A stretch of DNA of 40,037 nucleotides from Escherichia phage vB_EcoP_PHB19: sequence record MN481365.1, one strand, 5' to 3'. Shown in pieces: positions 1 through 40,037 of this stretch; positions within the stretch are counted from its first letter, which is position 1; the number at the start of each line of letters is the position of its first letter. Below the pieces are notes generated by a model. It did not search any database, had not been told where the DNA came from, and saw nothing but the letters and a program-made list of their open reading frames with translations. The translations under genes were made by a program, and so were the position numbers.

Positions 1-47
1 GTATCTCAGGGAGTGGCTTTTAGGCCGTTGTCCCGTTGACGAGATGA

Positions 48-76
48 ATAGTAACCGGTAGGACTCTTTAAGTCAA
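48..76 (-). promoter_or_regulatory. Early sigma70 promoter A1 (TTGACT, 17-nt spacer, TACTAT)
   Basis: Reverse complement reads ttgacttaaagagtcctaccggttactat; matches the position and sequence of T7 A1 (TTGACTTAAAGTCTAACCTATAGGATACT). Confidence 0.7.
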
Positions 77-130
77 TACTCTTTTTAAATTATTTTGATT
101 AATCTCTTTGGTCCTCTTTAAGTTGGCTTA

Positions 131-153
131 TCTCTCTATAGTGAGTCGTATTA
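131..153 (-). promoter_or_regulatory. T7 RNAP promoter phiOL
   Basis: tctctctatagtgagtcgtatta, one mismatch to the 23-bp consensus; sits next to the left-end repeats as in T7. Confidence 0.85.
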
Positions 154-198
154 AAGACAATGAATAAAGATTATCACTTTATAGGTAACAACAAGGCA

Positions 199-257
199 TC
201 TTTAGGTATGGTCTTTAGGTATGGTCTTTAGGTGTAGTCTTTAGGTGTAGTCTTTAG
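199..257. repeat. Left-end short direct repeats (tctttaggtatgg x2, tctttaggtgtag x2)
   Basis: Tandem 12-13-bp units, the reverse complement of the T7 CCTAAAG-type left-end repeats. Confidence 0.8.
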
Positions 258-349
258 AAGATACTTTAAGATGGGGATTGACTGAATGGGTCTTTAAGTG
301 TAGTCTTTAGGTTGTAGGCGGTAGGAATGACTTTAAGGCTGTAACAGAT

Positions 350-522
350 AGGGACACAGAGAGACACTCAAGGTAAACCCAAAGGGACAACTCAAGGTAA
401 CACTCAAAGGGTCATCCCAACCCTTAGGGAACCCTCAAGGCCAACCGAAGGTTGACTTTAGGTGATTGGCTGGGCTTTAGGAACCCCCTATGGGGGGAAC
501 TTTGGGTCCGTACACTGTGAGA
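350..522. repeat. Terminal repeat (single copy in this permuted contig); genome left end maps to about 522
   Basis: Reverse complement of 505..522 is tctcacagtgtacgg, the T7 genome terminus; about 160-170 bp matches the T7 terminal repeat. Exact boundary cannot be set without a second copy. Confidence 0.7.
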
Positions 523-599
523 TAGTCACTCAGATTTTTATGGTATATTTTAAAGGACCCTCTAGGGACCCCTCAGGCCCTCTCTAAGACCCTCTTTAG

Positions 600-700
600 G
601 CATCACTGATAGGATGGCCTATCTTTAGGTATAGACCTTAGGATAGACCATTAGAGGCTCTTTATGGGTATACCTTAGGACTTGACCCTATAGGGATGAA
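600..700. repeat. Right-end short repeats (ctttagg/cttagg units)
   Basis: Reiterated ctttaggtatagaccttaggatagacc between gene 19.5 and the terminal repeat. Confidence 0.6.
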
Positions 701-761
701 GTGGTGTGATGCAATCATACCGCTGAATCCCTCGGTGAGCCATCAGTCGGTCAGGAAGACC

Positions 762-911
762 CTAATCGCTACAAGTGAGTATAGAGCAAACGGCAGACTC
801 CAGTGAACTGAGGTCTCCAGTAAGAGATGCGTACCCAAGGGCAGCACAAAGTACCACAAGAAATCGGTAGGTGACTCTATGCCGCAGTAGGTTCAACAAT
901 AAGCGGAACAT
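762..911 (-). CDS. 19.5: gp19.5, small protein (49 aa)
   Basis: Hand translation gives MFRLLLNLLRHRVTYRFLVVLCAALGYASLTGDLSSLESAVCSILTCSD with a GGAGGAG Shine-Dalgarno; near-identical to T7 gp19.5. Below the ORF-track size cutoff. Confidence 0.8.
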   Translation of the reverse strand: MFRLLLNLLRHRVTYRFLVVLCAALGYASLTGDLSSLESAVCSILTCSD

Positions 912-1065
912 GAGTCTCCTCCCTTTATGTTGGACTTTAAGTTAAGGTGATATTAATACAATATAATCACCATTCTTAGAGGTCACTTTAGGTACACTAC
1001 TATGCATACTTTATGCACTCTATAAGTATTCATTCAGTATCTATATAGTAACCTTTCGTCCCTCC

Positions 1066-1088
1066 TCTCCCTATAGTGAGTCGTATTA
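1066..1088 (-). promoter_or_regulatory. T7 RNAP promoter phiOR
   Basis: Exact 23-bp consensus tctccctatagtgagtcgtatta downstream of gene 19. Confidence 0.9.
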
Positions 1089-1169
1089 ATTTATCGTGTC
1101 TTTTCAGTAACTTAATGTACTGACCATCCGTGGTCTATAGTGCATCCCTATGCAATCTTACTGCATAAA

Positions 1170-2930
1170 TCACCACTCAATGAAAGACGTACCGTATCCT
1201 TCATCGTCCTCAGAGTATACATCAACTCCTCCTACAGACATCTCAATGATGTGGGTAGCAGACACTGTAGGACGCATCATGTGTTCCTCAAGGAAGTCAG
1301 CAAGCACTTCACCTTCTACCTTAATGGAATCCAACTGCATGGACTCACGGAGATACTCAACGCCTAACGCAAGGGCATCTAATCGGTCATCGTGTGCCAG
1401 AGCGCCTTTCTCACGAGTGATACGAGTCATCTGGTAGAACAGCGAATACTTAACGTCATGCTTACCATCTATGTCACGAGATGACTGATAGTCTGCCCGA
1501 ATGACCTCATCTCGAATGACAAGGCGGTGAGTCTGCATGACTGGCTCAATGGTATCACAAATACGCATCTCCTTCATACCACGAGCACGAATCTCTTCCA
1601 TCGCACAGTTGTGGTGTTTAAGAAGGATAGGGCTGAATACCTTACCAAACATACCGTCACCGAAGTTACTCTCGTAGACAACCGTCTGGACTCCCCATTG
1701 CTTAGCTTTCTTAGCGAGTAGCTCAAGGGTCTTATCGGAGTAACCATCGCGGAAACCTCCAGCTTCCATTAGGTAGATGTAACCATTGAGGGTGTACAGT
1801 ACAGCGTAACCTGTTTCGTCCTTACCGCGACCACTAGGGTCAATGACCAGAATCTTCTGCTGATACTGACCAGAGTTATTAGAGCACTCGTGGTATGTAT
1901 GTAGGTCGTCACCCTTAAGGCCCACGTTAGGAAGGTCCTCAATGATGTTCTGACGGTTCGGAAGCCATTGGTAATGCATTGGTGCCTTCTCTAAGTCTAA
2001 GGCCGCTACGATAGCGTCACGGAGCCTCAGAGGGTACTTCTCGGCATCACTCAGGTTCGGGTTAAGCATAAACTGTAGCGTAAAGCCAGCCTTACCGTAT
2101 TCCAACTCACGCTCACGCAGGTCATCTCTGTCGAACCGAACAGGGTCTGTAGGCGTACCAGCCAGAGCCTCAGGATTCTCCTCGTACTCCGCACGGAGCA
2201 TTGGTGCCAGACGCTGAGAGTAGTAGAGGTTCTCCTCACGAGTCCTTGGATATAGAGCAGGCCAGATGATAGTGGTGTACCCACGGTTATCCTCAAGTTC
2301 CTTATAGAGAGTCATCTCGGTCTGAGGTGTGCCAAGGTAGATAACTCGTGATGAAGGCAGCGGTTTAAGCAACGCAGCGAACTCCTGAACGAGAGTCCAT
2401 AGCTTCTCACGGGCACCCATAGTTGCACTGTTAGACGGAATCTCAACGTCATCCGCGATGATAATGTCAGCACGACTACCAGTTAACTGACCAGTGATAC
2501 CCACCGATTTTACACTAGGCGAGTGGTCAGGACTAGCAGGACCAACATCAAAACTAATCACAGAGTCACGCTGTCCGGGTCTCGGCTTCAACTCACTGAG
2601 AAACGGTAGCAGGTCAATGATGTTCTTGATGAATATGGAGTTAGCGTCTGCACGTTCTTTAGAAGCTGATACGATAAGTATCTTCAACTGAGGGTCTCTC
2701 CATAAGGACCACACAACGAACGCACATGTGATGAATGACTTACCGATACCACGGAAAGCCTGTAGGATGAACTTCTTGTTGTCTCCATTCGCCAGCACCT
2801 TAGCCATGTCGATTTGACACTTAGTTGGCACTGGTAGGTTTAACGCCTTCCATAAGACGAACAGGAACGCCACGAAGTCACCCTTTAGTTGCGCCACAAC
2901 GAGCGCATTACGATTGGACTGAGTAGACAC
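1170..2930 (-). CDS. 19: Terminase large subunit (DNA maturase B)
   Basis: 586 aa, same length and near-identical to T7 gp19; ATPase and nuclease motifs. Confidence 0.97.
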
Positions 2931-2939
2931 GTTTCCTCC

Positions 2940-3383
2940 TTACTTGATTTCCTGCTTACGTTGTAGTTCACGAATAGTATCCTGTAACGCACGAATCCAT
3001 GCGTCACCCTTCTGGGTCACTGCGAGAATACTTTTAGCATCTCGGTCGTCAAGTTCGGCTCGACCATCAGGCTCGAATCCACACTGACCATCGGAGGTTC
3101 CGGTAGTTTTGACTCTGACGCGCAGCCGCTTATTGTCGCTACGCAAATCAGAAATAATCCTATCAGTGCTCCCTTCCAACGCGGCAAGGTCTTCCTGATA
3201 CTTAGCCGATATTTCATTGAGCGCTCTTTGAGTGCTCGCTGTAGCCTCAACTCTCTTAACGTACTCATTCTGTACCTCCTGTTTCCACTTGGCGTCCATT
3301 GAGTCTGCCCCAAGGTGCCATCCCCATCCGAATAGCATCCCAGCGAGAACCCAAGGGACCAGCTTACGTAAAAATTGCAGCAT
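2940..3383 (-). CDS. 18.5: i-spanin (Rz-like), gp18.5
   Basis: 147 aa starting MLQFLRKLVPWVLAGMLFGWGWH; N-terminal transmembrane segment; T7 gp18.5 homolog. Confidence 0.9.
   Translation of the reverse strand: MLQFLRKLVPWVLAGMLFGWGWHLGADSMDAKWKQEVQNEYVKRVEATASTQRALNEISAKYQEDLAALEGSTDRIISDLRSDNKRLRVRVKTTGTSDGQCGFEPDGRAELDDRDAKSILAVTQKGDAWIRALQDTIRELQRKQEIK
3017..3268 (-). CDS. 18.7: o-spanin (Rz1-like lipoprotein), gp18.7, embedded in 18.5 in another frame
   Basis: Internal Met of track ORF 3017..3313 gives MSTLRELR...; lipobox ISGCAS; 83 aa as in T7. Confidence 0.8.
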   Translation of the reverse strand: MSTLRELRLQRALKERSMKYRLSIRKTLPRWKGALIGLFLICVATISGCASESKLPEPPMVSVDSSLMVEPNLTTEMLKVFSQ

Positions 3384-3439
3384 AATGCCTCCCGTTAATT
3401 TTCAGATTTCACGTAGGAGCATCTCGTATAGACAATGAC

Positions 3440-3483
3440 ATCCATAAAGACCACTATCGGTAGTGGCCTTGAGTATATCACTG
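3440..3483 (-). promoter_or_regulatory. RNase III processing hairpin (R18.5-like)
   Basis: cataaagaccactatcggtagtggccttgag, the conserved T7 RNase III site motif. Confidence 0.5.
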
Positions 3484-3747
3484 TAAAGTGTAAATATCGT
3501 CATCAGTTAGACCGTTGTCACCGACTTTCTCTTTGTACTCTTCAAGAGCACCAGCAAGGCCGCCCAAGATGTGAACATCCGGCTGCAACTTACCAATCTG
3601 GAACTTGTGGCGGTCTAACAGTTTGTTGATGGCGTTATAGAGTTGCGGAGTCCGCCGCTCGTCGTTAGATAAATCAGCTAGCATACGCTGAGCCATCGCA
3701 GTGTCCAACATCTCTAAGAACGTGATGAGGCTCTTATCTTTTTCCAT
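3478..3747 (-). CDS. 18: Terminase small subunit (DNA maturase A)
   Basis: Starts MEKDKSLITFLEMLD at the 4th codon of the track ORF; 89 aa as in T7 gp18. Confidence 0.93.
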   Translation of the reverse strand: MEKDKSLITFLEMLDTAMAQRMLADLSNDERRTPQLYNAINKLLDRHKFQIGKLQPDVHILGGLAGALEEYKEKVGDNGLTDDDIYTLQ

Positions 3748-3752
3748 ATGTA

Positions 3753-3956
3753 TCACTCCTTAGTGGCTTTCTTCCAGTCAATCATCTTATCGACTACCTT
3801 GGCACCAATCTGAACCACTGTGTAGGCGATAGCAGCAACATAGAACCACTCATTAAGACTCAGCCCGAAGAAAAGCCTCGCAGCGCCGTCAGCCACACCA
3901 GTACCAATAATAGGTGCAGCCTTGACTAACTCGTTGTTAAAATCTAAAGATAACAT
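3753..3956 (-). CDS. 17.5: Holin, gp17.5
   Basis: 67 aa with one transmembrane segment, T7 gp17.5-like. Confidence 0.92.
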   Translation of the reverse strand: MLSLDFNNELVKAAPIIGTGVADGAARLFFGLSLNEWFYVAAIAYTVVQIGAKVVDKMIDWKKATKE

Positions 3957-4000
3957 GTGTCCTCCTTATTGTAAGGGCCATCCTTGACCCATTAAGTGAT

Positions 4001-7000
4001 TTACTTCATGTAAATAGTGCGGAACTGTTCGTTACCACCAGAAGCCGTCATAGAGATTTTCAAGCCATCGGTAGTTGGACTAACTTTAGTCTTAGTGTCA
4101 CCACTCCAAGTCATAAAGCGATGAGTCATGCTAAACCAACTAATCGGAACGTCGTTATAGGTTACAGTTCCTAGAGATTCAAACCCTTGGGTAACTATTA
4201 GAGTCTGTCCTACGCATTTCTGGGGGACAACAAACTCTACAGACATCTGTTGAGGGTCTGCTAGTACCTTGACGCCTGCACTAATTAGCCCAGTCTCGGA
4301 GTTAACAAAACGACACCCAGTGAAGTTAACTGCGCCGATGAACAGTCTGTTAGCCTCTAAATCTGTCTCCCATTTACCAACAACGGTTACACCGTTAAAC
4401 TTGATGTCTGAGTTGGCGTTGGCGTTGACAGGGTTAGCATTGTTAGTCCCTACCTTACCACCAGTGATGCTGATAGACATGGGCTGTTCAGACCAACCAC
4501 CTGAGTAGGTATCAAGTTGTGATAACTCGGAGTTTGTTACCTCAAAGCGACCACGATGGGCAATCTCAAGGTGAGCACCCTGCATTCCACCACCACGAGC
4601 CTGTAGGTTATCAATATATACTAATGGGTTGTGCGTATCACCCCGACCCACGATGGACACAGTGTCAGTTCGGCAGTTAGTCAATCGGAACTGGGGGTAC
4701 GTCTGGTCTGTATACTTGTTTCCTGTAGGACTAGTGTTGACGGCCTTAAACTGACTCATGTCGATAGTTAGTGCAGCGCCAGTCTCACCAGTGTCCCAAT
4801 TGTTAACGTTGACAATCATGGGGTGCTTGATGGACTTATCGGTAGAGCTAAGCAGTGATGTAGGCGCTGGTGGATAAAGTCCACGCTCAAAGGTTACACC
4901 ATCAATGTCTACCTTACGAAAGAACGTGAAGTTAACTGGGGACCCAGCGATCGCGCCTTGAGTAGCATTCGGTACACACTCTAAGAATGCTGGAATTGTG
5001 ATACCAGCACGGCCGTTGACTGTGCAGTTCTTTATGTAGAGGTTTCCATCACACCAACCACCAGCGTCACTACGAGAGCGCACAAAGCCAGAAGCATTGA
5101 ACGCATCCCGTTGTAACCAAGTGCTATTAGTGATGTACAGGTCTCCCATAATGGTTACTAGTACACCCCAATTACCAATCACACAGTTATCAATCTTCAA
5201 CCACTCACGAGCAGGCTGGTGGAAGTCAATACGAGATAACTGAGAGTTCTTGAAGGTTACACGTTGTGAGTTATTGGAACCTGTGGAACCCCAACCATAA
5301 CCATCAGATGTGAGGCCATCAATGGTAACGTCGAAGCTGTTCTCAATGGACAGAGAGTATGTGTACGTATCATCAGTGGTGGCATTCACGTCAGAGCAGT
5401 TAACGTTCTCGACACGAATGTACGCTGAGTTACTCACAATGAGTCTGGTCATGTTGATAGGCTTGTATGCCCCACGGTTGAAGTAAGAGATGTTTTTAAT
5501 AACCACGTTGGTAGCATCTTGCACAACTAACAGCCCAACCTTGGTATAATCAGACTCATCGAACGTGATACCCTTAACTTCAAGCCACTGTGCTGTAATA
5601 TACAAACGACGCAGCTTTGTCACTTTCACACCACTAAGAGAGTAATACAGTGGTGCCGCTAACTGACCATCTTTAAATACACGGTTGAACTCATCACGAT
5701 AGCGAGGTTCGCCACGATATTTAAATAGAGGCTGAGTGGTTTCATACTGGATAAAGCTATCATCCATTTCCATGAAGTCTTTCCACCCTGAGAACATTGT
5801 TGAGCCGGTTCCTACGTTAGTTGATAGGCCCAACTTCTGAATAGGAGCATCTGTAGAGGTGAACTCCATCCACTGATGGTCGCGCTTAATGTATACAAAG
5901 CCATTCCACTTAGAAGGCCACAAGGTCGCACCAGACAGGTCGGTGTTAACCTTAATCTCAATATCCCCATTACCAGATAATTTGAAACGACCCGTGGTCT
6001 GACGAACACTAACCTTAAGACGACTAGCGGCATTGAAGCAATTCATGATCTGAGCCAGTGAGTTAGAGTTAGCTGTACGGTCTGCGCCAAACATATCAAA
6101 TGTTAGTTCAGTTTCTACGTAGCGTTCCCAAACACCACCACCAGAAGCAGCAATACGACTACCACCATCGTCCGCCTCAGTGCTCTCTTTGTTTAACACG
6201 AAGATGCCACCACCAACGTTCAGACCCTTGTAGTAGGAATCTACGTATACGTGAGTGTTGTTTGGGGCATAATCTAGTTCTCGCAGGGATGCGATAGAAT
6301 CAACGTGAGTAAGCACATTGTTTACACGGTTAGCAGCTTCTTCTGCCCTATCAGCGTTGGCGCGCGTGCTTTCATCAAGGTCTCGGAGTTCCGGCATAGT
6401 AGCGTTAATCATAGATACTGCCTCGTTAGAGACACGTTCTGATTCGGCAGCGTTTTCCTCAGAGACCTTGGCAGCATCTGCATATTCCTTTGCTTTCAGT
6501 TCAGCCTTCTTAGCCCCATCCTGTGATACTTTAGCAGCGCCCTCAGATTCCACAGCATTCTGTGCGGCCAGTTCCGCACGTTCAGCAGAGTGTAATGCAG
6601 AGTTGTCCCACGAACGAACTTGACGCATAGTGACGGCATCTCCAACATCCACACCATCAGCTAGGTTCACAATACGACGACCACGGGCATCCAAGTGACC
6701 ATCATTGTTGACACCAATAGTATCAGCAGTTAAGTCACGTGCCTCTTCTGCCACATGCATAGTCTGAATCTGAGCCACGTTAAGGTCGTACGCACGGAGG
6801 ATTGAACCATCCGTAAAGTCAACCAGACGGTCAGTCGTGGAGGTTACTCGGCGTAGCTCAATAGTAGTGTAACCGTCCGCAGGACCCCAAGATTTGGTTA
6901 GCGAGATAGTAGTACGCGTAGCAAAGCGATAATCTGTATTGAGTGTGAGGACCTTACGGTCAACACCAATGAGAGTTACCACTACAAACTTACGGGCTAG

Positions 7001-7078
7001 ATATTCAAACGGGATATTAAAATCACGATTTGAGCCATCTAACTGGTAAGTCAAAACGGTCTTAATTACGTTAGCCAT
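4001..7078 (-). CDS. 17: Tail fiber / tailspike, 1025 aa: T7-like adaptor N-terminus plus large non-T7 beta-helix module (putative depolymerase)
   Basis: First ~150 aa near-identical to T7 gp17 (MANVIKTVLTYQLDGSNRDF...). The remainder is unrelated to the T7 fibre and almost twice as long (T7 gp17 is 553 aa), with beta-helix-like repeats (NVVIKNISYF, NLYIKNCTVNG) and an FGA-containing segment. Confidence 0.9.
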   Translation of the reverse strand: MANVIKTVLTYQLDGSNRDFNIPFEYLARKFVVVTLIGVDRKVLTLNTDYRFATRTTISLTKSWGPADGYTTIELRRVTSTTDRLVDFTDGSILRAYDLNVAQIQTMHVAEEARDLTADTIGVNNDGHLDARGRRIVNLADGVDVGDAVTMRQVRSWDNSALHSAERAELAAQNAVESEGAAKVSQDGAKKAELKAKEYADAAKVSEENAAESERVSNEAVSMINATMPELRDLDESTRANADRAEEAANRVNNVLTHVDSIASLRELDYAPNNTHVYVDSYYKGLNVGGGIFVLNKESTEADDGGSRIAASGGGVWERYVETELTFDMFGADRTANSNSLAQIMNCFNAASRLKVSVRQTTGRFKLSGNGDIEIKVNTDLSGATLWPSKWNGFVYIKRDHQWMEFTSTDAPIQKLGLSTNVGTGSTMFSGWKDFMEMDDSFIQYETTQPLFKYRGEPRYRDEFNRVFKDGQLAAPLYYSLSGVKVTKLRRLYITAQWLEVKGITFDESDYTKVGLLVVQDATNVVIKNISYFNRGAYKPINMTRLIVSNSAYIRVENVNCSDVNATTDDTYTYSLSIENSFDVTIDGLTSDGYGWGSTGSNNSQRVTFKNSQLSRIDFHQPAREWLKIDNCVIGNWGVLVTIMGDLYITNSTWLQRDAFNASGFVRSRSDAGGWCDGNLYIKNCTVNGRAGITIPAFLECVPNATQGAIAGSPVNFTFFRKVDIDGVTFERGLYPPAPTSLLSSTDKSIKHPMIVNVNNWDTGETGAALTIDMSQFKAVNTSPTGNKYTDQTYPQFRLTNCRTDTVSIVGRGDTHNPLVYIDNLQARGGGMQGAHLEIAHRGRFEVTNSELSQLDTYSGGWSEQPMSISITGGKVGTNNANPVNANANSDIKFNGVTVVGKWETDLEANRLFIGAVNFTGCRFVNSETGLISAGVKVLADPQQMSVEFVVPQKCVGQTLIVTQGFESLGTVTYNDVPISWFSMTHRFMTWSGDTKTKVSPTTDGLKISMTASGGNEQFRTIYMK

Positions 7079-7126
7079 TTGACCTCCTTAAAGTAAATCT
7101 AAAGTCTACAGGGAGAAGATAGGACC

Positions 7127-7149
7127 TCTCCCTATAGTGAGTCGTATTA
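7127..7149 (-). promoter_or_regulatory. T7 RNAP promoter phi17
   Basis: Exact consensus tctccctatagtgagtcgtatta directly upstream of gene 17. Confidence 0.9.
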
Positions 7150-10100
7150 TTTCCGACGCTCCCTCAAGTTAACACCATTCGCCTCATAAATCTTCAACAC
7201 AAGCTGTTGCGTCAATGGGTCGTTTGGTACTAACTCTTTTGTGGAGTTCATGAGACCAGTCATGAAGTCCTGCTCAGTGGCTTTGTTGGGAGCATTCACC
7301 ACGCCAGCAGTATTAAGTAGGGAAGCCCCAACGTTAGCCACAAATCCAGCCGATGGCATCTGTTCAAGAATGTTGGAACCCATATTACCCATTACCTCCC
7401 ACGAGGTATAAGGCTTATTAGGGTCACGCTCACTTACGGTGTCTTTAGGAAGAATCGTAGAGCGAGCCATCTTTGAGGACTCAACCCCGAACAGGCCACC
7501 AACTAGGTCAGCCATAGCCAAAGGAGCACCTAATTGAGAACTACGCGACAACGAAGCGTGGGCAATCATGGTTGGGTCCAATGCACGCTCCAAGTATTCT
7601 TTACGTTTCTCCTTAGTCATCCCATACGCTTTGACGTGTGCAGCCATAGCGTAGTAACCACCAGCGAGACCCATAGAGATGATACCAGTCAGCGCAGCGT
7701 CAATCGCTCGGTTGTTCTTGTAACCATCGTAGAAGGTTCTCAGGAACTTAGAGTTAAGGGATTTGATAGTGAAAGACTTAAACTGCATAACCATCTTACC
7801 TAATGCTCCGAACGCATGTGAATCCTGTAATGATACCTTATGCGGACGCAGCATTGCCTCATCAGCTACCTTGTCAGCCAGTCGCCACAAGTCCATAGCT
7901 CTTGGGTCCATAGAGAACGCGTGCTTATCCTTAACGGTATACTTACCATCTTCACCACGCACCATGTGTTCCTTAATGAGTGCCTTGATTCCTTTCATCT
8001 GCTCAGGTGTAACTGACGCGCCGCGGAGGAATCCTTCCTTCTCCCAACGGGTAGTCTTCCCAGATAGGGTAGCACTAATAACGTCCCCAAGCATACCTTG
8101 ACGCGCAGCATCCAGAAGATAGTTAGTGGTTCCATTAAGCAGCTTAGTCCACGGAGAGCGAGCAGCCAGTTCCTGTGTGGAATACTTCAAGGTACCTACG
8201 ATGTTCGCCACAACAGGACCTGTATCAGTTGCTTCCCTTAGACGCTGAACTATGTCAGCACGTTGAGGTCTAATCAACTGGTCCACCTCCTTCCCGAACA
8301 GAGACGCATGGAGTTCCTTAAGTTCCTTAGCGGAAACTGGTTTAGACTTGTAGAGGGTATCACGTAGAATTGGTATACCGTGACCAAGAGCACGAACGTT
8401 ACCCGTGGCAATCATCCCAGCAATCTCCGTAAGGTTTTGAGCACCCATATAGGCGTTCTTGGCGAAGAACCCTAGGTCATTGATGGAACGAAGTGAGGTT
8501 TCCCATACAGTGTCCTGATTGCGTCGAGCACGACCAGTAAGAATCTTCACGGTATCCATGAGAGCATGTACCTCACCTGTCTTCTTACCGTCCCCCTCAG
8601 CTTTCGCTTTGAGAGCCAAAATCTCATCCTTAAGTTCCTTAGTGGTTTTACCGGTAGACCCCATTATTGCGATGTCACCGTTGATACGGCGGTCATACGC
8701 TGGCATGATACGGAACATATTAAAGTCCCTCAAATCGTTCACAGAGAATTGCTCACCGTCTGGCATGGTGATTGCTAAGTCGGAGTCAAAGAGGTTTCGT
8801 GCTTCAAGGAATGAATTATTCTCTATACCAACAAGACCCTCAATGTTCTCCTCAATGATGGAGCTATTAGTGAACCTGTCTGAGTGAGAGATACCGTATG
8901 CTTTATCCATAGCGTACTTATACACCATATCATGAGTGACTTCCTCTACACCGTGCATCTCTTTAAGTGCTTCGTCAATACGGGCCTTTACCGCAGGTCT
9001 CAAATCGTAGCTACACACCCATGACCGAGCGATACCTTCCTGTAAGCCCTCAGCACCATAGCGTTGAATTTTGAGTGCCTTAGCGTACTTGTCGTACACA
9101 TGTGGGACATACGTTCCCTTGTGTCTACTCTCTGGAAAGATACTCACAGCCTTCGTATTACCAAAGACCGCAGGGTTCTCCATAAGTTCACGCTTGGTGT
9201 CATAATGTCGCTTAACGATGTCCATTACGATTCGCTCGTTAGGAGTTAAAGCCTTCTGTAGCTCAGGGTTCTCAATAGCCAAGGCCACTCGACGCTCGAT
9301 AGTGTAACGAGCTTCTTCGCGAGACATCTTAGCGCCGCCAGTGGAGAACTCAGGGTCTTTCATCGCGTCAGACATTGCCTTATACAGGTCGTTGTAAGTA
9401 CGCTGGTCAGTGCCACGAAGTTTCTCGAAAATGTCAGAAGCTGTTGAACCATACTTACCTGAGGAACCTGATTGCATTCCGGTAGGAGACCGCACTAGGT
9501 CAATAGCTACCCGTCGAATATCAGCATCGTCTGAGCCTAAGGTCTTTAACCCAATCTCAGTGAACCCTGCTAGTTTGATACCTCGTGCCGCTTTCTCAGG
9601 GTCAACCTCGGAGAACTCTTTGAGAGTCTTGGGGTTGATTGGGTTGCTCGCACTAAGTATGGATCCGTCATGGAGAACCACAGCACCCTTTTCGGTCGGA
9701 AGTTCCTCATAAGGAACGCCTTTGTATTCACCTTCAAACTTCATGTTCTCAGTGTTAATCCTAGATAGGTCCGCAGAGTTGGCGTTACGCGCTGTCTCTC
9801 TGGCTTCCATTCGCATAATAGGACCAATGAACTCATTGTCGAACTCGGCTTCTGGTTTACTACGTTTCAGACCAGCAGCCACAGCGTCACTGATTGCAGA
9901 CATACCCGCACCAAACACAAAGCCACCTAATGCCGCACCAGCGTAATCCGCATCTCCACCAGCTACAGAGGTGCGGAGACCTTCGGATGCAACGTTCAGC
10001 GCAGCACTTTCGGCACCAACTACAAGGGCCTTATTGATTAACTTAAAGCCCTTACCAGTCACACCAACCATAGGAACATAACTGAGTGGGTCAACACCAG

Positions 10101-11103
10101 CACCGATAATACCAGCACTAAGCTGTGCTCCTAGTCCGGCCTCTGATTTCCGTAAATCCGCCTCAAAGTTCTCATTAGCTAACTTAATGAGTTCGTCAAG
10201 ATTCTCAGGAGAACCACCAGTCACCACGTTGATGTACGCAGGGTTCTTAACCTCGGTTCGAATCTTCTCTAACTCTTCTGGAGTCCAGATGTGAGAGTTC
10301 CAGCGAGTCGGCGTAATGGTGTCTTTAAACACGTCAAAACCATTATCGAGACGACCAGCACGGAAAGCCATCCCAGCGACTGAGTTGGAGAGTTCAGCTT
10401 CGGCAGCGTCTTTGAATCCGAAGAAGGTTGAACGGCTGTTGTACTCATCAAGTGTTTCTCCGTGGGTCTCCCAAAAGTCCTTGGCGAATGGTTTCGCCGG
10501 AGCCTCCTGTTCGATACCCTTAACGCCAAAACTTGTGGACTCAGGAAGTTCCTGTGTCGCTTTCTGCTTATGACCAATCCCAGCCAGTCCAACATCAGCC
10601 GGAATGCCTTTACCCTTTGGGGTGATGCCACCAAATGCTTCCAGTTGTCCAGACATAGGAGACTTAGCTACATCCAGAAGATTGCGCAGATAATTACGAC
10701 CTTCCTCGGAGATGGATGAGAAGTCTCCCTTAGAGTACGCTTCAAGTTGTGGATTTCCCAAGCGACCCTCGCCTTGGTTATACGCAAGGGCAGCTTTTAG
10801 TTCATCACCATCAAACTTACCTACCAGACCTGCAAGGTGCTTAGCGGCAGCGTTGATAGCCAATTCAGGGTTAAGTCGGTCGTCATCAGGACCATCTGTT
10901 ACTCGCAATCCCATAGCCTTAGCCGTGGCCTTGGTGAACTGCATCATGCCCAGTGGTCCAGTTTTAGACTTGGCTGTGGGTTGAAACCGTGATTCTGTCC
11001 AAGCGACTTTACGTAAAAGGTCATAAGAGACCCCGTTGGCATCAGCCGCCTTTTGGAACAGACCGTCATACTCACTTGGTACGTTCTTATCGTACTTATC
11101 CAT
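7147..11103 (-). CDS. 16: Internal virion protein D with N-terminal lytic transglycosylase domain
   Basis: 1318 aa, same length as T7 gp16; N-terminal SLT-like motif (TESRF...GMMQF). Confidence 0.97.
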   Translation of the reverse strand: MDKYDKNVPSEYDGLFQKAADANGVSYDLLRKVAWTESRFQPTAKSKTGPLGMMQFTKATAKAMGLRVTDGPDDDRLNPELAINAAAKHLAGLVGKFDGDELKAALAYNQGEGRLGNPQLEAYSKGDFSSISEEGRNYLRNLLDVAKSPMSGQLEAFGGITPKGKGIPADVGLAGIGHKQKATQELPESTSFGVKGIEQEAPAKPFAKDFWETHGETLDEYNSRSTFFGFKDAAEAELSNSVAGMAFRAGRLDNGFDVFKDTITPTRWNSHIWTPEELEKIRTEVKNPAYINVVTGGSPENLDELIKLANENFEADLRKSEAGLGAQLSAGIIGAGVDPLSYVPMVGVTGKGFKLINKALVVGAESAALNVASEGLRTSVAGGDADYAGAALGGFVFGAGMSAISDAVAAGLKRSKPEAEFDNEFIGPIMRMEARETARNANSADLSRINTENMKFEGEYKGVPYEELPTEKGAVVLHDGSILSASNPINPKTLKEFSEVDPEKAARGIKLAGFTEIGLKTLGSDDADIRRVAIDLVRSPTGMQSGSSGKYGSTASDIFEKLRGTDQRTYNDLYKAMSDAMKDPEFSTGGAKMSREEARYTIERRVALAIENPELQKALTPNERIVMDIVKRHYDTKRELMENPAVFGNTKAVSIFPESRHKGTYVPHVYDKYAKALKIQRYGAEGLQEGIARSWVCSYDLRPAVKARIDEALKEMHGVEEVTHDMVYKYAMDKAYGISHSDRFTNSSIIEENIEGLVGIENNSFLEARNLFDSDLAITMPDGEQFSVNDLRDFNMFRIMPAYDRRINGDIAIMGSTGKTTKELKDEILALKAKAEGDGKKTGEVHALMDTVKILTGRARRNQDTVWETSLRSINDLGFFAKNAYMGAQNLTEIAGMIATGNVRALGHGIPILRDTLYKSKPVSAKELKELHASLFGKEVDQLIRPQRADIVQRLREATDTGPVVANIVGTLKYSTQELAARSPWTKLLNGTTNYLLDAARQGMLGDVISATLSGKTTRWEKEGFLRGASVTPEQMKGIKALIKEHMVRGEDGKYTVKDKHAFSMDPRAMDLWRLADKVADEAMLRPHKVSLQDSHAFGALGKMVMQFKSFTIKSLNSKFLRTFYDGYKNNRAIDAALTGIISMGLAGGYYAMAAHVKAYGMTKEKRKEYLERALDPTMIAHASLSRSSQLGAPLAMADLVGGLFGVESSKMARSTILPKDTVSERDPNKPYTSWEVMGNMGSNILEQMPSAGFVANVGASLLNTAGVVNAPNKATEQDFMTGLMNSTKELVPNDPLTQQLVLKIYEANGVNLRERRK

Positions 11104-11128
11104 TTAGGGCCTCCTTATGTAGCCTTAA

Positions 11129-13372
11129 TTACTCCTTACGTCCATAGATGAACTTAGGAACCTGTTTACGTTTATCCCGTACTCGCTTAGCTCCAGCTTC
11201 ACGGGCCTTAGTAGCAGCAGTGATAGGTGCTCGCTTGTTGGCATCCTTCAATGCCTTCTCGCGTGCTTTCTCTTCAAGTTTCTTCTGGTTCTCACTCCAG
11301 ACCTTAGCGAGCAGCTCTTTGTCATACCGTATTCGCACTTGACCAGTGGTGTCCATAAGGTAAATGGAATCACCTTGAGAATACATGGTTAGTTGCTTAT
11401 TGGTAATCCACTTGTTGTTCGCTATGATTCCTTTACGGGCTTCCTCCAGAATATCCCGACCTTGCTCCCATGATTTCGGGTCAGAGTTGACTTGCATCAT
11501 GTTCTTCGGAATCACACCAATGGTATCACCATCAACATCATCACCAGTGAACGTGTAGGTAGATTCCTTAAGGAACTTGGTCATCTGCTCCATAGCCATA
11601 CTTTCGTTCCCTGAGCGGTACTTAACGGAGTCATAAATCTTACGTGCAGATTCACGAAGTGACGCTGGCATACGGGCAATCTCAGGAGCCGTAGAGCTAT
11701 TCAATGCAGACTCGAATGCTTTATCGTCCTCGAATCGTTGCTCTTTAGAACGCTTGGCAGTCAGTCGGTCAGCGTCAAGAATAACCTGAGGGTCAATACC
11801 CTGCTTGTCCATCATGTCCATCGTCAGGAATAGCTCAGCTTGGTCTGGATATAACGCAGCAATCAACTGAGGGTCGGCATTACGGATTCTACGTAGAGCA
11901 TCCAGAGCTGGGGTTCGTTCTGGCAACTTGCCGTTAATCACAGCGGCAGACCACTCTTGACCAGCGTCAGTCACCATAGTTCCGATTGCTGTACGGAATG
12001 CCCCGTCCTTAGAGTCCGCTTGAAGGTATTTCAACTTCATCATGTCCTTGGCGCTATCTGGGATGTCCATGCGGTCAATCTCCGCGAGCTTCTTATTGGC
12101 GTAGTTAACCATATCGCTATGTTTGAACTCACCAGTGTTCTCGTTTGTTGGCATGTCCTTGAAGTCCGTTGAGACCCACTCACCGTTGATTCGCTTCTGG
12201 AACTGCTTGTCGATTACGTCAAGTTTGTTCATAGACTTCATTGAGTCATCCAGAGCTTTGGCTTGAGCCTTCGTCCATGCGTTCATCTGATTCTGAACTT
12301 GTTCCTGTGCCGAGATTAGCCACTCGCGTTGCGGTGTCATCTGCTCATCAGGTTGAACCTTATCGAGTTCAGCCTTGATACCTTGAAGCATCTCCCACGC
12401 AGTACGAGGGTCCTCTTGGTTCAGCGCAGAGTTAATCTTCAAGCGATACTGCTCGTTCAGCTTAGAGTCATTCTCAAATTGAGAACGTTGTGCTGTTACC
12501 ATAAGAGCATTCCATTGTTCTTCACCCATCAACTCTCGGTAAGTTGTCGTGGCTCCGTTAAGTGTTACCTTCTTGTCACCGACTCGCATCAGGAAGTCAG
12601 CACCACCAGCACGGCTAGAAGCGTCACTGAACGCTTGGCTTATAAGCTGTGTGGCTTGAGCATCAGATGGGATTGCCCCAGTAACCAGACCATTGTCGAT
12701 GTACTTCTCAAAGAAGTCAGCAGAGTCTGGGCGGCGAAGCATATCAGGGTCTTGAAGGACACCGTTGAGTTCCACTCGGCTGTTCATGATGGCACCCTTC
12801 TGAGCTTGCTGGCTCAAGAAGTTATCATGTGCGCCATACAGCGAGATGTTACGCTCAGTGATGTCCCCGTTGAAACCCCGCTGATAATCAACGTCCTCAG
12901 GGTCAATACCGAACTGCTCAGCGTATGCCTTAGCGCCCTCTTGAAGACGACTATGGCGATACTGCTCCATCTCTTCACGAGTACGGAAGACACCTTCTTT
13001 GACCTTCTGCATAACATCATCGTCCACAAGGTACGCAGCGTTACGCCCAGTCTTTACCCGCAGTGCTTCCATAGCGTATGGGTCATCCTGATACAGAAGG
13101 GTCCCGTTGTTGAGAGCCTCTCGGCGTTGCTCAGGGGTCAACTTACGGATAATCTCGTTAGAGCGTTCATCAGCTAGGTCACGCGCTCGTTGTTCCTTAG
13201 CGGTATACATATCGGCTCCAGCCTGAGCGAACCGACCAATGGTGTCCAAAAGGCTGGACTTAGGTTGCTCAGCTTGAGTGGTGGCTGCACGATATCCCAT
13301 ACCACCAGCACCGCTACGTAACCGAGAGAGTCCCGGTTGTGCCGCTTGAAGGGCAGATTCAATCTTACTCAT
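11129..13372 (-). CDS. 15: Internal virion protein C
   Basis: 747 aa, same length and order as T7 gp15. Confidence 0.95.
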   Translation of the reverse strand: MSKIESALQAAQPGLSRLRSGAGGMGYRAATTQAEQPKSSLLDTIGRFAQAGADMYTAKEQRARDLADERSNEIIRKLTPEQRREALNNGTLLYQDDPYAMEALRVKTGRNAAYLVDDDVMQKVKEGVFRTREEMEQYRHSRLQEGAKAYAEQFGIDPEDVDYQRGFNGDITERNISLYGAHDNFLSQQAQKGAIMNSRVELNGVLQDPDMLRRPDSADFFEKYIDNGLVTGAIPSDAQATQLISQAFSDASSRAGGADFLMRVGDKKVTLNGATTTYRELMGEEQWNALMVTAQRSQFENDSKLNEQYRLKINSALNQEDPRTAWEMLQGIKAELDKVQPDEQMTPQREWLISAQEQVQNQMNAWTKAQAKALDDSMKSMNKLDVIDKQFQKRINGEWVSTDFKDMPTNENTGEFKHSDMVNYANKKLAEIDRMDIPDSAKDMMKLKYLQADSKDGAFRTAIGTMVTDAGQEWSAAVINGKLPERTPALDALRRIRNADPQLIAALYPDQAELFLTMDMMDKQGIDPQVILDADRLTAKRSKEQRFEDDKAFESALNSSTAPEIARMPASLRESARKIYDSVKYRSGNESMAMEQMTKFLKESTYTFTGDDVDGDTIGVIPKNMMQVNSDPKSWEQGRDILEEARKGIIANNKWITNKQLTMYSQGDSIYLMDTTGQVRIRYDKELLAKVWSENQKKLEEKAREKALKDANKRAPITAATKAREAGAKRVRDKRKQVPKFIYGRKE

Positions 13373-13378
13373 AGTTCA

Positions 13379-13969
13379 TTACCTCCCCGTCTTGGTTCCT
13401 TTAGCGGCAACAATAGGTGCCTTAGTTGTGGACTTAGAGTCGAACTTACCGTCTGCGTAAGCACTCGCAGCGGAAGACCCCATGATAGCCAGTGGGTCCA
13501 GAACCATCTGTAGCTTGCTCTTCTGTTTCTGTTCGCCCCTGTAGATTTCATCAATCTGACTTGCAGCACTTTGAGTGCCACCAAGTTGCTGTGCGAAGAT
13601 TGCTTGGTAGTCTCTACGGTAGTTATCAGTGACCATGTTGGCCTCCCGAATGAACTGGCCCTCAGTGACTCGCTTAATGCGGTCCATTGAGGAACCCTCC
13701 AACATACTCTCGCCTATAGCCGCTCGGATAGACCCCATAGCTTGTACCTTCTGCATGTTCTGTGAGGTCAACTCAGCGGACGCTTCCTCAAGTTTACTTC
13801 GAGCTTGCAACGATAGGTCAGCATTCTGGATGTTCGTCTGCTTCATAAGTTCAAAGGCTTGACGACGACCAGCGGCGGTCTGTGACGCTATCATTTTAGC
13901 TTGAGCGTTCTGACTACCGATAGCCTGAGCGCCAGCTATTGCGATTGGAATTGCAGCTGCCCAGCACAT
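13379..13969 (-). CDS. 14: Internal virion protein B
   Basis: 196 aa, T7 gp14 length and position. Confidence 0.93.
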   Translation of the reverse strand: MCWAAAIPIAIAGAQAIGSQNAQAKMIASQTAAGRRQAFELMKQTNIQNADLSLQARSKLEEASAELTSQNMQKVQAMGSIRAAIGESMLEGSSMDRIKRVTEGQFIREANMVTDNYRRDYQAIFAQQLGGTQSAASQIDEIYRGEQKQKSKLQMVLDPLAIMGSSAASAYADGKFDSKSTTKAPIVAAKGTKTGR

Positions 13970-13973
13970 ATGG

Positions 13974-14390
13974 TTATCCTCCTTTCGTTATTGTAAATAA
14001 TTGAAACTGACCATCGCGTGTGTACTCTTCATGGAATACCGCACCGATAGTCTTGAGGAAACGAATGTGGGACGTGTTGCCTACCCATACGTAATTCCAA
14101 AGAGTATCATACTTCTCAAGCATCTTATCGCGATACTCCATGATTAACTTACGGAACTCTCGCTTAGCTTTTCCACTGAGTCGCCACACTTGGTCGCTAG
14201 AAACGAACCAGCACTGGCCCCCGCAATTACCACCAATGGCTAGAGGGAACCCATAGAGGCTCAACGTGACACACTCGGAAGCATCAGGGAAACTCGGCTC
14301 AATACCAGCAGCCTTAGCTTCAAGAATGTCATGGTGAGCCGGAGTGAATACCTCAAAGTCTGTACTTTTAGTAGGTCTTATAGTCATCAT
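13974..14390 (-). CDS. 13: Internal virion protein A, gp13
   Basis: Internal start MMTIRPTKSTDFEVF at codon 43 of the track ORF; 138 aa as in T7. The longer track ORF reads through the phi13 promoter. Confidence 0.9.
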   Translation of the reverse strand: MMTIRPTKSTDFEVFTPAHHDILEAKAAGIEPSFPDASECVTLSLYGFPLAIGGNCGGQCWFVSSDQVWRLSGKAKREFRKLIMEYRDKMLEKYDTLWNYVWVGNTSHIRFLKTIGAVFHEEYTRDGQFQLFTITKGG

Positions 14391-14417
14391 AAGAAAACCC
14401 TCCCGTAGTTGTATTGT

Positions 14418-14440
14418 TCTCCCTATAGTGAGTCGTATTA
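14418..14440 (-). promoter_or_regulatory. T7 RNAP promoter phi13
   Basis: Exact 23-bp consensus. Confidence 0.9.
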
Positions 14441-14470
14441 ATTTCGAGCCACCACAGGGAGAACGTTTAA

Positions 14471-16855
14471 TTAGATACCGGAGCTTCTCCGTAAGTAGTT
14501 GCCTTCCCAACCACACCCAATGATATTCAATGGGGTAGTCTCAGTTGATGTAATGTACACAGTGTTGTACTTAGCGTTACCAACTACAGGGAAGCGATAC
14601 TGTCCAGTCCCTAGGTTCAATCTCCCAGCCCTCAGTGTGTTCGAACCTAAGCGAGCACCAGCCATATTATACTTCCAGTTAGACGATTGGTTCTCGACGT
14701 AAATATCGAACGTACCAGAATTCTCATAGTTCACCCACGCTCGGCGTAACTGTAAGCGACCTATGTCTTCCGTGGAGGTAGACCCATCGTCAGCAGTCTG
14801 CTTAATGAGGAACTTAGAGAACTCATAGACAAAGTTGATGTTGAACCCGATGTATACAATTCGTCCCTCTAAGTTACCGTTGAGCCTCAGCCAAGGGTCG
14901 CTTTGCCACCCAGCCGTAGGTTGCTCGAATACTGTTATCTTACCGTCAGGCTCCAATACAGTGATTTTGCCCCTACCGAAGTTTGCACCGTAAATAGTAG
15001 GAATATGGATAGAGGTAGTGAATGTATCATCGTTGTATGTTCCACTAGGAATCGTGTAGCGAATCTTCATGTCCATAAAGGCACGGTAAGGCTCACCTTG
15101 TAAGTCAATGGCGTTCTTAGTGAAAGAGATTCTAGCTAGGAACGTATTGAACTCATTGCGAAGAATCACATACATATCTGAGCTTATACTCTGACAAGCT
15201 AGAACCTGCACGTTTTCCCCAAAGTCCCAATGGGACCACGACTGCTGCCTTAACTCTTCGTTCAGGTACAGGAATTTGTACATGAAGATTTTGCTAGGGT
15301 CCCCGTGAGATAGTACCGAACAGAAGTTTTCCGTACCACTACCACAAATACTGAACACACCATTAGGGATGTAGTTAGGAACATGTGCTGTAATGTCCTC
15401 AGCGTTCTTAACGGAACTTACATCCTGCACGGCGTAGTATCTGTGGATGGACGTGTAGCTGGACCTCGGACTAGCAAAGTAGACGTTACGCCCAATCCCA
15501 TAAGGTCTCGCTTGGTCCTGCACATCAAACTGAGTCGTTAGGTTCAACTCAACTGACTTTGACGTAAGGGTGCCGGACGCTGTTAGTACGAATTGTGCTT
15601 CATCAGACCATATGAGTAACTCTTCTGAGAACGGAACGGCGTACTTAAGGATTGCTATTCGGTTGGTACTCACAGCTACGTCTATAGGGTCGTCATCACT
15701 AAGGTTCGCAATGGACGCAGGGTAGAAGTTGAAGTATTTGGCTGTACGACTCAATATGATGTTCTCCCCACTAAGTAATCCTAAGCGGTTACGGAAGAAG
15801 AACACATCGTTGATGCTTGAACCAACAAAAGAAGGCCAAGGGTTAGTGTCAACGTCACCACAAGACTTAGGAGACCACTCAAGCCACTTGAAGTCGAAAT
15901 TCCCATCAGCGGCTCGCACAAGGGCGTGTGGCATTGTTTCCCATAGGACTTGGTTCTCAGTGTTCCAACCTAAAGTCTCAACCCAAACTTTCCGCTCAGC
16001 GTCATACCGAACATAATACTGGTCGGCAGACCTAGAGGCGTCACCTACGATTTTAACCATGTAGCCGTTAGGGGCATTAGGCGGTAACTTAGAGAACGAC
16101 TGAGCGTAGTGGGTCACAGGGTTAATCAACTGGTCTGCGTAGCCGTCTTTAGTAGTGAAGGAGTCAATCTGTTGACCGCTAGGTGCGGTAACGTGTATGA
16201 ACCCTTGCCCCACATTTACAGCCCAGCCGGACAAGTTAGTGCGCATCTGCTTGGCTAACTCTTCGGCTAACCATTGGGCATCCGTATTGTTTACGTGTTC
16301 AGGTTTACTACCATCTGGGATCTTATACTTCGCAACGTCTTTACCGTTAATGTGTACAATTAGTTCCCTACCGTACTGACCACCACGAACGTTAATCAAT
16401 CCGTCTTGCTTAGGATTGTAATTCGGTAAGTTGACAGACTTTTCGTTCTTCCGTACAACAACGTTGCGGTTAACGATGAACGTATAATCTGCTACAGTAA
16501 CCATTCGCAGGTCGTTACGTGGATTAGTGGTCTTGATGTAGTCGGAACCGTTAGGATACCTAACTTGCTTCTCATTACCAGCAAGGTCGAACACTCTGAT
16601 TCCACTACCAGTGAACACAGCGTAATACTGTTCGCGTTCATCTCGGTTAATCAGGTGGATGTACGGAGCTTGGCCTAACGCACCGTTGTCTCCAAGGGTC
16701 TTAAGGAAAACCATTGGTGGACGCTTTTGGAGGCCCTCGGTCTCCGAAGACCAACCGTTAACTTGGCGTGACCCTTGGTCTGGATAACGAAGGATGTCAG
16801 GCTGTTGGCTGATACCACCCTTCAAGTTCTTAATTGATTGGCTAATGAGTGCCAT
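14471..16855 (-). CDS. 12: Tail tubular protein B
   Basis: 794 aa, near-identical to T7 gp12. Confidence 0.97.
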   Translation of the reverse strand: MALISQSIKNLKGGISQQPDILRYPDQGSRQVNGWSSETEGLQKRPPMVFLKTLGDNGALGQAPYIHLINRDEREQYYAVFTGSGIRVFDLAGNEKQVRYPNGSDYIKTTNPRNDLRMVTVADYTFIVNRNVVVRKNEKSVNLPNYNPKQDGLINVRGGQYGRELIVHINGKDVAKYKIPDGSKPEHVNNTDAQWLAEELAKQMRTNLSGWAVNVGQGFIHVTAPSGQQIDSFTTKDGYADQLINPVTHYAQSFSKLPPNAPNGYMVKIVGDASRSADQYYVRYDAERKVWVETLGWNTENQVLWETMPHALVRAADGNFDFKWLEWSPKSCGDVDTNPWPSFVGSSINDVFFFRNRLGLLSGENIILSRTAKYFNFYPASIANLSDDDPIDVAVSTNRIAILKYAVPFSEELLIWSDEAQFVLTASGTLTSKSVELNLTTQFDVQDQARPYGIGRNVYFASPRSSYTSIHRYYAVQDVSSVKNAEDITAHVPNYIPNGVFSICGSGTENFCSVLSHGDPSKIFMYKFLYLNEELRQQSWSHWDFGENVQVLACQSISSDMYVILRNEFNTFLARISFTKNAIDLQGEPYRAFMDMKIRYTIPSGTYNDDTFTTSIHIPTIYGANFGRGKITVLEPDGKITVFEQPTAGWQSDPWLRLNGNLEGRIVYIGFNINFVYEFSKFLIKQTADDGSTSTEDIGRLQLRRAWVNYENSGTFDIYVENQSSNWKYNMAGARLGSNTLRAGRLNLGTGQYRFPVVGNAKYNTVYITSTETTPLNIIGCGWEGNYLRRSSGI

Positions 16856-16875
16856 TAGAGCCTCCTTAATGCTTA

Positions 16876-17466
16876 TTAGCGAGTCAGTAGACCAGAAGTG
16901 AATGCATCACCGTCCAGCATGTTATAACCGCCATAATCCACTTCGTACTCCATACAGAGACGTCGAGCCTCATCTTCCTCTTCTTGGAGTACACCCTCTA
17001 CTTCTGGTGCCCCAAAGAATCGGTTGTTGAACTGACGGGAAGCCTTAGTGACAATCCAGTAGCGGAAGCACTCAGGCATCTCATCGTAGTCTCGTAGACG
17101 GATAATGTTAACAGTGATACCAGACTCAAAGCGGTCCGATTGACTCGTTCGGTCATACACATAGCCACCACGGTTGACATAGATTGACTGACCAGAGGTA
17201 GCCATTAGTGACAGGTAGTCATCGCTATATACAATCAGGTTGGAGTAAACGTCAGGAAGAAGCGTAATACCTTCCTCAATGTTGAACGTCCAGCCACGAG
17301 ACTGAATCTGTCTGTTAATCTTGTTGAGAATACGACGAGCGTTCGCTACGTCTGCGTTTGAGTCACCTTCAAGCGTCGATACCGGAGGTTCACCGATAGA
17401 TGCCAGAATGTCGTTCACAGCGGATAACTCAGCGGCAGTCTCAACGTTCATATCGTATGAGCGCAT
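16876..17466 (-). CDS. 11: Tail tubular protein A
   Basis: 196 aa, near-identical to T7 gp11. Confidence 0.97.
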
Positions 17467-17485
17467 ATAGTTCCTCCCATTAAAG

Positions 17486-17533
17486 CAAAAAACCCCTCAA
17501 GACCCGTTTAGAGGCCCCAAGGGGTTATGCTAG
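17486..17533 (-). terminator. Tphi late terminator
   Basis: Reverse complement reads ctagcataaccccttggggcctctaaacgggtcttgaggggttttttg, the T7 Tphi hairpin plus U-tract, directly after gene 10. Confidence 0.95.
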
Positions 17534-17536
17534 TTA

Positions 17537-18732
17537 TTACTCAGCAGCGGCAGCAGCAGCCAACTCTGCTTCCCTTCGGGCTTTGTTAGCAGCGCGTGTA
17601 CGTGCAGCTTTCTGTGCTGGAGTTAGACTCTCTTCGGCAGTAATGCTTACCTCTTCGGTACTAGCAGCGACCGTTGAGGTCACTTCCTGCATTACGCTTG
17701 TGCGAAAACTACAGCACCAGCAGCTTCTGGGCGCAGACCGCCGTGACCCATTGCGTACTTCGCGATGATTTGGTCAGCTTGGAAGTTAGCTCGACGAGCA
17801 CGTTCCAGAGCCAAGTCACGCAGCTTCACAGTACCAACCGCAGAGCGGTGCATGAACAGGCCGATAACGTTGTCTTTAGCTACCTTGGTTGTAGAGCCAT
17901 CAGATACCGCTGGGAAGCTATGCTTCTGATCGTCAGTAGTATCCCGAGCGGAACCAGCACCACCAGCAGTAAGATGCGGAACCTCTACCACCTCGAAGCC
18001 CATAACGTTGCGGATAGAGCCACGCTCAGGGTCAATCAGTGCAGCGTAGTTAGCCGCGTTCGGCATCAATGCAGCCAGAATTGCAGAGTAGCTATCTGGG
18101 TCACAATAGAACACGCGGTCAGAGGCAGGAACATAGTTCTTAGTAAGAGCTGCACGAGCCTTAGTCAGCGCGGCAATGATCTCTTTACCTAAGGCAACTT
18201 GGTCAGCAGCCGCACCTTTGGCCTGAGTGGTCTGAACAATGGTAGCAGTACCAAGGCCAGCAATGTTCTCATTATATGCGCTCGCCAAGTTACACAGCCC
18301 AGCAATCTCAGCCAGAACAGCACCATCAGCAGCCATCGCCAGAGATTCACCCAACTGAGAGGTATACTCAGAGCGAACGTCGTAATGGTTCATTGCGTCC
18401 TCAATATCGTAAATCAGAACGTCAGCCGTCAGGAGACCATCAATGGTGATTACCTTCTCGGTGTGTTTGATGTCTTTACGTTTATCGTCGAGGTTCTCAC
18501 CAGGAGCCAAATACGCTGCCTGAGTGCGACCCAGAACAGGGAACTGAGCGGATTTACCGCTGGCAATGGAACGAACCATGTGGCGAGAAGTTGTCACGGA
18601 GGTGCGAGCGAATGCAGTAAGAACCTCACCGCCAAATACCTTCAAGAACAACGCCAGTTTGTCGGCACCACCACCACTCACACCTTTACCTTGGTTAGTG
18701 CCCAGTTGCTGTCCACCATTCATATTAGCCAT
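17537..18732 (-). CDS. 10B: Minor capsid protein 10B, made by -1 ribosomal frameshift near the 3' end of 10A
   Basis: The -1 frame past the GGTTTTC slip site continues ...QEVTSTVAASTEEVSITAEESLTPAQKAARTRAANKARREAELAAAAAAE to TAA at 17537..17539, giving 398 aa as in T7 10B. Confidence 0.75.
17692..18732 (-). CDS. 10A: Major capsid protein 10A
   Basis: 346 aa; long stretches identical to T7 gp10A. Confidence 0.97.
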   Translation of the reverse strand: MANMNGGQQLGTNQGKGVSGGGADKLALFLKVFGGEVLTAFARTSVTTSRHMVRSIASGKSAQFPVLGRTQAAYLAPGENLDDKRKDIKHTEKVITIDGLLTADVLIYDIEDAMNHYDVRSEYTSQLGESLAMAADGAVLAEIAGLCNLASAYNENIAGLGTATIVQTTQAKGAAADQVALGKEIIAALTKARAALTKNYVPASDRVFYCDPDSYSAILAALMPNAANYAALIDPERGSIRNVMGFEVVEVPHLTAGGAGSARDTTDDQKHSFPAVSDGSTTKVAKDNVIGLFMHRSAVGTVKLRDLALERARRANFQADQIIAKYAMGHGGLRPEAAGAVVFAQA

Positions 18733-18795
18733 ATGTATATCTCCTTCTTAAGAAAGTTAAACAAAGAATGATTTCCTAAAGGGAAACTGTTATGG

Positions 18796-18818
18796 TCTCC
18801 CTATAGTGAGTCGTATTA
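18796..18818 (-). promoter_or_regulatory. T7 RNAP promoter phi10 with T7-like leader and ribosome-binding site
   Basis: Exact consensus; leader reads ...tttaactttcttaagaaggagatatacatatg on the coding strand. Confidence 0.95.
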
Positions 18819-18831
18819 ATTTAGAAGCCTA

Positions 18832-19755
18832 TCAGAAGCTCGAGTCGATCACTTTCTGTTCAACCTGACGACGATAGTTTGCATCGGTGCGATACCGAGG
18901 GTCACTCATGGCCTTGATCATCTCGCTACGGTCCGCAAAGCCTTCACGCTTGGTAGCCTGAGGTTTAGCCGGAATAGCACGATTAGTCACACTACGAGTT
19001 GGCTTACGACCAAACGCCTTAGCGCGAGACTCACCAGCCAAGTTGATGATAGCCTTAACGGTCGCTAAGTCACGATTGGTCAACGCATTGTCCAGCGACT
19101 GTGCAGCCTCAGGGTTGTGCGTCTCAAGGTGATTATACAGTGCGTCAAAACGTTCACGACCACCAGCGTACTCAATGACACTGTTTACGTACTGCTCCAC
19201 CAGAGCTTCTTGACCACGGATGTATGAATCAATGAAAGCCTTAGTGTAGCCGATTTCAGCCAGCTTAGCGTAGGACGCAGCGGACAACTCTTCGTTCTCC
19301 TCGTACTCACGCTGGATAGCCTCAATGGTCTCAACACTCATGCCACGCTCGGCAGCAATGTTAATCATCTCTTGGAAGCCTTCTTCGTGCTCGCCAAGTT
19401 GCTCAGAGGCAGCTACCAGTTCTTCTGGAGTCTCGCCCAGTGGGGTAAACTCTTCGGAACCCTCGGTGCCCTCAAAGTCTTCTTCTCCAGCGTCCACATC
19501 GGTCGGCTCAGAGCCATCGCCAATGCGAACCTGAATGCGCCCCTCATCGTCCTCTTGACCGAATGGGTCAGAGTTGTCATACAGGTCACGTTCAGTTTCC
19601 ACTTCATCGGACGCTAACTCGATTGCATCATCGCCATCACGGGCAGCAACATCCAAAGCCAGCATATTCTGCTCATGTTCCTCAACGGAACCACCAGACA
19701 TCACAGCGGAGTTCACACCAAAAGATGCATATACGTCTGCATTAGATTCAGCCAT
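18832..19755 (-). CDS. 9: Capsid assembly (scaffolding) protein
   Basis: 307 aa, acidic, T7 gp9 length and position. Confidence 0.95.
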   Translation of the reverse strand: MAESNADVYASFGVNSAVMSGGSVEEHEQNMLALDVAARDGDDAIELASDEVETERDLYDNSDPFGQEDDEGRIQVRIGDGSEPTDVDAGEEDFEGTEGSEEFTPLGETPEELVAASEQLGEHEEGFQEMINIAAERGMSVETIEAIQREYEENEELSAASYAKLAEIGYTKAFIDSYIRGQEALVEQYVNSVIEYAGGRERFDALYNHLETHNPEAAQSLDNALTNRDLATVKAIINLAGESRAKAFGRKPTRSVTNRAIPAKPQATKREGFADRSEMIKAMSDPRYRTDANYRRQVEQKVIDSSF

Positions 19756-19834
19756 TATTATTGTCTCCTTAAAGTTGAACTACAGGAAGACCGAGGACTC
19801 CAACCTCTTGTCATCGCTCATTTCAAAGATGAGG

Positions 19835-19857
19835 TCTCCCTATAGTGAGTCGTATTA
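19835..19857 (-). promoter_or_regulatory. T7 RNAP promoter phi9
   Basis: Exact consensus. Confidence 0.9.
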
Positions 19858-21465
19858 AATTCCCGGCTGTAAACCAACGGAATCAGCGGCAGCAGCCATA
19901 GCCTCAGGTGAAGCTGTAGCCTGTGCAGCCATACCTTGACCAAGCGCAGCAGCACCATTATCCATACCCATTTGCACAGACTGTTGGGCCATCTTCTGTT
20001 GCTTCTGTTCTTCGGTGAGAAGGATGCCAGAAGTATCAATTCCGATAGCGTTTGCAATGCGGAGCTTAATCATAGCAAGGTTAATATCTGGGTCATCACG
20101 CATTGGAGCAAGAGCTGCCCATGCAGTGACACAACGTTCCAGCTTATCTAGGTCTTGACCACGACCGATTGCTTCCAGACCTGTACTAATGGTTGGCTCT
20201 ACGGCTTCCTTAGGTAACTCAGGAATCTGTTGCGTGGCTTGTAGTTGCTTCAAGAGCACTCGTACCAGAGGCAATTGCAATTCTTGAGAAAGGATGGAGT
20301 AGACACCACCTAAAGTATCTTCAAGTTCAGAAGCGACATACCGAATCTCTTCGGCGGTCACTCGTTCACCTGTGCGCTGAACCGCAGAGTTCAACATAAA
20401 GGCAAACGAAAGGCGAGCCTCAATAGCGTCACTGACAGCCTTGGCTACGGTAAAGTCTGCTTGCTTCTCCAGTTGGAGGAACGAGATGTCTTCTGGGCGA
20501 CCAGTAACGAAGTCACCAGTCTGAGCTTTGGTCAGTCGGCGTGGCTGGGTGATACCAGCAGGATTCACTAAGCCGATAACCTTAGAGCTAATCATTGACA
20601 TCTTAACAATAGCCTCTTGGAGATTCTCAAGTGACCGTAAGTCGCCTAAGTATTCCTCAATGTACGAACGACCATAGGATTCGCCGTCCAGTCGAACCAT
20701 CCGAATCGGGATGTACGGGCAAGCCTCTTTAGGGTAAGACCCATCGGAGCCTTGTACCTCCATACCATCGACCTCTTCGTATCGGAGGTATTCGCCTGTG
20801 TCCTCATCCAGATAGATGTGAGTGTACACGTCGATGGTCTCATCGGCTTTCTTCTCACCACCTTGACCTTCTACAGCCTTACGGATGTCCTCAGGGAGAG
20901 CACCGAAAGCTATCTGGTCACGAGTCACCATTTGCAGAACGTTGCCGAATGCGTCTCGTTGGACCACATAAGAAGACAATCGGTACAGCTTCATGGGATT
21001 GTAGTTTGACCCTTCTGGTTCCGGTAGGTACAGCAAGACGTTACCCGCTACGACTAACTGCTTGAGAGCCTCAAAGAGAGTCACTCGGTAGCTGTTCGAC
21101 TCAATGTAGTTCATGATGATACGCTCTACCATTGAGAGACCCTCATCGACCTTAGCGAGTCCATCGGGGTCATTCAGTAACTGTTTGGCCTCATACTCAG
21201 AGATGGTCAGCTTCATCCACGTTTGCATCGGGAAGAGCGCCAGCATGAGCTTAGAGGCCAAGTTATTGAGACCGCGAGCACCCACAGCTTGCCACGGAGT
21301 TGTGTAGTCTGTAGATGCGTTATCGGAGTCCTTAGGGAAGAGGGACGGAATGGTGTACTGAGCGCAGTTTTGAGCACGAGTCTCATAGGGAGCACGGTCG
21401 TTCTTCAATCGCTCATAGACCGACTTTGCTCCTTCCTCGGCTAGACCTGTACGCTTCTCAGCCAT
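19855..21465 (-). CDS. 8: Portal (head-to-tail connector) protein
   Basis: 536 aa, same as T7 gp8. Confidence 0.97.
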   Translation of the reverse strand: MAEKRTGLAEEGAKSVYERLKNDRAPYETRAQNCAQYTIPSLFPKDSDNASTDYTTPWQAVGARGLNNLASKLMLALFPMQTWMKLTISEYEAKQLLNDPDGLAKVDEGLSMVERIIMNYIESNSYRVTLFEALKQLVVAGNVLLYLPEPEGSNYNPMKLYRLSSYVVQRDAFGNVLQMVTRDQIAFGALPEDIRKAVEGQGGEKKADETIDVYTHIYLDEDTGEYLRYEEVDGMEVQGSDGSYPKEACPYIPIRMVRLDGESYGRSYIEEYLGDLRSLENLQEAIVKMSMISSKVIGLVNPAGITQPRRLTKAQTGDFVTGRPEDISFLQLEKQADFTVAKAVSDAIEARLSFAFMLNSAVQRTGERVTAEEIRYVASELEDTLGGVYSILSQELQLPLVRVLLKQLQATQQIPELPKEAVEPTISTGLEAIGRGQDLDKLERCVTAWAALAPMRDDPDINLAMIKLRIANAIGIDTSGILLTEEQKQQKMAQQSVQMGMDNGAAALGQGMAAQATASPEAMAAAADSVGLQPGI

Positions 21466-21479
21466 GTGTCACCTCCTGA

Positions 21480-21812
21480 TTAAATGTTGATGCCGCCACC
21501 GGAGCTACGGGCTACACTCAATGACTTCTTACCACCAGAGCGAGCTTTCCTGCGTCCGCTTTCGGTCTGTGCTTCGTCCTCAGTGGAAACCTCTTTCTCA
21601 GGTACGTCAACAATCTGTGCAGCAGGAGTCGGGGCCGCTGGTACTTCCACTTCCTGTGCCGCGCCTACGCTACCAGCGAGACCACCAGCAATCTGTTTAA
21701 CCGGACGGGTAACTTCCTTAGCAACTTTCTTAACTGCTTTCTTAACGGACTTAGTGACTTTCTTAACTGCTTTCTTAACGGACTTAGTGACTTTCTTAAC
21801 TACCTTACCCAT
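21480..21812 (-). CDS. 7.3: gp7.3 tail/host-range protein with lysine-rich N-terminal repeats
   Basis: 110 aa; MGKVVKKVTKSVKKAVKKVTKSVKKAVKK... and C-terminus ...KKSLSVARSSGGGINI match T7 gp7.3. Contains a perfect 33-bp tandem duplication. Confidence 0.9.
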   Translation of the reverse strand: MGKVVKKVTKSVKKAVKKVTKSVKKAVKKVAKEVTRPVKQIAGGLAGSVGAAQEVEVPAAPTPAAQIVDVPEKEVSTEDEAQTESGRRKARSGGKKSLSVARSSGGGINI

Positions 21813-21815
21813 AAT

Positions 21816-22220
21816 TTATACCTCCTTAAAGTATACACGCATTGTCTCGCCTTCATGTTTACAGCGGGACACCCAATCGCAATCGTGGAGTTCTGCAAGG
21901 TACTTAAAGCGTTTCGCGAGGAATCGCTGTAAGCCTTTAGAGTCTGCCTCAGGATTAATGACAACTGACGTTACATCCATAATGTCACCTTTATGGTGAA
22001 TGTCGCAGCTTACGCACCACGCTAAGTACGCTACATGTTTTCCGGTAGAGTCAAGAATGTACTCTTCACGACAACCAGACATGTCCATAACTTCGTCAAC
22101 GTAGAGGCTGTAACCAATAAAGTGTCCTTCGAATCCCTTAGGCAACCCAAGGTGCTCCACAGTCCACCGGATTGCACGGAAGCGACTCTTGGCCTCCACA
22201 CATGTGAACTCAGACATCAC
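21816..22220 (-). CDS. 7: gp7 host-range protein
   Basis: 134 aa; position and sequence as T7 gp7. Confidence 0.85.
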   Translation of the reverse strand: MMSEFTCVEAKSRFRAIRWTVEHLGLPKGFEGHFIGYSLYVDEVMDMSGCREEYILDSTGKHVAYLAWCVSCDIHHKGDIMDVTSVVINPEADSKGLQRFLAKRFKYLAELHDCDWVSRCKHEGETMRVYFKEV

Positions 22221-22483
22221 TTCTTACCTCCAAATGCGGACTTACGGATTGAAGATTTCATACGAGCGGAACCAGTACCACTGGCTTTAGACTTCGCTAC
22301 GGAATCATCGCGTTCGACCTTGAGGTCTTTGCGTCCAGACACTTCGGTGCCCTCGGTATCCGTCTCATCAGAAGACCCACCGAACTCCACGCTTGACACT
22401 TCTTGGGTCAGAGGCGCTGGCTCAACGGCTCGAATCTGATTGGTATCCATCTTCGGAACTTTAACTTTCGGTGAGAAACACAT
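22217..22483 (-). CDS. 6.7: gp6.7 head protein
   Basis: Internal start MCFSPKVKVPKMDTNQIRAV, 88 aa as in T7 gp6.7. Confidence 0.85.
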   Translation of the reverse strand: MCFSPKVKVPKMDTNQIRAVEPAPLTQEVSSVEFGGSSDETDTEGTEVSGRKDLKVERDDSVAKSKASGTGSARMKSSIRKSAFGGKK

Positions 22484-22487
22484 AAGG

Positions 22488-22742
22488 TCAATCCTCCCCA
22501 TCTTCTCTTAGTTGTTCCTTGCGTAACTCAATCTCGTCAATGACGTTAGAGGCATACTGTAGGCCCTGAATGAAACCCAAGATGTGAGCTTCACTACAGC
22601 CATTAGCACGCATAAGTCCTATATGACCAGACGCTTCGAGATACGCATAGTTGAATCGAACCTGTAGATACTCAGTGGTTGCACGAGGTACATCTGGAAT
22701 ATCGTTAGGGTTCTTAAGTAATTGGTTAATAGGTGTTAACAT
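22488..22742 (-). CDS. 6.5: gp6.5
   Basis: 84 aa, same length and position as T7 gp6.5. Confidence 0.85.
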
Positions 22743-22797
22743 GATAAAGATTCCTCTTAGAGTTAAATCTTAAAGTAATAATCATAAAGGCCCCTAT

Positions 22798-22820
22798 CTC
22801 CCTATAGTGAGTCGTATTAA
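22798..22820 (-). promoter_or_regulatory. T7 RNAP promoter phi6.5
   Basis: taatacgactcactataggggag on the coding strand; may be shifted by 1 nt. Confidence 0.85.
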
Positions 22821-22839
22821 TTTAGGGACCTTGAGTTTA

Positions 22840-22953
22840 TCACTTAGTGTCGTGTAACGACTTGATTATTCGGGCTAAGTCCCAAAGGCCCCACGCAATG
22901 AGGCCCATTCCGAGAACACAAAGACCAATGCCGATATACGCTACGGTCTCCAC
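22840..22953 (-). CDS. 6.3: gp6.3 small membrane protein (37 aa), overlapping the end of gene 6
   Basis: Frame with AAGGAG Shine-Dalgarno and GTG start giving (M)ETVAYIGIGLCVLGMGLIAWGLWDLARIIKSLHDTK; same size and position as T7 gp6.3. Coordinates +/-1. Confidence 0.65.
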   Translation of the reverse strand: METVAYIGIGLCVLGMGLIAWGLWDLARIIKSLHDTK

Positions 22954-23843
22954 AGGTAAATCTCCTTGTCAATAAAGTTGTACTCGTTGAACCGTAGGAT
23001 GCGAGCCATCTGGCCTTGTTTAATAACATCCTCTTCGGTCATACCAGCCTTCGCTCCGATGGACTTAATGCAGTCCCAGAGCGTTTCATGCGGCTCAGGG
23101 TCGCGCTTAACCCACTTAGTCACCTCCTGCCCCTTATTCTTACCAGACTTAAGCACAGAGGTCTTAGGCTCGGTAATAAATGGATTATTCAGGAAGTCCT
23201 CAGCGGTATCGCCCCATCCAGCAATTCCTGAGTAACCATCAGTGATGTCTCCCTTAATTGTCTGGAAGAGGTGCCACCAGTCCGCTGACTCTTCTGTCTG
23301 TGTCAGGATGTTACCAGTGGTACACCACAGGAAGTCGCAGTTAGGGATTGTCTTAAAGTCCTTATCACATGAGATAATTACAGCTTTACGGGCACCGAAT
23401 GCAGACGGATTGGAAGCTATCACTCCAATAACGTCATCACCCTCAAGCATAGGCTCACGAATGCAGTAGAACTCCTCACGCTCAAAGAGCGCCTCAAGGA
23501 ACTCAAAGTAACCTACAGGTTTCTTCGTGGCCTTACGGTTAGCCTTGTAGTTCGGGTCCACCAGTTCTTTGCGCCAGTTGATACTATCGGTGAACGCAAG
23601 GACAATCGGAGCACCTACCCAAGCCTTCTTACGGGTCTCATAGGACTTGATGGAATCCTCAAGAATCTGACGGGCCTTAGCGTGGTCACAGCAGCGGTGC
23701 CAAATCTCCTCCTCCCAAGAGGCATCAAACTCAGCAGCACTCATCGCTTGGAAGACCAGCCAGTCACCATCCATCACTAGGATACCCTTGTCGTCACAGC
23801 CTTCACGTAACTCGTAGAACTCCTTCAATGTAAGGACGCTCAT
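22941..23843 (-). CDS. 6: 5'-3' exonuclease
   Basis: 300 aa, same as T7 gp6; FEN-family motifs. Confidence 0.97.
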   Translation of the reverse strand: MSVLTLKEFYELREGCDDKGILVMDGDWLVFQAMSAAEFDASWEEEIWHRCCDHAKARQILEDSIKSYETRKKAWVGAPIVLAFTDSINWRKELVDPNYKANRKATKKPVGYFEFLEALFEREEFYCIREPMLEGDDVIGVIASNPSAFGARKAVIISCDKDFKTIPNCDFLWCTTGNILTQTEESADWWHLFQTIKGDITDGYSGIAGWGDTAEDFLNNPFITEPKTSVLKSGKNKGQEVTKWVKRDPEPHETLWDCIKSIGAKAGMTEEDVIKQGQMARILRFNEYNFIDKEIYLWRP

Positions 23844-23964
23844 TCTTTAACCTCCTTATCACACTTTAGGCACCACCAATAGGAACAACCAGCATAACCA
23901 TCTAATATAGGGTGCTGCCCACATTTAGGACATTTTAACTTCGAAGCTACTAAACCTCTGAGGC

Positions 23965-24147
23965 TCATAGGTCATCCTCCGTAAAGAGTTCAGCCACAGC
24001 GTCATCATATCCACACCAATTGTCTACACCATGGGCCTCAAGAGCATCCAGCTTCGCTAGGCGACCCTCAAAGAACTCAATATATGCGTTAACATCGTTC
24101 CATGCATCACGAGGCATCGTTACAGTGTCACTTTTAGATATACTCAT
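23965..24147 (-). CDS. 5.9: gp5.9 homolog (RecBCD inhibitor in T7)
   Basis: Internal Met gives MSISKSDTVTMPRDAWNDVNAYIEF..., which resembles T7 gp5.9 (MSRDLVTIPRDVWNDIQGYIDS...). Confidence 0.7.
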   Translation of the reverse strand: MSISKSDTVTMPRDAWNDVNAYIEFFEGRLAKLDALEAHGVDNWCGYDDAVAELFTEDDL

Positions 24148-24353
24148 ACACACCCTCCCATTCGTTTCAGAAAGCGAGTACCAGAAGCAGTGATTTCCCA
24201 AGCTCCACCGTTTCGTCCACTTGTGGTCAGACATGATATGTGACCACGAGAAGCGGCCTCAGCTACGAGGCTCGCATTGTTGCGTACATAGTTGGACTGG
24301 AAAGTCTTAGGGCAACTCTTGATTGCTTGCAGCACTTTCAGGTAGTCAGACAT
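24144..24353 (-). CDS. 5.7: gp5.7
   Basis: 69 aa MSDYLKVLQAIKSCPKTFQSNYV..., matches T7 gp5.7. Confidence 0.9.
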   Translation of the reverse strand: MSDYLKVLQAIKSCPKTFQSNYVRNNASLVAEAASRGHISCLTTSGRNGGAWEITASGTRFLKRMGGCV

Positions 24354-24655
24354 TAGAACACCTCCCGCACAGTGGCTGGGGAGAATCGCATCAATTTACG
24401 TTCAGACTCACTCAGGTCCTTGTAGTTATCCTTAACGAAGGAACGAAGTCCTTGCTTAATCAGGAACGTGGCGAGGCCATCGGGACCATGCGTCAACGCT
24501 TGGACCAGTAACTCTTTCTTAAAGTCGTCAACTTGTTCACCAGCGGCTACTTCCTTGGCAACTCGCATAACGCAGTCTCGCAGGTTTTGTTCACCTTCAC
24601 TAGTTACCACAGCGGTAACGTCGAAGGACACTTTAAATTTCTTGGTCATAGCCAT
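24353..24655 (-). CDS. 5.5: gp5.5 (binds H-NS in T7)
   Basis: Internal start MAMTKKFKVSFDVTA... and C-terminus ...SPATVREVF match T7 gp5.5. Confidence 0.85.
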   Translation of the reverse strand: MAMTKKFKVSFDVTAVVTSEGEQNLRDCVMRVAKEVAAGEQVDDFKKELLVQALTHGPDGLATFLIKQGLRSFVKDNYKDLSESERKLMRFSPATVREVF

Positions 24656-24674
24656 AATAGTTTCTCCTATAGAA

Positions 24675-26789
24675 TTAGTGACATACGGCCCAATTAGGAC
24701 CAATCTTACCTTCGGTATCCAGAAGACACCGGAAGTTCCAGTGGTCTCCTACCCAGCGCATCGCTTCCTGTGCTGTATCGATGACCACCTGAGCAATCTC
24801 TTTGGTACGGCAACCTACTTGGATTTCATCATGTACCCATGCCATGTACGCAAAGTCCCCATCCCAGCCGTGCTTCAAGCCTTTATCTACGAGCATCTCT
24901 TCGGTCTTGATAATCCACAGTTTGCAGATTAGAGCACCAGCAGATTGCAGTAGTGTATTCAAGGCGGCGTGAGGACTACGAACGTGTACCTTACGACCAT
25001 CCAGACCTTTAATCCAGCGGCGTTTCCACTTGACTTGTTGCTCACCGGCTACCCACTGAGAGGACTCGACAAGTGTCTGTTGGATAGACTCTCGGAGTGC
25101 TGCAATCGCAGGGGTGTTCTCAAGGAATTTCTTCTTGAGTTCCTTACCGCGCTCTTTACCAGCACCAACAATCTGCCCAATCTTCTCGTCACCAGCACCA
25201 TAGAGGAACCCATAGATGAACGTCTTAGCGTTATCACGGGTTGGCAATTCAGCAGCCATCTGGTTCTTAGTGTGAATGTCACCATTAAGAATCTCGTGAG
25301 CATACTCACCGTTATCAAAGCGAGCCATGAAGTGAGCCAAGCAGCGTAGCTCCAGACCGGATGCGTCGATGCCAGCCTGAACCCAAGGCTTACCTGTAAG
25401 TCCATCTAGGTGATGTTCAGCACCAAAAGCAGCACGGCATTGTTCACCGTATGGCGAACGTACACCTGGAATTTGCGCAAGGTTAGGGAAAGCATGAGTG
25501 GCGCGACCAGTAACTGCCCCGTTAGGGTTTACAGAACCATGAATCTTACCGTCCTCGGCAACGTAACGAAGCCATGCCTTATCTCCCTCAGCGGACTGTC
25601 CGATTCTCTTCTGAATCATCAAGTATTCTTTAATGAGGTCGATAGCAGCTTGCTTCTCAGGGTCATCTACACGTACTCCTTCTAGTACCTCATCGTCTAC
25701 CACAGGCGCACCCTTATCGGTGTACTTCGTTGGGACCCATCCAGCCTCTTGAAGTTTCTTCTGAATGTGGTCACGAGACGAAGGGTTAAACACTACGTGC
25801 TCAACTGGCGTATAAGGAGCACCAGCAACGTACTCGCGGGTATCCAGTTCGCAAGGCTCACGGCCTTCTCTCTGTGCCTTGTTCTTAGGCTTCTTAAAGA
25901 TGCCACCAACTTTAGGTGTCTTAATGCGAGGATACTTAGGAAGTGGTTTACCAGTCCTCGGATGGCAGAACATTTCGGTGCCACCTTTAGGTTGATACCA
26001 TGAGCCGAACGTTTCGGTCAGCTTGCGCAGCAACTCAGAGCGACGAGCAGCTAACTCTACGTACAACTCTTCGATTGCTTTCGTGTCAAACGGGAATCCA
26101 TTGCGCTCTTGCTTAGCGAGTAGCCATGCAGCGCGATGTTCAACGTCAACGGCCTCAAGGGATTCTGACCAGAACGTAGTGTATCCTACGTCCGTAAAGT
26201 CAATCTCAGGCGGGAAGTAATGTTTATCAGAGAGTAACTTCTCAAGGAGAGCCTTAGTGACCACAACGTCCTGAACGTTATAGTCCATCATCTCTTCGTT
26301 GAAGTTCCACCATTCCATTCCGTCAATGTATTCTTCACCTTGCTCTTCAAGCATACGCTTAAAGTCATCCTTGTATTCACCCTTCATCTCGCCTAAGCGA
26401 TAACCCCACGCCTCCAGAGCGTGAGACCCAAAGCGTTTACCAGGCAACTTACCGGAACGCAGAAGACCCATATCGGTGTCTTTTAGGTTGGAGTGAATCA
26501 AGCGTGACAACACAAGGGTGTCAATACAGTTCTCCCGTGGAATGTGGAACTCACGGTTCAATTGCAGTTTAGCCAGTTTGGTCAATGCGGGAACGTCATA
26601 CTTGTGACCGTTGTGGAACACAATAAGACCGCCTCGTGCAACCTCGGCTTCCAGCGCATCCAGATACGCACCGAAGTCACTCGGACGGTAGCTTACGTAC
26701 TCATCGGTGGAGTAGTCGTAGATAACCCCGCAGTGGAACTTAGTGACGCTCTCTAAGAGGGCGTTAGCTTCGATGTCAGAAACGATCAT
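24675..26789 (-). CDS. 5: DNA polymerase (family A) with 3'-5' exonuclease domain
   Basis: 704 aa, same as T7 gp5. Confidence 0.98.
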
Positions 26790-26808
26790 ATTGATTTCTC
26801 CTTAGGTA

Positions 26809-27225
26809 TTACTTACCTGTAAATGCACGAACGATTTCATTATATGGGACAACTCTCAGTTGATCAGCCTGATACATCTTAGACGACTCTTGTGCTATAA
26901 CGCAGTCAAAGACTATGCGTTCTATAAACGACACTTGTGCTAGGTGGCCTCTTACACTTCGCACGTAACCATATCCACCCACGACTCCCGTGTCAACCTT
27001 AACCCAATCACCAGCCTTGATGTGTGTCATAGTGTCCTTATCGAACACCTTGTGGCTCAGCTTGTAAGATTCCGGCTTCTTCCAGCCAGTCTGTCGAGTC
27101 CAAGTCCACCCTAAGTTCTTCAAAATGTGAACAGCGGAGCGAGTCTTGGCTTCATGGCACTTAACGTCCTCAAGTTCAGCTTCAAGTTTAGCGATTTCTG
27201 CTTGGATAATTTTAGGGTCACGCAT
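26809..27225 (-). CDS. 4.7: gp4.7
   Basis: Internal start MRDPKIIQAEIAKLEAELEDVK..., matches T7 gp4.7; the track ORF reads through the promoter. Confidence 0.85.
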   Translation of the reverse strand: MRDPKIIQAEIAKLEAELEDVKCHEAKTRSAVHILKNLGWTWTRQTGWKKPESYKLSHKVFDKDTMTHIKAGDWVKVDTGVVGGYGYVRSVRGHLAQVSFIERIVFDCVIAQESSKMYQADQLRVVPYNEIVRAFTGK

Positions 27226-27232
27226 GATAATA

Positions 27233-27258
27233 TCTCCTATAGTGAGTCGAATAGTATT
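27233..27258 (-). promoter_or_regulatory. T7 RNAP promoter phi4.7 (variant upstream half)
   Basis: Coding strand taatactattcgactcactataggagat: the -12 to +1 core is conserved, the -17 to -13 AT-recognition region differs from consensus. Confidence 0.7.
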
Positions 27259-27298
27259 AATGAAGGCCACCACTTTGGCGACCTTGAGTGTATCACTC
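27258..27298 (-). promoter_or_regulatory. RNase III site R4.7
   Basis: atgaaggccaccactttggcgaccttgagtg, conserved RNase III hairpin motif. Confidence 0.55.
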
Positions 27299-27568
27299 TT
27301 AACTATCAATCTTGTCGAGGATAGCCATAGCTTCATCAACGCGACCAGCCTCATGAATTGCGGTCACGGCAGCTTTGGTAAGCGCATTGACCAGACGCAG
27401 TGCTTGCTCGTCCGTCAACGTCATACGCTGAGTGTGATTCTTAGAGGACTTAGAGTCCTTCCAACGGTAAACCATAGTAGCCTTTCCGTTACGAACGTTG
27501 ATGTGAACTCGACGGTTCCACTGGTCGGCGGTATCGGATAGACGGATAGTTTCAGCTACTTGTGTCAT
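27299..27568 (-). CDS. 4.5: gp4.5
   Basis: Internal start MTQVAETIRLSDTADQWNRRVHINV...; 89 aa, near-identical to T7 gp4.5. Confidence 0.9.
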   Translation of the reverse strand: MTQVAETIRLSDTADQWNRRVHINVRNGKATMVYRWKDSKSSKNHTQRMTLTDEQALRLVNALTKAAVTAIHEAGRVDEAMAILDKIDS

Positions 27569-27587
27569 GATAGTTTCTCCTGTTTGA

Positions 27588-27800
27588 TTACTCAAAGAAT
27601 TTGGAAAGCTGTTGAGCTTGGTTTGCTACACGGGCAGCTTCGGTAACTTTAGTGGATGCACTGTCAGCCAGTTCGCTTGAGCGAATCGACAGAGCGCGTG
27701 ACTGTGCGGCCTCTTTACGAGCCTCATCGTTCATACGTTTTGCTTCCACGTTGTACATACGAACCAGCAGTTGGCCTAATTTCTTAATCAGTTTGAACAT
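27588..27800 (-). CDS. 4.3: gp4.3
   Basis: 70 aa, same length and position as T7 gp4.3. Confidence 0.85.
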   Translation of the reverse strand: MFKLIKKLGQLLVRMYNVEAKRMNDEARKEAAQSRALSIRSSELADSASTKVTEAARVANQAQQLSKFFE

Positions 27801-27805
27801 GGGTG

Positions 27806-27824
27806 TCTCCTTTAGTGAGTCGTA

Positions 27825-27827
<3 letters not shown>
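27806..27827 (-). promoter_or_regulatory. T7 RNAP promoter phi4.3
   Basis: taatacgactcactaaaggagac on the coding strand. Confidence 0.85.
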
Positions 27828-29601
<1,774 letters not shown>

Positions 29602-29633
29602 TCAATAATGCGAACAAAGGGAAACCGTTGTGG

Positions 29634-29656
29634 TCTCCCTATAGTGAGTTCAATTA
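29634..29656 (-). promoter_or_regulatory. T7 RNAP promoter phi3.8
   Basis: taattgaactcactatagggaga on the coding strand, directly upstream of gene 4 with no gene 3.8 between. Confidence 0.8.
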
Positions 29657-30109
29657 GCCACGGTCAGACGTGACAAGTTCGTTCTTCTCCCACCAACGCT
29701 TAAGGTCGAACGAAGGGCAAGCCTTGGGTGCGACATCGTGATGGGCTTTCAGTACAGCGCCTTCGTACTTAGCCAGTAGTGTGACAAGCAGTGAGCGAAG
29801 GGATTTCATTTGGGCTGGCGTAAAGTTAGCTTCGAACTTACCTTTATCGTCAATGCCACCAACAAGGCAGACACCGATTGAGTTGTGATTGTGGCCCTTA
29901 GCGTGAGAACCTACAGCCATCTCGTCTCGGCCTTCCTCTACAGTGCCATCTCGTTTGATGATAAAGTGATACCCCACATCAAGCCAACCTTGCTCTTTAT
30001 GCCACTGACGAATCTCACGGACACCTACATTCTGACTTGGCTTGGTAGCCGAGCAGTGAACAAAAATTGCGTCAGTAGATTCACGTTGTTTAAACTGTAC
30101 ACGAGCCAT
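29654..30109 (-). CDS. 3.5: Lysozyme (N-acetylmuramoyl-L-alanine amidase), also an RNAP inhibitor in T7
   Basis: 151 aa, T7 gp3.5 length and sequence. Confidence 0.97.
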   Translation of the reverse strand: MARVQFKQRESTDAIFVHCSATKPSQNVGVREIRQWHKEQGWLDVGYHFIIKRDGTVEEGRDEMAVGSHAKGHNHNSIGVCLVGGIDDKGKFEANFTPAQMKSLRSLLVTLLAKYEGAVLKAHHDVAPKACPSFDLKRWWEKNELVTSDRG

Positions 30110-30561
30110 TATTTCTTCTCCTTCTTAATAATCATTTTGTCCCAAGGAATCTCCTTACTAGGTTCTTTAAGCCATTCCGCAGGTATCAACTTATCTGCGA
30201 ACTTAATGCTGTGTTTTTCTGCCCACTCACCGTAGCTGGTGGGAGACCCTTTGTATAACTTGGTGCGACTTGAAGAGAACACGATGCGTATATCGAGGTC
30301 TGGGAACTGTTCGCGAATAAGCAAATGTTTCTTACGGTCTTCTGCTTCGAACAATCCCTTGAACTCTACTATGATACCGTTTGGTAGCAACGCGTCAGGT
30401 GTATATTTATGGTTACTAGCTGGTATTACATAAGGGATTGAGAATGATTCATATTTAGCCTTAACTCCCATACTCTCCAAGCGTGCCATATTTTTCTCTT
30501 CAAGTCCACTTCGGTAGTTTCCTACACGTTTAATTCCTCGTGCTGCGTAACATGCTGCCAT
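30109..30561 (-). CDS. 3: Endonuclease I (Holliday-junction resolvase), divergent from T7
   Basis: 150 aa with the conserved core PYVIPASNH.YTPD..LPNGI.VE.KG...DRKKHLLIREQ.P.LDIRIVFSSSRTKLYKGSPTSYGE; about two-thirds identical to T7 gp3 by eye; DNA visibly more AT-rich than its neighbours. Confidence 0.9.
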   Translation of the reverse strand: MAACYAARGIKRVGNYRSGLEEKNMARLESMGVKAKYESFSIPYVIPASNHKYTPDALLPNGIIVEFKGLFEAEDRKKHLLIREQFPDLDIRIVFSSSRTKLYKGSPTSYGEWAEKHSIKFADKLIPAEWLKEPSKEIPWDKMIIKKEKK

Positions 30562-31019
30562 GCCTTACCTCTCTTTATGCAATGAATTAACTTCTGAGAG
30601 ACTCCAAACAGTGCTGCAAGTTTACGCTGCGACAAGGTTGACATATAGATTTCAAGTACCTCTTCTTCTGTCAGTTTAGCATTAACATGGTCACTTCCAA
30701 TCATTACCGGAGGTAGTTTGTTCCTCCCTCTACTGATAGCGTCTGAGCTGTTATCCTTATATGTGCCGCTACGCAAGTGCTCAGGATTACAACACTTGCG
30801 ATTATCACAGGAGTGTAAAACTAGCTGGCCTTTTGGAATCTCGCCAATGAACACCTCGTGTGAGACCCTATGTGCCGTCTCATTCCGGTGCCCTCCTGTA
30901 GCAATGTTTCCATAACCGTGACTCCCGAATGACTTCTGCCATATCCAGCATCCATTCTCATCGGGAATCACATTGTCTAGAATTTTCTTCTGCAATGCCT
31001 CACGGCTAAGGCGTGGCAT
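30522..31019 (-). CDS. HNH-family (HNH_3-type) endonuclease, putative homing endonuclease, at the T7 gene 2.8 position
   Basis: 165 aa; ENGCWIWQ...GYGNI...HRVSHEVFIGEIPKGQLVLHSCDNRKCCNPEHL is an HNH_3-like signature, followed by a helix-turn-helix-like tail. Start overlaps the gene 2.5 stop (TAATG); the 3' end overlaps gene 3. Confidence 0.8.
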   Translation of the reverse strand: MPRLSREALQKKILDNVIPDENGCWIWQKSFGSHGYGNIATGGHRNETAHRVSHEVFIGEIPKGQLVLHSCDNRKCCNPEHLRSGTYKDNSSDAISRGRNKLPPVMIGSDHVNAKLTEEEVLEIYMSTLSQRKLAALFGVSQKLIHCIKRGKAWQHVTQHEELNV

Positions 31020-31717
31020 TAAAAATCTCCGTCTGAGTCTTCTTCGTAAGAGCCTTCGTCGTCTTCGTCCCAGCTTTCTTCGTCGCGTGGTTTGCTCGCT
31101 TTGGCAGAACCAGAGGCAACATAGCCGTTCTCTTCAACTTCGTCAGCCCAATCGTCTTCACCGCCACCAAAGGTAGCCAGTTCGACCAGCATCACGGATT
31201 CCAGTTGCAGCTTAACGCTTGCACCCACAGCGGTGTTCCACTTGTACGGAACCAGAGAGTATTTGACTTTCAGCTTAGAGCCACCGCCGATAATCGGAAC
31301 GTCTTCCATCTTCTTACCTTTGGAGTCAACCACAACCAGATTGATGTGCTTGGTCTCTTTGGTCTTCTTGTCTTGGAAAGACGCGTAGCATTTAAACTTA
31401 AAGGTAGTCGTACCGTCACCGTTATCGAAGAACGGCATGTCACCTTCATACGGTTTCAGCGGTTTCTTACCACGAGCTACGGACGGCGGGTTAGCCTCAT
31501 ATTCCTCAACGGCAGCAGCATAAGCCTCTTCGTGACACTTCACGATTTCATCGACCATACGTTGACAACGCGGGTCTTTGTTGGGAATAGTCAGGTCAAC
31601 TTTGTAGACACCACGCGGGTTCCCAAAGCCACGCTCTTCGTTACCGTAGTCCGGCTTAGAGATGTAAGCGTAAGGTTCAGCAGTACCCAGTGCAGAGGTG
31701 AAAATCTTCTTAGCCAT
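31019..31717 (-). CDS. 2.5: Single-stranded DNA-binding protein
   Basis: 232 aa as in T7 gp2.5, with the acidic C-terminal tail ending DDEGSYEEDSDGDF. Confidence 0.97.
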   Translation of the reverse strand: MAKKIFTSALGTAEPYAYISKPDYGNEERGFGNPRGVYKVDLTIPNKDPRCQRMVDEIVKCHEEAYAAAVEEYEANPPSVARGKKPLKPYEGDMPFFDNGDGTTTFKFKCYASFQDKKTKETKHINLVVVDSKGKKMEDVPIIGGGSKLKVKYSLVPYKWNTAVGASVKLQLESVMLVELATFGGGEDDWADEVEENGYVASGSAKASKPRDEESWDEDDEGSYEEDSDGDF

Positions 31718-31750
31718 AATGTTAATCTCCTTTAGGTTTCGTTTAGTTTC

Positions 31751-31775
31751 TCAGAGGGAGTCTTCCCCAATAGTG
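31751..31775 (-). promoter_or_regulatory. T7 RNAP promoter phi2.5
   Basis: taatacgactcactattggggaaga on the coding strand (phi2.5-type start). Confidence 0.85.
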
Positions 31776-31782
31776 AGTCGTA

Positions 31783-32049
<267 letters not shown>

Positions 32050-32084
32050 CTATACACTCAGTCCACATCTTGTGGCACCATTCA

Positions 32085-32318
32085 CTAGGCTTTAAGATTG
32101 GCTTCATTAGCTTCCTCCAATCTCTTCAAGTACCACTGAGCCTTCTTCAAGTCCTCAGTAGGGTTAAACTTCTTCTCGTAACGCCACATGTATTTCAGTA
32201 CATTACCTTTAAGGAATCCTTTAAATGCCTCTTCTGTCATTGACGCGCGAATCGCGTCGAGACATTCAATTCCACCAGACGTGTAATGTTCTGGTTGGTT
32301 TACCATGTCTTTGCTCAT
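32085..32318 (-). CDS. Short gp1.7-like protein (77 aa), apparently only the conserved C-terminal core of the T7 nucleotide kinase gp1.7
   Basis: ...PEHYTSGGIECLDAIRASMTEEAFKGFLKGNVLKYMWRYEKK...DLKKAQWYLKRL matches the pattern of the T7 gp1.7 C-terminal region as I recall it; start overlaps the gene 1.6 stop (ATGA). Confidence 0.75.
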   Translation of the reverse strand: MSKDMVNQPEHYTSGGIECLDAIRASMTEEAFKGFLKGNVLKYMWRYEKKFNPTEDLKKAQWYLKRLEEANEANLKA

Positions 32319-32578
32319 CAGAACACCTCCTTGATTCGTTTGAGTAACAGACGGACGAACGGGAAGCGGGTCACTGCCACGCTAAGAACCGGACGTTTCT
32401 TGTCTATTGCTTTCTCGAAGTCACCACGAGTGATAATGATGTGGACGCTCGGTGCCAAAGGAACTGTGTTACCAATAAGAGGTAGCTTAGCTCGGCGCTC
32501 GCTCGCACATACGATCGAACGGTCAGCACGACGAACCGTGAAATTCTTAAGGCTTTTGTTGAAGTGAAGTCGGAACAT
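32318..32578 (-). CDS. 1.6: gp1.6
   Basis: Internal start [31 protein letters not shown]...; near-identical to T7 gp1.6. Confidence 0.9.
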
Positions 32579-32584
32579 ATAGTG

Positions 32585-32606
32585 TCTCCTATAGTGAGTC
32601 GTATTA
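32585..32606 (-). promoter_or_regulatory. T7 RNAP promoter phi1.6
   Basis: tctcctatagtgagtcgtatta. Confidence 0.85.
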
Positions 32607-32694
32607 AGCGTGACCATCGGGCATGTCGTCATCATTCTTAAAGTGAAGCGCAAGACATCCAATGATAATAATTAGTAATGGAAGTAAGTACATC
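32605..32694 (-). CDS. 1.5: gp1.5 (29 aa)
   Basis: Hand translation [30 protein letters not shown] between phi1.5 and phi1.6, same size and position as T7 gp1.5. Confidence 0.6.
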
Positions 32695-32704
32695 ATGAGG
32701 TGTA

Positions 32705-32726
32705 TCTCCTATAATGAGTCGTATTA
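32705..32726 (-). promoter_or_regulatory. T7 RNAP promoter phi1.5
   Basis: tctcctataatgagtcgtatta, one mismatch to consensus. Confidence 0.8.
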
Positions 32727-32727
32727 A

Positions 32728-32765
32728 ACGCAGAAAGGCCCACCTTTCGGTGAGCCAGTGTGGTT
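32728..32765 (-). terminator. TE early terminator for host RNA polymerase
   Basis: Coding strand ggctcacc-gaaa-ggtgggcc followed by tttctgcgttt, directly after ligase gene 1.3 as in T7. Confidence 0.85.
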
Positions 32766-33780
32766 ACATTTTCTCTTGAGGATTGTCCTCAGCGCCACGG
32801 AAGCAGGTGAATGAAGGATGTCTAAGGTTTCCATTAGGTGTTACCTCCATAAATCCAATTTGACAAGCCCACCCATTGTAGTAGTCCTCGCCATGTTCTT
32901 TAACGTTAGCTGTAAATTCATCCATCAGTTCCCGTGAGATGTTATTGGCATCGACTACACACCCGCTTTCTAGCAAGACACTAAAGCCAATAACTTTACC
33001 TTCGTTAGCAAGTCCTTCTGTGCCCCAGTTTACACCTTGAATGATGCCGTCAGCTTCCTCAAGAGGCTTAAGTTTCCACCAGCCGGACTTCTTGCCTCGC
33101 TTATAGATGCACATTGGGTCTTTCACAATGAGACCTTCATGTCCTTCCGCTCGCTTCTGCTCATACAGTTGCTGTAGTTCTACCATATCGTAGACCTCGT
33201 AAGACTCAGCCGCTTGCCATTCGATTTCAGGGAAGTATTCCTGTAGCAGAGGCAGCATGTTCTTAACGTGTTCCTGCATGAGTAACGTCATGACATCACA
33301 GTCTTCCCCTGATTCCACGATGTGCAGCGGGAGGATAGCGTACAGTTTGACACTCAGACGTTTGGTGTCCAACGCGAACTCAACCTTGGACCCCTTGAGT
33401 GGTGGCACACCGCCAACGTCGAACTCAAAGTTCTTCTTGTTGAGCCACTTGGTACGCAGTAGGCCGGACCCAGTGTTGAAGTCTACGCCTTTGACCATTA
33501 GTTCACCATCAAGCATAAAGCCATCTCTGTAGAAGCAGCGGTCGTCGCTCAGTAGACGCTTCCAGCGAACATCAAATCCGTTTAAGTGCTCCAGTGCCGG
33601 AATCGTTTTAGATACACGAGAGAGCCAGCAACTGTTAGCGGTATTGTCAACTACAATGTTACCACGAACTCCGTCATATTTTACATCACAAATAAGATAC
33701 CCAGCGTTGTCCAGAGCTTTCTTAATGGCAGACTCTACGAAAGACGTTGCTTTAAATGGGTTGGTCTTAATGTTCATCAT
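32764..33780 (-). CDS. 1.3: ATP-dependent DNA ligase
   Basis: 338 aa; adenylation motif KYDGVRG; T7 gp1.3 homolog but about 21 aa shorter through two internal deletions (from recalled T7 sequence). Confidence 0.96.
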   Translation of the reverse strand: MMNIKTNPFKATSFVESAIKKALDNAGYLICDVKYDGVRGNIVVDNTANSCWLSRVSKTIPALEHLNGFDVRWKRLLSDDRCFYRDGFMLDGELMVKGVDFNTGSGLLRTKWLNKKNFEFDVGGVPPLKGSKVEFALDTKRLSVKLYAILPLHIVESGEDCDVMTLLMQEHVKNMLPLLQEYFPEIEWQAAESYEVYDMVELQQLYEQKRAEGHEGLIVKDPMCIYKRGKKSGWWKLKPLEEADGIIQGVNWGTEGLANEGKVIGFSVLLESGCVVDANNISRELMDEFTANVKEHGEDYYNGWACQIGFMEVTPNGNLRHPSFTCFRGAEDNPQEKM

Positions 33781-33800
33781 AATATTTATCTCCTATTGGT

Positions 33801-33840
33801 TAAATGACTAAGGCCACTCAGTTAGAGCGACCTTAAGCAT
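33801..33840 (-). promoter_or_regulatory. RNase III site R1.3
   Basis: ctaaggccactcagttagagcgaccttaagc, conserved motif. Confidence 0.55.
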
Positions 33841-33863
33841 TGTCCCTTTAGTGAGTCGTATTA
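33841..33863 (-). promoter_or_regulatory. T7 RNAP promoter phi1.3
   Basis: taatacgactcactaaagggaca on the coding strand. Confidence 0.85.
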
Positions 33864-34133
33864 CTTCCAGTGCTGTAGGTCACTGTGTACCTTACGGAGC
33901 CATTCGGTCTGTGCATTACAGCGAACGTCTTCATCTGACTGCTCGAAACACTTAGCGGTCAGCATTAAGCCATCCCGCAATATCACTCGAAGTGTCTCAC
34001 CGGCAACCATCCGTCGCTGTTCGAAGTCCTCATAGCGATAAGTTTCAACGACCACATTTGCATCATAGTCTTCTTTAAGTCTCTCGATAGCGTCTTTGTA
34101 TGCTATTAAGTTGCCACTGTATAAACGTCCCAT
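33861..34133 (-). CDS. 1.2: gp1.2 (host dGTPase inhibitor in T7)
   Basis: Internal start MGRLYSGNL... as in T7 gp1.2; C-terminal half is divergent. Confidence 0.8.
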   Translation of the reverse strand: MGRLYSGNLIAYKDAIERLKEDYDANVVVETYRYEDFEQRRMVAGETLRVILRDGLMLTAKCFEQSDEDVRCNAQTEWLRKVHSDLQHWK

Positions 34134-34134
34134 C

Positions 34135-34263
34135 TTACTGACCATCCCAGCAGCGTTTATGAGCACGGGTGCGCATTGGTTTATTAAACTTGCGACCTTT
34201 GGTTGCCTCGAAGTCATGAGCGTTACGGTTGGAACGTTTTGTCATCTTTTCGAAGTTACGCAT
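34135..34263 (-). CDS. 1.1: gp1.1 (42 aa, basic)
   Basis: Hand translation MRNFEKMTKRSNRNAHDFEATKGRKFNKPMRTRAHKRCWDGQ, near-identical to T7 gp1.1. Confidence 0.8.
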   Translation of the reverse strand: MRNFEKMTKRSNRNAHDFEATKGRKFNKPMRTRAHKRCWDGQ

Positions 34264-34440
34264 ACTTAAAGTCCTCTCTTAGTAATCTTTAATTTAAATC
34301 TTTAATTAACACTTAAGGGTCTTAAAGTTAAACCTTAAGGTTCTCCTATAGTGAGTCGTATTAACAAGAAGAAGGTCAATCATAAAGGCCACTCGTTAAA
34401 GTGACCTTGAGTTTGTCCCTCTATAGTGAGTCGTATTAAT
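34264..34440 (-). other. Primary origin of replication region: AT-rich tract plus tandem promoters phi1.1B (34342..34363) and phi1.1A (34416..34438) flanking RNase III site R1.1 (34364..34415)
   Basis: Two consensus T7 promoters 75 bp apart with the ataaaggccactc...gaccttgag hairpin between them and an AT-rich tract before gene 1.1; same architecture as the T7 primary origin. Confidence 0.8.
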
Positions 34441-34446
34441 TCGCCA

Positions 34447-37098
34447 TCACGCAAACGCGAAGTCTGACTCTAAGATGTCTCGTAAATTCAAGTTACCTTT
34501 AGCCGGAAGTGCTGGCATTTTATCCAGTTGAGACTCATGTAACTGGTCCGCGAACTGGTTGTAGAAGTCTGCAAGCACATCGCAGGACTCGTAGGTGTCA
34601 ACCATCGTTTCACGAACAGCTTTGAAGAGGTTGGCAGCGTCAGCCGGAATGGTCCCGAAGGAGTCATGAATCAGTGCGAAAGATTCGATTCCGTACTTCT
34701 CATGCGCCCACACTACAGTCTTACGTAGGTGGCTACCGTCTTGGCTGTGTACAAAGTTAGGAGCGATACCAGACTCCTGCTTATGGGCATCAATCTCGCT
34801 GTCCTTGTTGGTGTTGATGGTCGGCTGTAAGCGGAACTGACCGAGGAACATCAAGTTCAAGCGAGTCTGAATTGGCTTCTTGTATTCTTGCCACACAGGG
34901 AAGCCATCAGGAGTTACCCAATACACCGCGCAACGCTTGCGAAGAATCTCACCAGTCTTCTTATCTTTGACCTCAGCAGCCAACAACTTAGCGGCAGACT
35001 TGAGCCAGTTCATGGCCTCTACAGCAGCCACTACGGTAACGCTCACTGATTCCCAAATCAGCTTAGCCATATACCCAGCAGCCTGATTGGGTTGCGTGAA
35101 CATCAGACCCTTACCGGAATCAATAGCTGGCTGTATGGTATCCTCAAGAACTTGCTGGCGGAATCCGAACTCTTTGGAACCATACGCCAGCGTCATTACT
35201 GAACGCTTAGTGACGCTACGAGTAACACCGTATGCCAGCCATTGACCAGCCAGCGCTTTAGTGCCCAGCTTGACTTTCTCAGAGATTTCGCCAGTGTTCT
35301 CGTCGGTCACGGTAACTACTTCGTTGTCTGTCCCGTTGATTACATCAGATTGCAGAATCTCGTTGACTTTCTTAGCGACAATCCCGTAGATGTCCTGAAC
35401 GGTTTCACTAGGTAGCAGGTTAACAGCACGACCACCCACCTCATCGCGGAGCATTGCGGAGAAGTGCTGGATACCGGAGCAAGACCCATCGAACGCCAGT
35501 GGCAGCGAGCAGTTGTAGCTCAGGCCGTGGTGCTGTACCCCAGCGTACTCAAAGCAGAACGCGAGGAAACAGAACGGAGAATCTTGCTCAGCCCACCAAG
35601 TGTTCTCCAGCGGAGACTTGGCGCAAGCCATGATGTTCTCGTGGTTATCCTCGATGAACTTGATGCGCTCAGGGAATGGAACCTTATCAACTCCCGCGCA
35701 GTTAGCACCGTGGATTTTCAGCCAGTAAAATCCTTCCTTGCCGATTGGTTTACCTTTAGCCAGTGTCAGCAGACCTTTTGTCATGTCGTTGCCTTGCGGG
35801 TTGAACATTGACACAGCGTACACACGACCGCGCCAGTCCATGTTGTAAGGGAACCAGATGGCCTTACGGTTAGCGAACTTGTTGGCTTGCTCCAGCATGA
35901 ACTCAAGGCTGATACGGCGAGACTTGCGAGCTTTGTCCTTACGGTACACAGCGGCAGCTGCACGTTTCCAAGCGGTCAGCGCCTCAGGATTCGTGTCGAT
36001 GTCTTCCGGTTTCATCGGGAGTTCTTCACGCTCAATCGAAGGAATGTCTTCTACAGGGCAGTGCTTCCACTTGGTTATCACGTTGGCGACCGCTAGGACT
36101 TTCTTGTTGATTTTCCAAGCGGTGTTTTGCGCAATGTTAATCGCTTTGTACACCTCAGGCATGTAAACATCTTCGTAGCGCATCAGTGCCTTCTTGCTGT
36201 GGGTGCGCACCAGTACCAGCGGACGGCGACCATTAGCCCAGTATCCACCACCAGTTACACCAGTCCAAGGTTTAGGCGGTACTATGCAAGGCTGATACAT
36301 CGGAGAGATACCAGCCAGTGCCCCAGCCCGTGTTGCGATAGCCTCAGCGTATTCGTGTGCCAGTTCGATAGTCTCAGAGTCTTGGCCCACTACGCCAGCA
36401 TTTTGGCGGTGAAGGCTAACCATTCCGGTTGACTCGATGAGCATCTCAATGCAGCGCACCCCTACGTGAATGGAGTCTTCCTTGTGCCATGTAGACCACG
36501 CCTCGCCACCGAGTAGACCCTTAGAGAGCATATCGGCCTCGACTACTTGCATGAATGCTTTCTTGTAGACATGCCCTACGCGCTTGTTTAGTTGTTCCTC
36601 AACGTTTTTCTTGAAGTGCTTAGCTTCTAGGTCACGGATTCGACCGAAGCGAGCTTCTTCCTCGATAGCCCGTCCGATGGCGCTTGCTACAGCCTGAACG
36701 GTTGTATTGTCCACGCTAGTTAGGCAAGCGAGAGTAGTCTTAATGGTAATATACGCTACAGATTCCGGCTTGATTCCTTGCAGGAACTGGAAAGCGGTTG
36801 GACGTTTGCCACGCTTAGCTTTCACTTCATCAAACCAGTCGTTGATGCGTGCAACCATCTTGGGCAGTAGAGTCGTAATCAGAGGTTTAGCAGCTGCATT
36901 GTCTGCAACCTCACCGGCCTTGAGTTGACGCTCAAACATCTTGCGGAAACGTGCTTCACCCATTTCGTAAGACTCATGCTCAAGGGCCAACTGCTCGCGA
37001 GCCAGACGCTCACCATAATGATCAGCCAGAGTGTTGAACGGGATAGCAGCTAGTTCGATGTCAGAGAAATCGTTCTTAGCGATGTTAATCGTGCTCAT
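34447..37098 (-). CDS. 1: Single-subunit DNA-directed RNA polymerase
   Basis: 883 aa, same length as T7 RNAP with only scattered substitutions (from recall). Confidence 0.99.
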   Translation of the reverse strand: MSTINIAKNDFSDIELAAIPFNTLADHYGERLAREQLALEHESYEMGEARFRKMFERQLKAGEVADNAAAKPLITTLLPKMVARINDWFDEVKAKRGKRPTAFQFLQGIKPESVAYITIKTTLACLTSVDNTTVQAVASAIGRAIEEEARFGRIRDLEAKHFKKNVEEQLNKRVGHVYKKAFMQVVEADMLSKGLLGGEAWSTWHKEDSIHVGVRCIEMLIESTGMVSLHRQNAGVVGQDSETIELAHEYAEAIATRAGALAGISPMYQPCIVPPKPWTGVTGGGYWANGRRPLVLVRTHSKKALMRYEDVYMPEVYKAINIAQNTAWKINKKVLAVANVITKWKHCPVEDIPSIEREELPMKPEDIDTNPEALTAWKRAAAAVYRKDKARKSRRISLEFMLEQANKFANRKAIWFPYNMDWRGRVYAVSMFNPQGNDMTKGLLTLAKGKPIGKEGFYWLKIHGANCAGVDKVPFPERIKFIEDNHENIMACAKSPLENTWWAEQDSPFCFLAFCFEYAGVQHHGLSYNCSLPLAFDGSCSGIQHFSAMLRDEVGGRAVNLLPSETVQDIYGIVAKKVNEILQSDVINGTDNEVVTVTDENTGEISEKVKLGTKALAGQWLAYGVTRSVTKRSVMTLAYGSKEFGFRQQVLEDTIQPAIDSGKGLMFTQPNQAAGYMAKLIWESVSVTVVAAVEAMNWLKSAAKLLAAEVKDKKTGEILRKRCAVYWVTPDGFPVWQEYKKPIQTRLNLMFLGQFRLQPTINTNKDSEIDAHKQESGIAPNFVHSQDGSHLRKTVVWAHEKYGIESFALIHDSFGTIPADAANLFKAVRETMVDTYESCDVLADFYNQFADQLHESQLDKMPALPAKGNLNLRDILESDFAFA

Positions 37099-37169
37099 TT
37101 TGTACCTCTTTCGGTCAGAAATCGTATCTATTCAGGCCACCCAGTCAGATGACCTGTAAGATAAGACTA

Positions 37170-38249
37170 TCATCCCATTAGCATTGCGTCAAGTTGCTTA
37201 TCAATGTTTAGCGGAAGACCATTAGCGATAGCCATCCGGTCAGCATTACGCCAGCGCAGCGAGATTCGCTCCTCAAGCGCCTTAAAGTCCCCAGAGAGCA
37301 TATTGACCCAGAGCATAGCGTTATTGGTTCTTCCGAGTACATCTACAGCTACCTCATGGTTACGCCGTTCTTGACGCTCGTTCATACGCCATAGTGCTGT
37401 TAGTCTTTCACGCTTAGCGCGGTGTGCCTTACGTGCCTTACGGTTAATGCGTTTGACTCTACGCGCTTGTAAGCGTCCCTCATGGCGTGCTTTACGCTCC
37501 TTGGCGCGGTCTATTGCTTTCTGGCGTGCGACCTCCTCGACTTCCTTAATGAGTTCCTCAGGGTCAATACTGAAAGCGCCACCGTCTTCCTTGTGTGAGA
37601 ATGACACAGGGTCGGTAATGTATGGTACATCATTATCGTCGAACATAATGTTACCGCTGTGCATGTCGAACGAAGCGATGCCCTCAAAGAACTTGCGGAT
37701 TAGCTTGCACGTCTCGACGAACTCCCCATCCCATCCAGTACGTTTGTCATACACATCCGAGTTATAATCAATAATGCCGCTTGCCATTGAAGCATACTTC
37801 TCATGATCCTCGTTATCGTAACGTTCGCAGTCGTTGAGAGCATCGAGAACCACCGTGTAACAGCCTGCATGACGCTGTACGTCGTAGACGTTAGGGATAC
37901 CAGCGCGACCCTGATACATGCGGCAGAATGCGATATACGCAGCGCCTGAATCCTCTTTCTTAAAGCCCACCTTAATCACTCTGTTAGGCAGCAATGGGTG
38001 GCTATAAGCAGCCGAGAAGTGACCATTACCGAGCATCTTAAACCCTGCGTCAGTCGTGAGACACTTTAAGGTAGTCCACCAGTCTTGAAATTCAAGCGGC
38101 TTATCCAGCTTGGTGATCTCTCCATCACACGTTTCACTGTTGACCATCTCGGCCAGCAAATCAATGAGCATACCTTGACGTTTATCAAGTTCACAGATTG
38201 GCAGTGCTTTGATTGCGTCGATAGCGTTCATGATGTCGATAGCGTTCAC
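37170..38249 (-). CDS. 0.7: Ser/Thr protein kinase and host shut-off protein
   Basis: 359 aa as in T7 gp0.7, including the native [13 protein letters not shown]-terminus. Confidence 0.96.
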
Positions 38250-38277
38250 TTTGTGCGTTCTCCAGTGTTAAATGTGA

Positions 38278-38415
38278 TTAGATATTGTTGATCTTGCGGT
38301 TGATGCGCAGTTCACGCTTAAGGCGTTCGATACGTTGTTTCATTGCGAAGCCATCAGGTGTGCAAACTGTAGCGCCGTTCTTGGTGTGGATGGGCATAAC
38401 GTAATATTTCAGCAT
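38278..38415 (-). CDS. 0.6: gp0.6-like small protein
   Basis: Internal start MLKYYVMPIHTKNGATVCTPDGFAMKQRIERLKRELRINRKINNI, matches T7 gp0.6A. Confidence 0.7.
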   Translation of the reverse strand: MLKYYVMPIHTKNGATVCTPDGFAMKQRIERLKRELRINRKINNI

Positions 38416-38543
38416 TTGCGCAGTGCTCCCGTGATGATACAAGCGACCAAGTAAGAGCCTACAGCTACACCCAAAGACTTCCCAAAGGATGCACCTACAG
38501 CTAGACCCAGAGCGGTGAGTAGACCGATAGTAAGCATATACAT
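38409..38543 (-). CDS. 0.5: gp0.5 small membrane protein
   Basis: Hand translation MYMLTIGLLTALGLAVGASFGKSLGVAVGSYLVACIITGALRKC, as T7 gp0.5. Confidence 0.7.
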   Translation of the reverse strand: MYMLTIGLLTALGLAVGASFGKSLGVAVGSYLVACIITGALRKC

Positions 38544-38554
38544 TACTCCCGTAA

Positions 38555-38608
38555 GTAAAGTGATAATCATGAAGGCCACTCGCTAGGAGCGACCTTGAGC
38601 CTATCACT
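38555..38608 (-). promoter_or_regulatory. RNase III site R0.5
   Basis: catgaaggccactcgctaggagcgaccttgagcc. Confidence 0.55.
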
Positions 38609-38756
38609 CAGCAGACTCCAAGGCTATTGCCTTGTTGTTTTCGTACAGTTCCTTAAGGTGTGCCATTGCGAGCGACCAATCAAAGCCACAGCGCACCATG
38701 TCACTATAAAACAGTACAGTTTGAGCGGTCAGACCGTATTGCGTATCTTTAGCCAT
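38604..38756 (-). CDS. 0.4: gp0.4 (FtsZ inhibitor in T7)
   Basis: Hand translation [50 protein letters not shown]; start overlaps the ocr stop (TAATG). Confidence 0.8.
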   Translation of the reverse strand: MAKDTQYGLTAQTVLFYSDMVRCGFDWSLAMAHLKELYENNKAIALESAE

Positions 38757-39118
38757 TACTCTTCGCCCTCTTCGTACTCTTCAGACTCTTCGACTTCCTC
38801 AAGATACTCGTTCAGCAAATCTTCAGCGTCTTCCCAAAGGTCGATTGTGAGTTGCTCATAGATACGTGCTTGCAGGCTACGGATTACGTCCTTGGTGTCC
38901 GGCATCAGACCAGAGTCTTCGAACTCAAGGTCAATGCCCTCGCTTGCCATTACACTGAAAACGTCACTGTAATAGTGCGGAACAGCATTATCAGCCGCCA
39001 TATGCACTGCATCGTGCAGGTCATCAGTGTCACGAATGTCATCATAACGGATATTTTCTTTCAGCATTTCGTAAGCGTGATCGAAAACGTTGTTATAAGT
39101 CATGTTAGACATAGCCAT
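38756..39118 (-). CDS. 0.3: Ocr, DNA-mimic anti-restriction protein
   Basis: [36 protein letters not shown]... with acidic C-terminus, near-identical to T7 Ocr. Confidence 0.97.
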
Positions 39119-39164
39119 TGTGCGTTACCTCATAGTGTGTGTGTATAGGTTAGTAGTGCATACC

Positions 39165-39230
39165 ATAAAGGGCATCTTGCGATACCCTTGAGCTATCCGC
39201 TACGTGTGTACACTCAAGAGCCGTTTACCA
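39165..39230 (-). promoter_or_regulatory. RNase III site R0.3
   Basis: Hairpin gctcttgag...ctcaagggtatcgc just upstream of ocr, as in T7. Confidence 0.6.
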
Positions 39231-39640
39231 GATTGTTAAAGAGCGTCTTAGTTTGTGCCTTGATAGGCCAGCTTACGCCAGCCTTGTTTCAATAATCCAA
39301 TACCTCTTTTACATCCCGTAAACTAACACCCAATGCAGAGGCTATAGCTTTAGCCGCACCCTGCTGTATGTGTCTCCTGTTAAGGGAGGGATTACCTTTC
39401 ATGTGTATAAAGTAGTCTACTTTTACTTTATCAGGTAACTGCAAGACCTCTCCTGTCTCCTTATTCCTTTTAAAACAAGGGCAAGAGTATACACCTTTAG
39501 CAAGCTCCCACTCATTTGAGTTAAAGATACTAAAAACTTCCTCAGTGTTTAACTTCTTAATACCAATTAAAGCCATGATAATTCACCTTTTGTCAGTTGA
39601 CCTATCAAGGCACAAACCAAATTGTTAAAGAGCATGTCGG
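39228..39640 (-). mobile_element. Inserted cassette relative to T7: ~20-bp imperfect direct repeats (39228..39244 and 39617..39633) bracketing perfect 16-bp inverted repeats (39252..39267 tttgtgccttgatagg; 39601..39616 cctatcaaggcacaaa) and one ORF
   Basis: In T7 the sequence taagacgctctttaacaatctgg directly follows gaaacctgacc; here that junction is split by a duplicated copy of the site plus the inverted-repeat-flanked cargo. Confidence 0.45.
39289..39576 (-). CDS. Hypothetical early protein (95 aa) with C-terminal helix-turn-helix-like segment, carried by the inserted cassette
   Basis: MALIGIKKLNTEEVFSIFNSNEWELAKGVYSCPCFKRNKETGEVLQLPDKVKVDYFIHMKGNPSLNRRHIQQGAAKAIASALGVSLRDVKEVLDY; AAGGTG Shine-Dalgarno 7 nt upstream of the ATG; same strand as all phage genes; AT-rich relative to flanks. 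Confidence 0.75.
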   Translation of the reverse strand: MALIGIKKLNTEEVFSIFNSNEWELAKGVYSCPCFKRNKETGEVLQLPDKVKVDYFIHMKGNPSLNRRHIQQGAAKAIASALGVSLRDVKEVLDY

Positions 39641-39702
39641 TCAGGTTTCGTTAGACCCTAGCGCGTTTCAGTGTTGCGCCTCACTGTCGTTTCATGTGGT
39701 AC

Positions 39703-39731
39703 ATCTTACAGCTTTTAAAGGAGGCTGTCAA
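39703..39731 (-). promoter_or_regulatory. Early sigma70 promoter (A3 position, variant -35/-10 spacer)
   Basis: Coding strand ttgaca-gcctcctttaaaagctg-taagat followed by gtaccacatgaaacgacagtgag, the downstream context of T7 A3. Confidence 0.7.
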
Positions 39732-39849
39732 CCTGTTATTCTTTTATGCGATGAGTGACCGAATTCGACTCATGGCTAGTGCCTTATCCTTGGTGGGTCG
39801 CGGGCAGGTTTCTCGGTTCCTATCCCTACACCCTTACTGCTTGTGGTAC

Positions 39850-39878
39850 ATCGTACCGTGTTTACTGCATGTTGTCAA
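39850..39878 (-). promoter_or_regulatory. Extra early sigma70 promoter (A3-like copy)
   Basis: Coding strand ttgacaacatgcagtaaacacggtacgat, nearly identical to T7 A3 itself but separated from the A3 downstream context by a ~115-bp insert. Confidence 0.65.
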
Positions 39879-39955
39879 CCATTTTGTTTCACCTTGTGTG
39901 CCGTGGTGCGCTTAAGTCACCTAGAAGACACCGTGCTACCGTGTTGACGCTGTGT

Positions 39956-39985
39956 ATCTTACTGCATGTTACTTCATGTTGTCAA
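39956..39985 (-). promoter_or_regulatory. Early sigma70 promoter A2
   Basis: Coding strand ttgacaacatgaagtaacatgcagtaagat, as T7 A2. Confidence 0.7.
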
Positions 39986-40037
39986 TGCCTGTTTTTCGTA
40001 CGACTTATCAGGCTGTCTACTTATCCGGTTGACCCCG

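Follow-up and report, generated by a model that had tools for sequence, protein, structure and literature searches.

The site upstream of gene 4.7 in Escherichia phage vB_EcoP_PHB19 (MN481365.1) is, to judge from its sequence, phi4.7, an already catalogued class II promoter of Teseptimavirus (T7-group phage). It is identical to T7 phi4.7, it is conserved across relatives, and in T7 and most relatives its upstream block takes part in a predicted RNA fold supported by covariation. The reading favored here, at a rough probability of 75%, is that phi4.7 is a conserved promoter whose mismatches fall on bases with a further role, as an arm of the stem of the RNase III site R4.7 and as part of a GGAGA pattern. 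The phage's own T7-type RNA polymerase would recognise phi4.7, its specificity loop reading the perfect -12..-1 part, and the transcript would begin at the G at 27237 (+1, minus strand); its first bases, GGAGA, would be the ribosome-binding site of gene 4.7. Positions -20..-12 would be transcribed in read-through RNA from upstream promoters, and in that RNA they would make up the 3' arm of the R4.7 lower stem. This structural overlap is the probable cause of the upstream deviation, and a somewhat weaker phi4.7 would be its consequence. The promoter and its sequence are themselves known, having been part of the T7 reference annotation since publication of the genome. The small added value lies in the dual coding, in which one stretch would act as promoter DNA, as a ribosome-binding site and, in read-through RNA, as an RNase III stem, and which would explain where the mismatches of a "weak" promoter fall. 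The features discussed are listed in Table 1.

Table 1. Features around phi4.7 in the window, i.e., the whole stretch of 40,037 nt that was analysed
Feature	Position	Strand	Basis
Gene 4.7, 138 aa (coordinates include the stop codon)	26809..27225	-	ORF list
phi4.7, class II T7-type promoter, -17..+6, CTATTCGACTCACTATAGGAGAT	27254..27232	-	Direct reading; same as annotated T7 phi4.7
GGAGA at +1..+5, putative Shine-Dalgarno sequence of gene 4.7, followed by a 7-nt spacer and the ATG at 27225..27223	27233..27237	-	Direct reading; Shine-Dalgarno function putative
AUACUAUUC, promoter -20..-12; 3' arm of the R4.7 lower stem in T7-group phages	27249..27257	-	MFE folds, pair counts, JX000007
R4.7 upper stem-loop, AAGGTCGCC-AAAGT-GGTGGCCTT	27285..27263	-	Motif; JX000007 annotation; relatives 100% paired, with 2 compensatory pairs
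R4.7 5' arm, GAGUGAUAC instead of GAGUGGUAU (G>A at 27293, U>C at 27290)	27290..27298	-	Folds, pair probabilities
Gene 4.5 (toxin/antitoxin-system inhibitor Gp4.5), directly upstream	27299..27571	-	PF17574, E = 7e-60; ORF list

Identity of phi4.7 and its departure from consensus

The window is a T7-type phage genome in reverse-strand orientation. The 28-mer taatactattcgactcactataggagat quoted in the first-pass annotation is present on its minus strand at 27259..27232, the interval given there (27233-27258) being one base short at each end. The -12..+2 core of the promoter is the exact 14-mer CGACTCACTATAGG, which occurs at nine sites in the window, all on the minus strand, and at none in 100 shuffles. 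A looser search for the core yields 17 promoter cores, again all on the minus strand, which correspond one-to-one to the 17 annotated phage promoters of T7. The site has both marks of a T7-type promoter, the core CGACTCACTATA at -12..-1 and a G start, and it is located in the middle (DNA-metabolism) region between the primase/helicase and DNA polymerase genes, where a class II promoter belongs. Its earlier identification as phi4.7 is borne out by its position between gene 4.5 (stop codon at 27301..27299), which is recognised by PF17574, and the homologue of gene 4.7, the ATG of which is 12 nt downstream. This placement 5' of gene 4.7 is syntenic with T7, and the region aligns with T7 13822-13937. 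The gp4.7 protein is 75% identical to that of T7, with a divergent C-terminal third, and 89% identical to that of HZ2R8, its closest relative; a search for Pfam families in gp4.7 returned no match.

T7 phi4.7 (class II; V01146/NC_001604, +1 = 13915) is identical at 23 of 23 positions from -17 to +6. It occupies the same place between genes 4.5 and 4.7 at the same distance from the ATG, and it adjoins the same hairpin. The flanks differ, -22 being T here and G in T7, and +11 being T here and C in T7. Of the ten other promoters outside class III (phiOL plus the class II promoters), eight have 1-3 bases that are not the same in the T7 and window copies, and the phage is ~92% identical to its best database relatives over 14 kb. 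The upstream block had been presented as a peculiarity of phi4.7, on the understanding that the same sequence in T7 would make it simply a conserved weak class II promoter. Because T7 phi4.7 does have the same sequence, the oddity is not specific to this phage.

The RNA polymerase encoded in the window (gene 1, 34447..37098, minus strand) is 98% identical to that of T7, and both its AT-rich recognition loop (93-101, KAKRGKRPT) and its specificity loop (739-770, including N748, R756 and Q758) are those of T7. Since both recognition loops are unchanged, there is no reason to expect different promoter recognition. A polymerase-dependent start at +1 of phi4.7 is putative and is read from the sequence, which is that of the promoter annotated in the T7 record V01146.

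Compared with the consensus TAATACGACTCACTATAGGGAGA, phi4.7 has seven mismatches (C at -17, T at -16, T at -13, and +3..+6) and matches at 16 of the 23 positions. A leave-one-out weight matrix derived from the promoters of the window places phi4.7 last of the 17, with 21.9 bits, compared with 39.1 bits for the perfect sites, which are phiOR and five class III promoters. By block, phi4.7 obtains -2.6 bits over -17..-13, which is the lowest upstream score of all 17 promoters, 21.8 bits over -12..-1, which equals that of the class III promoters, and 2.7 bits over +1..+6. The description of an intact core with a deviant -17..-13 region is thus accurate. On the other hand, the first-pass statement that 16 of the 17 promoters are near-consensus goes too far, since phi4c and phi3.8 also have three upstream mismatches and five of the window's promoters have more than three mismatches to the 23-mer. 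In the window, phi4c (CAATC..., CAATCCGACTCACTAAAG...) has its three mismatches upstream of +1, with an upstream score of 0.8 bits, and phi3.8 begins with TAATTGA... (TAATTGAACTCAC...). T7 phi4c (CAATCCGACTCAC...) and T7 phi3.8 (the same TAATTGAACTCAC...) are class II promoters like phi4.7, and their three upstream mismatches each are conserved between T7 and the window. The mismatches of phi3.8 extend into -12/-11 and those of phi4c include -2, whereas phi4.7 keeps -12..-1 perfect and has its changes concentrated in -17..-13.

Two further promoters of the window differ from their T7 counterparts in the core or at the start. phi2.5 (+1 at window 31768, minus strand) reads TAATACGACTCACTATT followed by GGGGAA, with a G start, and T7 phi2.5 reads ...ATT followed by AGGGAA, with an A start. 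phi1.5 (window 32709..32726, minus strand) has C>T at -5 (ACTCATTATAG) in an otherwise invariant core; T7 has C there and A at -2.

The mismatches at +3..+6 are a matter of the transcript start. A GGAGA followed by an ATG within 4-7 nt is also found at phi1.5, phi1.6 and phi4.3 of the window, and the mismatches of phi4.7 (GGAGAT) follow the pattern common to these three promoters, in which the start of the transcript would itself be the Shine-Dalgarno sequence. In phi4.7, GGAGA at +1..+5 is probably the Shine-Dalgarno sequence of gene 4.7, located at the very start of the transcript.

Overlap of the upstream block with the RNase III site R4.7

The motif AAGGTY...RRCCTT is found in T7 at 1441-1465, 5861-5884, 6421-6445 and 13867-13889, and the same motif marks R0.5, R1.1, R1.3 and R4.7 in the window too. 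Relative to what are presumably the cut sites of R0.5, R1.1, R1.3 and R4.7 (the last presumably at T7 13892), each motif copy ends 3 nt before the cut, all four agreeing. RNase III would cleave ~3 nt 3' of the upper stem of R4.7, as judged from this spacing and from the annotation of Yersinia phage R (JX000007). In that record, R4.7, labelled "RNase III cleavage site", spans 11531-11579 and phi4.7 spans 11575-11597; what they have in common is exactly CTATT (5 nt). In the open-text literature, R4.7 is named as a T7 cleavage site (PMC6938266), but neither a coordinate nor a drawn structure was found there, and RNase III sites are absent from the returned feature tables of the T7 records V01146, NC_001604, PP384393 and AY264774.

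In the fold of T7 13850-13910 (z = -4.8), a 4x5 internal loop separates the lower stem, GAGUGGUAU/AUACUAUUC, from an upper stem of 10 bp, and this shape of two stems with an internal loop is also that of the R1.1 and R0.5 control folds. In the T7 fold, the C at -17 pairs with G, the U at -16 with G, and the U at -13 with A. When CTATT is replaced in silico by TAATA in T7, the pair probability of the lower stem drops from ~0.99 to 0, because A then stands opposite G at -16 and opposite A at -13. For the window, formation of the lower stem was judged by pair probabilities; the energy obtained when its sequence is forced into the T7-like fold includes non-canonical pairs and is unreliable. A long-range helix between the stop region of gene 4.5 and the start of gene 4.7, seen in one 96-nt fold, is not significant (z = -1.6) and was discarded. 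The first-pass annotation had noted the substitutions at -17..-13 but had missed both the overlap with R4.7 and the putative Shine-Dalgarno role of +1..+5.

In the window, R4.7 shares with T7 and JX000007 the upper stem-loop, the 3' half (27285..27249) and the 5-nt overlap with phi4.7. Of the two stems of ~9-10 bp by which such a site is defined, the upper one, with the conserved CUCAAGGUC...GGCCUU, is intact in the window, whereas the lower one, which forms in T7 and most relatives, is predicted to be absent. The 5' arm reads GAGUGGUAU in nearly all relatives, and its changes in the window place A opposite the C at -17 and C opposite the A at -20, by which two of the nine lower-stem pairs are lost. 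The pair probability of the lower stem is ~0.01 in the window versus ~0.99 in T7. The predicted fold contains a local GAGUG-AUA-CACUC hairpin, made by the 5' arm with 27286..27289, and no pairing with the promoter block. R0.5, R1.1 and R1.3 of the window fold as in T7. A change of C to U at -17 in the window is predicted to restore the pairing (probability ~0.8), and it would also bring the promoter nearer to consensus.

The two 5'-arm substitutions that break the predicted lower stem are the only window-specific feature near phi4.7, and they are a minor lead. CTATT is unchanged in the window despite the predicted break. Because the lower stem is predicted not to form, present pairing would not be what maintains CTATT in this phage. 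It is conceivable, although doubtful, that the changes at 27293 and 27290 inactivated or reshaped R4.7 and left the promoter untouched, in which case the 5' ends of gene 4.7 mRNA would come from phi4.7 starts only. CTATT would then lack a pairing partner, as it does in Berlinviruses, which would point to a second, promoter-intrinsic role.

Conservation in relatives and alternative explanations

T7-group relatives were recovered with the gp4.7 protein as the query, with no selection on the promoter. The same upstream block is present in nearly all of them, and it is also found in curated phage records. When the distinct T7-group sequences were folded independently, all adopted the T7 fold except the window and phage 13a, with SalC2, which carries indels, forming a related variant. 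Of the 15 distinct sequences used in the alignment below, 13 gave the fold independently, the exceptions being the window and SalC2. Phage 13a has another non-consensus block (GTAGT) and another predicted lower stem. In a covariation alignment of 15 distinct sequences, 98.5% of the cells are standard pairs, and three compensatory pairs have changed on both sides, a number reached in 0 of 500 shuffles (slid controls gave 0-1). At promoter -17, 12 sequences have G-C, Rambo has A-U and L012 (an IMG/VR phage) has G-U; at -16, 12 have G-U and three have G-C. The CT>TC swap of L012 also converts the neighbouring G-U to G-C. In Rambo (L055), CHRF_10027 (L056) and Vi06 (L057), the core of phi4.7 is deleted or degraded (positions ~180-250), and Vi06 and CHRF_10027 are also without gene 4.7. 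All three retain the R4.7 hairpin, including AUAYYAUU, with compensatory changes in both stems, which favors the overlap. Kvp1 also speaks for the overlap: no hairpin adjoins its 4.7 promoter, which starts with the near-consensus CAATA. In HZ2R8 (L004), HZP2 (L015) and CICC 80001 (L014), phi4.7 is substituted at -11 (G>T, G>A) or -12 (C>A), around locus position 1170, and -20..-13 is unchanged. A metagenome scan for GGTGGCCTT-N16-ACTCACTA returned 27 loci, none with phage context; these are chance matches and are useless for judging conservation.

The overlap with R4.7 might be incidental, CTATT being kept for a promoter-intrinsic reason such as an attenuated or differently regulated contact with the AT-rich loop. 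The block would then tune the output of phi4.7 or its sensitivity to lysozyme. This is rather unlikely, although it would fit the upstream score of phi4.7, which is the lowest of the 17 promoters, and the retention of CTATT in the window, where the stem is predicted to be broken. It would also fit the Berlinvirus-type phages, in which CTATT is retained and the hairpin does not overlap the promoter. About ten of them (FE44, 285P, BSP161, P694 and others), whose promoters have the upstream consensus TAATA or CAATA, have an RNase III-type hairpin that is complete, including a 3' arm of its own, and ~20 nt beyond it tatgaaatCTATTCAACTCACTAATGGGAGA. In Erwinia phage FE44 (KF700371 13362-13384), phi4.7 likewise starts with CTATT and precedes a gene for a gp4.7 homologue, and its flank tatgaaatCTATTC looks homologous to catgaataCTATTC of T7. 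Its -11 is A and its -2/-1 follow the FE44 consensus, unlike in the window, and its RNase III-type hairpin is a separate unit ~20 nt upstream, with no overlap with the promoter. The CTATT of such phages could be left over from an ancestral overlap, or a promoter-intrinsic reason could account for its retention.

Several features of the T7 group argue against a promoter-intrinsic reason. All changes at -17/-16 among these relatives keep the pairing (L012, Rambo and Vi06), and the block survives in phages that have neither the promoter core nor gene 4.7. Moreover, HZ2R8, HZP2 and CICC 80001 tolerate changes at the far more critical -11/-12, a hint that promoter strength is under weak selection. 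There would be little range for tuning, given that AT-rich substitutions at -17..-13 are reportedly tolerated in vitro. The overlap with the R4.7 stem is preferred here as the explanation of the upstream block, but it is an incomplete one in view of the predicted broken stem of the window, the CTATT of Berlinvirus-type phages and the different block of phage 13a.

The Berlinvirus-type hairpin before phi4.7 (L081/L065, FE44 13300-13384; L082-L091) starts with GAGTTAAACT, like the site after FE44 phi1.3, and a 9-nt direct repeat, TGAAATCTA, lies on either side of it in FE44-type genomes. The repeat and the common start might be the trace of a duplication or conversion between RNase III sites.

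A neutral history is less probable still. According to it, -17..-13 matter little, the ancestral phi4.7 happened to carry CTATT, and close kinship mimics conservation. The relatives are indeed mostly 90-95% identical over the phi4.7 region, and the conservation is partly a result of recent common descent, because most of them are >90% identical; there is also variation at -17 and -13 among other class II promoters (phi1.1A, phi4c and phi3.8 of T7). However, the same intergenic stretch varies in the hairpin loop, the internal loop, -12/-11 and +7..+12, whereas the paired positions change only in a pair-preserving manner, three pairs having changed on both sides. In addition, the block is common to two genera whose gp4.7 proteins are only ~45% identical. 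On the whole, the present data lean to pair-preserving over pair-breaking substitutions.

That phi4.7 is no functional promoter in this phage but a decaying relic, with its only live role in the RNA processing site, can hardly be credited: related phages have lost the core or carry -11/-12 substitutions, but this phage has an exact -12..+2 core, the same as in the experimentally defined T7 phi4.7. Its polymerase also has the recognition loops of T7, and what damage there is seems to lie in the RNA stem rather than in the promoter.

The stretch TAATAC-TATT-CGACTC was also considered as a consensus promoter split by a 4-nt insertion. This was rejected, since T7 and most relatives read GAATAC, and in alignments this part falls on the conserved 3' half (...CCUUNAUGAUU...) of other RNase III sites.

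Expected effect on expression of gene 4.7

Positions -17..-13 contact the AT-rich recognition loop of the polymerase, and class II promoters of T7 are generically weaker or differently timed. The first-pass prediction of weaker or differently timed transcription of gene 4.7 agrees with this general property of the class, but it may be overstated as regards the upstream block, CTATT being A/T at four of its five positions. Between its class II promoters and T-phi, T7 is not known to have a terminator for the phage polymerase, so that gene 4.7 would also be expressed from read-through transcripts processed at R4.7. Given such read-through expression, phi4.7 would add to the transcript pool and would not be its only source.

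At -17..-13, AT-richness was found to matter more than the exact sequence in one in vitro study, in which another AT-rich pentamer was about as good as TAATA and a GC-rich one was not (bioRxiv 10.1101/619395). With four of five positions of CTATT being A/T, a modest rather than drastic weakening of phi4.7 is a reasonable expectation. A measured strength of phi4.7 was not found in the searchable literature, and in a simulation all class II promoters were given the same nominal strength (PMC6938266). When T7-like genomes are annotated or refactored, phi4.7 "improved" to consensus is predicted to disrupt R4.7.

phiOR (+1 at 1071) and phiOL (+1 at 136) are both located at the low-coordinate end of the window (1..1100). 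The assembly is permuted relative to T7, so that the physical ends or terminal repeat would lie inside the window and not at its edges.

Follow-up and report, generated by a model that had tools for sequence, protein, structure and literature searches.

The gene 2.8 slot of Escherichia phage vB_EcoP_PHB19 holds a free-standing HNH gene beside a divergent gene 3. The window is the whole stretch of DNA that was analyzed (MN481365.1, 40,037 nt), and it amounts to a nearly complete genome of the T7-like (Teseptimavirus) type, whose genes lie on the minus strand. The features of the locus are as follows, with residue numbers referring to the HNH protein.

31763..31785, minus strand: T7-type promoter-like site at the phi2.5 position (consensus search, 3 mismatches; 0 chance matches expected)
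31019..31717, minus strand: gene 2.5 (ssDNA-binding protein), the conserved upstream flank (Pfam SBB_T7, E = 1.2e-89)
30522..31019, minus strand: free-standing HNH gene, 165 aa, in the T7 gene 2.8 slot (ORF list)
30750..30815, minus strand: catalytic and zinc core, H69 to N90 (HSCDNRKCCNPEHL...N) (alignment of 48 homologs, I-PpoI profile alignment, motif scan)
30672..30725, minus strand: flexible linker, residues ~99-116 (alignment; pLDDT ~62 in residues 101-110)
30570..30671, minus strand: predicted C-terminal helix-turn-helix (HTH) DNA-binding domain, residues ~117-150 (AlphaFold model, Foldseek, alignment)
30494..31060, minus strand: 567-nt tract with 1 mismatch to metagenomic contig L168 (mismatch map)
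30109..30561, minus strand: gene 3, endonuclease I (Holliday-junction resolvase), 150 aa, "W-type" allele (Pfam Phage_endo_I, E = 1.8e-74, over the full length)
29654..30109, minus strand: gene 3.5 (amidase/lysozyme), the conserved downstream flank (Pfam Amidase_2)
29634..29656, minus strand: T7-type promoter-like site at the phi3.8 position, downstream of gene 3.5 (consensus search, 3 mismatches)

The genes at this locus overlap and are probably transcribed together. The stop codon of gene 2.5 and the ATG of the HNH gene overlap as TAATG, position 31019 being the first base of the start codon, and the final 40 nt of the HNH gene overlap the start of gene 3. Position 30109 is the final base of the gene 3 stop codon. 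The consensus search (3 mismatches) found no further promoter-like site between the phi2.5-type site and 29656, so genes 2.5, HNH, 3, and 3.5 are probably transcribed as a single class II unit. No intron or other Rfam family was matched at E ≤ 1 in 29000-32500, which speaks against a group I intron context, and the HNH ORF lies between two complete genes rather than inside an intron of the I-HmuI type.

Positions 30522-31019 encode an intact HNH_3/His-Me-finger protein with predicted nuclease activity and a C-terminal HTH domain. The protein matches Pfam HNH_3 (PF13392) over residues 49-91 with E = 2.9e-10 and 40.1 bits, against a curated cut-off of 24.8. It also has a second, weaker Pfam match to zf-His_Me_endon, and it matches PHROG HNH families with a best E-value of 2.4e-31. 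The motif HSCDNRKCCNPEHL at 30774-30815 occurs nowhere else in the window. All of the catalytic and zinc-binding residues of the predicted nuclease are intact. H69, C71, C76, N78, P79, H81, G85, N90, and D93 are invariant in an alignment of 48 homologs, in which C24 is at least 90% conserved. In a profile comparison the core aligns with the active-site segment of I-PpoI, residues 73-119 (E = 0.003), and H69, C71, C76, H81, and N90 fall on I-PpoI positions 98, 100, 105, 110, and 119. We take these positions to be the catalytic histidine, the metal-binding asparagine, and the Cys/His zinc ligands of that enzyme. The AlphaFold model has a mean pLDDT of 92.4 and predicts strands at 66-69 and 82-85 followed by a helix at 87-96, the order of a beta-beta-alpha-metal fold. 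After the low-confidence linker it contains a three-helix bundle at 118-149 (helices 118-126, 131-138, and 142-149), and Foldseek matches this part to the HTH domains of sigma region 4, LuxR, resolvase, and TrpR as well as to the C-terminus of I-HmuI. The HTH domain is well conserved in the alignment. The linker carries an insertion of 10-12 residues (NKLPPVMIGSDH) that is absent from the proteins of T7, pO111, PC127, and Patroon. Both the HNH_3-type motif and the HTH-like tail of the original prediction, made from the letters of the ORF between genes 2.5 and 3, are therefore present.

The best structural match of the model is I-HmuI of Bacillus phage SPO1. Foldseek places I-HmuI (PDB 1U3E) first among PDB entries, with a probability of 0.99 and 150 aligned columns, and I-PpoI next, at modest E-values of 0.012 to 0.16. 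A weak profile match to I-HmuI (E = 0.014) runs across both domains, and both proteins consist of an HNH nuclease followed by a C-terminal HTH. However, sequence identity is only about 15% and the global TM-score is 0.36; a low global score is expected because the two domains are flexibly linked. A group I intron carries the I-HmuI gene, and the enzyme nicks a single strand, whereas the HNH gene of vB_EcoP_PHB19 stands free between genes. In this respect it resembles SegB, SegG, and MobE of T4-like phages and the exchange regions of ICP1 that are bounded by homing endonuclease genes, where an endonuclease gene also lies between conserved essential genes. Reports on the T4-like and ICP1 cases describe presence or absence among relatives, co-conversion or exclusion of flanking sequence, and domain shuffling (PMC2330249, PMC2790892, PMC2988022, PMC10055350), and nuclease genes at the boundaries of genetic exchange are a described phenomenon (PMC10055350). 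The T4 cases come with experimental cleavage and marker-exclusion data, while the present one is known from comparative evidence alone, and the Seg proteins differ in being GIY-YIG enzymes.

The HNH protein is a homolog of T7 gp2.8 that belongs to another sub-lineage. T7 genes 2.8, 3.8, and 7.7 have been treated as homing endonucleases (bioRxiv 10.1101/2025.09.07.674715), and no biochemical study of gp2.8 (cleavage, target site, or homing) was found in the papers searched. Whether gp2.8 is an HNH protein had been left as a question, with the proviso that an HNH ortholog of similar identity, together with a gene 3 as close to T7 as its neighbors, would mean that there is no swapped module. Neither part of this proviso holds. 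The answer is that gp2.8 is a homolog at the same position between genes 2.5 and 3, with an amino acid identity of 40% (BLASTP, E = 6e-32) where the neighboring genes reach ~95%, and gene 3 is far less similar to T7 than its neighbors are. Vertical orthology does not fit this value, since gp2.5, gp3.5, and gp4 share 94-97% of their residues with T7. The paralog gp7.7 is 39% identical to the HNH protein, and both T7 proteins have the same architecture of HNH_3 and C-terminal HTH. In both phages the 3' end of the HNH gene overlaps the start of gene 3. T7 gp2.8 has 139 aa, compared with 165 aa here, where the linker and C-terminal tail are longer, and the N-terminal region here (GCWIWQKSFGSHGYGN) is of the type found in Patroon and KP32 (61-70% aa). 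In addition, the HNH gene here is paired with another gene 3 allele. The gp2.8-type alleles of RN5i1 and FE44, with 82-83% aa identity to T7, form a separate cluster.

The nearest proteins in isolate genomes are encoded at the same locus in Klebsiella phage Patroon, Leclercia phage 10164-302, Pantoea phage F2M1C, and Klebsiella phage KP32 (65-66% aa by tblastn, 70% in the alignment). They share with the HNH protein the conserved HTH sequence LSQRKLA..YGVSQ.LI..IKRG.AWQ. These phages belong to other genera (Teetrevirus and Przondovirus), their proteins are without the linker insertion, and their gene 3 alleles are different (64-66% nt). Metagenomic proteins in a large protein database are 99% (P0001) and 80% (P0002) identical to the HNH protein, and a search of IMG/VR for near relatives returned none above 57%. 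The HTH part, along with gene 3, also recurs in Berlinvirus PC127, where it belongs to an unannotated HNH ORF (BLAST tract 30682-29610).

To judge from identity along the locus, the block 30109-31019 is a module swapped relative to T7 and 13a. Gene 3 is 65.6% identical to T7 in nucleotides and 69% in amino acids, and 65.8% identical to 13a in nucleotides, close to the two-thirds that had been estimated by eye. The neighboring genes do not share this divergence: gene 2.5 is 94.3% identical to T7 (96.6% aa; 94-96% nt over T7 and 13a), and gene 3.5 is 91.0% identical (95.4% aa). In 60-nt windows, identity to T7 and 13a drops from 96-100% to 45-78% between 31019 and ~30110 and then returns to 95-98%. 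The breaks are sharp: one falls on the stop codon of gene 2.5 and the other where gene 3 meets gene 3.5, with recovery in the first codons of gene 3.5, so that the edges coincide exactly with the limits originally proposed, 30109-31019. The W-type gene 3 is found elsewhere in pO111 (93% nt), Vi06 (90%), and Berlinvirus PC127 (86%). Compared with 13a and T7, synonymous differences are saturated (pS 0.85-0.90) at a pN of 0.22-0.24, and this saturation implies that the donor lineage is old. The dN/dS values among W-type alleles are 0.02-0.10, which indicates that the gene is under purifying rather than diversifying selection. The alleles of gene 3 linked to HNH genes do not form one clade; the W-type, T7, and Patroon alleles are mutually 65-69% identical in nucleotides.

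The base composition of gene 3 differs from that of its flanks and is not a sign of foreign origin. The GC content is 42.2% for gene 3, 49.9% for gene 2.5, and 49.3% for gene 3.5, so the gene is AT-richer, as had been noticed. However, T7 gene 3 has 41.8% GC, and because it is equally AT-rich, low GC is no evidence that the gene is foreign relative to T7. Gene 3 also lies below its flanks in 97 of 97 surveyed loci, the mean deficit being 2.9 points for HNH-less genomes and 5.2 for HNH-bearing ones.

Across 97 loci, replacement of gene 3 goes together with an HNH gene that is or was present in the slot. Przondovirus loci predominate in this survey, its counts ignore phylogenetic kinship, and its pairwise identities were derived from multiple alignments. 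Among Studiervirinae genomes, about 1,100 records match gene 3. Salmonella phage S9-5 (L181), a Lederbergvirus with an HNH gene in an unrelated context, was left out. The slot is empty in 77 loci (gap ≤30 nt), holds an HNH gene in 17, and holds a 77-nt remnant in 3. At every locus the insertion point is exactly the same, between the gene 2.5 stop and the gene 3 start. The spacer of Vi06 and CHRF consists of the fused 5' and 3' ends of an HNH gene; the Vi06 group has only fragments of such a gene, yet it has kept the linked gene 3 allele. Fourteen phages have or formerly had an HNH gene here and also have a close HNH-less relative for comparison. Gene 3 is 21-33 identity points below its flanks in 13 of these 14, as against none of 77 HNH-less control pairs (gene 3 minus flanks, -0.7 to +6.7), kinship being ignored in both counts, and this supports, at population level, the proposed link between the swapped module and the HNH gene. 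The 13 phages represent about six independent lineages. The exception is KP32, which has an HNH gene and a gene 3 that is only 5 points lower and 90-94% identical in nucleotides to HNH-less relatives. T7 is itself an HNH-bearing phage with an outlier gene 3 (73% nt to 13a, flanks 93-96%). No earlier report of an association between genes 2.8 and 3 was found in literature searches.

The end of gene 2.5 also varies with the occupancy of the slot. In vB_EcoP_PHB19 the gene closes with the codons GAT TTT, a synonymous variant that is typical where an HNH gene is present. The ending GACTTC is found in 72 of 77 HNH-less loci and in 2 of 20 loci with an HNH gene or remnant (Fisher p = 3e-13, with kinship ignored). 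On the other side of the junction, the 5' ends of HNH-less gene 3 alleles are conserved across genera no further than GACTTCTAA(T/G)TG.

The HNH gene has a history different from that of its host genome, pointing to horizontal transfer. The W-type gene 3 of PC127 is 86% identical to that of vB_EcoP_PHB19, with flanks at 67-68%. Between 2050H2 and 5OI88 the HNH proteins share 85% of their residues and gene 3 is 86% identical in nucleotides, with flanks at 68%, and between T7 gp2.8 and its counterparts in RN5i1 and FE44 amino acid identity is 83%, compared with 65% for the flanks. By its mismatch pattern against contig L168, the HNH gene is younger than its flanks. The tract with one mismatch takes in the final 40 nt of gene 2.5, all of the HNH gene, and the initial 68 nt of gene 3, and from 30493 onward the differences become dense and lie mostly at third codon positions. 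The Poisson probability of one mismatch or none in the tract is 3e-9 even at 4% background divergence. The HNH gene as a whole is 99.8% identical to that of L168, gene 3 only 88%, and the flanks 96%. The contig truncates gene 2.5, and the dN/dS of gene 2.5 against it was disregarded.

Judged by the combinations seen in other phages, the HNH and gene 3 alleles that now stand side by side did not arrive together. pO111 combines this type of gene 3 with a different, T7-like HNH protein (41% aa, BLASTP), and L168 combines this HNH gene with another W-type sub-allele of gene 3. T7 and RN5i1 have the HNH type in common but not the gene 3 type. Together these cases rule out that a given HNH allele is strictly inherited with a given gene 3 allele.

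The locus is likely to be the site of a free-standing homing endonuclease gene of the T7 gp2.8/gp7.7 HNH family, for which cleavage, target site, and co-conversion are inferred. The predicted enzyme would join an N-terminal His-Me-finger nuclease through a flexible linker to a C-terminal HTH, in the manner of I-HmuI, and would be transcribed along with its neighbors from the phi2.5-type promoter. During co-infection with an HNH-less relative, it may nick or cut the DNA of that relative at or near the 2.5/3 junction. Repair would then use the HNH-bearing genome as template and copy over the HNH gene along with flanking sequence of varying extent, from a few codons of gene 2.5 up to all of gene 3. 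Recurrent events of this sort, some of them between genera, would make the block 30109-31019 foreign relative to T7 and 13a. They would also re-assort HNH and gene 3 alleles among relatives and account for HNH-linked gene 3 alleles that are old, deeply diverged lineages.

A further possibility, which we regard as doubtful, is that the HNH gene and the adjacent gene 3 allele make up a two-part selfish cassette. The nuclease would act on HNH-less phages, either at their canonical 2.5/3 junction or at the 5' end of their gene 3, and resistance would lie in the linked gene 3 allele combined with a gene 2.5 that ends in GAT TTT. Recombinants that part the nuclease from the resistant site would cut themselves and be lost, so exchange across gene 3 would be suppressed. 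Several ancient gene 3 lineages, mutually 65-73% identical, could be preserved in this way while hopping between genera of the Studiervirinae.

Ordinary modular mosaicism, in which the block was exchanged by general homologous recombination at the conserved ends of the two flanking genes and the HNH gene is a passive or inactive passenger, seems unlikely. The block edges do lie at the highly conserved acidic tail of gene 2.5 and N-terminus of gene 3.5, which could serve as recombination arms, and T7-like phages are generally mosaic elsewhere, gene 17 and the gene 1.7-2 region of this window being examples. The independent re-assortment of HNH and gene 3 alleles fits as well. However, mosaicism of this kind does not predict that gene 3 is replaced only in genomes with a present or past HNH gene, nor does an inactive passenger fit the complete set of catalytic and zinc-binding residues. 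The much stronger conservation of the HNH gene than of its flanks in the comparison with L168 is not expected of a neutral passenger.

There is a somewhat slimmer chance that the protein is a domesticated DNA-binding protein, kept for a benefit that does not depend on nuclease activity, such as masking DNA ends from GAPS4, and that gene 3 owes its divergence to selection acting separately on endonuclease I. GAPS4 is a break-sensing defence. It was blocked by a catalytically dead version of T7 gp3.8 and by another HNH protein from a phage, and a T7 mutant without genes 2.8, 7.7, and 3.8 was outcompeted only in the presence of GAPS4 (bioRxiv 10.1101/2025.09.07.674715). These results favor domestication, as does the conservation of the HTH domain. 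Such a role nevertheless leaves unexplained the presence or absence of the gene at one exact site, the remnants of lost copies, the transfer across genera, and the link to gene 3, where the low dN/dS speaks against diversifying selection. It is also compatible with homing rather than an alternative to it.

Divergence of gene 3 in place, through relaxed constraint or AT mutational bias and with no import, would suit its AT-richness, which is greatest in HNH-bearing genomes, but it is highly improbable: sharing of the allele across genera (86-93% nt in pO111, Vi06, and Berlinvirus phages with flanks at ~65-70%) contradicts fast evolution in place, and the abrupt edges at gene boundaries, the low pN beside saturated synonymous sites, the full-length Phage_endo_I match, and a gene 3 GC below the flanks in every surveyed phage all speak against it.

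Homing by a free-standing endonuclease would make this locus a clear but expected example of homing-type elements reshuffling phage genomes. The HNH gene is a new allele, at most 70% identical in amino acids to any isolate protein, of a known type of selfish gene in a well-studied phage family. In this sample an occupied gene 2.8 slot predicts that the essential resolvase gene 3 has been replaced, in T7 itself as well as across several T7-like genera. The locus offers a concrete, testable system for asking how far homing endonucleases drag neighboring essential genes between phages, with the advantages that the genomes are small, crosses are simple, and HNH-bearing, HNH-less, and remnant alleles all occur naturally. 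It also has a practical bearing on the engineering of T7-like phages and on the use of gene 3 or gene 2.5-3.5 sequences as phylogenetic markers.

The window (40,037 bases) covers a T7-like genome almost completely, in reverse orientation, and the gene 2.8 slot carries a predicted HNH endonuclease. BLAST against T7 gives about 82-93% nucleotide identity for most genes; overall, the window is closest to Escherichia phage pO111 and Shigella phage ESh6 (about 92-93%). All of the features in the original prediction were located at their expected positions. The genes below were taken from the ORF list and Pfam, and the promoter-like sites are T7-type promoter matches.

31763-31785, minus strand: promoter-like site at the phi2.5 position
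31019-31717, minus strand: gene 2.5
30522-31019, minus strand: HNH ORF
30109-30561, minus strand: gene 3, endonuclease I
29654-30109, minus strand: gene 3.5, amidase
29634-29656, minus strand: promoter-like site at the phi3.8 position
27886-29586, minus strand: gene 4

The minus strand has 12 T7-type promoter matches, while none are expected by chance. The promoter search found no further site between the phi2.5 and phi3.8 positions, so genes 2.5, HNH, 3, and 3.5 are probably co-transcribed. The ORF at 30522-31019 is the sole HNH gene in the window (tblastn with T7 proteins). The HNH-type T7 genes 3.8, 5.3, and 7.7 have no counterpart by BLAST or by tblastn with T7 proteins, and at the places where T7 has them (29586-29654, 24672-24675, and 21465-21480) there is little spacer between the adjoining genes.

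The tail fibre gene at the gene 17 position (4001-7078, minus strand) encodes 1025 amino acids, and its match to the T7 tail-fibre N-terminal domain is confined to residues 1-155; BLAST found no nucleotide similarity to T7 at 3956-6645. A receptor-binding or depolymerase module has probably been swapped in here. Between the gene 1.6/1.7 region and gene 2 is a 77-aa DUF3310 ORF (32085-32318, minus strand; E=2e-25), and BLAST found no similarity to T7 in the segment around it (31994-32316). The ORF at 32318-32662 (minus strand), which covers the T7 gene 1.6 homologue, matches Pfam PF06726 above the cut-off (E=2.8e-23); its family name, 'Bladder cancer-related protein BC10', is surprising for an early protein of a phage. 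For two minus-strand ORFs, at 26809-27354 (181 aa) and 37170-38249 (359 aa), no Pfam family matched at E<=0.001. The second occupies the protein kinase (gene 0.7) position, and BLAST found no nucleotide similarity to T7 in the overlapping segment 37698-38290.

The best reading of the HNH ORF is a putative free-standing homing endonuclease. The predicted HNH motif was borne out, as the 165-aa protein scores above the Pfam HNH_3 cut-off (E=2.9e-10) and also matches PHROG HNH families. A confident AlphaFold model with 48 homologues as input (pLDDT 92.4) has a nuclease domain joined by a floppy linker to a C-terminal domain of three helices; the C-terminal part has Foldseek matches to HTH domains, in agreement with the HTH-like tail proposed earlier. 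Foldseek ranks I-HmuI first for the model (probability 0.99) and I-PpoI next, and H69...N90 aligns with the I-PpoI active-site segment in a profile search of PDB sequences (E=0.003). The catalytic and zinc residues are invariant across homologues.

Whether T7 gp2.8 is itself an HNH protein had been left as a question. It is one, and a homologue of the window protein (40% identity, E=6e-32), and T7 gp7.7 is a paralogue (39%). The gp2.8 identity is far below the approximately 95% of neighbouring proteins, so the refuting condition given with the original prediction does not hold and the swapped module is real; the window ORF shares position and family with gp2.8 but is not its vertical orthologue. 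The nearest HNH proteins from isolate genomes are those of Patroon, 10164-302, F2M1C, and KP32 at the same locus (57-70% amino acid identity), and an IMG/VR search found none closer. A large protein collection contains two metagenomic homologues, P0001 (99%) and P0002 (80%). Salmonella phage vB_SalM_PC127 (ON754979.1) has an intact 143-aa HNH ORF between genes 2.5 and 3 (locus L005:2914-3345, minus strand), which the GenBank entry leaves unannotated. The HTH domain of this ORF is like that of the window ORF while its nuclease domain is of a different type, which suggests that recombination took place within the HNH gene, near 30682.

Gene 3 of the window is an old, functional, imported allele. 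Pairwise alignment to T7 confirmed its predicted divergence: it is 65.6% identical in nucleotides and 69% in amino acids, compared to 94.3% and 96.6% for gene 2.5 and 91.0% and 95.4% for gene 3.5. In 60-nt windows, identity to T7 and to 13a, an HNH-less phage, falls at 31019, exactly on the stop codon of gene 2.5, and is regained exactly at the gene 3/3.5 junction (about 30110). Divergence from 13a and T7 resembles that between genera. A fast-evolving local copy is rejected because synonymous sites are saturated (pS 0.85-0.90; pN 0.22-0.24), dN/dS is 0.02-0.10 among alleles of the window type (W-type), and the match to Pfam Phage_endo_I is full length (E=1.8e-74). The acidic and lysine active-site residues of T7 endonuclease I are retained in the pairwise alignment. 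Gene 3 is indeed AT-richer than its flanks (42.2% GC versus 49-50%), but T7 gene 3 has 41.8% GC, ruling out AT-richness as a mark of foreign origin relative to T7. Gene 3 GC is below that of the flanks in all 97 loci surveyed, with a mean gap of -2.9 points in HNH-less and -5.2 in HNH-bearing phages, the ranges overlapping. Gene 3 is characteristically low in GC, and somewhat more so in HNH-linked alleles.

W-type gene 3 is shared with pO111 (93% nucleotide identity; its HNH is a different allele, 41% in amino acids), the Vi06/CHRF group (about 90%), the Berlinvirus PC127 (86%, against only 67-68% for genes 2.5 and 3.5), and RN5i1 and FE44 (85-87%). HNH-linked alleles do not form a single clade, since pairwise identity among the W-type, T7, and Patroon alleles is 65-69%.

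Occupancy of the 2.8 slot is associated with gene 3 replacement. The survey combined 80 IMG/VR loci (gp2.5 query) with annotated and metagenomic loci, and in the 97 usable loci the slot is empty in 77, holds an HNH gene in 17, and holds a remnant in three. Each HNH-bearing or remnant phage was compared with its nearest HNH-less phage by flank identity, and 14 have a close one (about 87% or more); five further HNH-bearing loci have none in the sample and are uninformative. Gene 3 falls 21-33 identity points below the flanks in 13 of the 14, whereas the 77 HNH-less phages range from -0.7 to +6.7. The drop is recorded for T7, the window, pO111, L168 (a contig from a close relative, encoding P0001), Vi06, two CHRF phages, PC127, RN5i1, FE44, PcCB251, Patroon, CT02, and 2050H2, roughly six independent lineages. 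T7 gene 3, for example, is 73% identical to 13a, compared to 96% for gene 2.5 and 93% for gene 3.5. The exception is KP32 (-5). In addition, the Asp-Phe pair that ends gene 2.5 is encoded by GACTTC in 72 of the 77 HNH-less loci but in only two of 20 HNH-bearing or remnant loci, the rest of which have GAT and/or TTT (Fisher p=3e-13, with counts that ignore shared ancestry). It is possible that the HNH start-codon context affects these codons. No description of a cross-genus link between 2.8-slot occupancy and gene 3 replacement was found in the literature covered, which lay outside subscription journals.

Several comparisons are evidence that the HNH gene moves. L168 and the window have one mismatch over 567 nt (31060 to 30494), a tract running from the end of gene 2.5 through the entire HNH gene to 68 nt into gene 3. 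From 30493 on, gene 3 differs at 12% of positions, mainly third codon positions, and divergence in genes 2.5 and 3.5 is about 4%. At 4% background divergence the probability of one mismatch or fewer is 3e-9, so the HNH gene is much younger than the surrounding DNA. In cross-genus pairs HNH identity exceeds flank identity: T7 versus RN5i1 and FE44 has 83% (amino acids) against 65% (nucleotides). Serratia phage 2050H2 (L178) and Klebsiella phage 5OI88 (L179) have 85% amino acid identity in HNH and 86% nucleotide identity in gene 3, with flanks at 68%, and are the clearest case of both genes moving together between genera. The 77-nt 2.5/3 spacer of Vi06 (L099), CHRF_10027 (L174), and CHRF_10025 (L175) consists of the first ~55 nt of an HNH gene fused to the last ~20 nt, and it resembles the 5' end of the PcCB251 HNH gene. 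It is the remains of a decayed HNH copy, beside which W-type gene 3 has persisted. The CHRF_10027 annotation lists part of the spacer as a 38-aa hypothetical protein.

Homing could proceed as follows. The nuclease would be transcribed together with its neighbours, and in a mixed infection it may cut or nick an allele that lacks the gene, at the 2.5/3 junction or close to it. The damage would then be repaired from the HNH-bearing genome, so that the HNH gene is copied with a variable flank. Variable tract length would account for KP32, where differences are concentrated in the first 40 nt of gene 3, for the window and L168, where the tract would stop 68 nt into gene 3, and for 2050H2 and 5OI88, where all of gene 3 would have travelled with the HNH gene. 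There are two main rivals. The HNH gene may be kept for a benefit to the phage, which has some support, as T7 HNH proteins attenuate GAPS4 defence independently of catalysis (bioRxiv 10.1101/2025.09.07.674715); this is compatible with homing but does not replace it. Alternatively, the gene may hitch-hike passively in ordinary modular recombination.

The original prediction thus described a real feature and read it correctly. T7 gene 2.8 is already annotated and treated as a homing endonuclease gene (FE44 record, pO111 record, bioRxiv 10.1101/2025.09.07.674715), and T4-like and ICP1 phages provide established examples of co-conversion associated with homing endonuclease genes and of such genes lying at the edges of exchanged regions. 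The window ORF is a new allele of this known type of gene. The element itself is of an ordinary kind, the comparative setting is unusually clean, and the case is of moderate interest.

Follow-up and report, generated by a model that had tools for sequence, protein, structure and literature searches.

Introduction

Gene 1.7 of bacteriophage T7 lies between genes 1.6 and 1.8, and its product (gp1.7; NP_041967) is a protein of 196 amino acids in which the DUF3310 domain is found solely at residues 122-184, with no Pfam family in the first 121 residues. T7 gp1.7 phosphorylates dTMP and dGMP and is the sole characterised enzyme of its family (summarised in PMC11897194). A much shorter gene 1.7 has been catalogued since 2003 in Yersinia phage phiA1122, where the 76-residue protein 1.7 (AAP20506 / NP_848270) carries the RefSeq name 'nucleotide kinase'. 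Another described member of the group is SaV of the Lactococcus phages, an early, toxic protein that is required for sensitivity to the abortive infection system AbiV (PMC8306868).

Here we report on the gene 1.7 locus of Escherichia phage vB_EcoP_PHB19 (sequence record MN481365.1); throughout, the window denotes the whole stretch of 40,037 nucleotides that was analysed. The locus encodes a protein of only 77 amino acids, and we ask what this protein is, how it came to stand between genes 1.6 and 1.8, and what it is likely to do.

Results

Genomic setting and the absence of gene 1.4

The window represents a T7-like podovirus (Teseptimavirus), whose genes all lie on the minus strand and which has 12 near-consensus T7 promoters. 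Its gene order is that of T7 and runs RNA polymerase, 1.1, 1.2, ligase, TE, phi1.5, 1.5, phi1.6, 1.6, 1.7, 1.8, 2, phi2.5, 2.5, an HNH ORF, 3, 3.5 and 4; the features around gene 1.7 are collected in Table 1. When the 20 kb from 20000 to 40037 were compared with INPHARED, the nearest records were pO111, ESh6, HZ2R8 and vB_Yep_9, each with about 92% identity across some 90% of the query. Genes 1.6, 1.7, 1.8 and 2 are assigned from the sequence to the phi1.6 promoter.

Table 1. Features of the gene 1.7 region, listed in the direction of transcription.
Feature	Position	Strand	Basis
TE terminator, hairpin GGCUCACC-GAAA-GGUGGGCC followed by UUUCUGCGUUU	32727-32756	minus	Fold and T7 homology
phi1.5 promoter (TAATACGACTCATTATAGGAGAT)	32704-32726	minus	Sequence reading
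Gene 1.5 (30 aa)	32604-32696	minus	ORF; position as in T7 and phiA1122 gene 1.5
phi1.6 class II T7 promoter (TAATACGACTCACTATAGGAGAC)	32584-32606	minus	Sequence reading; homologous to T7 phi1.6 region
Gene 1.6 (86 aa), full length, T7-type	32318-32578	minus	261 nt as in T7
Ribosome-binding site of gene 1.7 (AAGGAGGTG), within the end of gene 1.6	32324-32332	minus	Sequence reading
Gene 1.7, short allele, stand-alone DUF3310 protein (77 aa)	32085-32318	minus	ORF, 77 codons and TAG stop
Gene 1.8 (42 aa), N30-type variant	31979-32107	minus	phrog_1312, E 8e-21
Gene 2 (64 aa), host RNA polymerase inhibitor	31783-31977	minus	Pfam RNA_pol_inhib, E 3.7e-28

The first-pass annotation of this DNA had found no space for gene 1.4 between the TE terminator and phi1.5, and our analysis bears this out. 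The phi1.5 promoter directly abuts the U-tract of TE, so that gene 1.4 must be absent; pairwise DNA comparison revealed no counterpart in the window of T7 segment 7594-7760, and a tblastn search of the whole window with gp1.4 returned no match. This absence is the usual state in related phages, among them phiA1122, N30, ESh6 and vB_Yep_9, whose alignments with the window run uninterrupted across the site. The terminator itself was not flagged by a consensus terminator scan and was recovered by homology to T7, with 89% identity to the T7 TE region, and by direct folding of the hairpin at 32756-32737 (dG -16.5 kcal/mol, z -3.36).

Several observations on the neighbouring features are recorded here in their own right. 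The product of gene 1.6 matches Pfam PF06726 ('Bladder cancer-related protein BC10'; E 1.5e-23), which places the T7 gp1.6 family and a eukaryotic protein in one Pfam family. The phi2.5 promoter (31763-31785, minus strand; TAATACGACTCACTATTGGGGAA) has three mismatches to the T7 consensus, and its first three bases are the TAA stop codon of gene 2 (31785-31783). An ORF of 165 codons at 30522-31019 on the minus strand, which resembles homing endonucleases of the HNH_3 / His-Me finger type (E 2.9e-10), lies between genes 2.5 and 3, with about 40 nt shared with the beginning of gene 3; the corresponding site is occupied by gene 2.8 (139 aa) in T7 and is empty in ESh6 and phiA1122. Gene 1.2 is listed as an ORF of 118 codons (33861-34217, minus strand), and translation most likely starts at 34133, from an internal Met (MGRLYSGNL..., 90 aa) that lies just past the gene 1.1 stop as in T7; the 90-residue product matches Pfam T7-like_gp12 with an E value of 8.7e-12.

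A short gene 1.7 under purifying selection

The first-pass annotation had described gene 1.7 as a 77-aa ORF, and its 77 codons and stop were confirmed on the minus strand. The stop of gene 1.6 and the start of gene 1.7 overlap as TGATG, which suggests, from the arrangement of the codons, that the two genes are translationally coupled; T7 shows the same sharing of bases, with the end of gene 1.6 and the start of gene 1.7 both at 8166. Upstream of the gene 1.7 ATG the reading frame meets an in-frame stop at 21 codons, with no alternative start codon in between, and the ORF therefore cannot be longer than 77 codons. By position, it stands where T7 has its gene 1.7: after gene 1.6, before genes 1.8 and 2, and downstream of phi1.5 and phi1.6. 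It is accordingly a class II (DNA-metabolism) gene.

Because the ORF is so much shorter than T7 gene 1.7, and solely for that reason, we considered whether a frameshift or an assembly error had cut a longer gene, or whether the ORF is a gene at all. Nothing was found in favour of such an artefact, to which we give almost no credence. The same ORF, of 76-78 codons and at an identity of at least 90%, is carried by at least 14 independent phage records and by metagenome clusters, one of which (P0001, at 99% identity) comprises 23 sequences on 15 contigs; the exact 77-aa sequence had no match in the assembly index. On either side of it, genes 1.6 and 1.8 are intact. A frameshift that would merge the ORF with an upstream frame, the outcome on which the first-pass reading was to have fallen, is excluded by the full length of gene 1.6 (261 nt) and by the upstream in-frame stop, and coding potential for the N-terminal part of T7 gp1.7 is absent from every frame. 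The pattern of substitution points the same way: over 72 codons compared with the phiA1122 allele, 31 differences are synonymous and 4 non-synonymous, and the comparison with ESh6 gives a dN/dS ratio of 0.044. Truncation was thus rejected on the full-length gene 1.6, the T7-like overlap of genes 1.6 and 1.7, the recurrence of the ORF and the selection acting on it, and we conclude from these sequence comparisons that the 77-aa ORF is a real gene under strong purifying selection.

The 77-residue protein consists of the DUF3310 domain

The product of gene 1.7 matches Pfam PF11753 (DUF3310) from end to end, with residues 6-65 covering positions 1-60 of the 60-position profile (E 2.1e-25, 89 bits against a gathering cut-off of 24 bits), and it also matches phrog_2585 (E 1.1e-24). 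In BLASTP it aligns with residues 122-183 of T7 gp1.7 at 44% identity over 62 amino acids (E 2e-11). The proposal of the first-pass annotation that the ORF corresponds to the conserved C-terminal core of gp1.7 is thus upheld, both in the motif that it quoted and in the alignments to gp1.7 and to DUF3310 proteins that it called for, which are significant. It was equally right that the N-terminal region of T7 gp1.7 is missing: a tblastn search of the whole window recovers no coding sequence for these approximately 120 Cys-rich residues (best E 0.14).

An alignment of seven diverse members of the family, including T7 gp1.7 and the homologues from SP6, phiYeO3-12, Hammy, PH15 and FK1979, defines 15 invariant columns, and all 15 residues are present in the 77-aa protein (P9, H11, Y12, E18, G38, N39, K42, Y43, R46, K50, D56, L57, K59, A60 and Y63). 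They make up the DUF3310 motif P-x-H-Y, E, G-N-x-x-K-Y-x-x-R-x-x-x-K, D-L-x-K-A-x-x-Y; among 75 close homologues the number of invariant columns is 16. The protein has neither a Walker A motif (GxxxxGK[ST]) nor a match to any kinase family, and is therefore not a classical P-loop NMP kinase of the Tmk, Gmk or Adk kind.

An AlphaFold2 model of the monomer, built on 75 sequences, has a pLDDT of 82 and comprises three helices, which span residues 20-26, 29-48 and 53-76. Residues 1-19, the N-terminal segment with the highest conservation, are modelled with low confidence, as would be expected if this motif becomes ordered only in an oligomer. No PDB chain is related to the protein by sequence or profile, and the gp1.7 kinase family is without a solved structure. 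Fold comparison of the model gave no informative match; the hits in BFVD are models of other DUF3310 proteins, named 'SaV-like' or 'nucleotide kinase'.

A phiA1122-type gene 1.7 next to an N30-type gene 1.8

The short gene 1.7 is an already known allele, first catalogued in phiA1122, whose protein 1.7 is 95% identical to that of the window; the phiA1122-type allele is also present in YpP-Y, YpsP-G, YpP-R, Y, R and EFA-2. Closer still are the unnamed proteins of the Shigella phage ESh6 (URY10871) and of Yersinia phage vB_Yep_9, at 97-99% identity. The gene is unnamed in the ESh6 annotation and missing from that of vB_Yep_9, and the exact arrangement of genes 1.7 and 1.8 seen in the window is common only to these two phages.

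Pairwise DNA comparisons place sharp boundaries around the gene. Against T7, identity is 91.5% from phi1.5 through gene 1.6 to position 32316, in the first codon of gene 1.7, where homology is lost, to return only at 31994, at the end of gene 1.8. Against N30, whose gp1.7 is of the long form (180 aa), identity is 96% up to the same position and resumes at 32096, at the start of gene 1.8, at 97.5%. The comparison with phiA1122 runs on from the ligase gene through the whole of the short gene 1.7 to 32103, at 88.5%. The first-pass annotation had raised a loss in this phage as one of two possibilities, should the kinase activity of gp1.7 need the N-terminal region. A simple deletion of the T7 N-terminus was rejected, as gene 1.7 shares no homologous DNA with T7 or N30 while its flanks are 91-97% identical; what stands here is a different allele. 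Since the homologous DNA of T7 and of N30 ends at the start codon of gene 1.7 and returns in gene 1.8, we conclude from these breaks that the short gene 1.7 is placed by cassette exchange among T7-group phages, with the left junction at the gene 1.7 start codon and the right junction within the first codons of gene 1.8. The window is, on this evidence, a mosaic in which a gene 1.7 cassette of phiA1122 type adjoins a gene 1.8 of N30 type.

The first-pass annotation had also seen no room for gene 1.8, and here it was mistaken. A gp1.8 of 42 residues is encoded directly downstream of gene 1.7, whose last 23 nt its gene overlaps; it has a ribosome-binding site of its own (GGAGGAAG) within the end of gene 1.7, and its stop codon lies two bases ahead of the ATG of gene 2. 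In addition to its match to phrog_1312, the protein shares 16 invariant columns with the gp1.8 proteins of T7 and phiA1122 (SEWCxKMW...Y..LY..W.SRG), T7 gp1.8 finds it in the window by tblastn (E 3e-5), and over 35 residues it is identical to an unannotated ORF of N30, with two synonymous differences between the genes. Compared with T7 gp1.8 it has a shorter N-terminus and an insert of seven residues. The same ORF is present, unannotated, in the GenBank records of N30, ESh6 and vB_Yep_9.

In phiA1122 gene 1.7 is followed by an ORF for an HNH endonuclease of 156 aa and then by a T7-type gp1.8, whereas the window has no HNH ORF after gene 1.7 and carries the N30-type gp1.8 instead. The ATG of gene 1.8 in the window (32103-32107, taken with GGAGGAAG) is homologous to the start ATG of the phiA1122 HNH ORF, which would put the junction of an HNH insertion or loss within the first codons after this ATG.

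Length and distribution of DUF3310 proteins

A tblastn search with the 77-aa protein detects the DUF3310 domain in 1676 phage records, with hosts that include Klebsiella, Mycobacterium, Enterococcus, Listeria and Staphylococcus. The N-terminal 121 residues of T7 gp1.7, by comparison, occur in only 301 records, which are Studiervirinae-like and mostly from Escherichia and Klebsiella phages (T7, 13a, K1F, Kayfunavirus, K11). The domain is also part of longer members of the family (T7, 196 aa; SP6 and phiYeO3-12, 156 aa; Hammy gp54, 244 aa; PH15, 144 aa; FK1979, 148 aa), and in all six DUF3310 is C-terminal and the N-terminal parts are mutually unrelated. Of the 120 closest homologues, 74 have a length of 70-89 aa, and at IMG/VR loci the ORF measures 60-99 aa in 34 of 76 cases. 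By these counts the stand-alone DUF3310 protein of 70-90 aa is the commonest form among the closest relatives, and the T7 extension is best seen as a lineage-specific addition to a common domain-only form. The first-pass annotation thus argued in the inverse direction.

The genes around DUF3310 ORFs were tried as a guide to function. On five of six long metagenomic contigs, stand-alone homologues of 73-79 aa are separated by no more than one to three genes from ThyX, dUTPase, MazG or NrdD; in a larger set of IMG/VR loci that was less selected, a ThyX, dUTPase or MazG neighbour was detectable by tblastn in 7 of 80, a figure that has no background control. With this fraction and no background rate the argument from a thymidylate neighbourhood is anecdotal, and it was not upheld as firm support for a role in the thymidylate pathway.

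Discussion

Our study describes a gene 1.7 that consists of the conserved family domain alone, and that is for this reason a commonplace mosaic variant and nothing newly discovered. Taken as a whole, we think it probable that the locus carries a selected, phiA1122-type, DUF3310-only allele which arrived by cassette exchange and encodes an oligomeric nucleotide-pool protein, probably a dTMP/dGMP kinase. Given the activity of T7 gp1.7 and the retention of the invariant residues under strong purifying selection, the function most likely, by analogy, is that of a small oligomeric dTMP/dGMP kinase or a related nucleotide-pool protein.

We propose that the 77-aa protein would form a homo-oligomer of small helical subunits, like the homologous C-terminal part of T7 gp1.7. 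In such an assembly the invariant N-terminal P-x-H-Y...E segment could pack on helix 2 of an adjacent subunit, against its likewise invariant GN..KY..R...K face, and thereby form the nucleotide site. The protein would act on the nucleotide pool, most probably converting dTMP and dGMP from degraded host DNA to the diphosphates without a P-loop, and the dNMPs released by host-DNA breakdown would in this way be fed into phage replication. The approximately 120 Cys-rich N-terminal residues of T7 gp1.7 would be a lineage-specific accessory, outside the core function. Tran et al. reportedly found in 2010 that the C-terminal half of gp1.7 suffices for dideoxythymidine sensitivity, and their work of 2010 and 2012 is said to describe an enzyme that needs no metal, assembles from about 12 subunits and is equally active as a 17.8-kDa form that lacks about 40 N-terminal residues.

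The idea of a minimal functional domain, raised in the first-pass annotation, is plausible on this analogy. Its strongest form, in which the 77-aa protein alone would be a complete, P-loop-free and metal-independent dTMP/dGMP kinase with active sites between the subunits of a homo-oligomer, we put forward tentatively, as somewhat less than an even prospect. Against reading the protein as a kinase, it shares no more than 44% of its residues with the one enzyme that has been characterised, with no homology at the DNA level, and SaV, which also contains DUF3310, is known for early expression, toxicity, its interaction with AbiV and its part as an Abi trigger, and not as a kinase.

Loss of the kinase would be one way to account for the short form: the domain alone would be a nucleotide-binding or scaffolding remnant with a minor role, and the phage would use the host enzymes Tmk and Gmk. 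The window does lack the N-terminal 121 residues of T7 gp1.7, and T7 can do without its gene 1.7 in the laboratory (PMC9712115). Against a remnant stand the strong purifying selection on the short allele, the retention of every family-invariant residue and the prevalence of the domain-only form over many phage lineages. The missing region is itself found in a narrow range of taxa and lacks conservation across T7, SP6, phiYeO3-12 and others, and function reportedly survives both in the 17.8-kDa gp1.7 and in the C-terminal half alone. We therefore regard loss of the kinase as improbable.

A role like that of SaV deserves slightly more weight, although we consider it unlikely as well. Here the protein would be an early effector of host takeover, or a toxic one, directed at a host factor and without kinase activity of its own, and would matter mainly as the target of abortive-infection sensors (AbiV, Avs5, retron), with allele swaps serving as escape. 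SaV of Lactococcus phage sk1 is indeed a DUF3310 protein (35 bits), toxic and needed for AbiV abortive infection (PMC8306868), and mycobacteriophage DUF3310 proteins are among the most toxic when overexpressed (PMC9339283, PMC10700055). T7 gp1.7 activates EfAvs5 (PMC11897194), and T7 escapers of retron Ec48 carry gp1.7 Y128C, a change in the invariant Tyr of PxHY (bioRxiv 10.1101/2020.06.21.156273) that corresponds to Y12 of the 77-aa protein (codon 32283-32285). The gene 1.7 cassette is, moreover, swapped between genomes that are otherwise 96-97% identical. On the other side, the 77-aa protein is nearer to T7 gp1.7 (44%, 62 aa) than to SaV (32%, 41 aa, E 0.006), and in the retron Ec48 escapers Y128C is accompanied by a gp5.9 mutation, so that the two effects are not separated. 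Both toxicity and sensing would fit a kinase that disturbs dNTP pools, and thus leave room for kinase activity in such proteins.

Whichever function applies, the Y128C change, the activation of Avs5 and the pairing of AbiV with SaV hint that DUF3310 proteins are recurrent immune triggers, and such targeting might favour the exchange of gene 1.7 alleles. As DUF3310 recurs as a trigger of immunity through AbiV, Avs5 and possibly retron Ec48, the diversity of these alleles may matter for host range. Should the 77-aa protein prove to be a complete kinase, no natural nucleotide kinase would be smaller, and none would be more tractable for work on the structure and mechanism of the gp1.7/DUF3310 group; as a corollary, recognition of DUF3310 by host sensors (Avs5, AbiV-like, retron) would drive the swapping of gene 1.7 cassettes in T7-like phages. 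The gene itself brings little that is new, as the same short form is in GenBank for phiA1122 (2003) and its relatives, ESh6 and vB_Yep_9, and pipelines label such proteins 'DUF3310' or 'nucleotide kinase'. A natural domain-only member of 77 residues that keeps every invariant residue is still a convenient target for biochemistry and structure, and the locus offers a clean case of gene-precise cassette exchange in the T7 group.

Set against the described systems, the most distant is SaV (ORF26 of the Lactococcus phages sk1 and p2), likewise a small early phage protein with DUF3310, which keeps the HY...E...LKY..R..KK motif. In SaV the domain is N-terminal and followed by about 60 unrelated residues that the 77-aa protein does not have, and the GN motif is not conserved; the similarity of the two (32% over 41 residues) lies entirely within the shared DUF3310 core, with none outside it. 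T7 gp1.7 agrees with the 77-aa protein in its locus between genes 1.6 and 1.8, in the overlap with the gene 1.6 stop, in the domain and in all invariant residues; it differs in its 121 N-terminal residues with Cys-rich motifs, and DNA-level homology to the short allele is absent across the gene. In phiA1122 the gene likewise follows gene 1.6 directly and belongs to the length class seen in the window. ESh6 and vB_Yep_9 are closest of all, with the same local gene order, no HNH insert and colinear DNA of about 94% identity over 31700-32800 that differs from the window by point differences only.

Follow-up and report, generated by a model that had tools for sequence, protein, structure and literature searches.

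A one-gene cassette bracketed by boxA sites and a long-range RNA helix upstream of ocr in Escherichia phage vB_EcoP_PHB19, probably acquired from an SP6-like phage

What is the small gene, enclosed by two kinds of repeats, that stands directly in front of ocr in Escherichia phage vB_EcoP_PHB19, and how did it come to be there? The window analysed here, i.e. the whole stretch of 40,037 nucleotides (MN481365.1), is the reverse complement of a T7-like genome, the sense strand of the phage corresponding to the minus strand of the window, and the backbone shares about 92% identity with Teseptimavirus isolates, among them pO111 and EG1. An earlier note, made from the sequence alone, had described an insertion of about 390 bp relative to T7 ahead of the R0.3/ocr leader and had read it as a mobile one-gene unit of transposon-like architecture. 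Our analyses support the insertion and the mobility of the unit, and point to a different kind of element.

The insert and its direct repeats

The insert measures 389 bp and lies between an A3-like promoter and the ocr leader. An alignment shows the corresponding interval to be shorter by exactly this length in vB_Yep_9, WX1 and T7, and none of the 180 records that matched the flanks in a search of phage records covers the insert; the comparison with T7 and other phages thus upholds the insertion, with both cassette-free and cassette-bearing relatives found. The ORF inside it is indeed somewhat AT-rich, as had been noticed (GC 0.35-0.41 versus 0.44-0.48 in the flanks). Three TTGACA-type promoters precede the insert (39985, 39878 and 39731, minus strand), and a scan of the insert found neither a promoter nor a sense-strand terminator within the cassette. 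The 95-aa ORF is therefore the first gene of the early transcript, in agreement with the suggestion that it is the first to be transcribed upon DNA entry. The insert and its surroundings comprise the following features:

39703-39731, minus strand: A3-equivalent sigma-70 promoter (TTGACA-17-TAAGAT), the last of the three early promoters driving the cassette; aligns with the T7 A3 region
39289-39576, minus strand: 95-aa cargo ORF, a hypothetical protein in vB_EcoP_PHB19 (BFVD entry, 100% identical)
39153-39203, minus strand: R0.3-equivalent local hairpin in the ocr leader, recognised by folding and by alignment with T7 R0.3; untouched by the insertion
38756-39118, minus strand: ocr (gene 0.3) homologue of 120 aa, a context gene

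Dunn and Studier are said to have described R0.3 of T7 as an RNase III site in 1983.

The direct repeats at the two ends of the insert (39227-39244 and 39616-39633) are identical at 17 of 18 positions. They share a 13-nt core, GCTCTTTAACAAT, which occurs exactly twice in the 40-kb window, with 0.17 copies expected, both times on the sense strand. This core is identical at all 13 positions to the boxA of the E. coli rrnH leader (TGCTCTTTAACAATTT), and both copies match the boxA core GCTCTTTAACAA on the transcribed strand; both also sit downstream of promoters for host RNA polymerase and upstream of genes to be read through. Judged by its sequence and placement, the direct repeat is two copies of boxA, a host-factor site, and not a duplicated anonymous target.

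39621-39633, minus strand: boxA' (GCTCTTTAACAAT), the upstream copy in the sense direction, apparently imported with the cassette; equals the rrnH leader boxA
39232-39244, minus strand: native boxA of the T7-like early leader, the downstream copy in the sense direction; preceded by the T7-type CTAAGAC

T7 and all its close relatives carry one boxA copy at the equivalent position. Where PMC3709561 cites Savalia 2010, the T7 boxA downstream of A1-A3 is presented as genetically validated, and mutations in it as making Gp2, the inhibitor of host RNA polymerase, dispensable. The context of boxA' (ACAT upstream and TTTGG downstream) agrees with SP6-like donors and not with T7-like relatives. As an RNA site, boxA is bound by host NusB/NusE and renders E. 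coli RNA polymerase resistant to termination, and both effects would be expected at boxA' as well. The geometry described in the earlier note, with inverted repeats immediately inside direct repeats of about 20 bp, holds on the right-hand side (in window coordinates), where the two kinds of repeats abut, and not on the left, where they are 7 nt apart.

The inverted repeats and the RNA helix

The inverted repeats, claimed to be perfect over 16 bp, are so at 16 of 16 positions: TTTGTGCCTTGATAGG at 39252-39267 faces its exact complement at 39601-39616, and the repeats occur in a single copy in the window. With G.U pairs allowed, they extend to 23 contiguous pairs in the window and to 12-22 in other cassettes, and a second class of bracket (class 2) has a helix of 29 bp; the extended strands are 333 nt apart, the 29-nt arms 315 nt. 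Three RNA elements can be delimited:

39598-39620, minus strand: 5' strand of the long-range helix (core TTTGTGCCTTGATAGG, 39616-39601, separated from boxA' by 4 nt); recognised by covariation
39248-39270, minus strand: 3' strand of the long-range helix (core CCTATCAAGGCACAAA, 39267-39252); recognised by complementarity and covariation
39265-39284, minus strand: hairpin AGGCUGGC-GUAA-GCUGGCCU just after the stop codon, with a GNRA loop and two G.U pairs; overlaps the 3' strand by 3 nt

Covariation was assessed on an alignment of the concatenated flanks of 26 distinct cassettes. Across the long-range helix and the local hairpin core 93.0% of cells are paired, a percentage biased by the best-complement search through which the 3' strands were found, as compared with 19-43.5% when the 3' partners were slid by 1-3 columns. 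Ten pairs of the long-range helix plus hairpin core, eight of them stem pairs, have changed on both sides, and the covariation score was equalled by none of 500 shuffles. The hairpin itself covaries across the cassettes (columns 88/101 and 89/100), and all 3' strands occupy the same position relative to it and to the next boxA. Among the non-Watson-Crick cells of the stem and hairpin, sense-strand G.U outnumbers A.C by 50 to 5, a bias that speaks for a sense-strand RNA and against a site in DNA. Multiple compensatory changes separate the arms of three further cassettes from those of the window:

Window: 5' TTTGTGCCTTGATAGG, 3' CCTATCAAGGCACAAA
L017: 5' CTAGTACCTTGGTAGG, 3' CCTACCAAGGTACTAG
L033: 5' ACAGTGACTCGATAGG, 3' CCTATCGAGTCACTGT
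L009: 5' GGATAGTGTCGTGATAGG, 3' CCTATCACGACACTATCC

RNA folding across the repeats, as suggested earlier, gave a divided answer. When the ORF is replaced by a 10-nt linker, the flanks form a continuous 23-bp helix (dG -78.6 kcal/mol, z -5.8), whereas local pairs prevail when the whole 511-nt transcript is folded without constraints to its minimum free energy (MFE): the long-range helix is absent from that fold, and the 5' strand pairs with the start-codon region. We therefore rely on the comparative evidence and the linker construct. Formation of the local GNRA hairpin is in competition with that of the inner 3 bp of the helix, and Rfam returned no match across 38600-40037. On the comparative evidence, the inverted repeats pair as a conserved long-range RNA helix, with the ORF enclosed in the loop; pairing in the mRNA that loops out the ORF, which the earlier note had raised as a secondary possibility, has thus become the best-supported reading of the repeats. 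Unlike the local hairpins of the T7 type, the cassette helix is long-range, and the native R0.3-like hairpin persists downstream of it. By its length, a perfect helix of 20-23 bp (or 29 bp) counts as a canonical substrate of RNase III, and we infer that RNase III cleaves the helix of the cassette.

A real helix need not be an RNase III site, however, and it might act instead as a translational or stability switch, or as a closed loop that shields the mRNA ends from RNase E and exonucleases. As a switch, the 5' strand would pair first with the start-codon region and be displaced later by the 3' strand. Such pairing is what the full-length MFE fold predicts for the translation initiation region, where the segment UUAUCAUGG is similar to the 3' strand CCUAUCAAGG; duplexes between arm and start region have a mean of -8.2 kcal/mol, versus -4.6 kcal/mol with shuffled sequence, the TATCATG start context is kept ahead of unrelated cargo genes, and boxA-dependent occlusion of a Shine-Dalgarno (SD) sequence is known for suhB (PMC5725501). 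Yet cassettes with GGTAGG arms, which carry a 70-aa cargo, have no matching start context, so the covariation does not reach this pairing. The length of the helix, 20-23 bp or 29 bp in class 2, fits RNase III. We regard the non-RNase III reading as unlikely, and note that a switch and RNase III cleavage are compatible with each other.

The bracket in SP6-like phages and the junctions in T7-like phages

The two strands and the two boxA copies are parts of a recurrent arrangement, in which boxA, the 5' strand, a conserved leader with an SD sequence, the ORF from ATG to stop, the hairpin, the 3' strand and the next boxA follow one another. The early operons of SP6, UAB_Phi78, ACG-C91 and 30 further loci have two to four boxA copies each, without exception on the sense strand, and after every copy in the SP6-like operons the 5' strand begins 3-5 nt later, with its partner just upstream of the next boxA. 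The class-1 bracket, to which that of the window belongs, holds one small ORF. The 26 distinct cassettes represent at least 11 cargo families with no relation to one another, the proteins being 36 to 95 aa long, and the unrelated cargo genes share the leader, the SD sequence and the TATCATG start context. In the window the leader reads as follows:

39577-39597, minus strand: conserved cassette leader, with an AACTGAC spacer, the SD sequence AAGGTGA (39583-39589) and ATTATC before the ATG

Nine other cargo proteins compared with Pfam and PHROGs matched only families of 'unknown function'. One locus (L016) has two class-1 cassettes in tandem directly before ocr; a conserved regulatory repeat thus recurs between variable small genes, around 11 cargo families and in tandem units. 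All cassette copies elsewhere lie in early operons only, beside boxA.

The insert together with both arms is 78% identical at the DNA level, and 73% at the protein level, to the left end of UAB_Phi78 and pSL2, where it matches the region of the first early gene; the similarity to PST_H2 and an Edwardsiella phage is more remote. Members of the protein family are encoded by the first early gene on SP6-like contigs of about 43-45 kb and directly upstream of ocr on T7-like contigs of about 40 kb. The notion of a mobile one-gene unit is borne out in the sense of horizontal acquisition, given the identity of the insert, arms included, to SP6-like DNA. As part of the explanation that we prefer, the insert is probably a cassette for the early expression of a single gene, at home in SP6-like phages (Molineuxvirinae) and transferred by recombination into a T7-like early leader.

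Upstream of ocr in T7-like phages, cassettes are joined to their surroundings in four ways, represented by the window, two metagenomic lineages and K30 (slashes mark the joins; left and right refer to the sense direction):

Window: CCTGACC / GACAT-boxA'-cassette-CACAAA / CTAAGAC-boxA; native spacer before the right copy
L009 and L010: native boxA-CTGGTAAATAG / arms-cassette-arms / TAGCTC; no second boxA, TAG repeated
L011-L015: boxA at both sides, with a donor-type CCTA spacer
K30 (Przondovirus): another cargo of 54 aa, K1E gp05-like, between two boxA copies; right spacer CCAA donor-type

KP32 shows the empty site that corresponds to the K30 cassette. In both K30 and L011 the sequence is native as far as the left boxA, and the spacer ahead of the right boxA is of donor type, so that, as far as the spacers tell, these junctions look like the products expected of recombination between donor and recipient boxA. 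For the window a simple double crossover from boxA to boxA was considered and rejected, as the spacers are the wrong way round: with the native CTAAGAC before the right boxA and the donor-type ACAT before the left one, at least one illegitimate join is required. The L009 junction, too, needs at least one. The ORFs of L009 and the window differ at only 12 of 285 positions, while of their 16 core arm pairs four have changed, each in a compensatory manner; recombination of the bracket is therefore independent of that of the cargo. A cassette between two boxA repeats could also be lost without a scar, which fits the patchy distribution.

These observations bear on the proposal that the insert is a small non-autonomous transposon or MITE-like element with 16-bp terminal inverted repeats and a duplicated target of about 20 bp. 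Perfect inverted repeats and flanking direct repeats do exist, the L009 insert ends exactly at the arms, a 3-bp TAG standing on either side of it, and insertions recur in several T7-like lineages. However, the direct repeat is boxA, which also flanks native SP6-like cassettes and stands between tandem ones; the left copy in the window, read in the sense direction, is donor-type (ACAT...TTTGG) and not a copy of the target, the right copy being native; and the arms covary with the 50:5 sense-strand G.U bias. There is one copy per genome, and both phage groups are without a transposase. A duplication of 17-24 bp, moreover, falls far outside the sizes usual for target-site duplications. Nor did we recognise the duplication of a single target, the DNA ends recognised by a protein, or the transposase or dispersed copies that define IS and MITE elements, with which the cassette has superficially in common the geometry of inverted repeats inside direct repeats. 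We thus reject a transposable element, which we now consider very improbable, and with it the transposon-like architecture of the earlier note.

The arrangement could also go back to the ancestor of the T7 supergroup, most T7-like phages having lost it since. Both boxA and ocr are common to the two subfamilies, K1E-like phages likewise have a cassette directly upstream of ocr, and deletion between flanking boxA repeats would leave no scar. Against this, none of the 180 matching Studiervirinae records has the cassette, not even those of the closest relatives (92-99% flank identity), and the junctions are of four types. The T7-like cargo proteins are 83-88% identical to SP6-like copies, whereas the backbones have no DNA match at megablast sensitivity, and the GC content is below that of the flanks. 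Ancestry with loss is, in our opinion, hardly tenable.

The cargo, the likeness to rrn leaders and the proposed mechanism

The cargo ORF is intact, and its ribosome-binding site, already judged good in the earlier note, is the AAGGTGA located 6 nt upstream of the ATG; dN/dS values of 0.13-0.29 against six homologues indicate purifying selection. The protein family is small, with six clusters at 90% identity, to which an exhaustive HMMER search added only three further representatives at 50% identity, of about 95 aa; a stretch of 25% identity in a 4270-aa protein was treated as spurious. A contig collection contained no exact-sequence match to the protein of the window, and Pfam, PHROGs, PADLOC and a PDB sequence profile offered nothing usable. 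A match to 8vd6 'CAP REPEAT' (E 5e-4) covers 20 residues only, with no stretch passing on its own, and was disregarded. The protein has no transposase or nuclease signature.

Foldseek matches to a first AF2 model built from seq­uences of seven proteins (pLDDT 69) were meaningless. An AlphaFold model based on a 10-sequence alignment reached a pLDDT of 91.5 and a pTM of 0.76, and in it a short helix at the N-terminus is followed by a long beta-hairpin (23-37, 44-59) and a third strand, with another helix at the C-terminus. Structure prediction, proposed earlier as a check, thus delivered a confident model, to which no known fold proved related. Several details read from the protein sequence in the earlier note did not survive: the supposed C-terminal helix-turn-helix has no support from Pfam, PHROG or the fold, and the two cysteines of the CPC pair are not conserved in the family. 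The protein is basic, as stated, to a mild degree and no more (14 K/R versus 11 D/E). The cargo is a real and selected protein, compact and of alpha/beta type according to the model. A role in host takeover or anti-defence would be compatible with its position as the first product and is for the moment a guess.

The architecture of the bracket has its nearest counterpart in the host. In E. coli rrnH, boxA is followed after 5 nt by CAGACAATCTGTGTGGGCACT, whose partner AGTGCTCACACAGATTGTCTG lies just after the 16S gene, and another boxA precedes the 23S gene; the helix flanking 16S is the primary RNase III site of rrn. The cassette has the same 13-nt boxA, with the 5' strand of its helix a few nucleotides later and the partner before the next boxA, and its hairpin ahead of the downstream boxA holds a position like that of boxB in rrn. 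In contrast to rrn, the cargo is a protein gene of 36-95 codons with its own SD sequence and not an rRNA, the loop is about 0.2-0.35 kb compared with 1.5 kb, and the helix sequence is unrelated to rrn boxC. The likeness in function is a reading of these sequence features.

RNase III cuts T7 early mRNAs between genes. The T7 early leader shares with the cassette an identical boxA and an equal position in the operon, the native elements persisting in the window at 39232-39244 and 39153-39203, but RNase III in T7 acts on local hairpins that have internal loops, as opposed to a perfect long-range helix that encloses an ORF and is accompanied by a second boxA. The lambda nutL/N-leader is similar in that a Nus-factor site and an RNase III helix are combined ahead of the first early gene (work cited in PMC5725501); lambda differs in requiring the phage N protein and boxB, in the order boxA-boxB and in a helix local to the leader. 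The closest conceptual precedent for regulatory repeats that shuffle genes is the PeSL system of T4-type phages, in which regulatory repeats likewise lie between small, variable and mostly orphan early genes, and the repeats have been proposed to drive modular shuffling by recombination (PMC2839356, PMC4122927). A PeSL, however, consists of an early promoter and a stem-loop terminator, whereas the class-1 bracket has neither and employs a putative antitermination site and a long-range helix instead; unlike PeSL exchange, that of the bracket crosses subfamily boundaries.

The observed architecture is conserved around unrelated cargo, its arms covary with a strand bias, and its junctions vary. 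On these grounds the most likely explanation, to which we assign a probability of roughly 0.7, is that the cassette is an expression socket mimicking rrn, which combines antitermination by Nus factors with processing of the RNase III type and is exchanged at or near boxA. Host RNA polymerase would initiate at the A promoters and read through boxA', upon which a Nus complex would assemble and tether boxA' and the adjoining 5' strand at the RNA exit channel. The 3' strand would emerge about 350 nt later and the helix form; RNase III would then cut it, releasing a discrete mRNA with both ends still base-paired, and the antiterminated polymerase would proceed through the native boxA into ocr. Such delivery of one strand to the other follows the model proposed for rrn, in which a boxA-bound complex of Nus factors, SuhB and S4 holds the 5' strand at the exit channel for its downstream complement (PMC8632103). 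As host NusB/NusE would keep boxA identical across unrelated phages, it may supply the short homology for the gain and loss of cassettes. Both delivery and recombination at boxA are presumed here from the arrangement of the elements.

The boxA of T7, the cutting of T7 early RNA by RNase III and the architecture of rrn are all known. The searchable literature on SP6- and T7-like phages, a scope outside which the original SP6 and K1-5 genome papers fall, contained no report of multiple boxA sites, of long-range helices enclosing an ORF or of exchange defined by such brackets, nor did it yield experimental data on RNase III cleavage of such helices. A more far-reaching proposal, for which we would put the chances at somewhat less than even, is that enterobacterial T7- and SP6-like phages share an undescribed, portable and rrn-mimicking socket that provides an antiterminated, processed and end-protected first product, with boxA as the crossover point at which small orphan early genes pass from one phage subfamily to another and can be lost without a scar; it would be the first natural mRNA substrate for the delivery model, and its cargo would probably serve host takeover or anti-defence.

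What appeared to be a mini-transposon thus turns into evidence that phages copy the antitermination site and the processing helix of rrn for single protein genes. The site upstream of ocr is an insertion socket proven by phages themselves and usable for engineering T7-like phages. If the mechanism holds true, the cassette offers a tractable mRNA system of about 390 nt for the decades-old idea of strand delivery by boxA and Nus factors, and at least 11 small, first-expressed proteins marked by the bracket become candidates for host takeover or anti-defence. It would also account for the exchange of orphan early genes between T7-like and SP6-like phages, which would run via a site of 13-17 nt that is constrained by the host.

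Class-1 cassettes and the 95-aa gene in other phages

The class-1 cassette, in which a small cargo ORF preceded by a leader is looped out by a long-range RNA helix next to boxA, was encountered upstream of ocr in further phages, and the gene carried by the window recurs in another T7-like lineage.

L016 (comparison locus), 3780-4367: tandem pair of class-1 cassettes, cargo of 70 aa and 54 aa
Phage K30 (L038, HM480846), 668-943: class-1 cassette upstream of ocr, with a boxA copy on either side
L009 and L010 (T7-like lineage), 2432-2900: insertion with the 95-aa gene

The two cassettes of L016, located directly upstream of ocr, share the intervening boxA, an array-like arrangement. K30 is a deposited T7-like Przondovirus whose cassette carries a 54-aa gene similar to K1E gp05, annotated merely as 'hypothetical protein' in the record; the same site is empty in its KP32 relatives. 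The gene in L009 and L010 is the same as in the window (95% identity). Its insertion site lies 11 nt downstream from the native boxA, with the second boxA absent and a 3-bp TAG repeated at both junctions. The arms are recoded, yet their complementarity is perfect (18/18).

With regard to the 95-aa protein itself, BFVD contains a 100% identical entry, assigned to Escherichia phage vB_EcoP_PHB19, and the phage collection searched (50,697 records) contains the sister phage PHB20 and lacks the vB_EcoP_PHB19 genome. A weak match (P0010) of its residues 31-78 to residues 3303-3350 of a 4270-aa protein, 48 residues at 25% identity with E 2.5e-4, is probably spurious.

Variation around boxA

L025 ~981, L030 ~7627, L032, L035 and L037: motif GAGAGTTAAGAG(T/C) after the 3' strand, in place of boxA
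L002 (phage 04922B) ~620-800, also pO111 (H20): replaced leader segment separating the A3-like promoter from boxA

The former motif, conserved and different from boxA, occurs in some SP6-like viral contigs of ~43-45 kb. In 04922B and pO111, both close relatives of the window, the promoter-to-boxA leader is swapped for an unrelated, longer segment, and boxA takes the variant form GTTCTTTAACAAT.

Another class of long-range helix, seen in SP6-like early operons

L016, 2843-2875 with ~3720-3750: second-class helix, 5' strand directly after boxA

A long-range helix of a second class is also present in SP6-like early operons, namely in L016, L005, L017, L018, L024, L027-L029, L034 and L036. Here boxA is followed at once by TGCTTAGTGTAACCTATGTATGCCGTGG, whose partner CCACGGCATACAAGGTTACATTAAGCA lies 500-950 nt downstream within a sigma-70-like promoter (TTGACA-17-TACATT); the duplex (~29 bp, dG ~ -48 kcal/mol) loops out a block of 2-4 genes. 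PST_H2 has this helix with the compensatory variant TAAGCC/GGCTTA.

Start-codon context of the cargo genes

Window, 39568-39616 (-): start-context region

Unrelated cargo genes are preceded by a conserved start context, TATCATG, found in the window and at the corresponding place in 19 of the 26 distinct class-1 cassettes compared. Pairing of this context with the 5' strand is possible (GAUAGG with UAUCA); the duplex averages -8.2 kcal/mol versus -4.6 for shuffled sequence. The two elements could form an alternative structure that keeps the start codon masked up to the synthesis of the 3' strand or cleavage by RNase III.
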